The notes below the pieces were generated by a model. The model was not told the origin of the DNA. It did no database searches and was given only the letters and a program-made list of their open reading frames with translations. Shown here piece after piece: positions 1 to 64,000 of a DNA stretch of 64,000 nt. The DNA is from Aquificaceae bacterium (lineage in GTDB: Bacteria > Aquificota > Aquificia > Aquificales > Aquificaceae), in NCBI GenBank assembly GCA_037925075.1, contig JAXSNR010000002.1:512001-576000 (forward strand), in the 5' to 3' direction. The position numbers were made by a program, and so were the translations under genes. Position 1 is the first letter of the stretch. Each line of letters begins with the position of its first letter.

Positions 1-771
1 CTGCCTATAATTCCCGGTTATATATCCTACATATCGGGCATTGGAACTCAGGAGGTAAAGGAAAAGGGTGGGTTTAGTCAGAGGGCTTTTTTGGCTTCCC
101 TTCTTTTTGTACTGGGTTTTTCTCTGGTCTTTACCCTCATGGGTGCAACAGCCACGGGCATAGGCGGGCTTTTAAGAGAATATCAGGACCTCATAGCAAA
201 GGTGGGTGGGGGTCTTGTGGTCTTTTTCGGTCTTCATTTTGCGGGTGTGATGTTAAGAGAAAATTTTTTAAAGGAGCTTGTGGGAGTGGCTTCTTTTTTG
301 CTTGCTTTGTTCTTTTTGGGCGTTATTCCTCAAAAGATCCTCTTTGACCTTCTTGGCATAATCCTGATAGTAGCCTTCCTTTACCTTTTTGGTCTTCATG
401 AGGTGCTTTACAGGCAGATGAGAAGGGAAATGAAGGGTAGTGTTTCCGGTTTTGGTGCCTTGCTTGTGGGTATGCTTTTTGCCTTTGGCTGGAGCCCTTG
501 CATAGGTCCGGTACTTGGCTCAATACTTCTCTATGCCAGTCAACAGGAAACAGCCCTACAGGGTGCAAGCCTTCTTTTTGCCTACTCCATGGGTATGGGT
601 ATTCCCTTCCTTATCGCAGGTGGTTTGCTTTCCACCTTTCTCGGTTTTCTGAAGAGTTTTAGGAAGTTTTTCGGTGTTGTGGAGATGGTGGGTGGGGTGC
701 TACTTGTCCTTTTGGGGGTCTTGCTCACCACAGGCAAGTTGGCTGAAATATCCCTTTTGCTTGGTGCGTAA
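1..771 (+). CDS. ccdA: Cytochrome c biogenesis protein CcdA (DsbD beta-domain), 5' end outside window
   Basis: Frame open from base 1 (LPIIPGYISYISG); FAFGWSPCIGPVLGSIL motif; multi-TM. Confidence 0.9.
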   Translation: MPIIPGYISYISGIGTQEVKEKGGFSQRAFLASLLFVLGFSLVFTLMGATATGIGGLLREYQDLIAKVGGGLVVFFGLHFAGVMLRENFLKELVGVASFLLALFFLGVIPQKILFDLLGIILIVAFLYLFGLHEVLYRQMRREMKGSVSGFGALLVGMLFAFGWSPCIGPVLGSILLYASQQETALQGASLLFAYSMGMGIPFLIAGGLLSTFLGFLKSFRKFFGVVEMVGGVLLVLLGVLLTTGKLAEISLLLGA

Positions 772-1380
772 ATGCTTCTTGTTGTAGATTACGGGATGGG
801 GAATTTGAGAAGCGTTTCAAAGGCTCTTGAAAAGGTTGGTTTTAAGGTCAAAGTTAGCTCAGACCCTGAGGATGTAAAAAGGGCTGAGGTGCTTGTCCTT
901 CCGGGCGTGGGTGCCTTCAAGAATGCTATGGAAAACCTCAAAAGGATGGGGCTTCTAAGGGAAATACTAAGGCATATTGAGGCGGGTAAGCCGTACATGG
1001 GTATATGTCTTGGTCTTCAGCTTCTCTTTGAAAGGAGCTACGAATTTGGAGAAACGCAGGGCTTTGGCGTGCTTGAGGGTGAGGTGGTTTTGCTTCCCCC
1101 AAGGGTTAAGGTACCACATATAGGTTGGAATCAGGTCTGGAAGAAGAAAAACTCCGACCTTCTTGAGGGTATAAAAGAGGGCGAGTACTTTTATTTTGTT
1201 CATTCTTACCATGTGGTGCCCAAAAAAGACCATGTGGTGCTTACTACCACCGACTACGGAATTGACTTTGTATCATCGGTAGAATACGAAAACATCTTTG
1301 CAGTTCAGTTTCATCCTGAAAAAAGCCAAAGGGCAGGACTTAAGCTTCTTGAAAACTTCAGAAGGAGGCTCTATGGCTAA
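772..1380 (+). CDS. hisH: Imidazole glycerol phosphate synthase, glutaminase subunit
   Basis: DYGMGNLRSV, LPGVGAF, GICLGLQ, QFHPEKS motifs. Confidence 0.97.
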   Translation: MLLVVDYGMGNLRSVSKALEKVGFKVKVSSDPEDVKRAEVLVLPGVGAFKNAMENLKRMGLLREILRHIEAGKPYMGICLGLQLLFERSYEFGETQGFGVLEGEVVLLPPRVKVPHIGWNQVWKKKNSDLLEGIKEGEYFYFVHSYHVVPKKDHVVLTTTDYGIDFVSSVEYENIFAVQFHPEKSQRAGLKLLENFRRRLYG

Positions 1381-2044
1381 GCTGTGTATAGCCTTGGATA
1401 CCAACCTTCAACAGGCTAAGGACTTGATAAGGGCTTTAAGGGGATATCCTGTAATCTTTAAGGTGGGTTATAAGCTTTTTATCTCCTACCACAGGGAGAT
1501 AACGGACTACATAAAGGAGGAAGGCTTTGAGCTTTTCCTTGACCTTAAGCTTCACGACATTCCCAATACAGTAAGAGAGGGTACCCTTTCTGCAAAAGAC
1601 CTTGGAGCGGACTATTTAACTGTTCATACTTCTTCTGGTAGGCAAGCCCTTAGGTCTGCGGTGGAGGTAAAGGGAAAGGTAAAACTGCTTGGAGTGACGC
1701 TTTTGACAAGTCTTGACGATGAGGATTTAAAGGAGTTTGGGCTTTGCAGGGGTAGAGAAGAACAGGCTTTTTACCTTACAGAGCTCGCCCTTGAGGAGGG
1801 CTTTGATGGTGTGGTATGCTCGGGAAGGGAAGTGAGCTATCTGAAAGAGAAGTTATCTAAGCCCTTCCTTGCGGTTGTGCCCGGTGTGAGGCTTGAGGGT
1901 GAGCCTGCGGAAGACCAAAAGAGGGTTGTAAGCCTTGAGGAAGCTTTGGAGGCAGGTGCGGACATAATTGTGATGGGTAGAAGTATTCTAAGGGCGGAAA
2001 ACCCTGTAAAAAGAGTTGAAGAGATACTTCTCAGGCTCGCGTAG
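1373..2044 (+). CDS. pyrF: Orotidine-5'-phosphate decarboxylase
   Basis: FLDLKLHDIPNTV, PGVR, DQKRV motifs; ATG 1373 after GGAGG. Confidence 0.96.
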   Translation: MAKLCIALDTNLQQAKDLIRALRGYPVIFKVGYKLFISYHREITDYIKEEGFELFLDLKLHDIPNTVREGTLSAKDLGADYLTVHTSSGRQALRSAVEVKGKVKLLGVTLLTSLDDEDLKEFGLCRGREEQAFYLTELALEEGFDGVVCSGREVSYLKEKLSKPFLAVVPGVRLEGEPAEDQKRVVSLEEALEAGADIIVMGRSILRAENPVKRVEEILLRLA

Positions 2045-2690
2045 GCACACCAGCTTCTTTGAGGGCTTGACCTCTTTGAAGGCATGTGGCACAAACACCA
2101 CATGGAGGCTCAGTTCCCATGTAGCAAGAATAGGTCTTTTCAAAGGGAACTCCAAGCTCCTTTCCAAGCCTTGCTATATCCACCTTACTCATGCCCAAAA
2201 AGGGTGCATAAACATGTACCCTTCTTTTGGTTTTTGCCACATGGGCTGAGCCTGCGTTTATGGCGGACTCCATCGCGCTTATAAACTCTGGCCTACAGTC
2301 TGGGTAAGGGGTATCAAGGGCATGGACTCCTATGGCTATATGCTCAATTCCGTAGCTGTCCGCAAAGGAGCTGGCTATGGCCAAAAAAACGAGGTTTCTC
2401 ATAGGGACGTTTGTGGGTGGCACCTCTTGGGTGTATTCTCCCTTTGGTACTTCTGGCCCTCCCTCCAAAAGGGCTGAGCCTTTTATGAGCCTGTAGTGGG
2501 GAACTTCCACCAATATATGCTCTTTTACACCGGCCATCTTAGCAAGCTCTTTTGCGTACTTTAACTCCACCTTGTGCTTTTGCCCGTAGTCAAAGGAAAG
2601 GGCATAGATCTCTTCAAATTCTTTTTTGCAAAGCCATAAAAGTGTGGCACTGTCCATTCCACCGGAGAGAAGCACTATAACTTTTTTCAT
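2031..2690 (-). CDS. queC: 7-cyano-7-deazaguanine synthase
   Basis: LSGGMDS, YGQKH, VPMRN, YPDCR, SCY...CGVCATC. Confidence 0.96.
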   Translation of the reverse strand: MKKVIVLLSGGMDSATLLWLCKKEFEEIYALSFDYGQKHKVELKYAKELAKMAGVKEHILVEVPHYRLIKGSALLEGGPEVPKGEYTQEVPPTNVPMRNLVFLAIASSFADSYGIEHIAIGVHALDTPYPDCRPEFISAMESAINAGSAHVAKTKRRVHVYAPFLGMSKVDIARLGKELGVPFEKTYSCYMGTEPPCGVCATCLQRGQALKEAGVPTRA

Positions 2691-2697
2691 GGATGTA

Positions 2698-2781
2698 TGC
2701 CGGAGGCGGGAGTCGAACCCGCACGCCCTTTTGGGCGGGGGATTTTGAATCCCCTGCGTCTGCCAGTTCCGCCACTCCGGC
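2698..2781 (-). tRNA. tRNA-Leu (CAA), CCA not encoded
   Basis: Reverse complement GCCGGAG...GGGGA-TTCAAAA-TCCCC, long variable arm, GGTTCGACTCC T-arm, CTCCGGC-A acceptor. Confidence 0.96.
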
Positions 2782-2801
2782 TAAGTATAAAATTATATGC
2801 C

Positions 2802-3081
2802 ATGGAAAGGAGTTTTGACTGGTTTAAGCAGGCGCTGAGAGACCTTGAGCACGCCAAAAGGTCTTTGGAAGCTGAAGATTACGAATGGGCATGCTTTGCC
2901 AGTCATCAGTCCGCAGAAAAGGCTGTAAAGGCTCTCCATTACCATTTTAAGCAGGAGGCGTGGGGTCATTCCATTTCCAGAGGGAGCACCCTACGAACAC
3001 TTTACGGAAAATCAGGCAAGGGAGGCAATAGACTATGCCGGTAAGGTCCTTGAGTTCGTCCGTTTTCAGATGGGTCTCTAA
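2802..3081 (+). pseudogene. HEPN domain protein (thermophile HEPN/MNT type), internally deleted and frameshifted
   Basis: N-part WFKQALRDL...YEWACFASHQSAEKAVKA...WGHSI; the C-part [35 protein letters not shown] resumes in another frame at 2974. Confidence 0.8.
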
Positions 3082-3430
3082 GGAAGAGGTGGAGAGGTCT
3101 CTCAAAGAGTGGGCGCAATTGGTAAAAGAGGAACATCCTGAGGTTTTAGCAATTGGCTACTTTGGTTCGTACGCAAGGGGAGATTGGGGTGTGGGTAGCG
3201 ATGTGGATATATTGGTGGTAGTCTCCGAAAGTAAGGAGCCTTTCCTTAGAAGACCCTTAGCCTTTGACACCACAAGCTTACCAGTGCCCGCGGACCTATT
3301 GGTCTATACAGAAGAAGAACTAAAAAGGCTTAAGAACACAAGGTTTTACAGAGAAGTAGTTAGCAAAGAAGCGGTATGGTTATACAAAAGAAAGTATATA
3401 AACCAAGAGGGGAATACTTACAAAGCTTAG
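3035..3430 (+). CDS. Minimal nucleotidyltransferase (MNT) domain protein
   Basis: [20 protein letters not shown] and DLLVYT motifs; follows HEPN gene. Confidence 0.9.
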
Positions 3431-4249
3431 CACTATACCCAAACCCGCACTGGCAAAGGCTAGGTTGTGATTAAGTCCATACTTTAGCACCAATATGCTG
3501 GCTGTTATCATGGTAGGCATTGCGGACTCAAGAACTGCAACCTTGTATGCGGTCTCGCTTATTAAAAGGCCTTTAAATATCAAAAGGGCAAAAAGGGGAG
3601 ACAAAACCATCTTTATACCGATAGCGGATGCCAAAAGCTTTACATCCTTTCCCATCTGAGAAAACTCAAGGGAGAGGCCCAAGGAAAACAAAACCACCGG
3701 CAGGAGCGATGCGGTGGAAAAATCCACAAACCTCCAAAAGGCTTCTGGAGGCTCATAGCCCTTAAGAAAGAAGCCAAACACTAAGCCAAGAAAGGGAGGA
3801 AAAAGGACAATAGACTTCACATCTACCTTACCACTTACTATGAAAAAACCAACAGAAGAGACCGCAAGAAAAGAACCTACACTATCGTAAATGACCGCAT
3901 ACTCAAGCCCTTCTTCTCCAAAGTAGGCGAAGCTGTAAGGATAGCCTAAAAAAGCGGTGTTTCCAAAGGCGGAAGCCATCATAAGCGTTCTAAGGTTAAG
4001 ATTGTCCAATTTAAAAAGCTTACCCAAAAGGTAGGCGGTAAGCATACATAGAGCTATCACAAGCCACGCACCCAAACCTACAAAGACTACCTCTTGGGAA
4101 AGCCCCAGTTGATGGGCGGTTTTAAAGCTCAGCAAAGGAAGGGCAAAGTATAGCACGTAATTTACGAGGACTCCCGAGTGCTCCTTAGAGAAAATACCAA
4201 GCCTTTTGAAAAGGTAAGCGATACTTACCGTAAATAAAACCTCAAGCAT
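3380..4249 (-). CDS. AEC (auxin efflux carrier) family transporter
   Basis: [20 protein letters not shown] motifs; about 10 TM segments. Confidence 0.9.
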
Positions 4250-5180
4250 ACAAAAAGCTCTCTATCTGCCTCCTGATTATGCTATGGTGTCCTAAGTGAA
4301 GCCTAATGAACTTCTCAAGCCTACCTATAGGAAGCAGGTTTTGTGGTGACCTTCTGTCCTGAAAGGGCTGGCTTGCAAAGAGGGGAAGTATGCCAGCGGA
4401 TAGGTCTGCCAACTTTCTAAGGTCTAAGTCCTTCTGAGGGAAGACTTCTACTCTTGCAAGGCCATGGAGCCCTTCTGCAGGGGAAAGTTTTACATACCAT
4501 GTATACTTATCCACCCTTTCTTCGGATTCTTGTGTTTGCTGGTAGTGGACCTTAACTATAGGACTTCTTTGTCCCGGTTTGAGTGAGTTTAGCAAAGTTG
4601 TATAAGTCTTATCAAAGTAGAGCCTTTTGATGCTTTTAACAAAGCCACAGGCGGGAGTGTTTTTTAGTTTATGGCTAAGAGTGCCATCACATAGGAGCAG
4701 GTTAAACCCCTTTTCACTTTTGAGAACTTTTAGGGCAACCCTTGCCTCTAATTCTTCCTTCATGTACCTGTTTACTTCGGAAGATATTTCGCCCTCCACT
4801 CTTACAGGTTTAAATCCAAACACCTCTTCAAAAAGGTCAGAGCCTCGCAAAAAGAGGAGCTTTCTAGTCTCTCTGAAAAGAAGAGACTCTCTAAGAAGGT
4901 TTATTTTACCGTAATCTACTCTTAAGGCACCAGCACCTAAAGAGAGAAAGGCTCCTTCGTAGCTTTCACCAGCCTCTTCGTCCCTTACATAGACAATACA
5001 CTCGGTACGGCGAACCCCGTCAACAAAAACCACGCTAAAAGCTTCGGGTCTATACCCCTCATACACCCTTACCTCTTCCGCAAAATCTGAAAACTGCTCT
5101 GATTCTTCCACTTCAGCCACTTCTACCTCTGTTGGCTGATGAGGGCTCATGGATATGCTGTACCTTCCCAGAACTTTCAT
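4242..5180 (-). CDS. NurA-like nuclease (RNase H fold), putative
   Basis: FVDGVRR, LLCDG, GFVKS, DRRSPQNLLPIGRLE motifs resemble bacterial NurA-family proteins. Confidence 0.65.
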   Translation of the reverse strand: MKVLGRYSISMSPHQPTEVEVAEVEESEQFSDFAEEVRVYEGYRPEAFSVVFVDGVRRTECIVYVRDEEAGESYEGAFLSLGAGALRVDYGKINLLRESLLFRETRKLLFLRGSDLFEEVFGFKPVRVEGEISSEVNRYMKEELEARVALKVLKSEKGFNLLLCDGTLSHKLKNTPACGFVKSIKRLYFDKTYTTLLNSLKPGQRSPIVKVHYQQTQESEERVDKYTWYVKLSPAEGLHGLARVEVFPQKDLDLRKLADLSAGILPLFASQPFQDRRSPQNLLPIGRLEKFIRLHLGHHSIIRRQIESFLYA

Positions 5181-6180
5181 TTTCCAACTCCCTAAGAGCT
5201 TGTACTATGAGGTATTTTAACCTATCAAGGTTTTCCTTAGTTATGGCTGATACCCCGATAAAGATGTATCCTCTTCCTCTAAACTCCCTCTCAAGGACAT
5301 CAAGGTAAGACCTGTCCGAAAGGCTATCTACTTTTGTTCCCACCACAATCTGGAGCTTTTTTAACAACTGAGGACTATAGCTTTCCATCTCCCTGTTTAC
5401 TATCTCAAAGGCTTTTATAGGGTCTTGTGTCCTCTGGTCGGAAACATCTACTAAATGAAGAAGAAGTCTTGTCCTTTCTATATGCCTTAAAAATTCATGT
5501 CCCAAGCCCTTACCTTGACTTGCCCCTTCTATAAGCCCGGGTATATCCGCAAGCACTAAATGGGTCTCTTCATCCACTTCCATTACGCCAAGCACTGGTG
5601 ATAGGGTGGTAAAGGGATAGTCCCCTATCTTTGGTCTTGCGCGTGTTAGTACGGATAGGAGTGTAGACTTTCCCGCATTTGGAAGCCCAATAAGGCCTAC
5701 ATCCGCAATGAGCTTCAATTCAAGTATTAGCCATCTTTCTTCTCCCTTTTCCCCCTTTTCTGCATACCTTGGCCTTTGATTCGTAGGTGTGGCAAAGTGA
5801 GCGTTTCCCCTTCCGCCCCTTCCACCTCTTGCGGGCACGCACCTTTGACCTTCCTTAACAAGGTCGCATAGCACCTGCCCGTTTTCCGCATCAATAACCA
5901 CTGTGCCCACCGGCACCTCAATTATCAAGTCTTCTCCATCCTTTCCCTTTTGGTTTTTACCTTTACCATGCTCTCCCCTCTCTGCCTTGAAGTGTGCCTG
6001 AAATTTAAAGTCATAAAGGGTATGCTTTCTTGAGGTGGCAACAAGCACCACATCCCCACCCTTTCCCCCATCTCCACCCGCAGGACCACCAAAGGGCCTG
6101 TACTTTTCCCTAAGAAAAGCCACCGCACCGTCTCCACCATCCCCGGCCTTAACATGGATTTTTACCCTATCAACGAACAT
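5113..6180 (-). CDS. obgE: GTPase ObgE/CgtA
   Basis: MFVDRVKIHVKAGDGGDG start, GLPNAGKS, YPFTT, DIPGLIEGA; true start 6180. Confidence 0.97.
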   Translation of the reverse strand: MFVDRVKIHVKAGDGGDGAVAFLREKYRPFGGPAGGDGGKGGDVVLVATSRKHTLYDFKFQAHFKAERGEHGKGKNQKGKDGEDLIIEVPVGTVVIDAENGQVLCDLVKEGQRCVPARGGRGGRGNAHFATPTNQRPRYAEKGEKGEERWLILELKLIADVGLIGLPNAGKSTLLSVLTRARPKIGDYPFTTLSPVLGVMEVDEETHLVLADIPGLIEGASQGKGLGHEFLRHIERTRLLLHLVDVSDQRTQDPIKAFEIVNREMESYSPQLLKKLQIVVGTKVDSLSDRSYLDVLEREFRGRGYIFIGVSAITKENLDRLKYLIVQALRELENESSGKVQHIHEPSSANRGRSG

Positions 6181-6234
6181 AAGGGATAAAGTATAACAGG
6201 ACCGATTGATGGGCAAGGTATTATATTTACAAGG

Positions 6235-7920
6235 ATGATAACCCTTGAAGAGCTTCAAAAGGCTCCAGAAAAGCCCGGAGTGTATATTTTCAAAAGGGAG
6301 AAAAAGCCCATATACATAGGAAAGGCAAAGAACATAAGGGAAAGGCTTATTCAACACTACAAATTGGCGGAAAAGGATAGTAAAGAAAGAGCCATAGTAG
6401 GAAACGCCACCTCTGTAGAGTGGATCATAACACGCAACACCTTTGAAGCTTTAACCTTAGAGATAGACTTAATACAACTTCATAAACCACGCTACAACGT
6501 GCTACACAAGTACGGGGGCGGATATCCCTTGCTTTTGCTTACCGATGAGACATATCCTACTCTAAAGGTTGTAAGAGGCACAGATCATAAGGGACAGCTT
6601 TTTGGACCCTTTTTTACCACCTCAAAGGCTAAAAAGGTAAAAAGGCTTGTTCACAGGATATTTAAACTCCGCACCTGCGACCCAATGCCCATAAGAAAAG
6701 AGCCCTGTATGGACTATCATCTTGGGCTTTGCTCTGCGCCTTGCTGTGGCTTAATAGACAAGGAAACCTACCAGCTTTCGGTAAGGTCCGCAATTGCTTT
6801 GCTTTCCGGTGAGGTGGGTGGGGTTTTGGAAGAGCTTTACCAAAGGATAGAAAAGGAGATGCAAAAGCTTAACTTTGAAAGATGTGCCATCTTAAGGGAT
6901 CAGATACAGGCTTTGGAAAACCTCTCAAAGGGTCAAAAGGTATCTGGGCTTGACTATTCAAACGCGGATGTTTTCTACGCCATGGGTAGAGTTTTGGGTG
7001 TTTTTCTTATTAGGTCCGGAAGGCTTGTGGATAAACAGGTCTTTGTTCTCGAGAGAGAAGAAGAGTTAGAGGAGTTTTTGCTTGGTTTTTACTATACAAA
7101 CCCGTTGCCTCAAACACTTTTGATAAACTTTGAGCTTTCGGAAGAGGATATATGGTGGCTTTCTCAAAGGGGAAGCTTTGAGCTAAAAAGGGACATAAAC
7201 CCAGAGCTTGAGGAGCTTATCAGGGAAAACCTTGGCCATCACCTTGACCTAAGGGTTTTAAGGGATGAGTTTCATAGAGTTTTGGGTACTTCACTCCCAG
7301 AAAGGATAGAGGGCTTTGACATCTCTCACTTTTACGGAGAATACACGGTAGGCTCATGCGTTGTTTGGGAGGGGGGAACTATGAACAAGAGGGCTTACAG
7401 AAGGTACAAGGTAAGAAGTCTTGAAGGGATTGACGACTACAGGGCTATGGAGGAGGTGCTCACAAGGAGGGCACAAAGGCTAAAGGAAGGGGAGGAAAAA
7501 ATGCCAGATATGTGGCTTGTGGATGGCGGTCTTGGTCAGTTAAGTGTTGCGGTAAGGGTAAGAGACAGGTTTTCACTGCCTATAAAGGTCTTTGCTCTTG
7601 CAAAGGAAGAAGAACTTCTCCTTTCTGAAGAGGGCAAGGAGATAAGGCTCACACAACATCCTATTCTCTACAGGGTTTTTGGACTGATCAGGGACGAAGC
7701 CCACCGCTTTGCACTGACTTATAACAGAAAGCTAAGACTAAAGGAAGGTCTTACGGATGTGCTGGATAGAATAAAAGGCATAGGGGAGGCAAAGAAAAGG
7801 CTCATATACAGAAACTTTGAAAACCTTTATGAGTTTTTAAAGGCAGATGACCAAACTCTAAAAAGACTTGGTATAAGTCCAAAGCTTAGACAAGAGGTGG
7901 CAAGGTACTTTTACGAGTAG
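6235..7920 (+). CDS. uvrC: Excinuclease ABC subunit C
   Basis: GIY-YIG (PGVY...YIGKAKN), IEGFDISH, DGGLGQ, RDEAHRFA, HhH. Confidence 0.96.
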   Translation: MITLEELQKAPEKPGVYIFKREKKPIYIGKAKNIRERLIQHYKLAEKDSKERAIVGNATSVEWIITRNTFEALTLEIDLIQLHKPRYNVLHKYGGGYPLLLLTDETYPTLKVVRGTDHKGQLFGPFFTTSKAKKVKRLVHRIFKLRTCDPMPIRKEPCMDYHLGLCSAPCCGLIDKETYQLSVRSAIALLSGEVGGVLEELYQRIEKEMQKLNFERCAILRDQIQALENLSKGQKVSGLDYSNADVFYAMGRVLGVFLIRSGRLVDKQVFVLEREEELEEFLLGFYYTNPLPQTLLINFELSEEDIWWLSQRGSFELKRDINPELEELIRENLGHHLDLRVLRDEFHRVLGTSLPERIEGFDISHFYGEYTVGSCVVWEGGTMNKRAYRRYKVRSLEGIDDYRAMEEVLTRRAQRLKEGEEKMPDMWLVDGGLGQLSVAVRVRDRFSLPIKVFALAKEEELLLSEEGKEIRLTQHPILYRVFGLIRDEAHRFALTYNRKLRLKEGLTDVLDRIKGIGEAKKRLIYRNFENLYEFLKADDQTLKRLGISPKLRQEVARYFYE

Positions 7921-7967
7921 TCAAAAGGTTATAATATAAATCATCACTTTTTGAGTAGGAGGTATGC

Positions 7968-9944
7968 ATGGCAAAGGGAACGGTGGCTTACAAGATATTA
8001 AAGTCGCACCTTGTAAGTGGAAAGCTTGTGCCTGGTGAGGAGATAGCCATCAAGATTGACCAGACGCTCACACAGGACGCCACGGGCACCATGGCGTATT
8101 TACAGTTTGAAGCCATGGGAGTAAGCAGGGTAAAAACGGAGCTTTCCGTTAGCTATATAGACCATAACATGCTTCAAACGGACTATAAAAACCCCGATGA
8201 CCATAAATACCTTATGAGCGTGGCAAAAAGATACGGCATATGGCTTTCAAAACCGGGCAATGGTATATGCCATCAGGTGCATGTGGAAAGGTTTGCAAAG
8301 CCGGGCAAAACTCTTTTGGGCTCCGACTCCCACACTCCCACTTCCGGTGGAGTGGGCATGATAGCCATAGGTGCGGGTGGGCTTGATGTGGCAGCGGCCA
8401 TGGCGGGTGAGCCCTTTTACTTGAAGATGCCCAAGATTGTAGGCGTAAAGCTCACTGGCAAAATGCCACCTTGGGTAACCGCAAAGGACATAATCCTTGA
8501 GCTTCTGAGAAGGCTAACCGTAAAGGGTGGTGTGGGTAAGATCTTTGAATACTTTGGCGATGGCATAAAGGAGCTTTCTGTACCGGAGAGGGCAACCATC
8601 ACCAACATGGGGGCGGAATTGGGAGCTACCACTTCCATATTCCCTTCCGATGAGATAACAAGAGCCTACTTAAGGGCTCAGGGAAGGGAAGAAGACTGGA
8701 TTGAGCTACTGCCAGACCCCGATGCGGAATACGATGAGGTTATTGAGATAAACCTTTCTGAACTTGAACCGCTCATAGCCTGCCCACACTCTCCAGACAA
8801 GGTGGTGCCAGTTAGAGAAGTGGAAGGTATAAAGGTGGACCAAGTGGTGATAGGCTCTTGCACCAACTCTTCCTTTGTGGACCTTACCCGTGCGGGCCTC
8901 ATGCTAAGAGGTAGAAAGGTAAATCCCGATGTTATCTTTGCGGTAGCGCCGGGCTCTAAACAAGCCCTGGAGCTCATAACTCAGAACGGCATTCTCCTTG
9001 ACTTCCTAAAAGCTGGTGCCAGAATACTGGAAAGCGCCTGTGGCCCTTGCATAGGTATGGGATACGCACCACCAAGCGGAGGGGTTTCCATAAGAAGCTT
9101 TAACAGGAACTTTGAAGGAAGGTCTGGAACGCCTGACGCAAAGGTTTACCTTGCATCTCCGGAGGTATGCGTAGCCTGTGCCATAGCGGGTGAAATCATA
9201 GATCCGAGAAGACTCGCGGAAAGGGAAGGCATAAAGTGGGTCAAAGTAGAAATGCCAGAAAGGTTTCCATACGGGGATGAAGCCTTTATTCCACCACTGC
9301 AAGAAGAATCCGCAAAAGAGGTTGAAATATACAGAGGTCCAAACATAAAGGCTTTGCCTGAATTTGAAGAAATGCCAGAATCCCTGCAAGGAGAAGTCAG
9401 CCTTATTGTAGGGGACAACATAACCACAGACCATATAATGCCAGCGGGTGCAAAGATACTACCTTTAAGGTCTAACATATACGCCATAAGCGAGTATGTG
9501 TACCACTATGTGGATCCAGAGTTTGTCCAAAGAGCAAAGAGAATAAGGGATGAAAAGGGTAAAGCAAACATCATAATAGGTGGTGAAAACTACGGACAAG
9601 GATCCTCCAGAGAGCATGCCGCTTTGGCTCCAAGATTTCTGGGTGTGCGCGCGGTGATTGCCAAGTCCTTTGCAAGAATACACCATGCCAACCTTGTCAA
9701 TTTTGGCATAGTGCCCTTAGAGTTTGTCCACAAGGAAGATTACAACAAGTTTTCACTGGGTGATGAAATAGAAATACCAGAGCTTGTAGAAAGGCTAAAG
9801 GCTGGAAAGGAAATTGTAGTTATTAACAAAACCACAGGCGAGCAAATGGTATGTAGGTACAACCTTACACCAAAACAGGTCTCCGTGCTACTGGCTGGCG
9901 GGCTACTTAACTGGATAAGGAACAAGCAAGGAGTAAAGGTATGA
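7968..9944 (+). CDS. Aconitate hydratase
   Basis: QDATG, DHN, GICHQ, DSHT, GSCTN, CGPCIG, TTDHI, GSSREHAA; SD AGGAGG. Confidence 0.93.
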   Translation: MAKGTVAYKILKSHLVSGKLVPGEEIAIKIDQTLTQDATGTMAYLQFEAMGVSRVKTELSVSYIDHNMLQTDYKNPDDHKYLMSVAKRYGIWLSKPGNGICHQVHVERFAKPGKTLLGSDSHTPTSGGVGMIAIGAGGLDVAAAMAGEPFYLKMPKIVGVKLTGKMPPWVTAKDIILELLRRLTVKGGVGKIFEYFGDGIKELSVPERATITNMGAELGATTSIFPSDEITRAYLRAQGREEDWIELLPDPDAEYDEVIEINLSELEPLIACPHSPDKVVPVREVEGIKVDQVVIGSCTNSSFVDLTRAGLMLRGRKVNPDVIFAVAPGSKQALELITQNGILLDFLKAGARILESACGPCIGMGYAPPSGGVSIRSFNRNFEGRSGTPDAKVYLASPEVCVACAIAGEIIDPRRLAEREGIKWVKVEMPERFPYGDEAFIPPLQEESAKEVEIYRGPNIKALPEFEEMPESLQGEVSLIVGDNITTDHIMPAGAKILPLRSNIYAISEYVYHYVDPEFVQRAKRIRDEKGKANIIIGGENYGQGSSREHAALAPRFLGVRAVIAKSFARIHHANLVNFGIVPLEFVHKEDYNKFSLGDEIEIPELVERLKAGKEIVVINKTTGEQMVCRYNLTPKQVSVLLAGGLLNWIRNKQGVKV

Positions 9945-10252
9945 ACCTTATAAGAGGGCTTTTTATATTGCTTTTTTTTCTGAGCCTTGGCGTGGGTGCA
10001 AAGGAGGTGCCTTTTACCTTAGAGGACAGGGATAGGCTTATAAGGATGGAGGCGGAGCTTAAGGCTCTTAGTAAAAGCGTGGATGCGCGTTTTGAAGCCA
10101 TAGATAAGCGTTTTGAAGAGGTAAATCGCAAGATAGACATGCTTTTTAATTTCCTGTGGATAATAACGGGCATATTTACTACCATAACGGTGGCCACCAT
10201 AGGCTTTGCCATATGGGACAGAAGGATTTTGAAAACATACAACATGCTGTAA
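9941..10252 (+). CDS. Small membrane-anchored coiled-coil protein (signal peptide, xDxRFE heptads, TM); possibly shortened
   Basis: ATGA overlap with aconitase stop; VDARFEA/IDKRFEE repeats; TM ending WDRR. Confidence 0.7.
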   Translation: MNLIRGLFILLFFLSLGVGAKEVPFTLEDRDRLIRMEAELKALSKSVDARFEAIDKRFEEVNRKIDMLFNFLWIITGIFTTITVATIGFAIWDRRILKTYNML

Positions 10253-10263
10253 AGGAGGTTGCC

Positions 10264-11268
10264 ATGAAGCTACGCAAGGTGGTTTCGGTCATAGGTGCTG
10301 GGAATGTGGGGGAGCATACCGCAAGCCTTCTTGCCCTTAGGGGTCTTGTGGATGTGCGTATGTTTGACCTGCCAAGGAAAGAGGGCGAACGGGTTATTGA
10401 GCCTGTAAAAGGGAAAGCCTTGGACATTCTTCAAATGCTCTCCGCACTTAACATAGATGGAAAGGTGGAAGGATACTGCGTCACTCCTGAGGGGGAAGGA
10501 TATCAAGCCTTAAAGGGTAGTGATATTGTGGTAATAACCGCAGGTTTTCCACGTAGGCCTGGCATGTCCAGAGAGGACCTGCTTGAAAAAAACATCTCCA
10601 TTCTCTCGGTAATAGCTAACAAAATAAAGGAATACGCACCGGAGGCGATAGTAATAGTGGTTACAAATCCCGTAGACCTTATGACCTACTCGGTGTACAG
10701 AATTCTCGGTTTTGAAAAAAACAGGGTTATGGGTATGGCGGGGGTGCTCGATTCCGCCCGCTTTAAAACCTTTATATCAAAGGAAATACGCGTATCACCT
10801 CAAGACATCCACGCCTATGTGATAGGTGGGCATGGTGATGAGATGGTGCCACTCATATCCATATCCAACGTGGGAGGAATACCTTTAAAGGATATGCTAC
10901 CGAGAGAAAGGATACAGGAGCTTATAAGGAGAACTCAGTTTGGTGGTGGTGAGATAGTGGACCTTATGGGAACCTCCGCATACCATGCACCCGCCGCCTC
11001 CATAGTGGAGATGGTGGAAGCCATAGTGACCGACAACAAAAGAATACTCCCATGCTCTGTATATTTAGACGGTGAGGTAGGTAAGTATTACGAAGCTGAG
11101 GGCTTATGTGTTGGAGTCCCTGTAAAACTGGGTAACAACGGAGTGGAAGAAATTATTAAAATACCTATGATAGAAGAAGAACGTGAGATGTGGAGAAGGT
11201 CTGTAGAGTCTGTGAGGAAAAACATAGCCATAGTGGAGGAGCTTTTAAATGCGAGAAGTACACTATAA
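10264..11268 (+). CDS. mdh: Malate dehydrogenase (LDH-like)
   Basis: IGAGNVG, TAGFPRRPGMSREDL, VTNPVD, LDSAR, GGHGD; SD GGAGG before ATG 10264. Confidence 0.96.
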   Translation: MKLRKVVSVIGAGNVGEHTASLLALRGLVDVRMFDLPRKEGERVIEPVKGKALDILQMLSALNIDGKVEGYCVTPEGEGYQALKGSDIVVITAGFPRRPGMSREDLLEKNISILSVIANKIKEYAPEAIVIVVTNPVDLMTYSVYRILGFEKNRVMGMAGVLDSARFKTFISKEIRVSPQDIHAYVIGGHGDEMVPLISISNVGGIPLKDMLPRERIQELIRRTQFGGGEIVDLMGTSAYHAPAASIVEMVEAIVTDNKRILPCSVYLDGEVGKYYEAEGLCVGVPVKLGNNGVEEIIKIPMIEEEREMWRRSVESVRKNIAIVEELLNARSTL

Positions 11269-12094
11269 CCAGATAGTAGAAGCGGTAAGGGAGATTGCAA
11301 TAAAAGCAAACTATGAGCTCCCGGAAGATGTGGAGCTTGCCTATCAAAGTGCCATAAGGAAGGAAGAGTCGGAAATTGGAAGGGAAGTACTCAGTCAGAT
11401 ACTTTTAAACATAAGGTCCGCAAGGGAAGAGCAAATGGCTTACTGTCAAGATACAGGTGTCGCTGTGGTATTTGTGGAGATAGGTCAAGAGGTGCATGTG
11501 GTGGGTGGCTCCTTGGAGGACGCCATAAACGAAGGCGTCAGAAGGGCATACACAGAAGGATATCTGAGGGCGTCCATGGTCTATGACCCGGTTTTTGAAA
11601 GGAAAAACACAAAGGACAACACGCCCGCGGTGATTCATTACAAGATAGTCCCAGGAGATAGATTAAAGCTTATCTTTGCTCCCAAAGGTGCAGGCTCCGA
11701 AAACACCTCACGCCTTGGAATGCTAAAGCCCGCGGATGGATGGGAGGGTGTGAAAAGGTTTGTGCTGGAAACGGTAAAGCTTGCGGGACCTAACGCCTGC
11801 CCACCTTTTACCGTGGGTGTGGGTATAGGGGGAACCTTTGAATACTGTGCCCTCCTTGCAAAGAAGGCACTTTTAAGACCCATAGGTGAAAGAAGCCCAG
11901 ACCCTGTGGCAAGAAGGATGGAAGAGGAACTTATAGAAGAGGTCAATAAAATAGGCTGGGGCCCTATGGGATTTGGCGGGACGGTGACTGCGGTAGATGT
12001 AAAGGTGGAGCTCTATCCCTGTCATATAGCCTCTCTGCCTGTGGCGGTAAACATCCAGTGTCATGCCAACAGGCATGCGGAGATAGAGCTGTGA
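11249..12094 (+). CDS. Fe-S fumarate hydratase, alpha subunit
   Basis: CQDTG, KGAGSEN, NACPP, GIGG, CHIASLPVAVNIQCHA. Confidence 0.93.
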   Translation: MREVHYNQIVEAVREIAIKANYELPEDVELAYQSAIRKEESEIGREVLSQILLNIRSAREEQMAYCQDTGVAVVFVEIGQEVHVVGGSLEDAINEGVRRAYTEGYLRASMVYDPVFERKNTKDNTPAVIHYKIVPGDRLKLIFAPKGAGSENTSRLGMLKPADGWEGVKRFVLETVKLAGPNACPPFTVGVGIGGTFEYCALLAKKALLRPIGERSPDPVARRMEEELIEEVNKIGWGPMGFGGTVTAVDVKVELYPCHIASLPVAVNIQCHANRHAEIEL

Positions 12095-12216
12095 AGTATA
12101 TACTTATCTTAGCTTTTATAGGTCTTATAACGGTTCTTTTTCTAAGTGGCTTGGCTTTCAGGCTGGTTAGAAGTAAAAAAGGAGGTGGTGAGTATGAGAA
12201 AGGTAGTTTTTATTAG
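12091..12216 (+). CDS. Putative 41-aa single-pass membrane protein (not in ORF track)
   Basis: GTGA overlap with fumarase stop; MKYILILAFIGLITVLFLSGLAFRLVRSKKGGGEYEKGSFY*. Confidence 0.45.
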   Translation: MKYILILAFIGLITVLFLSGLAFRLVRSKKGGGEYEKGSFY

Positions 12217-13315
12217 TGCGGTTTTGAGTAGCTTGCTTTTATCCTGCGGTGGTGGTTCTGGTGGGGGCTTGTCTGGTGGTTCTCAAATACCACTTTATCT
12301 GACGGACGATGCAAGCATTTATCCCTCTATTTTGGTTAATCTCTACGAGATCAATCTGTGCTCCGATAATCAATGTTTGCAGAAGGTTAACCTTTTTTCA
12401 AACCAACAGGGGCTTGAGGTGGACCTTGCACAGTTAAACGGTGTGCTACAGTATATTGGAAACGCCAATGTACCACAAGGTACCTACACGAGGCTTGAGC
12501 TTATACTGGATAAAAACCTCAAAATAACCGACCCTTCTGGAAATGAGCATGACGCAATATTTACACCAATGGATTCCAAACCCAACAAGCCCAATGTGGT
12601 TCAATGCCCTACAAACGATAAATGCCACATAAGGTTTAACGGCACGGTAAACCCTTTTGCGGATGGAAGGCTTGTCGTGGATTTTGAGCTGAAGGAGTTT
12701 GAAGTAAACACTTCAACAAATCCTTGGCAGGTGACAGAGGTTAAAGTAAAGCCTTTAACAAAAGATGAGATGCGGGGTATATCTTACATAAATGAGATTT
12801 ATCTGATTGTTCAAAGTGTTAGCAACAATACCATAATCGGTCAATGGATGGGGAGAACCTACACTGTAAACATAGGACAAAACACCCTCTGTGAAATAAA
12901 CCATATGTATACCACAAACTGCACAGGTCAAATCCAACCGGGGATGTGTATTGAAGTAAAAGCTCAGGTAGACCCTGCGGTATCAACAACCCTTAACGCA
13001 ATAAAGATAGAAAACCATATGGGTGGAAAGTGTATGGGCTCTTCTGGAAGCTACCAACCACCTATTGGAAGCCAACAACCACCTGTGGTTGGTTATTTAA
13101 AGTTGAAGGGTATTGTGACCCAAAAGGGTAGTGATACTTTTACCATAAACACTTATAACGACCCCATAAAGATTACAAGCACCACCTACTGCGAATATCA
13201 AGAGCATGTCTATTTAACAGGTAATGCATGTCTGACAGGTCTTCAAACTGGTTGGCTTGTAGAGGTAAAAATAAACTCTAACGGCGAAGCCATAAAAATA
13301 GAAAGAGAATACTGA
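12194..13315 (+). CDS. Lipoprotein, DUF4382-like N-domain plus two repeated C-terminal beta domains (DUF5666-like)
   Basis: Lipobox LLLSC plus Gly linker; LYLTD, VDL, VPQGTYTRLEL, LVVDF; SD GGAGG before ATG 12194. Confidence 0.75.
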   Translation: MRKVVFISAVLSSLLLSCGGGSGGGLSGGSQIPLYLTDDASIYPSILVNLYEINLCSDNQCLQKVNLFSNQQGLEVDLAQLNGVLQYIGNANVPQGTYTRLELILDKNLKITDPSGNEHDAIFTPMDSKPNKPNVVQCPTNDKCHIRFNGTVNPFADGRLVVDFELKEFEVNTSTNPWQVTEVKVKPLTKDEMRGISYINEIYLIVQSVSNNTIIGQWMGRTYTVNIGQNTLCEINHMYTTNCTGQIQPGMCIEVKAQVDPAVSTTLNAIKIENHMGGKCMGSSGSYQPPIGSQQPPVVGYLKLKGIVTQKGSDTFTINTYNDPIKITSTTYCEYQEHVYLTGNACLTGLQTGWLVEVKINSNGEAIKIEREY

Positions 13316-13334
13316 GGGCTTTTGCCCTCCTTTT
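13314..13334 (+). terminator. Intrinsic terminator hairpin between convergent genes
   Basis: GAGGGC-TTTT-GCCCTC followed by CTTTT. Confidence 0.6.
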
Positions 13335-13337
13335 ATA

Positions 13338-14372
13338 TTAGGTTTTGAACTGGCATGTTTCTTCGTCTATGGTAGAGTATAGAGGCTCTACCCTTCCTTC
13401 TGGAGTGGTGTCCTCAAAGTCCCTCGGTACTCCCAACTCCTCTATGCAATGCACAAGGTCGTGGTAAAACTCCGCCACCTTAACAAGCCCTGTTATCTTT
13501 CCAACTTCATTAAAGGCTCTTATCTTGTCGGTAGCCTTTCCTTTACCCCTTTCTACTATGGCACCCGCATGCCCAAAGGAGACACCCTCTAATTTTTCTT
13601 GAAACCTTCCCGCCACAAAGGCTGCAACTGGCTTGTTCCACCTTCCCTCCTTCCAAAGCCTTAGGATGGTCTCCGCAGCCTGCTCCTCATAAGAGCCACC
13701 TACCTCACCCTGTATTATCACACCCTTCACATTAGGGTCGTCCGCTATGTTTTCCAAAGCATCCGCAAAGGTGGTGCAAGAGATCACATCACCCCCCAAA
13801 GCCAAAGCCATGTATACTCCCCAACCCCTGCGCTTGAACATCTCCGCGGTGGTGGTGGTAAGACCGCCAGACTTGGAGAGTATCACAAGCCCACCCTTCT
13901 CGTAGGCTATGGATGGGTTCTTACCACCTATAGCTCCAATCCTTGCGGGAACCCATGGCATCATACAACCTAGAGAGGTAGGACCTACTATTATTACTCC
14001 CCTCTCCTTTGCGTAGTGATAAAAATAAACCGTATCCCTTATGGGCACATGTTCTGTTATGATGAAGATGACCTTTATACCCGCGTCTATAAGCTCTATG
14101 ACCGCATCCTTCACAGAAGCAGGTGGCACATAAACTATGGCTGTGTTTATCTCGGGATGCTTTCCCAAAGCTTCCTTTACCGTGTTGTAAACGGGTTTAC
14201 CCGCCACCTCAGAGCCACCCTTACCCGGTGTGACACCAGCCACCACAAAACCCGGATATAGGGCTTCAGACTCTGCAACCACCTGAGAAGCTTCTCTTCC
14301 AGTAATGCCCATTACAATTATTCTCGTCTTGTCGTTCAAGTATACAGTTCCCACATTCCAGTTTTTTTCCAT
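13338..14372 (-). CDS. ccsB: SucD-like CoA ligase alpha subunit, most likely citryl-CoA synthetase small subunit
   Basis: GITG, GVTPGKGG, SKSGGLT, GEVGG, FGHAGA phospho-His; 344 aa, longer and more divergent than typical SucD; lies in an rTCA cluster. Confidence 0.7.
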   Translation of the reverse strand: MEKNWNVGTVYLNDKTRIIVMGITGREASQVVAESEALYPGFVVAGVTPGKGGSEVAGKPVYNTVKEALGKHPEINTAIVYVPPASVKDAVIELIDAGIKVIFIITEHVPIRDTVYFYHYAKERGVIIVGPTSLGCMMPWVPARIGAIGGKNPSIAYEKGGLVILSKSGGLTTTTAEMFKRRGWGVYMALALGGDVISCTTFADALENIADDPNVKGVIIQGEVGGSYEEQAAETILRLWKEGRWNKPVAAFVAGRFQEKLEGVSFGHAGAIVERGKGKATDKIRAFNEVGKITGLVKVAEFYHDLVHCIEELGVPRDFEDTTPEGRVEPLYSTIDEETCQFKT

Positions 14373-14405
14373 CCTTTTACCTCCACAAAATTGTATGATT
14401 ATTAT

Positions 14406-14825
14406 ATGCTACTTTTGGCTTTTCTGCTTTTTCTATCTTACAGCTCCTTTGCCTTTTATCACTGCTTTTTTGATGCAGGCAAAAGGTATGGCATGGACCC
14501 TTTGCTTTTGATATCCATCGCAAAGGTGGAAAGCAACTTCAACCCAAGGGCGGTAAATGTAAACAAAAATGGCACAAAGGATTACGGCATAATGCAGATA
14601 AACTCCTTCTGGCTTGAGAAGTACAAAATTCCCAAGGAGTGGATCTTTGAACCCTGCTATAACATACACTTTGGAGCCATGGTTTTGAAAAGATGTATGG
14701 ACCAATACAAAAACATAAGCCTTGCGGTAGATTGTTACAACAAGGGAAGTAAAACAAAGGGTTATGGTGCTTATTTGGAGGGAGTTTTTAAAAATTACAA
14801 AAGGTACTACACTATGCTAAAATAA
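14406..14825 (+). CDS. Lytic transglycosylase (SLT domain), secreted
   Basis: IAKVESNFNP, DYGIMQIN, YN motifs; signal peptide. Confidence 0.92.
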   Translation: MLLLAFLLFLSYSSFAFYHCFFDAGKRYGMDPLLLISIAKVESNFNPRAVNVNKNGTKDYGIMQINSFWLEKYKIPKEWIFEPCYNIHFGAMVLKRCMDQYKNISLAVDCYNKGSKTKGYGAYLEGVFKNYKRYYTMLK

Positions 14826-14830
14826 ATAAG

Positions 14831-15745
14831 ATGAAAAGGAATTTTGTGGACCTTTGGGAGATAAGCCCTGAGGAAGGGTGGATTATACTTCAAGACGCTC
14901 TGAACATAAAGAAAGGTCTTGATAGAGGAAGGTATCTTGAAGGTAAAAATGTAGCTCTCTACTTTACAAAACCTTCCACGAGGACCCGTGTCTCCTTTGA
15001 GGTAGCTATATTACAACTTGGGGGCAACACCATATTTTTACAAGAAGAAAGCTTGCAGGTCTCAAGGGGCGAGGACCTAAAGGATACCGCAAGAACCCTT
15101 TCAAGGTATTTAGATGGCATAATTATAAGGACAGACTCTCACAAAAAGCTTGAGGATTTTGCCAAGTATTCGGACATACCTGTGATAAACGCCTTAACTG
15201 ATATGTCCCACCCATGCCAGATACTTAGCGATATCTTTACTCTATACGAAACCTTTGGCGAAGAGCTTCAAAGCATAAAAATAGCCTATGTGGGTGATGG
15301 GAACAATGTATGCAATACATGGCTTGTGGGTGCTGGGCTCTTTGGTCTAAGGCTTTTTGTGGCAACTCCAGAGGGCTATGAACCAAGCAGTCTTTACTAT
15401 CAAGCTGGTGAAGACCTTTGCAAGATGACCGGCGGAAGCATATACCTTACCACAAACCCCATAGAGGCGGTAAAGGATGCCCATGTAGTCTATACAGACG
15501 TATGGGTTAGTATGAACCAAGACAGAAAAGAGGAAAAGCTACAAGCCCTCAAGCCCTATCAGGTAAATTCGGAGCTTTTGTCTCATGCTAAGTCGGGAGT
15601 AAAGGTCATGCACTGCCTACCTGCCAAAAAGGGAGAAGAGATTACAGAGGAAGTCTTTGAAGCTCATGCGGACTTCATCTTCACGCAAGCGGAAAACAGG
15701 CTACATACTCAAAAGGCACTTTTGAAGTTTCTATTTAGTGGCTGA
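14831..15745 (+). CDS. argF: Ornithine carbamoyltransferase
   Basis: STRTR, HPCQ, GDGNN, DVWVSM, HCLP, QAENR. Confidence 0.97.
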   Translation: MKRNFVDLWEISPEEGWIILQDALNIKKGLDRGRYLEGKNVALYFTKPSTRTRVSFEVAILQLGGNTIFLQEESLQVSRGEDLKDTARTLSRYLDGIIIRTDSHKKLEDFAKYSDIPVINALTDMSHPCQILSDIFTLYETFGEELQSIKIAYVGDGNNVCNTWLVGAGLFGLRLFVATPEGYEPSSLYYQAGEDLCKMTGGSIYLTTNPIEAVKDAHVVYTDVWVSMNQDRKEEKLQALKPYQVNSELLSHAKSGVKVMHCLPAKKGEEITEEVFEAHADFIFTQAENRLHTQKALLKFLFSG

Positions 15746-16030
15746 CTATTCTTTTAGCACCCTTCTTTTTAGCTTGAGAAGCTTCTGAAAAAGGAGTGTG
15801 GATTTTTCTTTAACTTCCTCTAAAACCTTTAGGTCTTCCTCTTTGGGGTATGTGGTGTTTATTTTTGAGGCAATTTCATGGAATTTGCAATGGACCTCTT
15901 CAATCTCCAATATTATCTGTCTTATGTCTTCTTCGTAGCTTTCCAAATCAGGATAGATTTCTTTGTAAAATTTCTGTCCAAAGTTGCACTCTCTACATGT
16001 TTTGTGGGCAAAAGGCTCACGGAATATTAA
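15746..16030 (-). pseudogene. 5'-truncated CZB (chemoreceptor zinc-binding) domain protein
   Basis: Frame extends upstream of 15946 as REPFAHKTCRECNFGQKFY...EEVHCKFHEIA, then hits an in-frame TGA near the glmS stop with no ATG. Confidence 0.65.
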
Positions 16031-16032
16031 TT

Positions 16033-17811
16033 TTACTCAACCGTAACGGTTTTAGCAAGGTTTCTTGGCTGATCTACATCAAGTCCAAGGTGGTCTGCAA
16101 TGTAGTAAGCAAAAAGCTGAAGGGGGACAACCGTTAGAAAAGGGGTGAGGTCTTTATCTATTTCAGGAACTTCTATAAGGCTTTCGCACAGTTCTTTTAT
16201 CCTTTGGTCTGCCTTAAAGCCTACGCCTATGAGTTTTCCTTTCCTTGCTAAAACCTCTTCCATGTTGGAAAGGATCTTTTCGTAAACCCTGTCCCTTGGA
16301 GCTATGGCAACCACGGGCATTTGCTCATCTATGAGGGCTATAGGTCCGTGCTTCATCTCTCCTGCGGGATAGCCTTCCGCGTGTATATAGGATATTTCCT
16401 TTAGCTTTAAAGCTCCCTCAAGGGCTATGGGGTAGCTAAGATACCTACCTAAGTATATGGCATTTTTAAAGTTGGCATACCTTAGGGAAATGCTTCTTAT
16501 GTTTTCAGCCTCTGCGAGTATTTCTTCTATCAAGTGAGGTATCTTAAGTAATCTTTCCATAAGCCTTTCTCTTTCCTCCGAGTAGCTGATGGCGAGGGCG
16601 TAGAGGACCGCAAGCTGTGCGGTAAAGGTTTTTGTAGCCGCAACGCCTATCTCGGGTCCCGCATGGGTGTACAGGCTATAATCTGACTCCCTGTCTAAGG
16701 CACTGCCTATTACATTGACGATTGAAAGGAGGGTCGCACCCTTTTCCTTCATGGCAAGGGAAGAAAAGCGGGTGTCTGCGGTCTCTCCAGATTGAGATAT
16801 GGCTATAACAAGGTCTCCTTCTCCCACAGGACTGTCTGAGTATCTAAGCTCTGACGCATAAACCACCTCCACGGGTACCTTTGCGTACTTTTCTATCCAG
16901 TACTTGCCTACAAGACCTGCATGGTAAGAGGTTCCACAGGCGACCACCAAAATTCTACGAAAGTCTCTTAGGTTTATGGGCACTTCGTACTCTCTTGATA
17001 TGTAGCCCCTTATGGTGTCTCCAAGGGTTCTCGGTTGTTCAAAGATCTCCTTTAACATAAAGTGTTTAAAGCCACCCTTTTCCGCGGACAGTATATCCCA
17101 TGGCACATGCATAATCTCTTTGGTAAGGAGGTTGCCCTCAAAGTCGTATATGAAAAAGCCGTCAGGCCTTAGGTCTACCACTTCTCCGTCCTTAAGAGGT
17201 ATCACATCCCTTGTAAAGGGCAAAAGGGCTGGTATGTCAGACGCTATAAAGTTTTCATTTCTGCCCACACCTACCACAAGAGGGCTTCCATACCTTACCG
17301 CCACTATTCGGTTGGGTTCTTTCGGTGTTATAACCGCAAAGGCGTATGCACCCTTTAGCTTTTTTATAGCCTTCAGGACAGCCTTAAGGAGGTCCCCTTC
17401 GTAGTTAAGGGCTATGAGGTGAGCTATGGCTTCTGTGTCCGTCTGCGACCTGTATTCTACTCCTATCCTTTGAAGCTCTTCCCTTAGTTCTCTGTAGTTT
17501 TCCACTATCCCATTATGCACCACCGCAAACTCACCCTTATCATCCACATGAGGATGGGCGTTTAGCTCACAAACTTCTCCATGAGTTGCCCACCGCGTGT
17601 GTCCTATACCAGCTCTTGCTTTGAGGTCTTTACCCCAAAGGCTACGCACGAGCTCCCTTATTTTGCCCACCTTTTTCTCCACGTATAGCCTTCCGTTTTC
17701 TATAAGTGCAATGCCGGCGGAGTCATAGCCTCTGTACTCAAGCCTTTCAAGCCCCTGCAACAAGACGATAAGTGCATGGTTTGACCCTGTATAACCCACT
17801 ATTCCACACAT
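16033..17811 (-). CDS. glmS: Glutamine-fructose-6-phosphate aminotransferase
   Basis: MCGIVG, LEYRGYDSAG, GHTRWATHG, SQSGET, PRNLAKTVTVE. Confidence 0.98.
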   Translation of the reverse strand: MCGIVGYTGSNHALIVLLQGLERLEYRGYDSAGIALIENGRLYVEKKVGKIRELVRSLWGKDLKARAGIGHTRWATHGEVCELNAHPHVDDKGEFAVVHNGIVENYRELREELQRIGVEYRSQTDTEAIAHLIALNYEGDLLKAVLKAIKKLKGAYAFAVITPKEPNRIVAVRYGSPLVVGVGRNENFIASDIPALLPFTRDVIPLKDGEVVDLRPDGFFIYDFEGNLLTKEIMHVPWDILSAEKGGFKHFMLKEIFEQPRTLGDTIRGYISREYEVPINLRDFRRILVVACGTSYHAGLVGKYWIEKYAKVPVEVVYASELRYSDSPVGEGDLVIAISQSGETADTRFSSLAMKEKGATLLSIVNVIGSALDRESDYSLYTHAGPEIGVAATKTFTAQLAVLYALAISYSEERERLMERLLKIPHLIEEILAEAENIRSISLRYANFKNAIYLGRYLSYPIALEGALKLKEISYIHAEGYPAGEMKHGPIALIDEQMPVVAIAPRDRVYEKILSNMEEVLARKGKLIGVGFKADQRIKELCESLIEVPEIDKDLTPFLTVVPLQLFAYYIADHLGLDVDQPRNLAKTVTVE

Positions 17812-17829
17812 GCCTAAAATTATAAGGCT

Positions 17830-19173
17830 ATGGAAAAGGTAGTTGTTATAGGTGGTGGTCTTGCAGGCTCAGAAGCCAGCTACAGACTGGCAAACATGGG
17901 CATAAAGGTATTACTCTATGAGATGAGACCCAGTAAGCCCACTCCAGCCCACAGGACCGATAAACTGGCGGAGCTTGTCTGTAGCAATACACTGGGTAGC
18001 CTTGAAATAGTGTCTGGTGCAGGGCTTTTGAAGGTGGAGATGGAGCTTCTGGGTTCTCTTGTGGTTTCTGCGGGCAAGTACGCTTATGTGCCAGCCGGCA
18101 CAGCCCTTGCGGTAGATAGAGAAATCTTTTCCGATTACATAAACCACAAAATCTTAGAACATCCTAACATCACCCTTATAAGGGAGGAGGTAAAAAGGGT
18201 GCCAAGAGACAGCATTGTAATAGTGGCGACCGGACCCCTGACCTCGGAAGCCCTTGCGGAAGATATAAGAGAGCTTGTAGGCTTTGATTATCTGTACTTT
18301 TACGATGCCATATCTCCCATAGTGGAGGCAGACAGTGTGGACTTTACCAAAGGCTTTTGGGCTTCAAGGTACGGAAAGGGGGGAGATGACTACTTTAACT
18401 GCACCCTCACCGAAGAAGAGTACAAGGTCTTTTACGAGGAGCTTCTAAAGGCTGAAAAGGTAAAGCCCAAGGACTTTGAAAACCTCGTTTGTTTTGAGGG
18501 ATGCATGCCCATAGAGGAGATGGCGGAGCGTGGCTACAAGACTCTCCTCTTTGGACCCATGAAGCCCGTAGGACTTGTGGACCCAAGAACTGGCAAACAG
18601 CCCTTTGCGGTAGTCCAGCTAAGGAAGGAGAACAAGGAAGGAACCCTTTTGTCCCTTGTGGGCTTTCAGACACGTATGACCTACTCAGAGCAAAAAAGGG
18701 TTTTAAGGCTTATACCATGCCTAAGAAATGCGGTTTTTGTGAAGCTCGGTTCCATGCACAGAAACACCTTTATACAGTCAAACCGCATTCTTACACCCTT
18801 TTTGAACATGAGGAAATACGAAAACATCTTCTTTGCAGGCCAGATAACGGGCGTGGAGGGCTATGTGGCATCCGCGGGAACTGGCTTACTGGCTGGCATA
18901 AACGCGGGAAGACTTGCAAAGGGCAAGCCCTTGGTTGTTCCACCAGAGGAAACCATGCTTGGCTCTCTTGTGAGATACATCACCAGCAAGGAGGGAACAT
19001 TGCAACCCATGTCTCCAGTGTTAGGGCTCTTGCCTCCATTGGATAAAAAGGTAAGGGACAAGCAGGAGAGAAAAAGGCTTTTGGCGGAAAGAGCCATAAG
19101 TGCCATGAGGGAGTGGTCAAAGAAGGTAAATGAGGATATAATTATAAATAGCCCCGCAACGGGACAGGGTTGA
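17830..19173 (+). CDS. trmFO: tRNA (uracil-5-)-methyltransferase, folate/FAD-dependent
   Basis: GGGLAGSEA, ELVCSN, GFQT, HRNTF, AGQITGVEGY. Confidence 0.97.
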   Translation: MEKVVVIGGGLAGSEASYRLANMGIKVLLYEMRPSKPTPAHRTDKLAELVCSNTLGSLEIVSGAGLLKVEMELLGSLVVSAGKYAYVPAGTALAVDREIFSDYINHKILEHPNITLIREEVKRVPRDSIVIVATGPLTSEALAEDIRELVGFDYLYFYDAISPIVEADSVDFTKGFWASRYGKGGDDYFNCTLTEEEYKVFYEELLKAEKVKPKDFENLVCFEGCMPIEEMAERGYKTLLFGPMKPVGLVDPRTGKQPFAVVQLRKENKEGTLLSLVGFQTRMTYSEQKRVLRLIPCLRNAVFVKLGSMHRNTFIQSNRILTPFLNMRKYENIFFAGQITGVEGYVASAGTGLLAGINAGRLAKGKPLVVPPEETMLGSLVRYITSKEGTLQPMSPVLGLLPPLDKKVRDKQERKRLLAERAISAMREWSKKVNEDIIINSPATGQG

Positions 19174-19229
19174 ACCCCGCCAGGCCCGAAAGGGAGCAAC
19201 GGTAGGCCTGCCGTCTCGGGTGCGGGGTT
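19150..19229 (+). ncRNA. ffs: Signal recognition particle RNA (4.5S)
   Basis: Long hairpin AGCCCCGCA...TGCGGGGTT with domain IV CAGGCCCGAAAGGGAGCAAC; TATAAT at 19137-19142. Confidence 0.92.
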
Positions 19230-19230
19230 T

Positions 19231-20529
19231 TTAGGTATCTGGAAGCTCCCCCTTTAAATAGGCGTGGTATGCGTTCAAGTCAAAATACCCATGCCCTGAA
19301 AGGTTAAAGAGTATTACCTTCTCTTCACCTGTTTTTTTACACTCTAAGGCTATGTCTATGGCCTTTTTTATGGCATGGGCTGATTCTGGGGCTGGCACTA
19401 TTCCTTCTGTCCTTGCAAAGATAACCGCGGACTCAAAAACCTCCCTCTGTCTGTATGCGGACGCGGATATAAAGCCTTCATGATAAAGAAGACATACAAG
19501 GGGTGCATCACCATGATATCTTAGACCACCAGCATGTATGGGAGGCGGGACAAAATCATGCCCCAAGGTGTACATCTTTATAAGAGGCGTAAGCCCAACC
19601 GTATCTCCGTAGTCGTATCTGTATTCACCTTCTGTAAGGGTGGGACAAGCCTTTGGTTCCACCGCTATAACCTCAAGGTTTGGCTTCTCTCCGGTGAGTT
19701 TATCCCTCAAAAAGGGAAAGGCTATGCCCGCAAAATTGCTCCCTCCACCTATACAACCTATCACATAGTCTGGATAATACCCCGCCATCTCCATCTGAAG
19801 CTTTGCCTCAAGCCCTATGATTGTCTGATGTAAAAGTACATGGTTTAGGACGCTTCCAAGAGAGTACTTGGTGTCGGGTGTAGAAACCGCCCTTTCTATG
19901 GCTTCGCTTATGGCTATACCAAGGCTTCCGGGATGCTCCGGGTCTTGGTCATAAAACCTCCTTCCAGACTGAGTTAATGGGCTTGGTGAAGGCACTACTT
20001 TGCCACCCCATGTTTCCATGAGAATCCTTCTAAAGGGTTTTTGGTTGTAGCTTACCCTTACCATAAAGACCTCACATTCAAGCCCAAAAAACTGTGTGGC
20101 AAAGGCAAGGGAGCTTCCCCATTGACCAGCACCAGTTTCTGTGGTAAGCCTTTTTACGCCAGATATCTTGTTGTAGTAGGCTTGGGCTACCGCAGTGTTT
20201 GGTTTGTGGCTTCCGGGTGGAGAGACGCTTTCATTTTTGTAGAAGATCTTCGCAGGTGTTCCAAGGTATTCTTCGAGGTTTCTCGCCCTGTGAAGGGGCG
20301 TGGGCCTCCAAAGGCTATAAATCCTGAGAACTTCTTCGGGTATATCTATCCACTCCTTGTCTGAAACCTCCTGTTCCACTATGGGCTCTGGGAATATGGC
20401 AAGTAGCTTGTCTGGGCTTACGGGATTGCCCGTTTGTGGGTCAAGGGGCGGATCAAGGGGCTTTGGAAGATAGGGCACTATGTTAAACCACCTTTTGGGA
20501 ATCTGGTTTTGTGGAAGAAAGTATCTCAT
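19231..20529 (-). CDS. trpB2: Tryptophan synthase beta-like TrpB2
   Basis: [43 protein letters not shown]. Confidence 0.95.
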
Positions 20530-20539
20530 GTTTTCCTCC

Positions 20540-21094
20540 TTAAGTTATAGCCTTCCATATTATGTTAGCAATTTCCTCTTCAAGGTTTTGGCTTCTTTCA
20601 AGAAGCCCAGCCTCCACAAGCAAAAACACCCTTTCAAGGGTTCCCACAAAGACCGCAAGTGCGTACTCTTTCTTTACTCTAATAAAGCCCTTGCTTATAC
20701 CCTCTTCAACAAGCTCAAGCACCGCATCCTTCGGCAGCGGGCTAAAATCCTTAACATCATCAGACCTCAGATAATGGAAAAGGTCAAGGTATTTAAAGGC
20801 GGATGGGTTTTCAAAACAAAAGCTCAGAAAAGCATGAACCGTGAGGTAAAACCTTTGCTTGTAGTCTATGGGAAACCTGACAGCATAGATAAGCCTGTTG
20901 TAAAAGTCTTCAGAGTAAAGCCTAAAAAGTTCAAGAACTATCTCATCCTTGCTTCTGAAGTGTCTGTATATGGCACCTTCAGTTATTCCCACCTCTTTTG
21001 CTATATCCTTTATGGTGGTTTCCCTTATACCTTTTTCTGAAAAGAGCTTAAGAGAGGCGTCCAGTATTTTTTCCCTTGTACCCCTTCTATGCAT
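20540..21094 (-). CDS. TetR/AcrR family transcriptional regulator
   Basis: TREKIL...[21 protein letters not shown]; likely start 21094. Confidence 0.93.
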
Positions 21095-21113
21095 GGTAAA
21101 TATCATTATACAA

Positions 21114-21135
21114 TGAGTCAGTATAAACTTGCTCA
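21114..21135. promoter_or_regulatory. Imperfect palindrome, candidate TetR operator between divergent promoters
   Basis: TGAGTCAGT-ATAA-ACTTGCTCA (7/9 arm match). Confidence 0.45.
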
Positions 21136-21163
21136 CTCTTTGGTGGTTTATAATGAAAACCTC

Positions 21164-23131
21164 ATGGATGGATTAAACCCTTCTCAGAGGAGGGCGGTTT
21201 TACATTTTGGAAGACCCCTACTTATCGTCGCTGGTGCGGGCTCGGGTAAAACAAAAACCTTGGCTCACAAGGTGGAGTTTCTCATAAAAGAAAAGGGCAT
21301 ACCACCGGAGAAAATCCTTGCCATTACCTTTACCAACAAGGCTGGAAGGGAGATAAGGGAAAGGGTAAAAAAGGTTGTGAGTGTTGAACTTCCTTGGGCT
21401 GGTACCTTTCATTCCGTGGCTTTGAAGTTATTAAGGACAAAGGCCAAAGAGATAGGTATAAACTCCCACTTTAGCATCCTCTCTGAAGGAGATAGGAACC
21501 AACTTATAAAAAGGCTTGCCCAGTCTTTGCAGGTAAAGCCAGAAAGCCTAAAATCCTACATGGCGGATAGACTTGAAGACCTAAAGGAGCCTTATGACCA
21601 AAGGCTTGAAGCCCTTATGGAAGAATACCTTTCCCTTCTTAAGGAGATGAACCTTTTGGACTTTAGCGGTCTTATGTGGTATGCAAAACTGCTTCTTGAA
21701 AAGCAACCCCATATAAAGAACTTTTTTGACTTTATTCTGGTGGATGAGTTTCAGGATACCAACACGGTGCAGTACGAAATAATAAAACTTTTGGCAAGGG
21801 AAAACATATGCGTGGTGGGAGACCCAAACCAGTGTATATACGAATGGAGGTATGCAAGACCTGACAACATACTTCGCTTTAAAGAGGGCTTCAACCCAGA
21901 TGTGATAAAGCTTGAGTACAACTACAGGTCCACAACTTACATAATCCATGTGGCAAACGCGGTGCTTTCCGCCTCCTCCGCAGAGTGGAAGGACCTAATT
22001 CCCATACTTAAACCCACAAAGCAAGAGGGAGAAAAGCCCACGGTCAGAAGGTTTGAAAGGGTAGAGGAGGAGGCGGTTTGGATTGCGACAAAGATAAAGG
22101 ACCTGCTCCAAAGCTACAAACCATCGCAGATAGCCATACTGGTAAGGGTAGGATACATAACAGAAAGCATTGAAAGGGCTTTGGTAAGCATGAAAATACC
22201 CTACAGGGTAGTGGGTGCGGTGAGGTTTTTTGAAAGGGCGGAGATAAAAGACGCCTTGAGCTTTTTCCGGGTGCTTTTAAACCCTAAGGACTCTCTTAAC
22301 TTTTCAAGGGCTTTGCAGATTGCCACAAGGGGCATAGGTGAAAAGACTGTTGAGATGGTAGTCAAAGAAGGGAAAGGCAACTGTCTTGCGGGAGCTCAAG
22401 CTCTTCTCAAAAGCCTTCCACAAGCAAAAGCGACAGAGCTTTATACCTTCCTTCAAAGGCTTTCAAGACTTTACAAGAACCTTGAGAACTACCCACAAGC
22501 ACTCGAAGAGTTTCTAAGAGAGATAGACTTCTGGCAGTACCTTACGGAAAGCTACAAGGATGCGGAAGAAAGGGAAGAAAACCTTAAAGAACTTCTGAGA
22601 TACCTAAGGCAGAAGCATTCAGAAGGTTATAGCTTGAGTGATGTGATTGAGGAGGTGGATTTTCTCACAGACAAGGAGGAAGAGGAAGGCTCTGTAAGGA
22701 TAATGACCATACACGCCAGCAAGGGATTGGAGTTTGATGCGGTCTTCCTTCCAAGACTAGAAGAAGGCATACTACCCCATGAGAGGGCAAAGGATAGTAA
22801 TGAGGAGTTAGAAGAAGAACTAAGACTTTTCTATGTTGCCATAACAAGGGCAAAGGATCTGCTCTTTATGAGCTACACGAGAGCATCAAAGCCAAGCAGG
22901 TTCCTTTCTCTTATTCCCAAAAGCCTCCTTGACCTTTCCGCCTTTGTAAAGAAGAAAACCAGTTATATGCCAGAGTTAAAAAGCCTAAAAGCCTTTAAGG
23001 TGGGTGATAGAGTAAGGCATGAGCTTTTTGGAGAGGGGGTAGTAATCGCCCTTGAGGATTCAAAGGCTGTGGTGGAGTTTGAAAGAGGTAGAAAGACCAT
23101 ACACACAGCCTTTTTAAAGCCTGTGGTATAA
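21164..23131 (+). CDS. ATP-dependent DNA helicase UvrD/PcrA family
   Basis: AGAGSGKT, TFTNKA, DEFQDTN, GDPNQCIY, TIHASKGLEF, YVAITRA, C-terminal Tudor-like RHELFGEG. Confidence 0.95.
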   Translation: MDGLNPSQRRAVLHFGRPLLIVAGAGSGKTKTLAHKVEFLIKEKGIPPEKILAITFTNKAGREIRERVKKVVSVELPWAGTFHSVALKLLRTKAKEIGINSHFSILSEGDRNQLIKRLAQSLQVKPESLKSYMADRLEDLKEPYDQRLEALMEEYLSLLKEMNLLDFSGLMWYAKLLLEKQPHIKNFFDFILVDEFQDTNTVQYEIIKLLARENICVVGDPNQCIYEWRYARPDNILRFKEGFNPDVIKLEYNYRSTTYIIHVANAVLSASSAEWKDLIPILKPTKQEGEKPTVRRFERVEEEAVWIATKIKDLLQSYKPSQIAILVRVGYITESIERALVSMKIPYRVVGAVRFFERAEIKDALSFFRVLLNPKDSLNFSRALQIATRGIGEKTVEMVVKEGKGNCLAGAQALLKSLPQAKATELYTFLQRLSRLYKNLENYPQALEEFLREIDFWQYLTESYKDAEEREENLKELLRYLRQKHSEGYSLSDVIEEVDFLTDKEEEEGSVRIMTIHASKGLEFDAVFLPRLEEGILPHERAKDSNEELEEELRLFYVAITRAKDLLFMSYTRASKPSRFLSLIPKSLLDLSAFVKKKTSYMPELKSLKAFKVGDRVRHELFGEGVVIALEDSKAVVEFERGRKTIHTAFLKPVV

Positions 23132-23138
23132 TTAAGGC

Positions 23139-23840
23139 ATGCAAACAAAGGTTGCTTGGAGTATCACCCATCAGGAGTTCACCATAACCGACTACTACTA
23201 CTTTTCCATACTACAAAGGGAGGCGGAAAAGAGAGATCTTATAATTCATGAAGTGGATAACTGGGACAAGCTTTCAGAGTATCATACCATAGTCTTTAAC
23301 TATCCAGAAATTCCCTTTACCGAAAAGGAGGCTCAGGATGTGGAAAGATGGGTTTGGGAGGAGGGCAAAAAGGTTATTCTTCTTGGCTACTATAAAAACG
23401 AAGACCATATTGCCGACACTTGCAACACCCTTGCCAGAAGGTTCGGTATGGAGCTAAACCCTGACGAGATCACAGACGAGATAAATAACCATGAAGGTGA
23501 CAAGTATTTTGTGGTTACCTCAAAGATTAGAAGGTATAACGAAAAGGTAAATCGTATAATGCTTGCCTGTAGTGCTTCGGTAAAGCCTCTTATGCCAGAC
23601 ATAAAGGTGGTGGTGCGTGCGGAAGATACCGCCGAATCCAACATGGGAAACTACACCCTTTTGATAGCGGAGCAGATAGCACCCACAAGCGGTGGATACT
23701 TTTGCCTTGCAGGCACCTGCGTCTTTTGGGACAACTATTCTATTAACCTTTATGACAACCTTGAGTTTTCCATAAACCTTTTGAGGCACACTTCAAAGCT
23801 TAAGGTAGAAGGTGGGAAGCAGGTAATCTTAGAAATCTAA
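23139..23840 (+). CDS. Hypothetical protein, GATase-like (GIFT/DUF4350-like) fold
   Basis: PEIPFTEKE..VERWV.EGKKVILLG, NTLARRFGM, NLEFSINLL pattern. Confidence 0.5.
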   Translation: MQTKVAWSITHQEFTITDYYYFSILQREAEKRDLIIHEVDNWDKLSEYHTIVFNYPEIPFTEKEAQDVERWVWEEGKKVILLGYYKNEDHIADTCNTLARRFGMELNPDEITDEINNHEGDKYFVVTSKIRRYNEKVNRIMLACSASVKPLMPDIKVVVRAEDTAESNMGNYTLLIAEQIAPTSGGYFCLAGTCVFWDNYSINLYDNLEFSINLLRHTSKLKVEGGKQVILEI

Positions 23841-23866
23841 AAGACCTTTTAAAGAGGAGGGATATT

Positions 23867-24808
23867 ATGGATGCCTTTGATATGTTGGAGGAGTTTCCCA
23901 AGCAGTTTAGCAGGGTGGAGTGCCAAAGGGTTTCTCTTGAAGACTATGCGGGCGTAGTCTTTAGCGGTATGGGAGGCTCTGGGATTGTGGGAGATTTTAT
24001 GAGGCTCTTTCTCAAAAGCGAAAAGCCCGTTCTTTCTATAAAGGGCTACAATTTGCCGGCTTTTGTAAAGAGGGATTGGCTCTTGGTATGCACCAGCTAC
24101 AGCGGAAACACAGAAGAAACCATAAGCGTCCTTGAAGAGGCACTCAGTAGAGGTCTAAAACCTATATGCGTTAGCTCCGGCGGAAGATTAAGGGAGATAG
24201 CGGAAAAGGAGGGCCTTATACACATCCCACTCCCTAAGGGCTATCCACCAAGGTATGCATTCGGCTTTATGCTCTCAGCCCTTTTTTGTCTTTTTGGTAT
24301 GGCTGATTCAGTAGATAGGCTAAGGGAACACTTAACCAACCATAAGGAGGAAATAAAGAGGGAGGCTAAAAATATAGCTCAGTTCATGTTCACCTACATG
24401 CCCATAGTCTATGGCACACCCCTTACAGAGCCAGTAGCTTACCGATGGAAAACCCAGATAAACGAGAACGCAAAAACCCTATGCTACAACGCCTTCCTTC
24501 CAGAGATGCATCACAACGAAGTGGTGGGCTTAGACAACCCACAGATAAGGAATCTATGCACCTTTGTCCTTCTTTATGACCCACAGGACCACGAAAGGGT
24601 CCTAAAAAGAGTAGATATAACCCGCCAGATCTTTGAGGAACTGGGTATGGTCCTCAAGGTCCTTTCTGGAAAGGGTGAAAGCCTACCCGAAAGGCTCTTA
24701 TATCTTACCTACCTTGGAGACTGGGTAAGCCTGTATTTGGCTGAGATATACCAACAGGACCCAATTTCAATAGAGGTTATAGACTTTATCAAAAAAAGCT
24801 TGGCTTGA
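23867..24808 (+). CDS. Bifunctional phosphoglucose/phosphomannose isomerase
   Basis: GMGGSG, SYSGNTEET, RWKTQINENAK, PEMHHNEV. Confidence 0.95.
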   Translation: MDAFDMLEEFPKQFSRVECQRVSLEDYAGVVFSGMGGSGIVGDFMRLFLKSEKPVLSIKGYNLPAFVKRDWLLVCTSYSGNTEETISVLEEALSRGLKPICVSSGGRLREIAEKEGLIHIPLPKGYPPRYAFGFMLSALFCLFGMADSVDRLREHLTNHKEEIKREAKNIAQFMFTYMPIVYGTPLTEPVAYRWKTQINENAKTLCYNAFLPEMHHNEVVGLDNPQIRNLCTFVLLYDPQDHERVLKRVDITRQIFEELGMVLKVLSGKGESLPERLLYLTYLGDWVSLYLAEIYQQDPISIEVIDFIKKSLA

Positions 24809-25177
24809 CCCATTTTGATTGTAGGTTGGTATTCCACATAAATCAGAACCTTGATACGTCTTGATGTGTAATGCTTCTTCCTTTTTCCTCCTTGTGTACT
24901 ATCTTGATCCAGCATTAGGAATATTTCCTGTGCAAATTTTTTAGACGCTTTTGCCAATCTCAGATCCCAGCTAAAACATCCTTGTATCTAAACCACCCTT
25001 CCCTTTCTCCTCCCCTTTGAAGTCAGGTTAGTGTGTCAGACAAGTAGACCACAAAGCAAGCCCAAACAAACCCCTACTCATACCTAAACCAATCAACAGG
25101 AAGACAAGAAGGACAAGCACTTGCCTTTGCCTTCCTTTTCCCTGCGGTCAATTAATTTGAACTTATAATATACATGC

Positions 25178-26089
25178 ATGGCTTTGGACTGGCTTATCTT
25201 CGGTTCAGTTGTTTTCATCGCCCTTTTCCTTGACCTTTTTGTCTTCCACAGACATCCTCATAAGATATCTCTAAAAGAAGCTCTCTTGCTTTCTACCTTT
25301 TGGATAGCCTTAGGGCTTGCCTTTGGAGTTTTTGTTTATTACGACAGGGGCTACGACAGGGCGGTGGAATACTTCACAGGCTACCTTCTTGAAAAGGCTT
25401 TGAGCCTTGACAATATTTTCGTCTTTATCCTCATATTTTCCTACTTTAAAATACCTGAAGAGTTTAGGCATAAGGTACTTTTCTGGGGAGTGCTTGGTGC
25501 AATCCTCTTTAGAGCCATCTTTATCTTCGCTGGCCTTGAGCTCATAAAAAACTTCCACTGGATGGTCTATGTATTTGGAATAATCCTAATTGTATCCGCC
25601 ATAAAGCTTCTTATCACAGAGGAAAAGGAATTTCATCCAGAGCAAACCCTTATATACAGAATTGCCAGTCGTATAATCCCTCTCAAACCGCATAATGGAA
25701 ATGGTAGGTTTTTTATAAGGGAAAAGGGCAAGGTCTATGCGACGCCCATGTTCCTTACCCTTCTGTTTGTAGAAAGCTCAGACATCATGTTTGCCATAGA
25801 CTCGGTGCCTGCCATAATTGCCATTTCAAAGGATCCATTTGTGGTTTATACTTCCAACATCTTTGCCATACTTGGGCTTAGGTCTCTTTACTTTGCGGCG
25901 GCTGGTGTGCTTCCCCTATTTCACTATCTTCACTACGGGCTTTCTTTTATCTTGGGCTTTATAGGGGTGAAGATGATAGTGTCTGAGTTCTACAAAATAC
26001 CGGTGGAGGTGTCCTTGCTCCTTATAGGCAGTGCCATCTTTCTGTCGGTAGTCGCTTCTCTCTTGGTTAAGAAGCCTTCCAATGGTTAA
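25178..26089 (+). CDS. TerC/Alx family membrane protein
   Basis: EKALSLDNIFVF, DIMFAIDSVPA, SNIFAILGLRSLYF. Confidence 0.95.
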   Translation: MALDWLIFGSVVFIALFLDLFVFHRHPHKISLKEALLLSTFWIALGLAFGVFVYYDRGYDRAVEYFTGYLLEKALSLDNIFVFILIFSYFKIPEEFRHKVLFWGVLGAILFRAIFIFAGLELIKNFHWMVYVFGIILIVSAIKLLITEEKEFHPEQTLIYRIASRIIPLKPHNGNGRFFIREKGKVYATPMFLTLLFVESSDIMFAIDSVPAIIAISKDPFVVYTSNIFAILGLRSLYFAAAGVLPLFHYLHYGLSFILGFIGVKMIVSEFYKIPVEVSLLLIGSAIFLSVVASLLVKKPSNG

Positions 26090-27206
26090 ACTTCTTCAGG
26101 TGGTGGATGGAGTTGGCTGGGGAGGGACAAAGGAGCAAACCTACCTGATAACGAGGGAGCTTTCTTTGAGAGGTCTTGAGGTGCATATGGCCTTGTCCTT
26201 CCAGTACGAGCTTATGGTAAAAAAGTTAAAGGACTATCCAGTTAAGATTCATTTCTTTGAAAACCACAACAAGCTTTCAAGGTTCAATCCCGCCAATTAC
26301 TACAGGCTATGGAAGCTATTGAAAGAGGACTTTCATATAGTTATAGCCAACTCTCCCCATGCCCTTGACTTTGTAAGGGCGGCGTTAGCCTTTTTGAGAA
26401 AAAAGCCAAAAGTGATAGCCTACAAGAGGACAGGCAGGGGTTCAAGCCCTCTTTCAAAAAGGTTTAAGTACTCGGTGGCGGACAGGATCGTGGTGGTGGA
26501 TAAGACCACCTTTGAAAAGCTAAAAAAAGAAAACTTCTTTCCAGAAAGGCTTGTGTATATACCCAGTGGGCTTGACCTTGAGAGGTTCAGACCCTTAGGA
26601 AAAGAAAAAGCTCTACAGAAAAGAAAAGAGCTTGGAATAGAGCCAAACAAAAGGGTCTTTATAAAGGTAGCCAACTGGAACCCAGAACACAAGGGACAGC
26701 CTCTTCTCATAGAGGCTTTTTCAAGAGTGAATTGTCCTGACTGTATGCTTCTTTTGGTAGGTTTGGGAACAGAGGTGCATGCAATAGAATACGCAGAAAG
26801 GTATGGGCTAAAGGGTAGGCTAATAGGCCTTGGCTTTAGGGAAGATATCCCAGAGCTTTTGAATATGGCTGACTACTTTGTTTTTTCCTCTTACTTTGAG
26901 GGTATTGCGGGTGCAGTGCTTCAGGCTATGGCGTGCGGAAAGGTGGTAATATCTACCTTGGCGGGTGGTATAAGGGATTACCTTGTGGATGGTGAAAATG
27001 GCTTTGCTGTGCCCGTGGGAGACTTAGAGGGTCTTGTGCAAAAGATAAGGCTCGTGCTAAACATGTCAGAAGAGGACCTAAAACCCATAAGAGAAAAAGC
27101 CATACAAACCGCTCAAAGCTACTCTATAAAAAGAACCGCAGACCTTTATATGGAGCTCTTCAAGGAGCTGTTGGGTTTATCCTCAAGCCTTCAAAGTAGT
27201 CCATAA
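26082..27206 (+). CDS. Glycosyltransferase family 4
   Basis: GGTK, HKGQ, LGFREDI, SYFEGIAGAVLQAMACG, DGENG. Confidence 0.92.
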   Translation: MVKLLQVVDGVGWGGTKEQTYLITRELSLRGLEVHMALSFQYELMVKKLKDYPVKIHFFENHNKLSRFNPANYYRLWKLLKEDFHIVIANSPHALDFVRAALAFLRKKPKVIAYKRTGRGSSPLSKRFKYSVADRIVVVDKTTFEKLKKENFFPERLVYIPSGLDLERFRPLGKEKALQKRKELGIEPNKRVFIKVANWNPEHKGQPLLIEAFSRVNCPDCMLLLVGLGTEVHAIEYAERYGLKGRLIGLGFREDIPELLNMADYFVFSSYFEGIAGAVLQAMACGKVVISTLAGGIRDYLVDGENGFAVPVGDLEGLVQKIRLVLNMSEEDLKPIREKAIQTAQSYSIKRTADLYMELFKELLGLSSSLQSSP

Positions 27207-28035
27207 AGGTTTTGTTTATGTAAAGGCTACCATCCTTGAAAAGAAGAAGAAGACCAACGTGTGGGTTTTCCTTCAGAAACCTTTCCCTCTCTTGGTCATC
27301 CATGGCAAGCAAGGCGGTTTCTATCGCATCGGTTATGGTGCAATCATGGTATGCGACCGTCACCTGAAGTAGGCTGTTTTCCTTTCCAAGGATATGCCTT
27401 CTTAAGTAGTTGCCACCCGTTGAAAGGCAAAGGTCCCTTGCATTTAACCCTTCCGCAAGGATTTGGTTGTTTATAGGGTTAAAAACTGCAAGAAGCCTTT
27501 TATGTCCCCAAACCTTGAGGTCTCCCGCTATGGAGACAAAGCCCCAGTCTGTTTTTAGCCTTTCATAGACCTTTTGCACCGCATAGCCTTTGCCTATGCC
27601 TCCAAGGTCTATGGCCATGCCCTCCTCCAAAAGACAAACCTTGTTTCCTTCAATTCCTACCTTTCTGTAGTCTATTAACCTTGTAGCTTCTTCCTCCTTC
27701 AAAAGCCCCTTTCTTTTGTGGTTTATGGTGTAGCTACCCACCGTTATATCAAAGGCACCTCCCGTTTGCTTTGAGACCTCAAGGGACTTTTTTATGACTT
27801 CAAGGGTTTCCTCAGAGACCTTCACACAGCCCTTTCCCGCTTTTTGGTTTATAAGAGAGACCTCAGAGGTATCCATGTAATCAGAAAGCTTTTCTTCAAG
27901 GCTTTTCATGTACCTGTAGGCTTGGTATTCCTTGCCATCGGGAAGTTCAATGAGGGCGTAAGTACCCATAAGATGAAAAAGCTTCTCCTGAGAAAAGGCA
28001 AGGACTATAGCAAACAAAAGAGTAAAAAGTTTCAC
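27160..28035 (-). CDS. apbE: FAD:protein FMN transferase
   Basis: LMGT, GAFDITVG, IDLGGIGKGYA, AGD, STGGNY. Confidence 0.93.
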   Translation of the reverse strand: MKLFTLLFAIVLAFSQEKLFHLMGTYALIELPDGKEYQAYRYMKSLEEKLSDYMDTSEVSLINQKAGKGCVKVSEETLEVIKKSLEVSKQTGGAFDITVGSYTINHKRKGLLKEEEATRLIDYRKVGIEGNKVCLLEEGMAIDLGGIGKGYAVQKVYERLKTDWGFVSIAGDLKVWGHKRLLAVFNPINNQILAEGLNARDLCLSTGGNYLRRHILGKENSLLQVTVAYHDCTITDAIETALLAMDDQERERFLKENPHVGLLLLFKDGSLYINKTFMDYFEGLRINPTAP

Positions 28036-28664
28036 CTTTTTCGCTGTTTTTTGGGCTTTTGCGGTTCTGATGCCTTTTGCTCTTCTATAGAAACCTTCAC
28101 CTCAAAGTCCTTTAGGACAACTCTTGCGGGTTTTGCCTTTCCATCTTCAAAGACAAAGCTTAGCATGGGGTGTCCTTGAAGTTCGGAGGACAGGCTTTCA
28201 TCAACCAAGATACCGTTTAAAAAGCCCATGGCAAGAAGTGAGGGCTGAAGCGCTATACTTGGCTTTTTCTGGTAGCTTAGGACCCTTTTTAGGTCTTGGT
28301 TAAACTGAGTTTGAACCTCCTCATGAGGCCTTTCTCCAAAGTATGCCATATATACATGGAAAGGCTTGAGAAGTTTTAGCCTCTCTTCAAGTCCCTCTCC
28401 ACCCTTTATGTAATAGGCTTCCAATCCGAGGGTTTTCAAAGATGCGACAAGGGACGCGGAAAAAAGAGCACAAAGGTCGGAGGTTTCCATATAGACCACC
28501 GCTATGCGGTTGTATCCCATACTTTTAAGCTGTTTGGCTATTTCTACGCTGGCGTTTATGCGTGAGTTTGCCCTCTCGGGTACAAGAAAGGGGTTTACCT
28601 GCTGAGCAAAGGATAAAACACCAAAAGATAAAAGGAAACTAATTACAAGTATGTGTTTTTTCAT
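28032..28664 (-). CDS. Hypothetical secreted protein
   Basis: Signal peptide; 4-bp overlap with apbE; -10 box before ATG. Confidence 0.7.
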   Translation of the reverse strand: MKKHILVISFLLSFGVLSFAQQVNPFLVPERANSRINASVEIAKQLKSMGYNRIAVVYMETSDLCALFSASLVASLKTLGLEAYYIKGGEGLEERLKLLKPFHVYMAYFGERPHEEVQTQFNQDLKRVLSYQKKPSIALQPSLLAMGFLNGILVDESLSSELQGHPMLSFVFEDGKAKPARVVLKDFEVKVSIEEQKASEPQKPKKQRKR

Positions 28665-28681
28665 GGGTTTTATTATAATAC

Positions 28682-28930
28682 ATGCCTGTGAAAGACTTTA
28701 AAGAAAAGCTCAAAAGACTGGAAAGGCTTTCCCTTGACCCTTTCAACCCAGAACCTTTGAGGGAAGCGCTGGAGGATATTTTGAAAAAAGCTCCAGAACT
28801 GAGCAAAGAAGAACAAAAGGAGCTTGCGGTTTTTCTCCAAGACCTTAAAAAACGTATTGAAGAAAACTACAACCTATGCTTTGGATGGATGGAAGAGGTG
28901 CTTAAAAGGGGCTTTAGGAGGGAGGTATGA
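28682..28930 (+). CDS. Hypothetical helical protein
   Basis: 82 aa, host-like codon use, ATGA overlap with next gene. Confidence 0.7.
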   Translation: MPVKDFKEKLKRLERLSLDPFNPEPLREALEDILKKAPELSKEEQKELAVFLQDLKKRIEENYNLCFGWMEEVLKRGFRREV

Positions 28931-30057
28931 GCCTTTTTGCAATTTTTATACTCCTTAGCTTTTCCTTTGCCATCGAAAGGGCTTTTATAAACGAACAGTC
29001 CTACAGGCTAATAGACTACATGAAGAGGATAGAGGAGTTTCCAAAAAGCTTAAATGGAAGCCAAGTAAGAGAGTGGATAACTCAGGATAAGCTTCCAGAG
29101 GGTAAGCTTTTTATAGAAAACAGGGCTTTTACAGAGGAGGATTTTGAAAGGTTTATAGAGGAGGCTAACCTTTCCGCAATACCAGAGGAGGTTTCCGTGC
29201 TTTACGGATGGACCCTCAGAAGAACCCGCATGCGCATGTATCCAAGCCATGCGACGGTCCACAAGGGAAGCCCAAAGATAGATTACAATCAGTACACCCT
29301 TCTTGAGCCCTTTACTCCTTTGGCTATACTTCACAGGTCAAAAAGCGGAAAATGGCTATACGTGCATGCACCCTACATGAGGGGTTGGGTGGAGGAAAAG
29401 GATGTGCTTTTTGTGGATAGGCAGGAGCTTTTAAAGGTAATTGGCATGCCCTTTTTGGTGGTGGCTACTGGAAAGATAAATGTGGGTGGTGTAGTCTTTG
29501 GACTTGGCTCAAGTCTGTACTACGAAGAGAAGAGAGGGAACCTGTATAAAGTACTTCTTCCAGATGGAAAAAGGCTTTGGATAAAAGGGGGTAAGGAGTT
29601 TACGGAGGGTTATGAAAGCTTTTCGGAAGAGAGAGCAAAAGCCATACTTGACAAGCTTTTGGGAGAGCCCTACGATTGGGGTGGAAAAGAGGGCAGATGG
29701 GACTGCTCTTCTTTAGTGCAAAGCCTTTATAGAGTATTTGGGCTTGAGCTTCCAAGAAACTCCTCACAGCAGGCACAGATTGGCAGGCTTGTGGCGAAAA
29801 ACTTTGAAAGCTATGAGGAGCTAAAGGAAACACTTAAAGAACTACCTTCCTTTAGGACGCTTCTTTTCATGAGGGGTCATGTGATGATATACGGGGGCTT
29901 TGAGGGGGACCAGCCTGTAATCTACCATGCGGTCCATACCCTAAAGGGAGAGGACGGCTCAAAATGGTATGTGAATGCGGTGCACAAAAACCTTTTGGAA
30001 AGGGACAGACTTAGAAATATACACAGGTCAATCCTTGCGGTAAGAGTGCTTGATTAG
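28927..30057 (+). CDS. SH3-domain NlpC/P60 cell-wall peptidase
   Basis: PYDWGG, DCSSLV, LPRNSSQQ, GHVMIY; SH3-like GWV; signal peptide. Confidence 0.9.
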   Translation: MSLFAIFILLSFSFAIERAFINEQSYRLIDYMKRIEEFPKSLNGSQVREWITQDKLPEGKLFIENRAFTEEDFERFIEEANLSAIPEEVSVLYGWTLRRTRMRMYPSHATVHKGSPKIDYNQYTLLEPFTPLAILHRSKSGKWLYVHAPYMRGWVEEKDVLFVDRQELLKVIGMPFLVVATGKINVGGVVFGLGSSLYYEEKRGNLYKVLLPDGKRLWIKGGKEFTEGYESFSEERAKAILDKLLGEPYDWGGKEGRWDCSSLVQSLYRVFGLELPRNSSQQAQIGRLVAKNFESYEELKETLKELPSFRTLLFMRGHVMIYGGFEGDQPVIYHAVHTLKGEDGSKWYVNAVHKNLLERDRLRNIHRSILAVRVLD

Positions 30058-31436
30058 AGTTCAAGAACTTCACCCATTTCGGGTATATGATAGCTTAGAC
30101 CCAACTTTTCTCTCAGTGCCTCGCTGAAGACCTTCATCTTTTCCTCTTCTCCGTGTATAAGAAACACTTTGCTTGGTTTGCCTGAATAGGATAGCCATTC
30201 AAGAAGACATTGTTGATCCGCATGGGAGGAAAAGCCGTTTATGGTAAAGACCTTTGCCCTGACCGCAATCTCCTCTCCGAATATTCTTACGCTTTCCGTA
30301 CCCTCTATTATCCTTCTCCCCAGAGTTCCCTTAGGTTGATAGCCCACAAAAACAAGCGCACACTCTTCACGCCAGAGGTTGTACTTAAGATGGTGAAGAA
30401 CCCTTCCTCCGTTAAGCATGCCAGAGCCTGCTATTATAACCGCTCCAGAGCTTATGGAGTTTATGGCTTTTGACTCTTCTACCTCCTTTGTGTAGTGAAG
30501 GTTTGGAAGCTCAAAGGGGTTTTTCTCCAAAAAGACCTTATAAGTTTCCCTGTCATAAAACTCTGGATGTGAGGCAAAAAGCCTCGTTATGCTTATGGCT
30601 AATGGGCTGTCAAGGAAGATTTCACACTTTGGAAGCCTACCCTCTTCATAGAACTCCCTTAGCACATAAAGTATCTCCTGAGCCCTCTCAAGGGCATAAG
30701 AGGGAATTATCACATTGCCACCTCTACCAATGGCATACTCAATAGCCTCAAGTAGCTCCTCCTTTGACTCTTCAAAGCTTTTGTGATTTCTGTCTCCGTA
30801 GGTGGTCTCTATAAAGAGGTAGTCTGCGGGGGAAGGAGCTTCTGGGTCATGAACTATGGGCTTGTTTTTGTTGCCAAGGTCTCCAGAAAAGATCACTCTC
30901 TTGTGCCTTTTGTCCTCATAGACTTCTAACTCCACAAAGGCGGATCCAAGAATATGACCAGAGTCTCTAAGCCTTAGGCTAACACCTTTGGAAAGCCTGT
31001 ACTCTTGTCCGTAGGCAAGCCTTATTTTGAAAAGCTCCATGGCTTCCAAAACATCGTACTCTTCATAAAGTGGTGGCTCTGGGACTTTGCCTGTTCTTTG
31101 AAGCTTTTTCAAAGCGGTTTTGTAGTTTTCGTACATGACCTTACTGGCATCAAGGAGCATAAGCCTTGATAGCTTGGCGGTGGGCTCCGTGGATATTATC
31201 TTTCCTTTGAAGCCTTCTTTTACCAAAAGGGGTATTCTTCCGCAGTGGTCTATGTGGGCATGGGTAAGCACAAGGTAATCTATTTCTCTTGGGTCAAAGG
31301 GAAAGGGCTCATGGTTTTTCTTTTCTTCAAGACCCTGAAACAGCCCACAGTCCACAAGAAGCCTTACATCCCTCGCCTCCACATAAAAACAGCTACCGGT
31401 TACCGTTTTTGCACCGCCGTAGGGTATGACCTTCAT
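30054..31436 (-). CDS. MBL-fold beta-CASP RNA-specific hydrolase
   Basis: [34 protein letters not shown]. Confidence 0.93.
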
Positions 31437-32275
31437 ACCATGGTTTCAAGGTAAAGCTTGGCAATTCTCTGGGCTAGGTTGTTCATCCTCCTTATGTACC
31501 TTGCCCTCTCTTGCACGGAAAGCACTCCTCTGGCATCCAAAAGGTTAAAGGTATGGGAGCACTTGAGAAGGTGGTCGTAAGCAGGAAGCGCAAGCTTTTC
31601 CTCCAGTAGTCTCTGGGTTTCTTTTTCGTATATTTCATAGAGTTCAAAAAGCACCTTTGGGTCAGATTTTTCAAAGTTGTACACGCTCCACTGGTATTCC
31701 GCAGGCTTGAAGACCTCTCCGTAGGTAAGCCAATCGTTCCACTTTATATCATACACACTGTCCACATCTTGCAAATACATGGCAATACGCTCAAGCCCGT
31801 AGGTTATCTCCACCGATATCTCCTCAAGGTCAAGCCCACCAGCCTGCTGGAAGTAGGTAAATTGGGTTATCTCCATTCCATCGAGCCACACCTCCCAACC
31901 AAGCCCCCAAGCTCCCAAGGTGGGAGACTCCCAGTCATCCTCCACAAACCTTATATCATGCTCCCGTGGATTTATACCCAAGGCTTTTAAACTCTCTAAG
32001 TATATCTCCTGAGGGTTGTCTGGTGCGGGCTTTAGGATAACCTGAAACTGAAAATAGTGCTGTAGCCTGTTTGGGTTTTCACCATACCTTCCATCCTTTG
32101 GTCTTCTGGAGGGCTCCACATACGCTACCTTCCATGGCTTTTTACCAAGCACTTTGAGAAAAGTCGCAGGGTTCATAGTTCCAGCACCGGTTTCTATATC
32201 GTAGGGTTGCCAGATGGCACAGCCCTTTTCCGCCCAGAAGCGATGCAAGGTCATAATAAGGTCTTGAAAGGTCAT
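31433..32275 (-). CDS. glyQ: Glycine-tRNA ligase alpha subunit
   Basis: [31 protein letters not shown]. Confidence 0.98.
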
Positions 32276-32351
32276 AGAGTTATTTTACATTAATTCAACC
32301 CATAACCTTTATCCTTTTGTCGCAGTCCATCACTGTGGGCTCAAAGCCCTT

Positions 32352-32987
32352 CTATTTTAGCAGTTGTCTTACATATGGGTTGAACCTTCTTTCGTGTCCT
32401 ATGGTGGTTTCCTCGTAGTGTCCGCATACCACCAGTACATCATCCTCAAGCTCCGAAAAAACTCTTTTTAGGGAACTTTTTAGGTCTTCAAGGCTTCCTC
32501 CGGGCAAGTCCCATCTACCCACTCCGCCCTTGAAAAGCAGATCCCCAGCTATAAGGGTTTTGCTCTTTTCTTCATACAGACAGCACAGCCCCGGAGTATG
32601 TCCGGGAGTATGGATTACCCTTAAGGTGGTGTTTCCGAGCTTTATCTCCATGTGGTCTTTTAGGTCTACCTCTGGGTTGGGACAGGGCAGGCTTGCACCT
32701 ATCTGCCTTTCAAAGCCAGGCCATATGGTATCGTTTATTAGGAATAGGTCCGCAGGGTGCATGTAAAAGGGGATGTTAAACCTCTCTTTGAGGGCTTTTA
32801 CCTGACCCACATGGTCTATGTGCCCGTGCGTGGCGACTATGCCTACAAGCTCGTAGGGCTCTACTTCTCTAATTATCTTTTCCACATCCGCTCCGGGGTC
32901 TACCACTATGGCTTGACCTGTATCCTCATCCACCACCAAGGAACAGTTAACAGAAAGAAGCCCTACAGAAAAGACCTTAAGGAGCAT
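32352..32987 (-). CDS. MBL-fold hydrolase (glyoxalase II/YcbL-like)
   Basis: VDPG, THGHIDHVG, HTPGHTPG, GDLLF. Confidence 0.9.
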   Translation of the reverse strand: MLLKVFSVGLLSVNCSLVVDEDTGQAIVVDPGADVEKIIREVEPYELVGIVATHGHIDHVGQVKALKERFNIPFYMHPADLFLINDTIWPGFERQIGASLPCPNPEVDLKDHMEIKLGNTTLRVIHTPGHTPGLCCLYEEKSKTLIAGDLLFKGGVGRWDLPGGSLEDLKSSLKRVFSELEDDVLVVCGHYEETTIGHERRFNPYVRQLLK

Positions 32988-34369
32988 CAGAGCCTTATAA
33001 GGTCATACAGAATATTGGGGAATATGCCAAGAAGAACCACAAGCAGGAAGCATACAAGCAAGGTGAAAGCCTCACCACCAGAAACTTTGGCGGGCAAAAA
33101 CCTCTTCTCACCCTCCTCAAGGAAGAGGTACACTATAACCCTTAGATAATAACCCGCGGATATGCTGCTTGCGACAAGCAAAGCTAAGGCTAAGGGGAAG
33201 AGCATGGTATGGACAAGACCCATAAAGAGGGTGAGCTTACCCACAAAAAGGGCCATAGGTGGTATGCCTATGAAGGCAAACAAAAATAGGGCAAAGAGGG
33301 ACGTAAGCATGGGATGCTCCTTAAAGAGGCCTCTGTAGTCAAGCATATGGTGGGAGAAGCCTGGTCTTTTTTCAAGTACCGACATTATGGTAAAGCTACC
33401 AAGGCTCGCAAAGGCATATAGGGAAACATAGAATAGAAGGGCTTTTTGGAGCTGTTGGTTTGCGGTGCTTATACCAAGTAGAAAATAGCCCGCATGGGCT
33501 ATGGTGGAGTATGCCATAAGCCTTTTTACAGACTTTTGGGTGTACGCCACGAAGTTGGCGTAAAACATGGAAAGCAAAGAAAGGACAGCAACCAGTAGAA
33601 GCCACTGTTTAAGATGGTAAAAGTAGCCAAGAAGTTGAACAAGAAAGAAATACAGGGCTACCTTGGGGACTGAGGACAAGTACCCAGTTATGGGGGTGGG
33701 TGCACCCTCGTAAGCGTCAGGGGTCCAAAAGTGGTATGGAACCGCAGAAGCCTTTAGGGCAAGGGCGGACAGCAAAAGTACCATAGAAAGCAAGAAAAGG
33801 CTGTTTTCGTCTCTGTACTCCTTGAAAAAGAGGCTACCTACGCTGGCGTAGTAAAAGGCAGAACCAAGGGCCAACATGGATGTGCCCACAGAGCCAATTA
33901 TAAGGTACTTGTAGCCCGCCTCCTTTGAGAGAACATCTCCCCTGAGAAGAGAAACCATAAGGTACATGCTTATGCTGGAAAGCTCAAGGGACAAAAAGAC
34001 CAGCACTAAGTTGGTAGAGGATACCAATATGGAAAGTCCAAGGGTTGAGAGGAGGGGGATGTAAGAAAGCTCTGTGTAAACCGAGTCCTTTTTCTCGTAG
34101 TAGTCCTGCATAGAAAAAAGGGCAAGACTGGTAAGTATGTACAAAACCGCCTTTCCAAGTAGATTGAGAGCGTTCACCTCAAAGAGGTCAAAAAGTGTCT
34201 TTGCAGGGTATTGCACAAAGAGGAGGCTTATAAGGGACGCAACGGGCACAAAAGCAGAAAAAAGGCCTAAGAGTCTGTAGTGCTTTTTCTGAGAAAAAAG
34301 CTCTAACACAAAGACAAGAAGTACACCAAGGGCAAGTACAAGCTCAGGAATCAGTGCGTTCCAGTTCAC
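32987..34369 (-). CDS. nuoN: NADH-quinone oxidoreductase subunit N (set 2)
   Basis: EAGYKY, PYHFWTPDAYEGAP, KRLMAYSTIAHAGY. Confidence 0.93.
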   Translation of the reverse strand: MNWNALIPELVLALGVLLVFVLELFSQKKHYRLLGLFSAFVPVASLISLLFVQYPAKTLFDLFEVNALNLLGKAVLYILTSLALFSMQDYYEKKDSVYTELSYIPLLSTLGLSILVSSTNLVLVFLSLELSSISMYLMVSLLRGDVLSKEAGYKYLIIGSVGTSMLALGSAFYYASVGSLFFKEYRDENSLFLLSMVLLLSALALKASAVPYHFWTPDAYEGAPTPITGYLSSVPKVALYFFLVQLLGYFYHLKQWLLLVAVLSLLSMFYANFVAYTQKSVKRLMAYSTIAHAGYFLLGISTANQQLQKALLFYVSLYAFASLGSFTIMSVLEKRPGFSHHMLDYRGLFKEHPMLTSLFALFLFAFIGIPPMALFVGKLTLFMGLVHTMLFPLALALLVASSISAGYYLRVIVYLFLEEGEKRFLPAKVSGGEAFTLLVCFLLVVLLGIFPNILYDLIRL

Positions 34370-34372
34370 CTT

Positions 34373-35848
34373 TTAACCTCCAAGCACATATCGTGAAGTT
34401 TGCTCTATGATCTTTACAAAGGGGTAGGGATAAAGACCCATTACGAAAGCTGAAGCTATGATAAGTATAAAAGAGAGCGTATGGTGAAGCTCCAGGTCCT
34501 TGAGATGCCTCCATTTTTCTAATCGGTATTCGGAAAGGGTTTCCTCCTCAAAGATAACCCTCTTGTACATGTAAAGGAAGTATGCAGCGGATAGCACCAC
34601 ACCCACACCCGCTATAAAAGCCCAGATAGGGAAGTTTTTGTAAGTGCCAAGAAACACCAAAAACTCCGCCACAAAGCCCGCAAGACCAGGAAAGCCTATG
34701 CCTGCAAGACCAGAAAGCATGAAAAATACCGCAAGCTTTGGCACATAGCGGGCAAGCCCACCAAGGTCATCCATGTGGTAGGAATGCACCCTGTCGTATA
34801 TAAAGCCTGCGGACATAAACAGAGCGGCGGAAGAAAGCCCGTGGGCTATCATCATGTATATGGCACCATTTAGAGCGTTAAGGTCCATGGCAAAGGTGCC
34901 AAGGGTAACCACGCCCATATGGCTTATAGAAGAGTAGGCTATAAGCCTTTTTATGTGAGTCTGGGCTATAGCCATCATGGCGGTGTATATAATGGCAACC
35001 AAACTTAGGAAAAAGATAAGAGGTATAAAGTATTTGCTGGCGTCGGGGAAAAGGGGAAGGGAGTACCTCACAAAGCCAAAGGTACCCATCTTCAAAAGCA
35101 CTGCCGCAAGCACCACAGAACCTGCGGTGGGAGCTTCCACGTGGGCATCGGGAAGCCAAGTATGTACAGGCCACATGGGAATCTTGACCGCAAAGCCAAG
35201 ACCAAAGAGCAAGAAGGCTACCATTTGCAACATCATGGGATAGGAAAAGCCCATATGGAAGGTGTAATCAAAGGAAAGCTTTCCGGTAATCAGGTAGCCA
35301 TAAACCACTATGCTGGCAAGCCCAAGAAGGAGAAATACACTACCAAAAAAGGTGTAAACAAAAAACTTGTTTGCCGCATAGACCTTTCTGTCATGCCCCC
35401 AAAGACCTATGATGAAGTACATGGGTATGAGCATGCCCTCCCAGAAGAGATAAAAGAGGAAAAAGTCCAGTGCGGAGAACACTCCAAGGCACGCGGTCTC
35501 AAGGGCAAGGAAAAGGGCAAAGTAAAGGTTAGACCTGTCTTCTACCTTTAGAGACCAAAGGAAAGCAACCACAAAGACCAAAGAAGTCATCAAAAGCAAG
35601 GAGATGGCCATGCCATCCACACCCACATGGTAGGAAATGCCCAAGGAAGGAATCCAGTCTATCCTTTTCACATACTGAAAGCCCTGAGCGGACCAATTGA
35701 AGTTGAGGAAAAGATACAGCATTATGAAAAACACCACAGAGGAAATACCCAGAGAAAGGACCTTGGAAAAATTTTCCCTTCTCACTATACCCACAAACAA
35801 TGCACCTACCAAGGGAAGGAATATGGCAAGGCTTAGAAGATTTTCCAT
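34373..35848 (-). CDS. nuoM: NADH-quinone oxidoreductase subunit M (set 2)
   Basis: KIPMWPVHTWLPDAHVEAPT, LLKMG, AYSSISHMG. Confidence 0.95.
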   Translation of the reverse strand: MENLLSLAIFLPLVGALFVGIVRRENFSKVLSLGISSVVFFIMLYLFLNFNWSAQGFQYVKRIDWIPSLGISYHVGVDGMAISLLLMTSLVFVVAFLWSLKVEDRSNLYFALFLALETACLGVFSALDFFLFYLFWEGMLIPMYFIIGLWGHDRKVYAANKFFVYTFFGSVFLLLGLASIVVYGYLITGKLSFDYTFHMGFSYPMMLQMVAFLLFGLGFAVKIPMWPVHTWLPDAHVEAPTAGSVVLAAVLLKMGTFGFVRYSLPLFPDASKYFIPLIFFLSLVAIIYTAMMAIAQTHIKRLIAYSSISHMGVVTLGTFAMDLNALNGAIYMMIAHGLSSAALFMSAGFIYDRVHSYHMDDLGGLARYVPKLAVFFMLSGLAGIGFPGLAGFVAEFLVFLGTYKNFPIWAFIAGVGVVLSAAYFLYMYKRVIFEEETLSEYRLEKWRHLKDLELHHTLSFILIIASAFVMGLYPYPFVKIIEQTSRYVLGG

Positions 35849-35851
35849 CTT

Positions 35852-37678
35852 TTACCTCCAGAAGATTGTTATGAAAAGTAGCATCAAAAAGCCAAAAGCC
35901 ATGAAAAAGGCATAAAGGTTTAGCCTGCCCGCTTGAAGAAGTCTAAAAACACCGCCCACACCCTTTACCGCCGGATAGGTGAAGTTTACAACACCGTCTA
36001 TAAGCTGTCTTTCTGCGGTCATGTAAATCACCTTAGAGTAGAAAAGATAACCGCCCGCCAACACCTTATGGTAAAACCTTTCAGTGAAGAACTGCTCTTT
36101 CAAGGTAGTATGCAAAGGCTTTAGGGCTTCGTAAGCTTTTTGCGGATCTATCAAGCCCTTTACATACACAAGATAAGCCACCAATATGCCCGCCAAGCCC
36201 ACCACCACAGAAAGCACAGCTATATCCACATGAAGCTCCTTATGAACCCCCAATATACCGCCATACCATCCTTCAAAAAATCCAGCAACCACCGCCATCA
36301 CGGAAAGCACAAGCATAGGCACCACCATCACGCTTGGGCTTTCATGGGGTTCTTCTTTTTGTTCATGTCTGAAGTGCTCCTTCCCATGAAACATCACAAA
36401 CCCTTCCCTGAATATGTAATAAGCGGTCATAAAGCTCACCACAGACACAAGCACCCCCCACAAAAAGCTCTTCTCATACGCAGTTGCCACTATAAGGTCC
36501 TTGCTCCAAAACCCAGAAAAGGGAAATATACCAGCCAAAGCCAAGGCTCCAACAAGAAAACTGGCATAGGTTATAGGCATATACCTTTTTAGCCTACCAG
36601 TCTCGTATATGTAATGCACATGGTGGTGAAAGGCATGAATTACAGAACCAGCGGACAAAAAGAGCAAAGCCTTGAAAAAGGCATGAGTAGTCAAATGAAA
36701 CATGGCAGACATCCTATCACCAAGACCAAGAGCCAAAAACATAAGACCAAGCTGACTCATGGTGGAAAAAGCTATGATCTTCTTTATATCCGTATGAGAA
36801 GTAGCAGCAAGGGCAGCAAACAAGGCGGTAAGACCACCCACAAGGGCAACCACCCTTAAACTCTCAGGAGCGGACTCAAACATAGGATAAAGCCTTGCCA
36901 CCATATAGACACCAGCAGCTACCATAGTGGCAGCGTGCAAAAGGGCAGAAACAGGAGTAGGACCGGCCATAGCATTAGGAAGCCAAGTATGCAAAGGCAA
37001 TTGACCAGACTTACCAACCGCACCACCAAAGAGCAAAAGACAAGCAAGACCAAGAAGAGCCTTATCCACCTGAGAGACCCTAGCAAAAATGTCAAGGATA
37101 GAAAGAGAACCAAAAAGGTAAAAAGAAGCGACAATACCAAAGAGGAAAAACCAATCACCAACACGGTTTAGGACAAAAGCCTCAAGGGAAGCATTAGAAG
37201 CCTTCTTTTGAGTGTGGAAGTATCCAATAAGCAAGTAAGAAGCAAGACCCACACCCTCCCAACCAAAGAAGATACCCAGCAAGTTATCCGAAAGCACAAT
37301 AAGGAGCATAGCAAACAAGAACAAAGACAAGTAGGCGTAGAACTTAAAAGTCCACTGACCAAAAAGGTTATGCATATAGCCAATAGAGTAGATGAAGATC
37401 ACAGTAGCCACAAAAGTGACCACAGAAGCGGTAACAGAAGAAAGGGGGTCAAAGAAAAGACCCAAAGAGAGATTATAAGCATCCAGAGGCAGAAAGTCAT
37501 AGAGCTTTACACTAAAAGGCTCAGAGAGAGCTCTTGAGGTAGCCCAGAGAGAAAAGAGAAAAGAAAAGGCACCACCCAATACACAAAGCAAGGCTGAAGC
37601 CATATCACCTATTCTTGCACCAAAGAGGGCTATGAGTAAAAAAGCTATTAAGGGTGAAAGCAGGATTAATACTTCCAT
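35852..37678 (-). CDS. nuoL: NADH-quinone oxidoreductase subunit L (set 2)
   Basis: GWEGVG, NRVGD, GKSGQLPLHTWLPNAMAGPTPVSALLH, HAFFKALLF. Confidence 0.95.
   Translation of the reverse strand: MEVLILLSPLIAFLLIALFGARIGDMASALLCVLGGAFSFLFSLWATSRALSEPFSVKLYDFLPLDAYNLSLGLFFDPLSSVTASVVTFVATVIFIYSIGYMHNLFGQWTFKFYAYLSLFLFAMLLIVLSDNLLGIFFGWEGVGLASYLLIGYFHTQKKASNASLEAFVLNRVGDWFFLFGIVASFYLFGSLSILDIFARVSQVDKALLGLACLLLFGGAVGKSGQLPLHTWLPNAMAGPTPVSALLHAATMVAAGVYMVARLYPMFESAPESLRVVALVGGLTALFAALAATSHTDIKKIIAFSTMSQLGLMFLALGLGDRMSAMFHLTTHAFFKALLFLSAGSVIHAFHHHVHYIYETGRLKRYMPITYASFLVGALALAGIFPFSGFWSKDLIVATAYEKSFLWGVLVSVVSFMTAYYIFREGFVMFHGKEHFRHEQKEEPHESPSVMVVPMLVLSVMAVVAGFFEGWYGGILGVHKELHVDIAVLSVVVGLAGILVAYLVYVKGLIDPQKAYEALKPLHTTLKEQFFTERFYHKVLAGGYLFYSKVIYMTAERQLIDGVVNFTYPAVKGVGGVFRLLQAGRLNLYAFFMAFGFLMLLFITIFWR
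36069..37660. repeat. Long direct repeat copy 1 (within nuoL set 2)
   Basis: Matches 45546-47137 at offset 9477; only one mismatch seen (37643 vs 47120); shadow ORFs identical. Confidence 0.95.
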
Positions 37679-37679
37679 A

Positions 37680-37988
37680 TTAGCCCCTCATGTCTGTTAT
37701 TTCGTCTGTGGAATCTACCCTTCTTAACCTGAATATGGCTATTATTATACCAAGACCTACCGCAGCCTCTGCGGCGGCAAGGGCAATTACAAAGAGGGCA
37801 AAGACCTGACCATCTACAAGGCTAAGGTGTGCATCCGCACCCACAAAAAGCACGTTGACCGCATTGAGGGCAAGCTCCATGCTCATGAGAATCGTTACCA
37901 TGTTTCTACGCACTATCATACCAAATACGCCAAGTCCAAAAAGCACCAAGCTAAGCGTCAGATACGCCTCAAGAGGTATGGTTGTCAT
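37680..37988 (-). CDS. nuoK: NADH-quinone oxidoreductase subunit K (set 2)
   Basis: RRN, ELALNAVN, GQVFALF, AAAEAAVGL. Confidence 0.95.
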   Translation of the reverse strand: MTTIPLEAYLTLSLVLFGLGVFGMIVRRNMVTILMSMELALNAVNVLFVGADAHLSLVDGQVFALFVIALAAAEAAVGLGIIIAIFRLRRVDSTDEITDMRG

Positions 37989-38502
37989 AGGTCTGTGCCT
38001 CCTTCCTTCCTATTATCACTGCCCCTATCATGCCTATAAGAAGCACCAAAGAAACCAACTCAAAAGCTAAGAAGTATTTACTAAAGAGTATACCACCTAT
38101 CACTTCCACATTGCCGAACTTCTGCATAAGCCCTCTAAACTCGCCCTTTGGTGAGACGCTAACTCCTACCAGAAACACCAGGAGCATCTCCGCATACAGA
38201 AGAGGAATAAGGGGGAAAGAAAGCAACCCCTCCACCCTATAGTGGGAGTCCTTTTTAAGAGCCTTCTCCCATGGAACCGCGGTAAGCACAAAAACATAAA
38301 AGACAGTCACCGCCACAACGTATATAAGCAATTGGAGTGCACCCACCAATTCCGCACCAGCGACGAAGAAGATGCCTGCAATTGCCACCAACACGGAGAG
38401 CAAGGAGAGTATTACGTATATGGGGTTAGCCAAGAGGACTACACCAAGGGCAGACACCACCGCAAGAGCAGAAAAGAGAAGAAAAACCAGCCACTGTATC
38501 AC
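37969..38502 (-). CDS. nuoJ: NADH-quinone oxidoreductase subunit J (set 2)
   Basis: NPIY, GAELVGALQLLIYV, AFELVSLVLL. Confidence 0.93.
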   Translation of the reverse strand: MIQWLVFLLFSALAVVSALGVVLLANPIYVILSLLSVLVAIAGIFFVAGAELVGALQLLIYVVAVTVFYVFVLTAVPWEKALKKDSHYRVEGLLSFPLIPLLYAEMLLVFLVGVSVSPKGEFRGLMQKFGNVEVIGGILFSKYFLAFELVSLVLLIGMIGAVIIGRKEAQTYDNHTS

Positions 38503-39122
38503 CCTTTCACCTCCGGAAGTTTAAGATGGTTTTCGTGCCAAAGCCTTTGTCTTTGGTGGTCATCTATCCATATTCTATCTGGTTCTTCTTCTCTCCTTCT
38601 TTGCCAATCTCTGCCTATTCTTTCTAAGACTTCAAGGTCTAATACCGCGTCCCTTCTCGTGTAGCTTGCGGTCTCGTGTATATCGCTTTGGAACAAGCAA
38701 TCCACAGGGCAGGCATCTACGCAGAAGCCACAAAAGGTACAGAGCATCATGTTCATGTTAAAAACTGAGACCCTTCTTCTTCCGTCGGGAAGCTTTTCAC
38801 CCTCTATCTCAAAGAGTTGTGGTACAGGACATGCCCTTTTGCAAAGCATACAGACCACACATCTACTTTTACCTGGCTCCACCTTTATCTTAAACCTTTC
38901 CACCCACTCATCAAAGGCAGGTTGAGGTTCTTTGCCATCCACCACCTTGTGCCCAAAAAAGCCCCTAAACCTTTTAGGAGGCGTGAGTTTTTCATAAGGG
39001 TAGTGGGTGGTGATGGTTTTTCTAAAGGCGTGCTTTATGGTTATGGACAGCCCTCTTATAAAGTCCAAAAAGAGCATCCTTTCTATCCAGCTAAGCGGTC
39101 TTTCAAAAACCCTTTTGACCAT
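38499..39122 (-). CDS. nuoI: NADH-quinone oxidoreductase subunit I (set 2)
   Basis: YPYEK, RFRG, two CxxCxxCxxxCP motifs. Confidence 0.93.
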   Translation of the reverse strand: MVKRVFERPLSWIERMLFLDFIRGLSITIKHAFRKTITTHYPYEKLTPPKRFRGFFGHKVVDGKEPQPAFDEWVERFKIKVEPGKSRCVVCMLCKRACPVPQLFEIEGEKLPDGRRRVSVFNMNMMLCTFCGFCVDACPVDCLFQSDIHETASYTRRDAVLDLEVLERIGRDWQRRREEEPDRIWIDDHQRQRLWHENHLKLPEVKG

Positions 39123-39125
39123 ATC

Positions 39126-40175
39126 TCACCTCCATATAAGGGGTGCTATGATTGCGGTAAGTACCAAGTTTATAAAGGTTAGAGGTAGCATAACTTTCCA
39201 GGCGGTGGTGGTTATCTGGTCAATTCTGTACCTTGGCAGTGTCCAATGAAGCCAGAGAACAAAGAGGAAGAGTAGAGAAACCTTCAGTATAAACCATACA
39301 AAGGGAGAAAGGGGGCCAAGGAAAAAGAGGAGGTCCAAAAAGCCCAAAAAGGGTATGTTTATGGGAGACCAACCACCCATAAAGAGTACCACCGCAATGG
39401 CGGAAAGGGAAAGCACCTCTATATACCACTCCACAAGGGGGAAAAGGCCAAACTTCATGCCACCGTACTCCACCGTAAAGCCTGTCACAAGCTCCGCCTC
39501 TGCCTCCTGTATGTCAAAGGGCACTCTCCCAGTCTCCGCCAGCATGGCAAACATATAAACTACAAAAGCTATAGGCTGAAGCCACATATACCAGAGATTT
39601 TGTTCAATCTGTCTTTGCACAATGTCGTAGGTGGAGAGCGTCCCCGCAAGTATTATGGGACCCATAACCGCAAAGGTGATCACCACCTCGTAGGAGACCA
39701 CTATGCCCGCCTTTCTCATAGAGCCTATAAGGGCATACTTGGAGTTGGAAGCCCAACCGGCTAAGGCTATGGCAAAAACAGCCATAGAACCAAGGGCAAA
39801 GACAAGCAAAAGCCCTATGTTTACGTCGGTAAGCATAGGTTTTATCTTGTAGCCAAAGACCTCAAACTCAGGGCCAAAAGGTACAACCGCAAAGACTAAA
39901 GTCGCAGGCACCAGTGCCATCACAAGGGCTAGGTTATACAAAAAGCGGTTTCCGTACCTTGGGAAGAGGTCTTCCTTTGTAAGGAGCTTAAGTCCGTCCG
40001 CCAAGGGTTGCAAAAGCCCATGCCAGCCTACCACCATAGGACCGGGTCTTCTTTGAATATGTGCTGCCACCTTTCTCTCCACCAGCGTCAGGTAGGCACC
40101 AACCCCCAAGACTATACCCAGAATTACAAGTATTTTTATGAGGACCACCACAAGCCAAACCACTACGCTTTCCAT
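39126..40175 (-). CDS. nuoH: NADH-quinone oxidoreductase subunit H
   Basis: ERK, RPGP, QPLADGLKL, RVPFD, EAEAELV, PRYRID. Confidence 0.96.
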   Translation of the reverse strand: MESVVVWLVVVLIKILVILGIVLGVGAYLTLVERKVAAHIQRRPGPMVVGWHGLLQPLADGLKLLTKEDLFPRYGNRFLYNLALVMALVPATLVFAVVPFGPEFEVFGYKIKPMLTDVNIGLLLVFALGSMAVFAIALAGWASNSKYALIGSMRKAGIVVSYEVVITFAVMGPIILAGTLSTYDIVQRQIEQNLWYMWLQPIAFVVYMFAMLAETGRVPFDIQEAEAELVTGFTVEYGGMKFGLFPLVEWYIEVLSLSAIAVVLFMGGWSPINIPFLGFLDLLFFLGPLSPFVWFILKVSLLFLFVLWLHWTLPRYRIDQITTTAWKVMLPLTFINLVLTAIIAPLIWR

Positions 40176-40184
40176 GTTTGCCTC

Positions 40185-41900
40185 CTACCGGTCTATCTCT
40201 CCCACCACGGGGTCTATGCTTGCCAGAATGGTCACCGCGTCCGCGATAACTCTGTCCTTCATCAGCTTTGGGTACACGCAGAGGTTGTACATGGAGCCAG
40301 GCCTTATCTTCACTCTGTAGGGCTTTACACCGCCCGTGGAATATATGTAAAAACCAAGCTCGCCTCTTGGGTTTTCTCCCGAAGAGTATATTTCGCCTTC
40401 AGGCACCTTTAGACCTATACCATCAAGCGGTAGTTTTAGTTTTTTGGGGTCTGGAGATTCCGCAAAGAAGGGAGCATCCTTTAGTTTTTCAAGGACCGCC
40501 ACACACTGCTCTACAATCCTTAGACTCTGTCTCATCTCCTCAAGCCTAACAAGGTAGCGGTCGTAGACATCACCACTTTCACCCACAGGTATGTCAAACT
40601 CCACCCATGGGTAGGCATCGTAGGGTTCAAGCTTCCTCATGTCGTAAGGCACTCCTGAGCCTCTGGCCACAGGACCTGTAAGCCCGTAGAAATAAACATC
40701 CTCCTTGCTTATTACTCCAACCCCCACATTTCTTCTGAGCCATATCCTGTTCCTGCTTAGAATGGTCTCCCATTCTTTGAGTTCCTTGGGAAACCTCTTT
40801 ATGAAGGCTCTTATGACCTCCAAAGCACCCTCCGGAAGGTCCATCCTTACACCACCCACCCTCGTGTAGGATATGGTAAGCCTTGTTCCAGTAATGCCTT
40901 CTATTATGTCCATAAGCTTTTCTCTTTCCTTAAAGGCGTACAGAAAGATGGTAAGAGCTCCAAGGTCAAGGGCGTAGGTGCCAAGCCAAAGGAGGTGAGA
41001 ATTGATCCTCTGAAGCTCTGACATCATAGTCCTTATATACTTTGCCTTCTCTGGCACAAGGTCCTCTATACCAAGAAGCCTTTCTACCGCCACCACCCAT
41101 GCCTGATTGGAGCAAAGAGCGGAAAGGTAGTCCATCCTGTCTGTGTAGACCAGAAACTGGTTGTACATCTCGTTCTCAGCTAACTTTTCCACTCCCCTGT
41201 GGAGTTGACCTAATATTACATCACACTGATAGACCCTTTCCCCCTCAAGGTCAAAGAGAAACCACATGGTGCCATGGGTTCCAGGATGCAGAGGTCCCCA
41301 GTTGAGGACTATCTGTGCCTTTTTTTGAAGCCTTCTTTTTTCTGTTATCTCAAGGTCCTCAAGGGTTGGCACCGGTGTATGCATCTTGTCGTAGTTCATG
41401 AGCCCTTGAAGGTTATCGCCCCAGAGGACTTCGTTCAGAGAGGGAAGGTATTCGGTGGTATAGCCTTCAAGGGGAAAGTCCTTCCTTAGAGGATAGTGCT
41501 GATAGGTTTCCCACATGAAGGCACGCACTAAGTTTTCGTGCCCCTCATACCTTATGCCAAACATGTCGTAGCATTCCCTTTCTGCCCATTTGCCCGCAAA
41601 CCAGAGCTTTTCTATTGACGGCAATTCTCCATCCGTCCAGGTTTTCACCACAACCCTTTTTCTCTCATCTACATTGTAGAGGATATAAAAGGCCAGAAAG
41701 CGGGGCTTTTTATCTGGAAAATCCACCACCGAGTGGTCAATAAAGAGCTTATAGCCCTTTTCTTCCTTTAGGATTTTGAGAAGTTCAAGGAGCCTTTCCT
41801 TTTGGATATAAAGAGAGGTTATAGTGGGCTTTTCTTCAACCTCAAGCCCTTCAAATCTACCCTTTAGGTCAATAAACTCTTCACCTCTTGCCCAAGGCAT
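40185..41900 (-). CDS. nuoCD: NADH-quinone oxidoreductase fused subunit C/D
   Basis: ERECYDMFGI, PLRKDFP (C); GPLHPGTHG, HRG, DRMDY, PRGE, GEIDR (D). Confidence 0.95.
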   Translation of the reverse strand: MPWARGEEFIDLKGRFEGLEVEEKPTITSLYIQKERLLELLKILKEEKGYKLFIDHSVVDFPDKKPRFLAFYILYNVDERKRVVVKTWTDGELPSIEKLWFAGKWAERECYDMFGIRYEGHENLVRAFMWETYQHYPLRKDFPLEGYTTEYLPSLNEVLWGDNLQGLMNYDKMHTPVPTLEDLEITEKRRLQKKAQIVLNWGPLHPGTHGTMWFLFDLEGERVYQCDVILGQLHRGVEKLAENEMYNQFLVYTDRMDYLSALCSNQAWVVAVERLLGIEDLVPEKAKYIRTMMSELQRINSHLLWLGTYALDLGALTIFLYAFKEREKLMDIIEGITGTRLTISYTRVGGVRMDLPEGALEVIRAFIKRFPKELKEWETILSRNRIWLRRNVGVGVISKEDVYFYGLTGPVARGSGVPYDMRKLEPYDAYPWVEFDIPVGESGDVYDRYLVRLEEMRQSLRIVEQCVAVLEKLKDAPFFAESPDPKKLKLPLDGIGLKVPEGEIYSSGENPRGELGFYIYSTGGVKPYRVKIRPGSMYNLCVYPKLMKDRVIADAVTILASIDPVVGEIDR

Positions 41901-41911
41901 TTTACACTCCT

Positions 41912-42283
41912 TTAAAGGCTTTCCTCTTCAAACTGCCATTCAAGAGCACCCTTTCTCCATGCGTAAAGGAGCCCGTAGGTTAGTATAAGCACAAAAAGGA
42001 ACATCTCTACAAAACCAAACACGCCCAAGTACCTATAAACCACCGTCCAAGGGAAAAGGAATGCTGCCTCTATATCAAAGAGTAGGAGCAAAAGGCCAAG
42101 AAGGTAATATCCCTGATGAAAAGTGGATTGGGCGGATTTATCGTATAGGGGCACGCCGCATTCGTAAGGATAGTCTTGTAAGGCTTCTGGTGTTTTTGGA
42201 CCAAGTAGGTAGTTTATAAAGACAAAGACCAGGGCTATGCCCAACATTACCGCAAAAAAGATAAGAAGTGCCATATATTCCAT
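41912..42283 (-). CDS. nuoA: NADH-quinone oxidoreductase subunit A
   Basis: PYECG, FDIE, FPW, KGALEW. Confidence 0.95.
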   Translation of the reverse strand: MEYMALLIFFAVMLGIALVFVFINYLLGPKTPEALQDYPYECGVPLYDKSAQSTFHQGYYLLGLLLLLFDIEAAFLFPWTVVYRYLGVFGFVEMFLFVLILTYGLLYAWRKGALEWQFEEESL

Positions 42284-42287
42284 ACCT

Positions 42288-43739
42288 TCACCTCATGAAA
42301 AGGTTTTCCGCAGAGGAGCTGACAAAGCTCCATAATATTATAGGCACCGCTCCAAGAAGGACAAGGGCAAAGGTCAGAAGCACTATAAGGAGCTTTTCCA
42401 CATTGGAAATAGAAAGGCTCAATTGGCTTGTTTGGTCCTTCATGAGCATAAGGGCGGTAATCCTCAGGTAGTAGCCCGTGGATATACCCGTTGCGACGAT
42501 CATCACAAGGGCAAGCCACCAAAGCTTTTCAAAGGAGAGAGACATAAACACAAGAGCCTTTCCTACAAAGCCTACAGTAGGCGGAATGCCCAAAAGGGCA
42601 AGTAGCATAACCATAAAGGAAAAGGCCAGCCAAGGTGCGGAGAACCTCATGCCCGAAAACTGTTCAAGCCTGTTTTCCCAGCCGGGCACCCTCTCAAGAA
42701 GGGCAAGTACCATAAAGCTACCGAAACCCATAAGAGAATAGGCTATAAGAAAGTATATGACCGCCTTAAGCCCTATGATCTCTGCGACCGCAATGCCCGC
42801 CATTATGTAGCCCGAATGTGCTATGGAAGAGTAGGCAAGAAGTCTTTTTACATCCTTTTGCACCAAGGCGGTGAGGTTGCCATAAAGCATGGTAAGAGCT
42901 GAGATTATGCCCACGGTGGTTATCCAAGCGTAGGAGAAGTTTTCCTGAACCAAGGGCATAAGCCTGACCACAGGACCAAAAAAGGCAAGCTTTCCCACAG
43001 AAGCCATGTAGGCGGTTATGGGCGTGGGAGCACCCTGATAGGCATCGGGAAGCCAAAAGTGAAAGGGCACTGCACCTATCTTTATGGCAAAACCTATCAA
43101 AAAGAGCACAAGACCAAGCACCAGAAAGTAGTGGTTTTCACCCACATGAGTCAGTATGTATCTTAGGTCAAGAGAACCCGAATACAGATACATAAAGCCA
43201 GCACCGTAGGAAGCCAAAGCTATGGAAAGACCACCGAGCATAAGGTACTTAAAAGCCCCCTCCTTGGAATTAAAGTCCGACCTTAGGAGGGCGGTGAGTA
43301 TGTAAAAGGCTATGGAAACTGCCTCAAGAGCCACATAAAGAATTACAAGGTTGTAGGAAGAAACCAGAAACATACCGCCTATAAGAGCAAAGCTAAGTAT
43401 GTAGTAAAACTCACCATAGAGAGACCTTTTATGTTTATAGTAAAGGTAGTTGAAAGCCAATAGGGCTATGGTAAGCAGGATCATGAAGACTTGCATAAGA
43501 CTGGAAAACTGGTCTCTTTTATAAAGGCCGTAAAAGGTCTCTCCCTCCATGCCCCAGTTAAGTACCAAGAGTAGCAAGGCAAGGAAATAGCCCACAAGGC
43601 TAAGGCTTATGGCAAGGGCATGGTTTATCCTCTTGTAAAAGATGTCAAGACTAAAAAGAACAAAGCCAGTAATCAAAACTACAAGCTCGGGAAGTAGCAG
43701 TTGTATGCGAGGAATCTCTACGCTTATGAGCTGTTCCAT
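42288..43739 (-). CDS. nuoN: NADH-quinone oxidoreductase subunit N (set 1)
   Basis: EGAFKY, PFHFWLPDAYQGAP, KRLLAYSSIAHSGY. Confidence 0.93.
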   Translation of the reverse strand: MEQLISVEIPRIQLLLPELVVLITGFVLFSLDIFYKRINHALAISLSLVGYFLALLLLVLNWGMEGETFYGLYKRDQFSSLMQVFMILLTIALLAFNYLYYKHKRSLYGEFYYILSFALIGGMFLVSSYNLVILYVALEAVSIAFYILTALLRSDFNSKEGAFKYLMLGGLSIALASYGAGFMYLYSGSLDLRYILTHVGENHYFLVLGLVLFLIGFAIKIGAVPFHFWLPDAYQGAPTPITAYMASVGKLAFFGPVVRLMPLVQENFSYAWITTVGIISALTMLYGNLTALVQKDVKRLLAYSSIAHSGYIMAGIAVAEIIGLKAVIYFLIAYSLMGFGSFMVLALLERVPGWENRLEQFSGMRFSAPWLAFSFMVMLLALLGIPPTVGFVGKALVFMSLSFEKLWWLALVMIVATGISTGYYLRITALMLMKDQTSQLSLSISNVEKLLIVLLTFALVLLGAVPIILWSFVSSSAENLFMR

Positions 43740-43740
43740 G

Positions 43741-45240
43741 CTAACCCCCCATTACCTTTGAAATCACATGCCTTAAGAGACTGTTTATGTAAGGGTCATA
43801 AAAGGCAAAAAACAGAAAAGGTAGAAAGCCCACAAGGAACATGGGAACAACCACAAGCAAAAAGGCGGTAAGCTTAAAGCCCCTTAGGTCCGTAAAGTGG
43901 ATAAGCCTACTCTCCTCCTTCGTGTCAAGGTAGAGAGTTTTTAAAAGGTATAGCACATAGACCGCACTAAAAAAAGCACCTACTATCACAAGAAAGGCAA
44001 GAAGAAGCGTATATTCCCTTGCACCTACCACAGTAAGAAACTTACCCCAGAAGGAAGAACCACCGGGAAGTCCCATGGAAGAAAAGCCTGTTATGGCAAC
44101 AAGCACTGCAAAGAGAGGCATGAACTTTATGCTTCCCCTTAAAGCCTGCATATTAAAGCTATGAAGCCTGTTGTATATAAAGCCAGCCATCATAAATAGG
44201 GCGGAAGAGGTTAGACCATGGGCAAACATCTCCGTTATACTGGCTCTTAGACCTTCCGCGTTCAAAAGAAACATACCCGCCACCACAAAGCCCATATGAC
44301 TCACCGAAGAATAGGCAACAAACCTCTTAACATTGCTCTGGCTTATGGTAAACCAAGAAGCAAAGATTATTGAAAGAATGCCCCAAAGCACCATTACAGG
44401 CATCAGGAAAACAGAAGCTTCTGGGAAAAGCCCTATGTTGAACCTTAAAAGAGCGTAAGTACCCATCTTTAAAAGTATGGCCGCAAGCACCACAGAACCC
44501 GCGGTAGGAGCTTCACCGTGTGCGTCTGGAAGCCATGTGTGAAAAGGTACTATGGGAGTTTTGACCGCAAAGGCTATGAGGAAAAGGAGGAACATAAAAA
44601 CTTCAAACTCAAGGCTGTAGCGATTGTTCATAAGGTCAAAGTAGTTAAAGGAAAACTTTCCAAACTGCCTGTAGTGTTGGACCGCAAGGCTCACAATTCC
44701 TAAAAGCAAGAAAAGGGAAGAAACAAAGATGTATATAAAAAACTTGTAAGCGGAGTATAGCCTTAGCTTGTAGCCCCATATGCCTATAACAAAGAACATG
44801 GGCACAAGCGTAAGCTCATAAAAGACATAAAAGACCATAAGGTCAAGACTTGCAAAAACGCCCACAAGGAAAGTCTCCGTTAGCAAGAACCATACGTAAT
44901 ACTCTTTAAGGCGGTGGTTTATTTGGTGGTCTCTTGTGGACCAAAGAATAGCAACAAGAGAAACCAAGGTGGTAAGTATGTACATTATGTAAGAAAGCCC
45001 ATCAAAACCCATATGCAGGCTAAGTTTTAGCTCGGGAATAAGAACATACTTTTCTTCAAACTGGACCTTGTTTGCTCTTGAAAAGTCAAAGAAGAAGAGG
45101 GAGGCAAGAGAGATAACAAAAACCGCACCACTAAACAAAGAGGCTATCCATTTGGAAAACTCCTCCCTCAAAAATACGACTATCATACTGCCGATAAGAG
45201 GCAGAAGCATACTCACAGAAGCCAAAGGAAAGCCTTCCAT
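43741..45240 (-). CDS. nuoM: NADH-quinone oxidoreductase subunit M (set 1)
   Basis: KTPIVPFHTWLPDAHGEAPT, LLKMG, AYSSVSHMG. Confidence 0.95.
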   Translation of the reverse strand: MEGFPLASVSMLLPLIGSMIVVFLREEFSKWIASLFSGAVFVISLASLFFFDFSRANKVQFEEKYVLIPELKLSLHMGFDGLSYIMYILTTLVSLVAILWSTRDHQINHRLKEYYVWFLLTETFLVGVFASLDLMVFYVFYELTLVPMFFVIGIWGYKLRLYSAYKFFIYIFVSSLFLLLGIVSLAVQHYRQFGKFSFNYFDLMNNRYSLEFEVFMFLLFLIAFAVKTPIVPFHTWLPDAHGEAPTAGSVVLAAILLKMGTYALLRFNIGLFPEASVFLMPVMVLWGILSIIFASWFTISQSNVKRFVAYSSVSHMGFVVAGMFLLNAEGLRASITEMFAHGLTSSALFMMAGFIYNRLHSFNMQALRGSIKFMPLFAVLVAITGFSSMGLPGGSSFWGKFLTVVGAREYTLLLAFLVIVGAFFSAVYVLYLLKTLYLDTKEESRLIHFTDLRGFKLTAFLLVVVPMFLVGFLPFLFFAFYDPYINSLLRHVISKVMGG

Positions 45241-45244
45241 TCCT

Positions 45245-47158
45245 TCACCTCATGCCGTAGATAATTACACCCAATATAAAAACAACACCCAAAAGTAGAA
45301 AGCTAACATAGTTATTAAGAAGCCCAGTTTGTATATTTCTAACCTTTCTGCCAGTCCAGTAGGAGGCTTTTGCCAAACCATTGACAAAGAGGTCCACAAG
45401 CATTATGTCCAACTTCATCCATAGAAACTTAACAACCCTAAAGTAGAGGAAGTTAAGGAGGTTTATAAGCCCATCTATAAAAACCCTATCACCGGCTATA
45501 AAGAGCACCCTTGAAAGCCCCATGTAGCCCCTTGCTATACCTCTGTGGTAAAACCTTTCAGTGAAGAACTGCTCTTTCAAGGTAGTATGCAAAGGCTTTA
45601 GGGCTTCGTAAGCTTTTTGCGGATCTATCAAGCCCTTTACATACACAAGATAAGCCACCAATATGCCCGCCAAGCCCACCACCACAGAAAGCACAGCTAT
45701 ATCCACATGAAGCTCCTTATGAACCCCCAATATACCGCCATACCATCCTTCAAAAAATCCAGCAACCACCGCCATCACGGAAAGCACAAGCATAGGCACC
45801 ACCATCACGCTTGGGCTTTCATGGGGTTCTTCTTTTTGTTCATGTCTGAAGTGCTCCTTCCCATGAAACATCACAAACCCTTCCCTGAATATGTAATAAG
45901 CGGTCATAAAGCTCACCACAGACACAAGCACCCCCCACAAAAAGCTCTTCTCATACGCAGTTGCCACTATAAGGTCCTTGCTCCAAAACCCAGAAAAGGG
46001 AAATATACCAGCCAAAGCCAAGGCTCCAACAAGAAAACTGGCATAGGTTATAGGCATATACCTTTTTAGCCTACCAGTCTCGTATATGTAATGCACATGG
46101 TGGTGAAAGGCATGAATTACAGAACCAGCGGACAAAAAGAGCAAAGCCTTGAAAAAGGCATGAGTAGTCAAATGAAACATGGCAGACATCCTATCACCAA
46201 GACCAAGAGCCAAAAACATAAGACCAAGCTGACTCATGGTGGAAAAAGCTATGATCTTCTTTATATCCGTATGAGAAGTAGCAGCAAGGGCAGCAAACAA
46301 GGCGGTAAGACCACCCACAAGGGCAACCACCCTTAAACTCTCAGGAGCGGACTCAAACATAGGATAAAGCCTTGCCACCATATAGACACCAGCAGCTACC
46401 ATAGTGGCAGCGTGCAAAAGGGCAGAAACAGGAGTAGGACCGGCCATAGCATTAGGAAGCCAAGTATGCAAAGGCAATTGACCAGACTTACCAACCGCAC
46501 CACCAAAGAGCAAAAGACAAGCAAGACCAAGAAGAGCCTTATCCACCTGAGAGACCCTAGCAAAAATGTCAAGGATAGAAAGAGAACCAAAAAGGTAAAA
46601 AGAAGCGACAATACCAAAGAGGAAAAACCAATCACCAACACGGTTTAGGACAAAAGCCTCAAGGGAAGCATTAGAAGCCTTCTTTTGAGTGTGGAAGTAT
46701 CCAATAAGCAAGTAAGAAGCAAGACCCACACCCTCCCAACCAAAGAAGATACCCAGCAAGTTATCCGAAAGCACAATAAGGAGCATAGCAAACAAGAACA
46801 AAGACAAGTAGGCGTAGAACTTAAAAGTCCACTGACCAAAAAGGTTATGCATATAGCCAATAGAGTAGATGAAGATCACAGTAGCCACAAAAGTGACCAC
46901 AGAAGCGGTAACAGAAGAAAGGGGGTCAAAGAAAAGACCCAAAGAGAGATTATAAGCATCCAGAGGCAGAAAGTCATAGAGCTTTACACTAAAAGGCTCA
47001 GAGAGAGCTCTTGAGGTAGCCCAGAGAGAAAAGAGAAAAGAAAAGGCACCACCCAATACACAAAGCAAGGCTGAAGCCATATCACCTATTCTTGCACCAA
47101 AGAGGGCTATGAGTAAAAAGGCTATTAAGGGTGAAAGTAGAATAGCCAACCCTTCCAT
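45245..47158 (-). CDS. nuoL: NADH-quinone oxidoreductase subunit L (set 1)
   Basis: Same core as the other nuoL with a different, longer C-terminal tail. Confidence 0.95.
   Translation of the reverse strand: MEGLAILLSPLIAFLLIALFGARIGDMASALLCVLGGAFSFLFSLWATSRALSEPFSVKLYDFLPLDAYNLSLGLFFDPLSSVTASVVTFVATVIFIYSIGYMHNLFGQWTFKFYAYLSLFLFAMLLIVLSDNLLGIFFGWEGVGLASYLLIGYFHTQKKASNASLEAFVLNRVGDWFFLFGIVASFYLFGSLSILDIFARVSQVDKALLGLACLLLFGGAVGKSGQLPLHTWLPNAMAGPTPVSALLHAATMVAAGVYMVARLYPMFESAPESLRVVALVGGLTALFAALAATSHTDIKKIIAFSTMSQLGLMFLALGLGDRMSAMFHLTTHAFFKALLFLSAGSVIHAFHHHVHYIYETGRLKRYMPITYASFLVGALALAGIFPFSGFWSKDLIVATAYEKSFLWGVLVSVVSFMTAYYIFREGFVMFHGKEHFRHEQKEEPHESPSVMVVPMLVLSVMAVVAGFFEGWYGGILGVHKELHVDIAVLSVVVGLAGILVAYLVYVKGLIDPQKAYEALKPLHTTLKEQFFTERFYHRGIARGYMGLSRVLFIAGDRVFIDGLINLLNFLYFRVVKFLWMKLDIMLVDLFVNGLAKASYWTGRKVRNIQTGLLNNYVSFLLLGVVFILGVIIYGMR
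45546..47137. repeat. Long direct repeat copy 2 (within nuoL set 1)
   Basis: Matches 36069-37660. Confidence 0.95.
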
Positions 47159-47159
47159 C

Positions 47160-47462
47160 CTAATCCCTCAGGTGCGTTATCTCAGAAGAACCTTCGTAGC
47201 CCCTTAGCCTGAACAGGGCTATTATAAGGCCCAAACCCACCGCCACCTCAGAGGCGGCAACAGCCAGTATAAAGAGGGCAAAGACCTGCCCCTCTATACC
47301 TCCTACTATTCTGTCCACGCTCACAAGGGCAAGGTTTACTCCGTTCAGCATGAGCTCCGTGCTTATAAGTAAGGTTATAAGGTTTTTCCTTATGATAACA
47401 CCAAGCAGACCAGAAAGGAACAAAAAGATGCTTATAAGAAGATAAGCCTTCTCTATGGTCAC
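47160..47462 (-). CDS. nuoK: NADH-quinone oxidoreductase subunit K (set 1)
   Basis: RKN, ELMLNGVN, GQVFALF, AASEVAVGL. Confidence 0.95.
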   Translation of the reverse strand: MTIEKAYLLISIFLFLSGLLGVIIRKNLITLLISTELMLNGVNLALVSVDRIVGGIEGQVFALFILAVAASEVAVGLGLIIALFRLRGYEGSSEITHLRD

Positions 47463-47947
47463 TCCTCTTTCCTCCCAAGAAGTATGGCTCCTATCATGGC
47501 GGTCAATAGTATAACAGAAGCCACCTCAAGAGGAAAGAGGTAAGTGGAAAAAAGGCTCTTACCTACCTCTTTAACATTGTCTTTAACCTGATAGCCAACA
47601 TTGGCAAAGCTTCCCCTAAGTATGGCATAGGAGAAGAGCAAAAAGCTTACAAGTAAAACGGGAAAGCCCATAAAAAATTCCCTCTTGTAAAAGCCCTCAA
47701 ACCTCTTCACCTTTTCCCAAGGCACGGTGGTTATCACCAGCACGTAAAAGACCACTATGGCCACCGCGTAGATGATTAACTGCAAACCAGCCAGAAGCTC
47801 AGCTCCCATGTGCAAAAACATGCCCGCGACCGCAAGTATAAGGCTTACAAAGGAAAGTATGGCATGAATGGGATTTCTCAAAAAGAGCACTCCCATAGTA
47901 GAAGCTACCGCCCAAAAGGCAAGAAAGATAAATATTATCCACTCCAC
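47459..47947 (-). CDS. nuoJ: NADH-quinone oxidoreductase subunit J (set 1)
   Basis: NPIHA, GAELLAGLQLIIYA, PLEVASVILL; likely GTG start 47947. Confidence 0.92.
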   Translation of the reverse strand: MEWIIFIFLAFWAVASTMGVLFLRNPIHAILSFVSLILAVAGMFLHMGAELLAGLQLIIYAVAIVVFYVLVITTVPWEKVKRFEGFYKREFFMGFPVLLVSFLLFSYAILRGSFANVGYQVKDNVKEVGKSLFSTYLFPLEVASVILLTAMIGAILLGRKEE

Positions 47948-48540
47948 TGGATCTTCCCCCAAAGCTTCTCTCTGTGTTGGTCGTCTATCCATATACGGTC
48001 TGGTTCAGAACCCCTTCTTTTCTTCCAATCTATGGCGTTTTCTTCAAGCTTTTCCATCCTCAAAACTGCAGACCTTCTTGTGTATCCTGCCAGTTCATAA
48101 AGGTCGGTCATGGTTAGACAGCCCACGGGACAGGCATCCACACACAGACCACAGAAAAGACAATTAAGTAGGTTCATATCAAAGCGCACCACCTTTTTAG
48201 AGCCATCGGGCATTTGAACCGCCTCTATTCTAAAGAGGGTAGGCATAGGGCAGGCGGTTTGACACATATAACAGGCGACGCATCTGCTTTTGCCCTTTTC
48301 GTAGTTCATAAACTTCTCTATTGCCCTAAGAGAATCAGGCTCCGTGCCATCCCAAACAAAGTGCCCGTGAGCTCCTCTGTAACGTTTTGGTGGCGTGAGC
48401 TTTTCTATGGGGTAGTTGGTGGTTATGGGTCTTCTAAAAAGGTTTGTGAGGGTCACCGAAAGACCCTTTATAAAATCCACAAAAAACACAGCTTCCAACA
48501 GGTTAAGGAAAGCCTTTCGGTCCACCTTCTTTATGCCCAT
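47935..48540 (-). CDS. nuoI: NADH-quinone oxidoreductase subunit I (set 1)
   Basis: YPIEK, RYRG, two CxxCxxCxxxCP motifs. Confidence 0.93.
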   Translation of the reverse strand: MGIKKVDRKAFLNLLEAVFFVDFIKGLSVTLTNLFRRPITTNYPIEKLTPPKRYRGAHGHFVWDGTEPDSLRAIEKFMNYEKGKSRCVACYMCQTACPMPTLFRIEAVQMPDGSKKVVRFDMNLLNCLFCGLCVDACPVGCLTMTDLYELAGYTRRSAVLRMEKLEENAIDWKKRRGSEPDRIWIDDQHREKLWGKIQWSG

Positions 48541-48551
48541 GATGGGCTATT

Positions 48552-48580
48552 ATTTTAAGCCAACTGCAAACCTTATGCAA
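48552..48580 (-). promoter_or_regulatory. Sigma70-type promoter heading the nuo cluster
   Basis: TTGCAT-N17-TAAAAT, 11 nt before nuoI ATG. Confidence 0.6.
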
Positions 48581-48596
48581 AAGTTTATGATCTATT

Positions 48597-49715
48597 TCAG
48601 TATATCAAAGTAAGCTTTCTGTATAGCCAAGGGACACCAAGAAAGCCCTTTTTGACTGCATACTCCACCTTGCTCCCCACCTCAGCCTTAATATAGAAAC
48701 CTTCTGAAACTTTGAAACTACCGCACCAACGGTTTTTGTGAAGCTCCAAAAGTGCTATTCTGTATCCACCCCTGATAAGGTGGTATTTTTTGACTATGGT
48801 GTCTGTCCTATGCTCTGGCTCTGACCTGTCAAAGCGTCCATTAACCCACAAAAGAAAGAAAAGGCTTATCAGTGGCGTGCAAACAAAACAAACAAATAGA
48901 GTTTTAAAAAATACCCTTTGGTCAAGGGTAGGTCCCCCAACGAGAAGCAATACAAGGACGGTATAAAGTAGGTTGATGGGCGTTAGTATCTTAAAGCCCA
49001 CCAGCAGGATCTGGTAAGTGCATAACGGGTCGTATCTATAAAAGCCCCCCACAATGCCTATTGTGGAAAGAATTACAGTTATCAAGATGGGAAGCTTTAA
49101 TGTAAGCCAGCTCCTTAGGTTTTCTTTGTATTGTTTAGAGGGTGCTATGGTGTTCAAGGTAGGTGAAAGCTCTACCATCATCCTAATGGCCTCAAGGATT
49201 ACCTCCTTGTTTGCCACCTTTTTAAACCTACTAATCCCGCCTAGATGCCATCCAAGGGTGAGATTCCTGCCATCTATACTTATGAAAGTAAGACCGGGAA
49301 GTTCAAAGAGCCTTTTTATGGTGCTTTTGAACTCTTCCATATTCAAAAGCCTTTCCGCCCACTCCTTTTCTTCGTACTCTACAAAGATGTTGTCTAAGTA
49401 TGGCTTTCTAAGGGTTAATTTATCTAAAAAGCCACCTCGCCAAAGCTTTAGGTAGCCAAAGGTTTCAATCTCAAGGCTCACCTTTAGAGCATAGCTTCCC
49501 CTTCCTCCTTCTGTGTAAAGCTTCACTCTCTTGCCCTTCACGTCAAGCTCCGCAAGGGGAAAAAAGAGCCACTTATAACCTACATGCCTTGCACCAAGAG
49601 AGCTGTAAAATTCCAAAAGCTCCTTTTTGTGCCTAATGTACGAAAAATATAGCAAAAGAAGAACAAAGGCTAAAGCTAAAAATGGAAGAAGATGGTTATT
49701 TATGCTCAGTTCCAT
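48597..49715 (-). CDS. Hypothetical membrane protein
   Basis: 372 aa, N-terminal TM plus three C-half TM segments; no motif recognised. Confidence 0.75.
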   Translation of the reverse strand: MELSINNHLLPFLALAFVLLLLYFSYIRHKKELLEFYSSLGARHVGYKWLFFPLAELDVKGKRVKLYTEGGRGSYALKVSLEIETFGYLKLWRGGFLDKLTLRKPYLDNIFVEYEEKEWAERLLNMEEFKSTIKRLFELPGLTFISIDGRNLTLGWHLGGISRFKKVANKEVILEAIRMMVELSPTLNTIAPSKQYKENLRSWLTLKLPILITVILSTIGIVGGFYRYDPLCTYQILLVGFKILTPINLLYTVLVLLLVGGPTLDQRVFFKTLFVCFVCTPLISLFFLLWVNGRFDRSEPEHRTDTIVKKYHLIRGGYRIALLELHKNRWCGSFKVSEGFYIKAEVGSKVEYAVKKGFLGVPWLYRKLTLIY

Positions 49716-50979
49716 AATCTTCTACAGCTCCAAGGTCGTAATCTCCCACCTGAGTGGTTTTTACCTTTAAGATATCTCCCGGCTTTAGCTCCCTTTCTGA
49801 TTCTACATAGGTTATCCCATCCACCTCTGGTGCCTGTGCGTAAATCCTACCCACGGGGACGTATCCAAACTCCTCATCAAAACCATCCACAAGAAGCTCA
49901 AACTCCTTATTAAGTAGCTCTTGGTTTTTCTTTTGAGTTATCTCCCTTTGAATCTTTAAAAGTGCTTCCCGCCTTGCTTCCTTTTCTTCTTGCGGTATGG
50001 GGTCTCCCAGTTCAAAGGCGTGCGTGCCTTCTTCTCTGTAGTAGGTAAAGGCTCCAACCCAGTGGAAATGGCCCTCAGCGACAAAGTCCAAGAGTTTTTT
50101 GAAATCTTCCTCCTTCTCCGTAGGATAGCCCACTATAAAGGTGGTCCTAAGGACCGCATTAGGCAATCTTTTGCCAAGCTTTTCTATAAGCCCTCTCACA
50201 AAACCTTCATCGTAGCCTCTTCTCATGCTTTTTAGCACTTCAGAGCTTATATGTTGCAAGGGCATGTCAAAGTAAGGCAGGAGCTTTTCCGAGTTTGCCA
50301 TGAGATCCAAAAGGCTTTCCTCTATCTCCGTAGGGTAAAGGTAAAGAAGCCTTATCCATTTAATGCCTTCTATCTTTTCAAGCTCTTTGAGAAGCTTGAT
50401 AAGGTAGCCCTTTCCGTAAAGGTCTCTTCCGTAGTAGGTGGTATCCTGAGATACAACACAGAGTTCTTTTATTCCTTGGTCCGCAAGATGGCGAGCCTCT
50501 TCAAGAATATCTTCAATGGGTCTTGAGCGATGCTTTCCTCTTATGTAGGGGATGGCACAAAAGGAGCATAGCCTGTTGCAACCTTCAGCAATCTTAAGGT
50601 ATGCGTAGGATTTGGGTGTGGTGAGAAGCCTTTGAACCTTTTCTGTCTTCTTTAGCCCTAAAAACTCCACAATACTATCCCAGCTCTCCGTTCCAAAGTA
50701 AGCAAACGCCTCTGGAATCTCCTTCTGAAGCTCCTCCTTGTACCTTTGCACAAGACAGCCCATTACAATGACCTTTTTCTTTTCGGAGAATTCCAAAATG
50801 GTTTCTATGGATTCCACCTTCGCAGGCTCTATAAAACCGCAGGTGTTTATAACTATCACATCCGCCTTTTTGGGGTCGCTCACAATCTGCGCACCACCTT
50901 CCTTTAGCTTTCCAAGGAGCACCTCCGTATCCACCAAGTTCTTTGCACAACCTAAGCTTATAACTCCTACCTTCATCAC
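49696..50979 (-). CDS. rimO: Ribosomal protein S12 methylthiotransferase
   Basis: SLGCAKNLVD, NTCGFI, EGCNRLCSFCAIP, APEVDG. Confidence 0.96.
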   Translation of the reverse strand: MMKVGVISLGCAKNLVDTEVLLGKLKEGGAQIVSDPKKADVIVINTCGFIEPAKVESIETILEFSEKKKVIVMGCLVQRYKEELQKEIPEAFAYFGTESWDSIVEFLGLKKTEKVQRLLTTPKSYAYLKIAEGCNRLCSFCAIPYIRGKHRSRPIEDILEEARHLADQGIKELCVVSQDTTYYGRDLYGKGYLIKLLKELEKIEGIKWIRLLYLYPTEIEESLLDLMANSEKLLPYFDMPLQHISSEVLKSMRRGYDEGFVRGLIEKLGKRLPNAVLRTTFIVGYPTEKEEDFKKLLDFVAEGHFHWVGAFTYYREEGTHAFELGDPIPQEEKEARREALLKIQREITQKKNQELLNKEFELLVDGFDEEFGYVPVGRIYAQAPEVDGITYVESERELKPGDILKVKTTQVGDYDLGAVEDYGTEHK

Positions 50980-51893
50980 TCTTCCATATCAAGCTCTGAG
51001 TATATCCTAAAGATGTTTGCGTTATGAAAGGCGTCGTACATAACATACTTGGTATAGGGGTTGTTTTTAAGGGCTTCCTTGATCTCGTCTATGCCTTTAC
51101 CTTGTTCTTTAAGGACCTTTATGTTTTCTCTCAGGAACTGCACATAGCCAAGTGTAAAGTCCACAGCGGACATATCCATGGGCTCATTGTGTCCGCCGAG
51201 AAGCACTTTGGCATCCATCTTTTTTATCCTTTGTAGGACCTCCACCAGTCCCTTTGAGCTTGCCCCTCTGTCTCCCATAAAGGGTATGCGATTCTTAAGG
51301 ACAAGGTCTCCCGTAACAAGTATCTTTTCTGATGGCATGTATACCACGAGATCGTTATCCGTGTGGGCGGGTCCCATGTAGATTATTTCAAAGGTTTTGC
51401 CTCCAGATTTAAGAGTGTATCTGTCTTTTACTACTATGTCTGGAGGGATAAGCACAACGCTTTTAAAAAGCTCTCCAAACCTCTGCTTTGCACCTTCAAG
51501 GGCAAGTTGTGCGTCTCCTGACCTGTAAAAGTCTAAAAGCTTCTCGTGGGCTATTATCTTGGCCCCAAGGTCCTTGTAAGTCTTTGCACCGTACCAGTGG
51601 TCTGGGTGGTAGTGGGTTATGATGGCGTACCTTATGGGAGCTTTTTTAACCCTTTGTAGGTTTTCCACAAACTCCTTTGAGAGCTCGGGCGTTGAAAGGG
51701 CGTCTATAACTACCCAGCCTTCTCCTGTTAAAACCGCAAAGGCATTGGACATAAAGCCTCTATTTTCCAAAGAGGGCAGGGCATCCACGCCCCTAACCAT
51801 GTACATATCCCCTTGCACCCTTTTGAGCTTCATCTCGGGTGCCATGGCGTGGGCAAGAAGAATAAATAAAAACAAAAGCCTTAAGTATCTCAT
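50976..51893 (-). CDS. Periplasmic MBL-fold hydrolase (SoxH-like)
   Basis: Signal peptide; NRGFMSNA, THYHPDHWYG, AHT, GDL, GH. Confidence 0.75.
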   Translation of the reverse strand: MRYLRLLFLFILLAHAMAPEMKLKRVQGDMYMVRGVDALPSLENRGFMSNAFAVLTGEGWVVIDALSTPELSKEFVENLQRVKKAPIRYAIITHYHPDHWYGAKTYKDLGAKIIAHEKLLDFYRSGDAQLALEGAKQRFGELFKSVVLIPPDIVVKDRYTLKSGGKTFEIIYMGPAHTDNDLVVYMPSEKILVTGDLVLKNRIPFMGDRGASSKGLVEVLQRIKKMDAKVLLGGHNEPMDMSAVDFTLGYVQFLRENIKVLKEQGKGIDEIKEALKNNPYTKYVMYDAFHNANIFRIYSELDMEE

Positions 51894-51921
51894 GTAATCA
51901 TTTTATACTAGTTTGTGCAAG

Positions 51922-52995
51922 CTAATGCTTTCCTTTAAATATATTCACCATCTCTCTTTCTTCGTCGGTCTTAATCACAAAAACCTTTATACTACTATCC
52001 TGAGAGCTTATGATTTCCCGGTTTTCCTTGTTTGCCTCTTGGTCAATCTTAACTCCAATAAAGTTAAGCCTTTGACATATCCTTTCTCTAAGCTCTGGGT
52101 TGTTTTCTCCAATTCCTCCGGAGAATACGAGGGCATCCAGATCCCCTTCAAGAAGAAACCAGTATGCACCTATATATTTAAACAACTTATAAACAAAGCT
52201 TTCAAAGGCTAAGACTGCCCTTTCATCTTTCTTTTCCCTTAGAATAAGAAGTTCTTCAAAGTTAGAAGCATTGCATATGGCTTTTATGCCACTTTCTCTG
52301 TACAGTTTCCTTTCAAGGTCTTCTGGGGATATTCCAAGTCTTAGCATATGAAGTATAACCCCTGCGTCTATATCTCCCGACCTTGAAACCATTAGAAGCC
52401 CCTCAAGAGGCGTAAATCCCATGGAAGTATCTACAGAAGTTCCCGCCTTTACCGCACATATGCTGCAACCCTGCCCAAGATGTATCATGATTAAGTTGGG
52501 CTTTTCCTTCTGTAAAAGCCTTATAGACCTTTTTAGCAGATAAGAATAGGATATGCCATGAAAACCGTACTTTTTTATGCCCTGGCGGTAAAGGTCATAA
52601 TCTACTCCATAAACCCTACAATACTCAGGGATGCTTTTGTGGAAGTCGGTATCAAAAATTGCGTAATGATGGCTTGTCTCAAAGAGTTTTAAGCTTATTC
52701 TTATTCCTTCAAGGGCTATGGAGTTGTGTAAGGGGTTTATGTGTGCGAGCCTTTCGAGCACGGTAAGCGTTTCGGAATTTATGGGCATAGGGCTTTCGTA
52801 ATTCATGCCATGTACCACCCTATGGAGTATAACCTCCGGATGTTGAATTATCTGCTCTCTGATGGTGTTTATGGACTCCTCAAGCTTCTCTTCTCCCCCA
52901 AGTGGTACTTTGTTTTTTAGAAGGAGCTCCTCTTCCCTAAAAAGGGCATACTTAAGTGAGGAGCTTCCGTAATTTAGGCATAAGAAAGTTCTCAT
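51922..52995 (-). CDS. ackA: Acetate kinase
   Basis: NYGSSSLK, HRVVHG, PLHN, YGFHG, SMGFTPLEGL, GGIGEN, TDEE; SD GGAGG before ATG 52995. Confidence 0.93.
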   Translation of the reverse strand: MRTFLCLNYGSSSLKYALFREEELLLKNKVPLGGEEKLEESINTIREQIIQHPEVILHRVVHGMNYESPMPINSETLTVLERLAHINPLHNSIALEGIRISLKLFETSHHYAIFDTDFHKSIPEYCRVYGVDYDLYRQGIKKYGFHGISYSYLLKRSIRLLQKEKPNLIMIHLGQGCSICAVKAGTSVDTSMGFTPLEGLLMVSRSGDIDAGVILHMLRLGISPEDLERKLYRESGIKAICNASNFEELLILREKKDERAVLAFESFVYKLFKYIGAYWFLLEGDLDALVFSGGIGENNPELRERICQRLNFIGVKIDQEANKENREIISSQDSSIKVFVIKTDEEREMVNIFKGKH

Positions 52996-55330
52996 CGGAA
53001 AATTCCTCCGCATCTACTCCCTCTTCGTAGGCATGCTTTAGAGCCCTTATTTGCATATCCCTGAACATGTCTATGTACCTTGTTCCCCTTGATTGGAGAG
53101 TTGGGGTTCTTTGTATCACATCTATGGCTATACTAAAGCGGTCTATTTGGTTTATTATGGCAAGTTGAAGGGGCGTGGTTATGCCTCCTCTTCCCTTTAA
53201 AAAGGGCTGGAGTTGTGTAGCGTCAATTCCTATTTTTCTGTTTTCTCTGTAGCCTCTTACGTGGAGGTTTTTGTGGTTTTTTCGGCGGTATGTAAGCCTG
53301 TGTATTAGCCATGGATATCCGTGGAAGTTGAATATTATGGGCTTGTCTGTGGTAAAGTAGGCATCAAAATCTCTTTCTGGAAGTCCGTCGGGGTGTTCGC
53401 TGTCTGGTGTGAGTCTGAAAAGGTTGATCACATTAACAAACCTTATGGCAAGCTCAGGAAAGACTTCTCTTAGGAGGAAAGAGGCACATAGGGCTTCTTT
53501 TGTGGGTATATCACCACAGCTGGTAAGGATCACGTCCGGTCCCCTTTGTAGGTGTGTACTTCCAAAATCAAAGATACCTATACCTTTTATCACATGTCTA
53601 TAAGCCTCCTCGTGGCTAAGATACTGGGGATGCACCTGCTTGTCCACCACTATTATGTTTACTCTGTCTGTAGATTTAAGGCAAAGGTCGGTGGTCGCAA
53701 GCAGTGTGTTGGCGTCGCAGGGAAAGTAAAGCCTTACCACGTTGGGCCACTTATCCACTATGCTGTTTATAAAGCCAGGGTCCTGATGGGTAAAGCCGTT
53801 GTGGTCCTGCCTCCATACCACAGAAGTGAGTAAGAGGTTCAGAGAACTTATCGGGGCTCTCCAGGGTACGTCCTGAGATATGTCAAGCCACTTTCCAAAC
53901 TGATTTACCATAGAGGTTATTATGGGGGCAAAGCCCTCATAGGTATTAAGAAGGCCGTGCTTTCCCGTAAGTAGGTATCCTTCAAGCCAGCCTTCTACCG
54001 TGTGTTCCGAAAGCATCTCTATAACTCTACCGGTGGGGCTAAGGTATCCTTCGTCCTTGTCCACTTCCAACACCTGTGCCATCCAAGCTTTCCCGTGCTC
54101 AAAGGCTGCATACAATCTGTTTGAGGCGGTCTCATCGGGTCCAAAGAGCCTAAAGTTGTCCGGGTTTTTGTCCATAATGACTTTTAGGTATCTTCCAAGG
54201 GGTGCTGTGTTGTTGTGAAGGCTAAATTTCTCCACTTGGAACTCTTCTGGATTTGGAAGGTTAAGGGGTCTTCTCAAGAGCCCTCCGTTGGCGTAAGGTG
54301 TATTTCCGAGCCTTCTTTCCTCTTCTGGGAAAAGGCTTTCAAGCTCTATGGTAGGCTTTCCTTTTGCGTCAAAAAGTTCAGAAGGTCCGTAAGACAAAAG
54401 CCATTCCTCTATTACCTTTATGCCTTTTTCGTCAATCTCTGAAATGGGTACTTGGTGTGACCTCCAATAGCCTTCTATACGCTTACCTCTAAAGCTTTTA
54501 GGTGCGGTCCAGCCCTTTGGCGTCTTTAGGACCAAAAGGGGAAGTATTGCCCTACCTTTCGGGCTTGCCTTTATGTCCATAAGTCTTTCAAAGGCTCTGT
54601 CCATGCTTTCAAGGGTAGCCTCGATGACCTCTGATACTTCTTCTCCTTCTATCCATATGGGTTCGTATCCGTAGCCCTTGAAAAGGCTTATCTCTTCTTC
54701 TTTTGGAATTCTTGATAACACTGTTGGGTTGTTTATCTTGTAGCCGTTAAGGGATAGCACAGGGAGGACAAGGCCATCCCTTTGGGGGTTTAAAAACTTG
54801 TTGGAATGCCAAGCGGTAGCCAAAGGTCCAGTTTCCGCTTCTCCGTCTCCCACTATGGCAACGGCCACCAAATCTGGACTGTCAAAGACAGCTCCGTAGG
54901 CATGGGATATGGTATAGCCCAGCTCTCCCCCCTCTTGTATAGAACCTGGGAGTTCTGGAGTGCAGTGGCTACCAAGTCCTCCGGGAAAGGAAAAGGCCTT
55001 AAAGAGTTTTTTCATACCTTCTTCATCTTGGGAAAACTCTGGATAAAACCTGCTGAGGCTTCCATCAAGGTAAAGGGGTGCTATGTAGCCCGGTGCACCA
55101 TGTCCTGGTCCTACCACAAGTAGCGACTGGACTTCTTTGTACTTTTTTAGCGTACGACTAACCGCAAGATAAACAAGGCTTATGTTGGGACTTGCTCCCC
55201 AGTGCCCAAGTAATCTTTTTTTAAGATGTTCTCTCTTCAGAGGCTCCTTCAGAAGAGGGTTCTCCCTCAGGTACATCATCCCCACAGCCAAATAGTTGCA
55301 TGCCCTGAAGGCTTTTAAAAGCTCTTTCAT
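52952..55330 (-). CDS. xfp: Phosphoketolase (XFP family)
   Basis: GHWG, GPGHG, EGGELGY, GDGEAETGP, SEH, QDHNGFTHQDPG, FHGYP. Confidence 0.96.
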   Translation of the reverse strand: MKELLKAFRACNYLAVGMMYLRENPLLKEPLKREHLKKRLLGHWGASPNISLVYLAVSRTLKKYKEVQSLLVVGPGHGAPGYIAPLYLDGSLSRFYPEFSQDEEGMKKLFKAFSFPGGLGSHCTPELPGSIQEGGELGYTISHAYGAVFDSPDLVAVAIVGDGEAETGPLATAWHSNKFLNPQRDGLVLPVLSLNGYKINNPTVLSRIPKEEEISLFKGYGYEPIWIEGEEVSEVIEATLESMDRAFERLMDIKASPKGRAILPLLVLKTPKGWTAPKSFRGKRIEGYWRSHQVPISEIDEKGIKVIEEWLLSYGPSELFDAKGKPTIELESLFPEEERRLGNTPYANGGLLRRPLNLPNPEEFQVEKFSLHNNTAPLGRYLKVIMDKNPDNFRLFGPDETASNRLYAAFEHGKAWMAQVLEVDKDEGYLSPTGRVIEMLSEHTVEGWLEGYLLTGKHGLLNTYEGFAPIITSMVNQFGKWLDISQDVPWRAPISSLNLLLTSVVWRQDHNGFTHQDPGFINSIVDKWPNVVRLYFPCDANTLLATTDLCLKSTDRVNIIVVDKQVHPQYLSHEEAYRHVIKGIGIFDFGSTHLQRGPDVILTSCGDIPTKEALCASFLLREVFPELAIRFVNVINLFRLTPDSEHPDGLPERDFDAYFTTDKPIIFNFHGYPWLIHRLTYRRKNHKNLHVRGYRENRKIGIDATQLQPFLKGRGGITTPLQLAIINQIDRFSIAIDVIQRTPTLQSRGTRYIDMFRDMQIRALKHAYEEGVDAEEFSDENFLMPKLRKLLT

Positions 55331-56075
55331 GACCCACCTCCTCCAGCCACTTTTCAAAGCTTTTGCCTTCCATTATAGCTGAGAGGAGGGACTCTTCCAG
55401 TGGGTTTAGGTCCTTTGGAATGGTGTCTGGTCTAAGCCTTAGGGTCCTTTCTATGGAATGCCACAGTTCCCAAAGTCTAATAAGCTGGTGGTTGCCAGAG
55501 AGTAGCACCTCTGGCACCTTCATACCTTTGAAATCCGCAGGCCTTGTATAAACGGGTGCACCGAGCCACCTTCTAAAGGAATCCCTTCTCAGGCTTTCAG
55601 GCTCGCTCAAGACCCCGGGCAGAAGCCTTGCAATACCTTCCAAAAGCACAAGGGCAAAGAGCTCACCACCAGCCAGCACAAAGTCCCCCAGAGAAATCTC
55701 CTCGTCCGCCAAGGTGCTAATTCTTTCGTCTAATCCTTCGTACCTTCCACATATTACCGCCAAACTATCAAAGTTAGATAACCTATCGAGGTCCTTTTGA
55801 GTAAGCCTTTTGCCCCACGGCTGAGGAATTACAGTATAAGGTTTGCCGAAACTTTTCACTATCTTTTCGTAAGCTTCAAAAACGGGCTCTGGCTTTATAA
55901 CCATTCCGGGATGCCCACCGTAGGCTGTGTCATCCACCTGCCCTTTGTGAGCAAAATCTCTAAGATTTACCGTATGAAGTTCAAGTATGCCCTTCTTTAT
56001 GGCTTGTTTTACCGTACCGTATTCCGCATAGCACTGGATAACCTGAGGGAAAATTGTAAGGACAAAAAACCTCAT
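55221..56075 (-). CDS. trmD: tRNA (guanine37-N1)-methyltransferase
   Basis: VDDTAYGGHPGM, CGRYEGLDER, SLGDFVLAGGE, YTRP, LLSGNH. Confidence 0.96.
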   Translation of the reverse strand: MRFFVLTIFPQVIQCYAEYGTVKQAIKKGILELHTVNLRDFAHKGQVDDTAYGGHPGMVIKPEPVFEAYEKIVKSFGKPYTVIPQPWGKRLTQKDLDRLSNFDSLAVICGRYEGLDERISTLADEEISLGDFVLAGGELFALVLLEGIARLLPGVLSEPESLRRDSFRRWLGAPVYTRPADFKGMKVPEVLLSGNHQLIRLWELWHSIERTLRLRPDTIPKDLNPLEESLLSAIMEGKSFEKWLEEVGHERAFKSLQGMQLFGCGDDVPEGEPSSEGASEERTS

Positions 56076-56935
56076 CTAAGAAAGTTCTCCACCATGCTTC
56101 TTGCCCTTTCTTGACTGAAGCGGTAGTATATGTCTATGGTGGTCTTCACGTTTGAATGTCCTGCAAACTCCTTGACCACCTCCGCAGGAAATCCGGAATT
56201 TACAAGGTTTGTTATGTAGGTGTGTCTAAAGCTATGAACGGAAAAGGGAATGCCTAACCTCTGGGAAAGCCTGTTGGTATAAACTTGCAGAGAGCCAGCC
56301 TTTACAAATATGTATCTTTCGTAATCCTGAAGCCACTCATGTAGCTTTTCGTTTATACTCAGGGTTTCTTCCCTTGAAAGACCTATTATAGGGACAACTC
56401 TTTCTTTACCTCTCTTTGTCACTTCCGCAGGAAGTCTTAACCAGTATATGCGGTTTTTGTCCCTCTGGAAAAACTCTCTTTTTAACTGAGAGTATTCGGA
56501 AAGCCTTATACCACTGTAAAGAAGCAAACTGTACACGCGCTCGTATTTTGTATTTTTCACCGCCTCAAAAATCCTCTTTAGCTCCTCACTACTCAAAGCC
56601 TTTGGACTTTTTTGTGGCCTGGATCCAGAGAGGTCATCTCTTATTTCTTCTATTACAGCTTCCAGCTCTGAGTACTTTTCCCTGTTTAGCCACCCCCTTC
56701 TAAAGGCGAACTTATAAAAGTGCTTTATGGCGGAAAGATGAGTAAGAAGCGAAGATACGGATAGCTCTGATGAGTCAACGTATGAAAACATCTCCTTTGG
56801 TTCAATCTCAAGAAGGCTAACATCCCTACCTATGTACCTTTGAAAGGAAGATAGGCACATGCTGTATGTGGTTATGGTTCTTTGGCTTTTTGTCCTGCTC
56901 AGGCTCTTTATCCAAAGCTCCAAAAGCCTGTCCAT
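56072..56935 (-). CDS. Tyrosine recombinase, Xer-like
   Basis: SAM-like N-domain; catalytic R (SGIRLSE), K (TKRGKER), HSFRH, GH, Y; 287 aa; ATGA overlap with trmD. Confidence 0.9.
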   Translation of the reverse strand: MDRLLELWIKSLSRTKSQRTITTYSMCLSSFQRYIGRDVSLLEIEPKEMFSYVDSSELSVSSLLTHLSAIKHFYKFAFRRGWLNREKYSELEAVIEEIRDDLSGSRPQKSPKALSSEELKRIFEAVKNTKYERVYSLLLYSGIRLSEYSQLKREFFQRDKNRIYWLRLPAEVTKRGKERVVPIIGLSREETLSINEKLHEWLQDYERYIFVKAGSLQVYTNRLSQRLGIPFSVHSFRHTYITNLVNSGFPAEVVKEFAGHSNVKTTIDIYYRFSQERARSMVENFLR

Positions 56936-56950
56936 GATTTTATTTTATTC

Positions 56951-57577
56951 CTACTTTTTTCTCTTCTCCAGTTCTATACGGAGGTTGGAAATCTCCATCT
57001 CCCTACTAAGTATTTCCCTATCCTTGTCTAGCAGAGCCCTCTGTAGCTCCAGTTCCTTCTGATTCAGGAGATGCTCCTTCTCTTTTAACTCTTCCTGAAG
57101 GTTTTTTATGACCTCATCCTTTTCTGATATCAGTCCAATCAACCTTTGGTTTTCCAGTTCTTTTTCCTTACAGAGCTCTTTTTGTTTCTCCAGGTCCCTT
57201 ATTAAAAACTCCATCTCCTTTTCTCTTATAGCCAGAAGGGTATACAGGCTTGAAAGCTCATGAAGAAGTTGTTCTTTTTGTTGTTCCTTTTGCATTAAAG
57301 CAGACATGTAGGTGGCTATTAGACTACCTTCCAGGGTTGATTTGAGGTTCTCAAGGTTTGATTGAAGGTTTTTGTTTTTCTCCTCTTGAGCCTCCTTTAG
57401 CCCCCTTATGTATTCCAACTCCTCCTGGGTTAAATAAACATACCAAATACCGTCCTCTTCTTTACCACCCCTTATTAAGCCTGCTCTTATGCGGTTTTTC
57501 ACCGTGTTTAAAGAAAGACCCGTAAATGTGGCATATTCAGAGGCTTTTACCTTGACAGCATCTTTGACATCATTCAT
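56951..57577 (-). CDS. MerR/Xis-like HTH plus long coiled-coil protein
   Basis: KASEYATFTGLSLNTVKNRIRAGLIRGGKEEDGIWYV, then heptad-rich E/K/L/Q tail; SD AGGAGG before ATG 57577. Confidence 0.8.
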   Translation of the reverse strand: MNDVKDAVKVKASEYATFTGLSLNTVKNRIRAGLIRGGKEEDGIWYVYLTQEELEYIRGLKEAQEEKNKNLQSNLENLKSTLEGSLIATYMSALMQKEQQKEQLLHELSSLYTLLAIREKEMEFLIRDLEKQKELCKEKELENQRLIGLISEKDEVIKNLQEELKEKEHLLNQKELELQRALLDKDREILSREMEISNLRIELEKRKK

Positions 57578-57606
57578 GATAGACCTCCTTTCAGTAATAT
57601 GACAGT

Positions 57607-57635
57607 ATTTTATATCAATTGATGTCAAGTGTCAA
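57607..57635 (-). promoter_or_regulatory. Consensus sigma70 promoter for the HTH/coiled-coil gene, overlapped by an 8-bp inverted repeat
   Basis: TTGACA-N17-TAAAAT; TTGATGTC-N11-GACATCAA (57619-57645) straddles the -35 box. Confidence 0.75.
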
Positions 57636-57667
57636 TAGACATCAAAAAGGAGAGTGGCAGGATATTG

Positions 57668-57695
57668 TGTTAATATAATTGCTATTATGTTAACA
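57668..57695. other. dif-like Xer recombination site (11-6-11)
   Basis: TGTTAATATAA-TTGCTA-TTATGTTAACA; right arm has the canonical XerD-arm core TTATGTTAA; arms 10/11 inverted. Confidence 0.8.
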
Positions 57696-57753
57696 TCCAA
57701 TACACTAATGCAGGAAGCCTAAATCCATAGATGAAGGTGTTAAAGTTATAAGG

Positions 57754-58023
57754 TCAAGCCATAGAGATTAAACCCTTATAATGGTCCACAATCATCCTTC
57801 TTATCTTTTCAAGAAGTTCCTTATCTTCTACTTCTACTGTAGCTCTCTTAGTGTCTGGGTTATACTCCGGCATGGATATAAAATAGCCTCCGTTCTTTGC
57901 TTCATACAACCTTATGCCTCTTATAAGTATCTTTCCATCAATTCTGACATCCGCGTAAGCAAGAAGCCTTGGTCTTCTCGTGGATACTTCAAAGGGATAG
58001 AAGTTAATGAGCTCCACTTTCAT
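57754..58023 (-). CDS. SpoVG-like nucleic-acid-binding protein
   Basis: LLAYADV.IDG.I.IRGIRL...KNG.FISMP pattern. Confidence 0.75.
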   Translation of the reverse strand: MKVELINFYPFEVSTRRPRLLAYADVRIDGKILIRGIRLYEAKNGGYFISMPEYNPDTKRATVEVEDKELLEKIRRMIVDHYKGLISMA

Positions 58024-58529
58024 ACCTTTTGTTTTTGAAGTTTTGAGTATTTTTCCAGAGCAAGCCTCCTCTTTAGTCCGTTGACTCTGTCTATAAAGGT
58101 TATTCCCATAAGATGGTCCATTTCATGCTGGAAAACTATAGCAGGAAAGCCCTCAAGCTCGTATTCCTTTTCTTCCCCATTTATGTCAAGGGCTTTTATC
58201 TTCAGTCTGTGGTACCTTTCCACTTCTATCATGAGTCCCGGAAAGGAAAGACAACCCTCTTTGTACTTTATGCTACCTTCAGCCGAGATAATTTCAGGAT
58301 TAATCATAACAAGTTTAAGGGGTGGGCCTTCCTTTTTTGGCGTGGTGTCCATAACCATAACCCTTAGGCTAACCCCTATTTGATTTGCCGCAAGGCCTAC
58401 GCCTTCCGCATGATACATGGTCTCAAACATGTCCGCAACCAGTTCTTTTATCTCCTTATCTATAACATCCACCTTCTGGGTGGGCGTTTTCAAAACGGGA
58501 TGAGGAAATCTAAGTATTTCCCTTACCAT
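58020..58529 (-). CDS. def: Peptide deformylase
   Basis: GVGLAANQIG, EGCLS, QHEMDHL. Confidence 0.97.
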   Translation of the reverse strand: MVREILRFPHPVLKTPTQKVDVIDKEIKELVADMFETMYHAEGVGLAANQIGVSLRVMVMDTTPKKEGPPLKLVMINPEIISAEGSIKYKEGCLSFPGLMIEVERYHRLKIKALDINGEEKEYELEGFPAIVFQHEMDHLMGITFIDRVNGLKRRLALEKYSKLQKQKV

Positions 58530-58577
58530 AAGGATAAAAGTTTATGCCCCTTCTCTGTAGTTTCAAGTCTTACCAAG

Positions 58578-58605
58578 TGTTGCATCATCGTTGCAACATG
58601 CAACA
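58578..58605. promoter_or_regulatory. Candidate upstream activator sequence for a sigma54 activator
   Basis: TGTTGCA-N7-TGCAACA followed directly by a second TGCAACA, 65-95 bp upstream of the -24 box. Confidence 0.6.
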
Positions 58606-58668
58606 CACAATTTAAAAAAATAGCCGTAAGAAATCATTGATAATTCCATGTTTAAAGACTTGTATCTT

Positions 58669-58685
58669 TTGGCATTGTGTTTGCA
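58669..58685 (+). promoter_or_regulatory. Sigma54 (-24/-12) promoter
   Basis: TTGGCATTGTGTTTGCA = GG-N10-GC. Confidence 0.85.
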
Positions 58686-58721
58686 TACTAAAAGGTGAAA
58701 ACCTTTAAAGGAGGTAAAACC

Positions 58722-59063
58722 ATGGCAACACTGAGCAAACTAAAAGAGCTCATGTCACTGCCGGGTGCAGTGGCTGCAGGAGAATTTTCCGATGATGGTA
58801 GGCTTCTTGCCTACTACGGCAACATTGATGAGAAGTCTGCAGAAATCGCAGCTATGATGTGTGCTGCCAACAAGCTCATGGGTAACATGCAGGCAAAGGG
58901 CTGGAGTGCCTACACAGGTCAGGGTGGCTTTTATCCAGTTTGTGGCTTTGCGGTCGCGGGAGGTAAATACGCCGCTTGCATAATGGGTAATGTGGGCGTG
59001 TTTGTGGAGCTTGATAAGGCGGACTTTGACAAAACCTTTGAAACCCTTTCAAAATACATCTAA
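58722..59063 (+). CDS. DUF2173 family protein
   Basis: LMSLPGAVAAGEFSDDG, AMMCAAN, GVFVE; SD GGAGG. Confidence 0.8.
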   Translation: MATLSKLKELMSLPGAVAAGEFSDDGRLLAYYGNIDEKSAEIAAMMCAANKLMGNMQAKGWSAYTGQGGFYPVCGFAVAGGKYAACIMGNVGVFVELDKADFDKTFETLSKYI

Positions 59064-59078
59064 AAGGAGGTGAAAACC

Positions 59079-59414
59079 ATGGCAAACCTTGACAGGCTTA
59101 TGAAGATCAAAGGAGTTTGGGCTGCGGGTGAGTTTACCGATGATGGAAACCTTGTCGCTTACAAGGGGAACATATCCGAAGAGCATGCTGCCATGGCTGC
59201 GGAGATGTGTGCAGCAAACAGTATGATGGCTAAGATGCAGTGCGACGGATACACTGCCTTTTCCGGGCAAGAATGGACACCGATGCACGGATGGGCTCTT
59301 ACAGGTCCCAAGTATTCCGTGTGTGTAATGGGCAACGTGGGCGTCTTTGTCAATAACGACGAGGTATCTTTCAACGAAGTGTTCAAAGCACTTAGAGAAG
59401 AAGCAGGTAAGTAA
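59079..59414 (+). CDS. DUF2173 family protein (tandem paralog)
   Basis: LMKIKGVWAAGEFTDDG, AEMCAAN, CVMGNVGVFV; SD AGGAGG. Confidence 0.8.
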   Translation: MANLDRLMKIKGVWAAGEFTDDGNLVAYKGNISEEHAAMAAEMCAANSMMAKMQCDGYTAFSGQEWTPMHGWALTGPKYSVCVMGNVGVFVNNDEVSFNEVFKALREEAGK

Positions 59415-59420
59415 AATCTG

Positions 59421-59449
59421 AAGGGAAGGTCCTGAGCCTTCCCCTTTTT
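59421..59449 (+). terminator. Intrinsic terminator after the DUF2173 pair
   Basis: GGGAAGG-tcctgag-CCTTCCC followed by CTTTTT. Confidence 0.7.
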
Positions 59450-59471
59450 AATCTTCTTTGGAGGTTATAGA

Positions 59472-59858
59472 ATGCACAAATTTCTTTCGGAAGATTGGAT
59501 AAAGGCTTACATGGAAGAGTGGAACAAAAACGAAAAGCTCAAGTCGGACCTCAAGGACTTTTCCGCAAGCATAAAGTATTACATAGAAGGCAAAGAGGGT
59601 GATGCGGTGGAGCTTGTGGTGGAAAAGGGCATAGCAAAATCTGCAGGAAAGGCAAACTCCCAAAAGTACGACTTTGAGCTGTGGGCAAGCCCGGAAAATT
59701 GGAAAAAGCTTGCCACAGGTGATATGGGTCCGCGTGCAGCTATGCTTACAAAAAGGTTAAAGTTCAAAGGCTCTATGATAACCGCCATGAAATATATGTC
59801 CGCCTTTGAAGAAAGCCTTAGGATAATGTCAAGGGTGCCTACAAACTGGGATTTATAA
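59472..59858 (+). CDS. SCP2 sterol/lipid-binding domain protein
   Basis: FLSEDWI, WKKLATG, AMLTKRLKFKG SCP2 pattern. Confidence 0.8.
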   Translation: MHKFLSEDWIKAYMEEWNKNEKLKSDLKDFSASIKYYIEGKEGDAVELVVEKGIAKSAGKANSQKYDFELWASPENWKKLATGDMGPRAAMLTKRLKFKGSMITAMKYMSAFEESLRIMSRVPTNWDL

Positions 59859-59866
59859 TTTAGCCT

Positions 59867-61432
59867 ATGGACTTTTCCTTCTTTGAGGGGCTTTTTGATG
59901 GCGTGCTTGTAATAGACGAAAACTTCAAAGTAGTTTATGCCAACGGGTCAGCCAAGAGGCTTTTAGGAGCTTATGAGCTTGAGGGTAGAGAATGCAAGGG
60001 TCTTTTTTCCATATGTGATTCCTGTCCCTTTGGGTATGTAAGGGAGGAGGGAGAGGGAGTTCAGGTTTATGATGTGGAAACTGTAAATTCAAGGCATGCC
60101 TGCTGGAGCATGTCCCCCCTTTATCAAGAAGAAAGGTTTGTTGGTGTGCTTGAGGTTTTCAGAGATGTAAGCAATGTGGTTCATTGTATAGTGGAGGCGG
60201 AACGTCAGAGAGTGTACAAAGAGACAATACTTAACTCCATAGTGGAAGCAATACTGGTGCTGGACCAAGAGGGTAATGTGGTAGAACACAACAGAGTTGC
60301 AAGCAGAATGCTTTGCAGAGAAGAAGAGGACATTTTGTTAGGTAAAAACATAAAAGAACTTATAAACCTCTCCCTTGAAGAGCTACCTCCAGAAGGTGAA
60401 AGGTCTGATATATTTGTAGAAACTCCCTGCGGAAGACAGAAAGCATCCCTGCTTGTTTCTCCCATGTCCTCTGGCTTTGGATACGTGGTCTCTCTCTATG
60501 TGGTCAATGAGGTGTCTGTGTGTGAGCTGGGAGAAGAGGAAACCATAATAACAAAAAGCCCCACCTTTCAAAAGGTGCTAGATACCATAAAAACCATAGC
60601 TGATTACGATGTAAATGTCCTCCTTGAGGGAGAAACGGGAACGGGTAAAAGCCTACTTGCTCGGTATATACACCATCTTTCTCCTAGAAGAAACGATCCT
60701 TTTGTAAAGGTAAACTGTGCCGCCATACCAGATAGCCTGCTAGAGGCTGAACTTTTTGGATACCTCAAGGGAGCTTTTACGGGTGCGGTAAAGGACAAGC
60801 CGGGTAAGGTGGAGCTTGCGGAAGGTGGCACACTATTTTTGGATGAAATAGGTGACATGCCTCTGCATCTACAGGCAAAAATTCTTCATCTAGTGCAAGA
60901 AAAGGAGTTTGAAAGGCTTGGAGACACAAAAACAAGAAAAGCAAACGTCCGTATAATGGCCTCCACCAACAAAAACCTAAGGGAACTTATAAAAAAAGGT
61001 GAGTTTAGAGAAGACCTATACTACAGGTTGAGCGTGGTAAGGCTTTATCTTCCTCCCCTAAGAGAAAGAAGGGAGGACATACCTGCTCTCATCAAGTATT
61101 TTCTGGAAAAATACGCAAAAAAATATTCAAGGAGAATAAAGGGCTTTTCTTCCGAAGCGATGAAACTTCTTCTATCTTACCACTTTCCTGGCAATGTGCG
61201 TGAGCTTGAAAACATGGTGGAGCATGCGGTTATTACCTGCAGGGGAAGCCTGATAAATCCCGAGGACATTCCAATAGATTTAGAAAGCCTTCAAAGCAAC
61301 CGAGAGGAGGAAAGGGAAAGGATAAAAAGGGTACTTGAGCAGGTTGGAGGAAACAAGACCCTTGCGGCAAGGATGTTGGGCGTGCACAGGACTACCCTGT
61401 GGAGGAAGCTAAAAGAATTGGGCATAGGTTAA
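59867..61432 (+). CDS. Sigma54-dependent activator with two PAS domains and Fis HTH
   Basis: [42 protein letters not shown]. Confidence 0.95.
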
Positions 61433-61442
61433 AATATAGCTT

Positions 61443-61724
61443 ATGAAGGTTGTGGCAAGAAGTGTAAGTATAGAGGTGGTGGGTGAAATTGACAGATGCC
61501 ATGATGGTGAAAATTCAAAGTTCTACTGCCTGCCAGTTAGGATTCATTTTGACAACGGCGAGGTAAAAGACTACATGCTTAGAGCTCATGGAGAGCCAAA
61601 AACTCTAAAGGATCTTTTAGAAAACAAGAAGGGTCTTAAAGATAGGATGGAAAAATCCTTTGGTCTTACAGAAGAAGGAAAGGTACTATACGTGGGATAC
61701 TTGGAACAAACTTCTGACAGCTGA
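61443..61724 (+). CDS. Hypothetical protein
   Basis: 93 aa; TAAAAT 7 nt before ATG. Confidence 0.65.
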   Translation: MKVVARSVSIEVVGEIDRCHDGENSKFYCLPVRIHFDNGEVKDYMLRAHGEPKTLKDLLENKKGLKDRMEKSFGLTEEGKVLYVGYLEQTSDS

Positions 61725-62642
61725 TATATCCTCATGTATCTGTCTTTTTAGGTCTTCTACATTGGAAAACTTCCTCTCTTCCCTTAGAAACTTTAAAAAC
61801 TCCACCTTTATCTCCCTTCCTCTTAGATTTCCTTCAAAGTCAAGTATATGAACCTCCAAAACCCTTTTACTCCCTCCAAAGGTTGGCCTTTTGCCGTAGT
61901 TGGCAACGCCTATAAGACTGTTTTCAACCTTTACCGCATAAACCCCCTCCTTTAGACAAAGGTTTTCCGTGTTTTGTAGGTTGGCGGTAGGAAAACCTAA
62001 AGCTGAGCCCCTTCCGTCTCCGCTTATCACTTTTCTTTTTACTGTGTAGTTTCTTCCAAGGTACAAGGAAGCCTCCTCCAGCCTTCCCATATGAAGAAGT
62101 CTTCTGATGAGCGTACTACTTACCACATGGCCGTTTATCCTAAAGGGCTCTATCTCCTCCACCTCAAAGCCCAACTCTTTCCCCATCTCCTTTGCAAGCT
62201 CTATCTCACCCTCGCGCTTGTATCCAAACCTCCAGTCATAGCCAACCACAAGATGCCTGCACTTTAGGGTGTTCCAAAGAACCTCCTTTATAAACTTCTC
62301 CGCGGAAAGCAGGGAAAACCTTCTATCAAATCTTATAAAGACCACAAGGTCCACACCCCTATCAAGGATAAGCTCCGCCCTTTCTTTTATGTCTGTGAGC
62401 TCACATGGTGTATGTGCAGGGCTCAAAACCTTTAAGGGATGAGGATAAAAGGAAAGCACCACACTTTTTAACCCCTTTTCCTTTGCTCTTAATATGAGCC
62501 TTTCTAAAAGGTGCATGTGTCCCTTATGGACACCGTCAAAGTTGCCAACGGTTACAGCGGAAGGCTCTGTAATCTCCAGAACACACTCCAACCCCTTCAA
62601 GCACGCACTTTCATCTGTTTTCAAACACACTACCTTTTCCAT
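61686..62642 (-). CDS. ribF: Riboflavin kinase/FAD synthetase
   Basis: GNFDGVHKGH, SSTLIR, GFPTAN, EVHILDF. Confidence 0.96.
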   Translation of the reverse strand: MEKVVCLKTDESACLKGLECVLEITEPSAVTVGNFDGVHKGHMHLLERLILRAKEKGLKSVVLSFYPHPLKVLSPAHTPCELTDIKERAELILDRGVDLVVFIRFDRRFSLLSAEKFIKEVLWNTLKCRHLVVGYDWRFGYKREGEIELAKEMGKELGFEVEEIEPFRINGHVVSSTLIRRLLHMGRLEEASLYLGRNYTVKRKVISGDGRGSALGFPTANLQNTENLCLKEGVYAVKVENSLIGVANYGKRPTFGGSKRVLEVHILDFEGNLRGREIKVEFLKFLREERKFSNVEDLKRQIHEDISAVRSLFQVSHV

Positions 62643-63226
62643 AGTTTTCTTATCCTTTCCCAGAAGCTAAGCTCCTGTGAGACCTCCATGGTTTCCTTTA
62701 CCACAAACCTGTCCAGGTAATCGTCCAAAAGCAAAAACCTATCGCATACTTTTCTTAGTTGATAAGAACTTGTCCTCTTAAAGGTGGCGTTTTCAACCCT
62801 TTTGCCCAGCCTTTGCACCTCTTCTACCGTGTAGGAAAAATCGCTATCCCCACTTACAAGCACCGCGGTGTCGTATGCGTTCATGTACGCCAAGCTGAGC
62901 ATGTCCGTTGCCAGCATTATATCCACTTCCTTTTCTATATATTCACCCGAAGGAAGCCTTCTGAGCTTTGCCAACTTTACCTTTATCCCCTGAAAGGAGA
63001 GCTCCTCAAGAAACCTTCTCTGTCTGATGTAGCTTTCCCACTCTGAAGTGTTCTTTTTAAGGTCCTTTTCCTGAGGCACCGCTCCGTAAAAATAGACCCT
63101 TACCAACCTTCTGTCTTCCCTCAGAAATTCCACGAGTCTTTGGTAGTCTATCTTTATGTTCATATACCTTATGGCATGGAAAAGGTTAGAACCGTCTATG
63201 AATACTGAAACCCTTTCATAGTTCAT
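62630..63226 (-). CDS. NYN (LabA/DUF88) domain protein
   Basis: FIDGSNL, EKEVDIMLATD, LVSGDSDF, GKRV. Confidence 0.93.
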   Translation of the reverse strand: MNYERVSVFIDGSNLFHAIRYMNIKIDYQRLVEFLREDRRLVRVYFYGAVPQEKDLKKNTSEWESYIRQRRFLEELSFQGIKVKLAKLRRLPSGEYIEKEVDIMLATDMLSLAYMNAYDTAVLVSGDSDFSYTVEEVQRLGKRVENATFKRTSSYQLRKVCDRFLLLDDYLDRFVVKETMEVSQELSFWERIRKLWKR

Positions 63227-64000
63227 AGAGCGAATCGCATAAAGCAGGCAAGCCCGTCTATCTTTTTCTGAAGGCCATCTGAGAATATCACCTTTATCCT
63301 TGCTCTCTCCTCAAGGGCAAACTCAATTATTTCATCCACCACATCAGGAACTTGATAAACCTTATCCTCCAAAGGGCACTCTGGAGTAAGAAGAGGTAGA
63401 TGGGATTTTTCACACACATAACCTGGCTTTTGGAAGCTCTCAGGAAGGATAAGAAGCCTAACATTACCATTGTATAGCTGTTGCAAAACCTTTGACGTGC
63501 CATTGACAGCAAGACCCTTACCCTCTAACTCCTGCAACTCTTCCAGAAGTTTCTTTTCTTCTTCTCTACTTTTTTCCATGAGTAGCTGATAAACCTTTTC
63601 CCTAAGCTCTGCTTCCTCTACATAGGACGGGTTTGCGTTTATATAACCCACGAGCCTTTCCAGAAGGTAGGTATGAAGATGGTTTTCTATATCTTTTATG
63701 TCTTCCCTGTCAGAGCCTATGATAAGCTTGTCAAACTTGCTTTCCTTCCATGCTTCCATGAGGGCGTCCCCTGCGATCTTGAAAAGCCTGTGCTTTTCTT
63801 CACTTATCCTCATATTGAACCTATATTCACCAAAGGAGTGCTGAACCATGTTAGGACTGCCTATCCTCGCAGGCATAGAAAACCTCATAATCCCTTCCGC
63901 TCCTTTTAACATACGACCCCCAGAGTGGAACCTGTGAGCTCTTGTGGCAAGAGGCTCTACAAAGTCCAAAACTTCTTGCAAGCCTTCAAGGTCCATAAGG
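63223..64000 (-). CDS. Bacterial aeRF1-like (baeRF) protein, 5' end outside window
   Basis: Domain 2/3 pattern: LIIG, L.ERLVG, AVNG...GNVRLLIL, Cys knuckle, DVVDEIIE.A, RF at C-terminus. Confidence 0.75.
   Translation of the reverse strand, partial: LMDLEGLQEVLDFVEPLATRAHRFHSGGRMLKGAEGIMRFSMPARIGSPNMVQHSFGEYRFNMRISEEKHRLFKIAGDALMEAWKESKFDKLIIGSDREDIKDIENHLHTYLLERLVGYINANPSYVEEAELREKVYQLLMEKSREEEKKLLEELQELEGKGLAVNGTSKVLQQLYNGNVRLLILPESFQKPGYVCEKSHLPLLTPECPLEDKVYQVPDVVDEIIEFALEERARIKVIFSDGLQKKIDGLACFMRFAL

Follow-up and report, generated by a model that had tools for sequence, protein, structure and literature searches.

In the literature consulted, bacterial chromosomal Xer systems depend on FtsK or have FtsK available, and dif recombination that needs no partner protein is reported for archaea. 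According to the available portions of the papers, XerA of Pyrococcus abyssi is active alone (PMC2958812), and the Sulfolobus dif, which is not located in the fork-fusion zones, is recombined by Xer alone (PMC3020120). At cer, ArgR and PepA are described as accessory factors (PMC5357621, available part). No dif site or Xer recombinase of Aquificae was found in the literature searched: these bacteria are unmentioned in the text and two supplements of Kono et al. (PMC3025954) and in the main texts of PMC5357621 and PMC8138268, and subscription papers, DoriC-type databases or supplements such as Dataset EV1 of PMC8138268 may hold one. The 28-mer described here is very probably the place where the sole recombinase of an Aquificaceae bacterium unlinks joined daughter chromosomes, apparently without FtsK. 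It lies in a window of 64,000 nucleotides, the whole stretch of DNA that was analysed, among the following features:

57668..57695, no strand assigned: predicted dif, a 28-bp recombination site (arm 57668-57678, spacer 57679-57684, arm 57685-57695)
57607..57635, minus strand: sigma-70-like promoter for ORF2-xer, with 11/12 consensus matches (consensus match only)
57546..57665, no strand assigned: cluster of TGAYA/TRTCA half-sites over the promoter and the ORF2 start, seven in 120 bp
56951..57577, minus strand: ORF2, 208 aa, a winged helix at the N terminus that resembles MerR/Xis/RacA (weak structural matches), plus a long coiled coil
56072..56935, minus strand: xer, a 287-aa Xer-type tyrosine recombinase, the sole tyrosine recombinase of the genome
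55221..56075, minus strand: trmD, the downstream neighbour, which overlaps the recombinase stop codon

The 28-mer reads TGTTAATATAA-TTGCTA-TTATGTTAACA and occupies the non-coding gap from the spoVG-like gene to ORF2, 733 bp from the recombinase gene. The SpoVG-family gene (57754-58023, minus strand) stands downstream of a peptide deformylase gene in a non-sporulating thermophile. At 58695-59414 (plus strand), tandem DUF2173 roadblock-like genes are followed by a 128-aa gene and then by a sigma-54-type regulator-like gene, and at 62630-63996 (minus strand) an NYN-domain gene adjoins a baeRF12 release-factor-like gene.

The layout of the 28-mer is that of XerCD/dif: 28 bp, two 11-bp arms around 6 bp, a single copy and a non-coding position. 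A first-pass annotation had read it as a nearly symmetric dif with two XerD-type arms, and its 11-6-11 geometry with 10/11 inverted arms was confirmed by re-reading window positions 57668-57695. The 10/11 symmetry alone is not significant, being ordinary for this genome: the 1.6-Mb sequence contains 21 inverted repeats of 11-6-11 geometry at 10/11 or better, and 20, 19 and 18 such repeats with spacers of 5, 7 and 8, respectively. A scan for rival palindromes therefore leaves the 28-mer one of many equally symmetric repeats, but its sequence is unique, with no second place in the genome within three mismatches of the arms (the next best has four) and no match at that threshold in ten shuffled genomes. 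The annotation had also seen the symmetry continue outwards as TATTG...CAATA with a 2-nt bulge. These letters are present in the window, but across 62 orthologous sites no flank column exceeds 50% conservation; conservation ends with the 28-mer, so the outer symmetry is not kept and is probably due to chance. Over the 28-mer itself, there is no terminator call and no Rfam match.

Scanning related genomes, as the annotation had proposed, showed that the site is conserved. An arm-based pattern matched 65 of 81 Aquificaceae genomes, including 49 of 57 good genomes and 11 of 12 genera (a few of the 65 being weak off-site hits among the matches listed), versus a single match in 81 for the reversed pattern used as control; 16 of the 81, eight of the 57 good ones included, gave no pattern match. 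Nearly all matching genomes contain one strong site per chromosome, among the matches listed. When loci were fetched by the recombinase gene alone, and thus independently of the pattern, 19 of 30 contained the site. A site within three mismatches is present in 62 of 73 loci examined, 32 of them without mismatch, and one of the 62 (L247) is probably not the true site. The inner ATAA and TTAT are invariant in 62/62 sites, although this arm conservation is partly circular because 43 of the 62 were chosen by pattern. The spacer takes 19 different forms, and the spacer, sometimes the whole 28-mer, is inverted relative to ORF2 between species. An asymmetric spacer had been expected to set directionality; it is indeed asymmetric and variable, but the absence of palindromic spacers is weak evidence and not significant (P 0.12 for the 62 sites, 0.10 with element sites added).

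Besides this recombinase, no tyrosine recombinase is present in the genome, whose completeness is rated at 99.95% and which thus holds no XerC-XerD paralogue pair. The enzyme has matches in 76 of 80 relatives, 74 of them strong, and judged by its named homologues the window belongs to Aquificaceae. Core-binding and catalytic domains and the R-K-H-x-x-R-H/W-Y catalytic residues identify it as a tyrosine recombinase, with R144, K174, H234, R237, H260 and Y271 invariant in ten aligned orthologues. Its bit scores stay below the cut-off of every Xer model: 99/220 for XerA (NF040815), 86/330 for XerD, 85/335 for XerC and 35/267 for XerS. Archaeal XerA is the best match in the PDB by sequence (4A8E, E 3.5e-12) and also the best match by fold (5HXY). 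The RQ motif of XerD aligns to L216-Q217, where the Q is kept and the R is replaced by L. The designation "XerD-type" suits an arm that agrees with the E. coli XerD arm quoted in the annotation at 9/11 positions, but it describes the DNA only, because the enzyme falls far below the Xer cut-offs and keeps only the Q of RQ. Only three representatives among 1.84 billion score below 1e-30 against the recombinase; the next relative is a cluster with Thermococci-labelled members (E 1e-29), which itself reaches 198 bits on the XerA model (cut-off 220). In a small tree, the recombinase sits on a long branch of its own, away from the Xers of the two sister families that were sampled, and its placement relative to the ece1 integrase has a support of 0.38 (tree with at most four sequences per group).

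The distance between site and xer is 676-742 bp in 24 of 62 loci, in one of which the xer copy is broken, and 178-674 kb in six closed genomes. In L041 (G007:C6), an intact xer lies 10 kb from the site, while a second, broken and closer-related xer follows directly behind a g1-like ORF2 (78% identity), which suggests that the cassette was transferred between genera.

FtsK-gamma was found in 0 of 151 genomes of the phylum (controls 8/14) and the FtsK ATPase in 4 of 99 genomes, all partial; this genome has none at 1e-8, its best match being a 44-position P-loop piece. Because no FtsK was found, the Aquificaceae enzyme is probably active alone, in analogy to P. abyssi XerA. This genome shows no GC skew or third-position skew and no polarised 6- or 8-mers beyond noise. 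The position of oriC was not located, as no DnaA-box cluster was found, including none at the site, and no Aquifex oriC position was found in the available parts of the literature. In nine closed or near-closed genomes, for three of which the genome length was rounded, the angle between site and dnaA is 1, 6, 23, 42, 55, 64, 83, 109 and 157 degrees, and in two genomes the site lies 7 and 28 kb from dnaA. This range argues against a classical terminus dif, unless oriC is located away from dnaA, and the scattered angles would fit the arrangement in Sulfolobus.

ORF2 stops 15 bp before the recombinase start, and the two genes are presumably co-transcribed; the 28-mer lies about 33 bp upstream of the -35 element of the predicted ORF2-xer promoter and does not overlap with it. 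The ORF2 model consists of a small winged helix and a 125-residue helix (pLDDT 89). Weak matches to RacA, Xis and BldC have E values of 0.03-0.13 (RacA 0.03), the language-model likeness is to DUF3972, the fold search returned only generic coiled coils with Z below 8, and a complex prediction with the recombinase, at a score of 0.00, spoke neither for nor against an interaction. The TGAYA/TRTCA cluster is the densest in the genome and is a candidate ORF2 binding array.

A DNA-binding coiled-coil gene of two unrelated kinds adjoins 56 of 62 sites, 54 of which have the site upstream at 77-147 bp. The ORF2 start is 77-103 bp from the site in 39/62 loci, and a ribbon-helix-helix coiled-coil gene, for which plasmid-borne relatives exist, lies within 150 bp in 17/62 (15 pointing away, two towards); neither gene is present at 6/62 sites, one of which is truncated where its contig stops. 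Genera g5 (0/4), g7 (0/10) and g10 (0/2), where the site persists, yielded no ORF2 (0/16 in total), and in L049 ORF2 has moved 0.9 kb away with the site kept. Between site and gene start, the repeats are of a different kind for each gene type. Since the site persists without ORF2 and the repeats differ with the gene type, neither protein is likely to be the reader of the 28-mer. Both genes may be relics of integrated plasmids, and it is conceivable, if rather doubtful, that their products serve as accessory factors in the manner of ArgR and PepA at cer.

An exact-match scan of metagenomes for the site returned at least 124 stretches. In four contigs, three of the genus g11 type (L336, L366 and L320) and one of the g8 type (L388), host homology stops and foreign DNA starts 0-3 bases from the 28-mer; L420 and L357 are their intact counterparts, and the foreign side matches other site-bearing elements in three of the four. 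These assemblies thus display the trait of IMEXs, an element joined to host DNA at dif. L336 contains, in this order, host DNA, a whole site, a 1.04-kb insert, a 10-bp remnant of the right arm and host DNA again, a nesting that one mis-join would not make. All junctions come from metagenome assemblies, and contigs of four runs from one study contain no joint at the site. Among the matches listed, element family A comprises 22 sites with exact arms and 11 spacers, and family B 26 such sites with 12 spacers. A 4.6-kb DUF927 element occurs three times on one contig, and the sites of all three copies point the same way. In three family-A elements, the site is accompanied by an element-borne gene for a divergent tyrosine recombinase with catalytic residues present, so that not every junction needs the host enzyme. 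Divergent tyrosine recombinases of 324-347 aa with an insertion before the final catalytic residues are found on site-bearing elements in L372, L379 and L362. The 5-kb family-B loci and viral record G163, both of them fragments, yielded no integrase, and a search with one family-B gene found no viral relatives.

The 4,518-bp contig G055:C20 (L040) opens exactly with the first base of a 3-mismatch site and has this site again 4,367 bp further along, as might be expected of a circle. This 4.4-kb plasmid-like sequence contains a large Rep-like gene, a DUF4258 gene pair and a ribbon-helix-helix coiled-coil gene. Virus BK013346.1 (L252, 2698-2725) shows a 22/22 arm match between two sets of tandem repeats, which from its sequence may indicate a virus using the host Xer; in the available part of their paper, Palmer et al. 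found no integrase in these Aquificae viruses and propose the intergenic region that holds the site as an origin (PMC7689252). The related viruses BK013347.1 and BK013345.1 have no site, a Pyrovirus survey found it in 0/9 terminase-anchored and 1/40 portal-anchored loci (many of them short), and plasmid ece1 has no match within five mismatches. A tailed-phage fragment of 23% GC (L080, 8092; viral record G164) contains an exact family-type site, spacer included. The exact site in G163 was not counted as viral because its low-complexity segment also adjoins IS110 transposases in hosts. This segment carries the site in L077 (1755-2575), L091, L093, L094 and L342, joins different host loci right at a TATAA end, and in G163 links host ilvE to a 38-kb Pyrovirus-like genome. 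A second site in G048 was likewise rejected as evidence for Xer activity: the def-DUF2173 region is present there as a 2.4-kb inverted duplicate (85%; L042 4173; G048:C1 79972, 150915), and the end of the duplicate is the end of a multi-copy IS that cuts the left arm of the site copy.

In a sister family (27 genomes), a looser pattern is no more frequent than the control and the Xer differs from the Aquificaceae recombinase; site and enzyme therefore share one family range. Within 4 kb of the Xer genes of sister families, no convincing site was found in 20 loci. The Xer of these families (L255-L274) is conserved, different and likewise without FtsK. Outside Aquificae, a tyrosine recombinase lies within 2.5 kb of the same motif in 20 of 66 GTDB loci and is absent at that distance from the other 46; in 12 of the 20, the site is up to about 210 bp upstream. 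Control loci gave no recombinase neighbour (0 in 23 loci of 256 kb) but come from recombinase-poor Aquificaceae genomes, and nine of the 20 recombinase-adjacent loci are related Peribacteria-group genomes. In Peribacteria/Peregrinibacteria (L504, L508, L509, L513, L518, L456, L465, L475 and L495), the motif precedes a tyrosine recombinase gene by about 50-70 bp and is a candidate single-Xer/dif module of these Patescibacteria. Tyrosine recombinases also adjoin the motif in Paenibacillus (L453, L468, L484, L494 and L501) and Bdellovibrionales (L444 and L500), and two motif copies lie within 1.2 kb in Paenibacillus L494 and L501.

A unique and conserved site, a single intact enzyme and the host/element junctions lead to the conclusion that the 28-mer is almost certainly a crossover site, and most likely a homotetramer dif that would work like archaeal XerA/dif. 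The one-recombinase homotetramer suggested by the first-pass annotation agrees with the sole recombinase, the family-wide symmetric arms, the asymmetric and variable spacer and the junctions at the 28-mer. That the host Xer acts on the site is, on sequence grounds, very likely, and the whole model, in which crossover, host Xer and FtsK-free dimer resolution hold together, appears likely. Judging from the tyrosine recombinase family, one Xer monomer would bind each near-identical 11-bp arm, two sites would synapse in a homotetramer, and cleavage, probably at the edges of the 6-bp spacer, would proceed via a Holliday junction, with the asymmetry of the spacer setting the alignment of the sites. 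Directly repeated sister sites on a chromosome dimer could thus be converted into two monomers in the absence of FtsK and of any set position opposite dnaA, as in the archaeal XerA/dif systems. Mobile elements that carry copies of the arms would use the site for inserting or for resolving their own multimers. In this scheme we infer the cutting of the 28-mer by the host enzyme, the cleavage positions and the role in dimer resolution.

An unlikely alternative is that the 28-mer, while a recombination site, is mainly an attachment hot spot for element integrases or the autoregulatory site of a domesticated plasmid resolvase, with no dimer resolution. The missing terminus position, the element-borne recombinases beside sites in L372, L379 and L362, the ribbon-helix-helix gene with plasmid relatives in some genera and the grouping of the enzyme away from sister-family Xers would all suit this explanation. 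However, nearly every matching genome (among the matches listed) has a single strong site on its chromosome, and this genome contains no other recombinase and no element homologue. Moreover, the site is kept hundreds of kb from xer and across 11/12 genera, so that a host function is needed, and autoregulation by a resolvase is at odds with a site that does not overlap the predicted promoter. It is also possible, although on balance we doubt it, that Aquificaceae replaced an ancestral Xer with an FtsK-free cassette in which the neighbouring coiled-coil protein does the job of FtsK. The winged-helix protein of most genera, or the ribbon-helix-helix protein, would then bind the repeats beside the site and hold or tether sister sites, thereby biasing the reaction towards resolution at any chromosomal location, and plasmids and viruses of the family would share the site as an exchange system.

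Explanations that involve no recombination fare worse than the crossover site. A transcription-factor operator, read for example by ORF2 or by the adjoining ribbon-helix-helix protein, is highly improbable: the proximity of such a gene to 56/62 sites, 54 of them upstream at 77-147 bp, and the repeated occurrence of the pattern on some Paenibacillus contigs are what an operator could show, but the same site stands beside either of two unrelated DNA-binding folds, which are accompanied by different repeats, stays in place where ORF2 is missing (g5, g7 and g10) or 0.9 kb off (L049), and an operator does not account for the junctions. We give just as little credence to an origin of replication or a centromere-like partition element that some other host protein would bind. 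The site is far from dnaA in seven of nine genomes and has no DnaA-box cluster, and the 11-6-11 geometry with a free spacer, the recombinase neighbours in other phyla and the junctions are traits of recombinases, against which stand the two sites at 7 and 28 kb from dnaA, the viral copy in an intergenic region proposed as origin in the available part of Palmer et al. and the weakly RacA-like head of ORF2 (E 0.03). A chance palindrome or an RNA hairpin/terminator is next to inconceivable, even with 21 equally symmetric repeats in the genome, as the inner arm positions are invariant in sequence instead of covarying, terminator calls and Rfam matches are lacking, and the reversed-pattern control matched only 1/81.

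A family of bacteria that combines a clear site and a single enzyme with no detectable FtsK allows tests of the timing and direction of dimer resolution without a septal motor, and of whether a terminus position is obligatory for dif. The 28-mer also marks where mobile elements integrate in a dominant group of hot-spring bacteria. The one-enzyme, 28-bp pair is probably thermostable and comes with natural spacer variants, and could possibly provide a Cre/lox-like tool and serve Aquificae genetics. If the coiled-coil protein does replace FtsK, an accessory array in cis would control bacterial dimer resolution in place of a septal translocase.

As far as the available parts of the cited papers describe them, the known systems share different subsets of these features. 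E. coli XerCD/dif, with FtsK and KOPS, has the same 28-bp 11-6-11 site, and Q217 aligns with the Q of its RQ motif; here, in contrast, there are one enzyme and two like arms, FtsK was not found, the site has no fixed position opposite dnaA, and the R of RQ is L. XerS/difSL and XerH/difH likewise employ a single recombinase, often encoded near the site, but these enzymes are 354-362 aa long, XerH depends on FtsK and difSL measures 31 bp (PMC5357621), whereas the Aquificaceae enzyme has 287 aa, reaches 35/267 bits on the XerS model, has no FtsK that could be found and is unlinked from the site in several genera. Symmetric arms, a single enzyme possibly far from the site, and mobile elements that integrate at the site are also features of XerL/dif of Legionellales and its IMEX LME-1, although the Legionella arms are not homologous to any known Xer motif, their site is located close to the terminus and these bacteria have an FtsK homologue (PMC9765430). 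The pdif/dif modules of Acinetobacter (PMC12907356) and IMEXs resemble the Aquificaceae elements in their mobile DNA, several site copies, varied spacers and site-bounded cargo, but use XerC/XerD arm pairs, while the arms are alike here and some elements encode a recombinase. Archaeal XerA/dif of P. abyssi (PMC2958812) and Sulfolobus solfataricus (PMC3020120) shares one recombinase, a near-symmetric 11-6-11 site, the lack of FtsK and a site that is not tied to the xer gene in all species. It differs in that Aquificaceae are bacterial hosts whose enzyme (99 bits vs. 220) forms an isolated clade and is not a XerA orthologue, that no polarised motifs were found here, and that a DNA-binding coiled-coil gene adjoins the Aquificaceae site. 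The Aquificaceae system is not XerCD, XerS, XerH or XerL, and, although it fails XerA orthology, it probably works most like archaeal XerA/dif.
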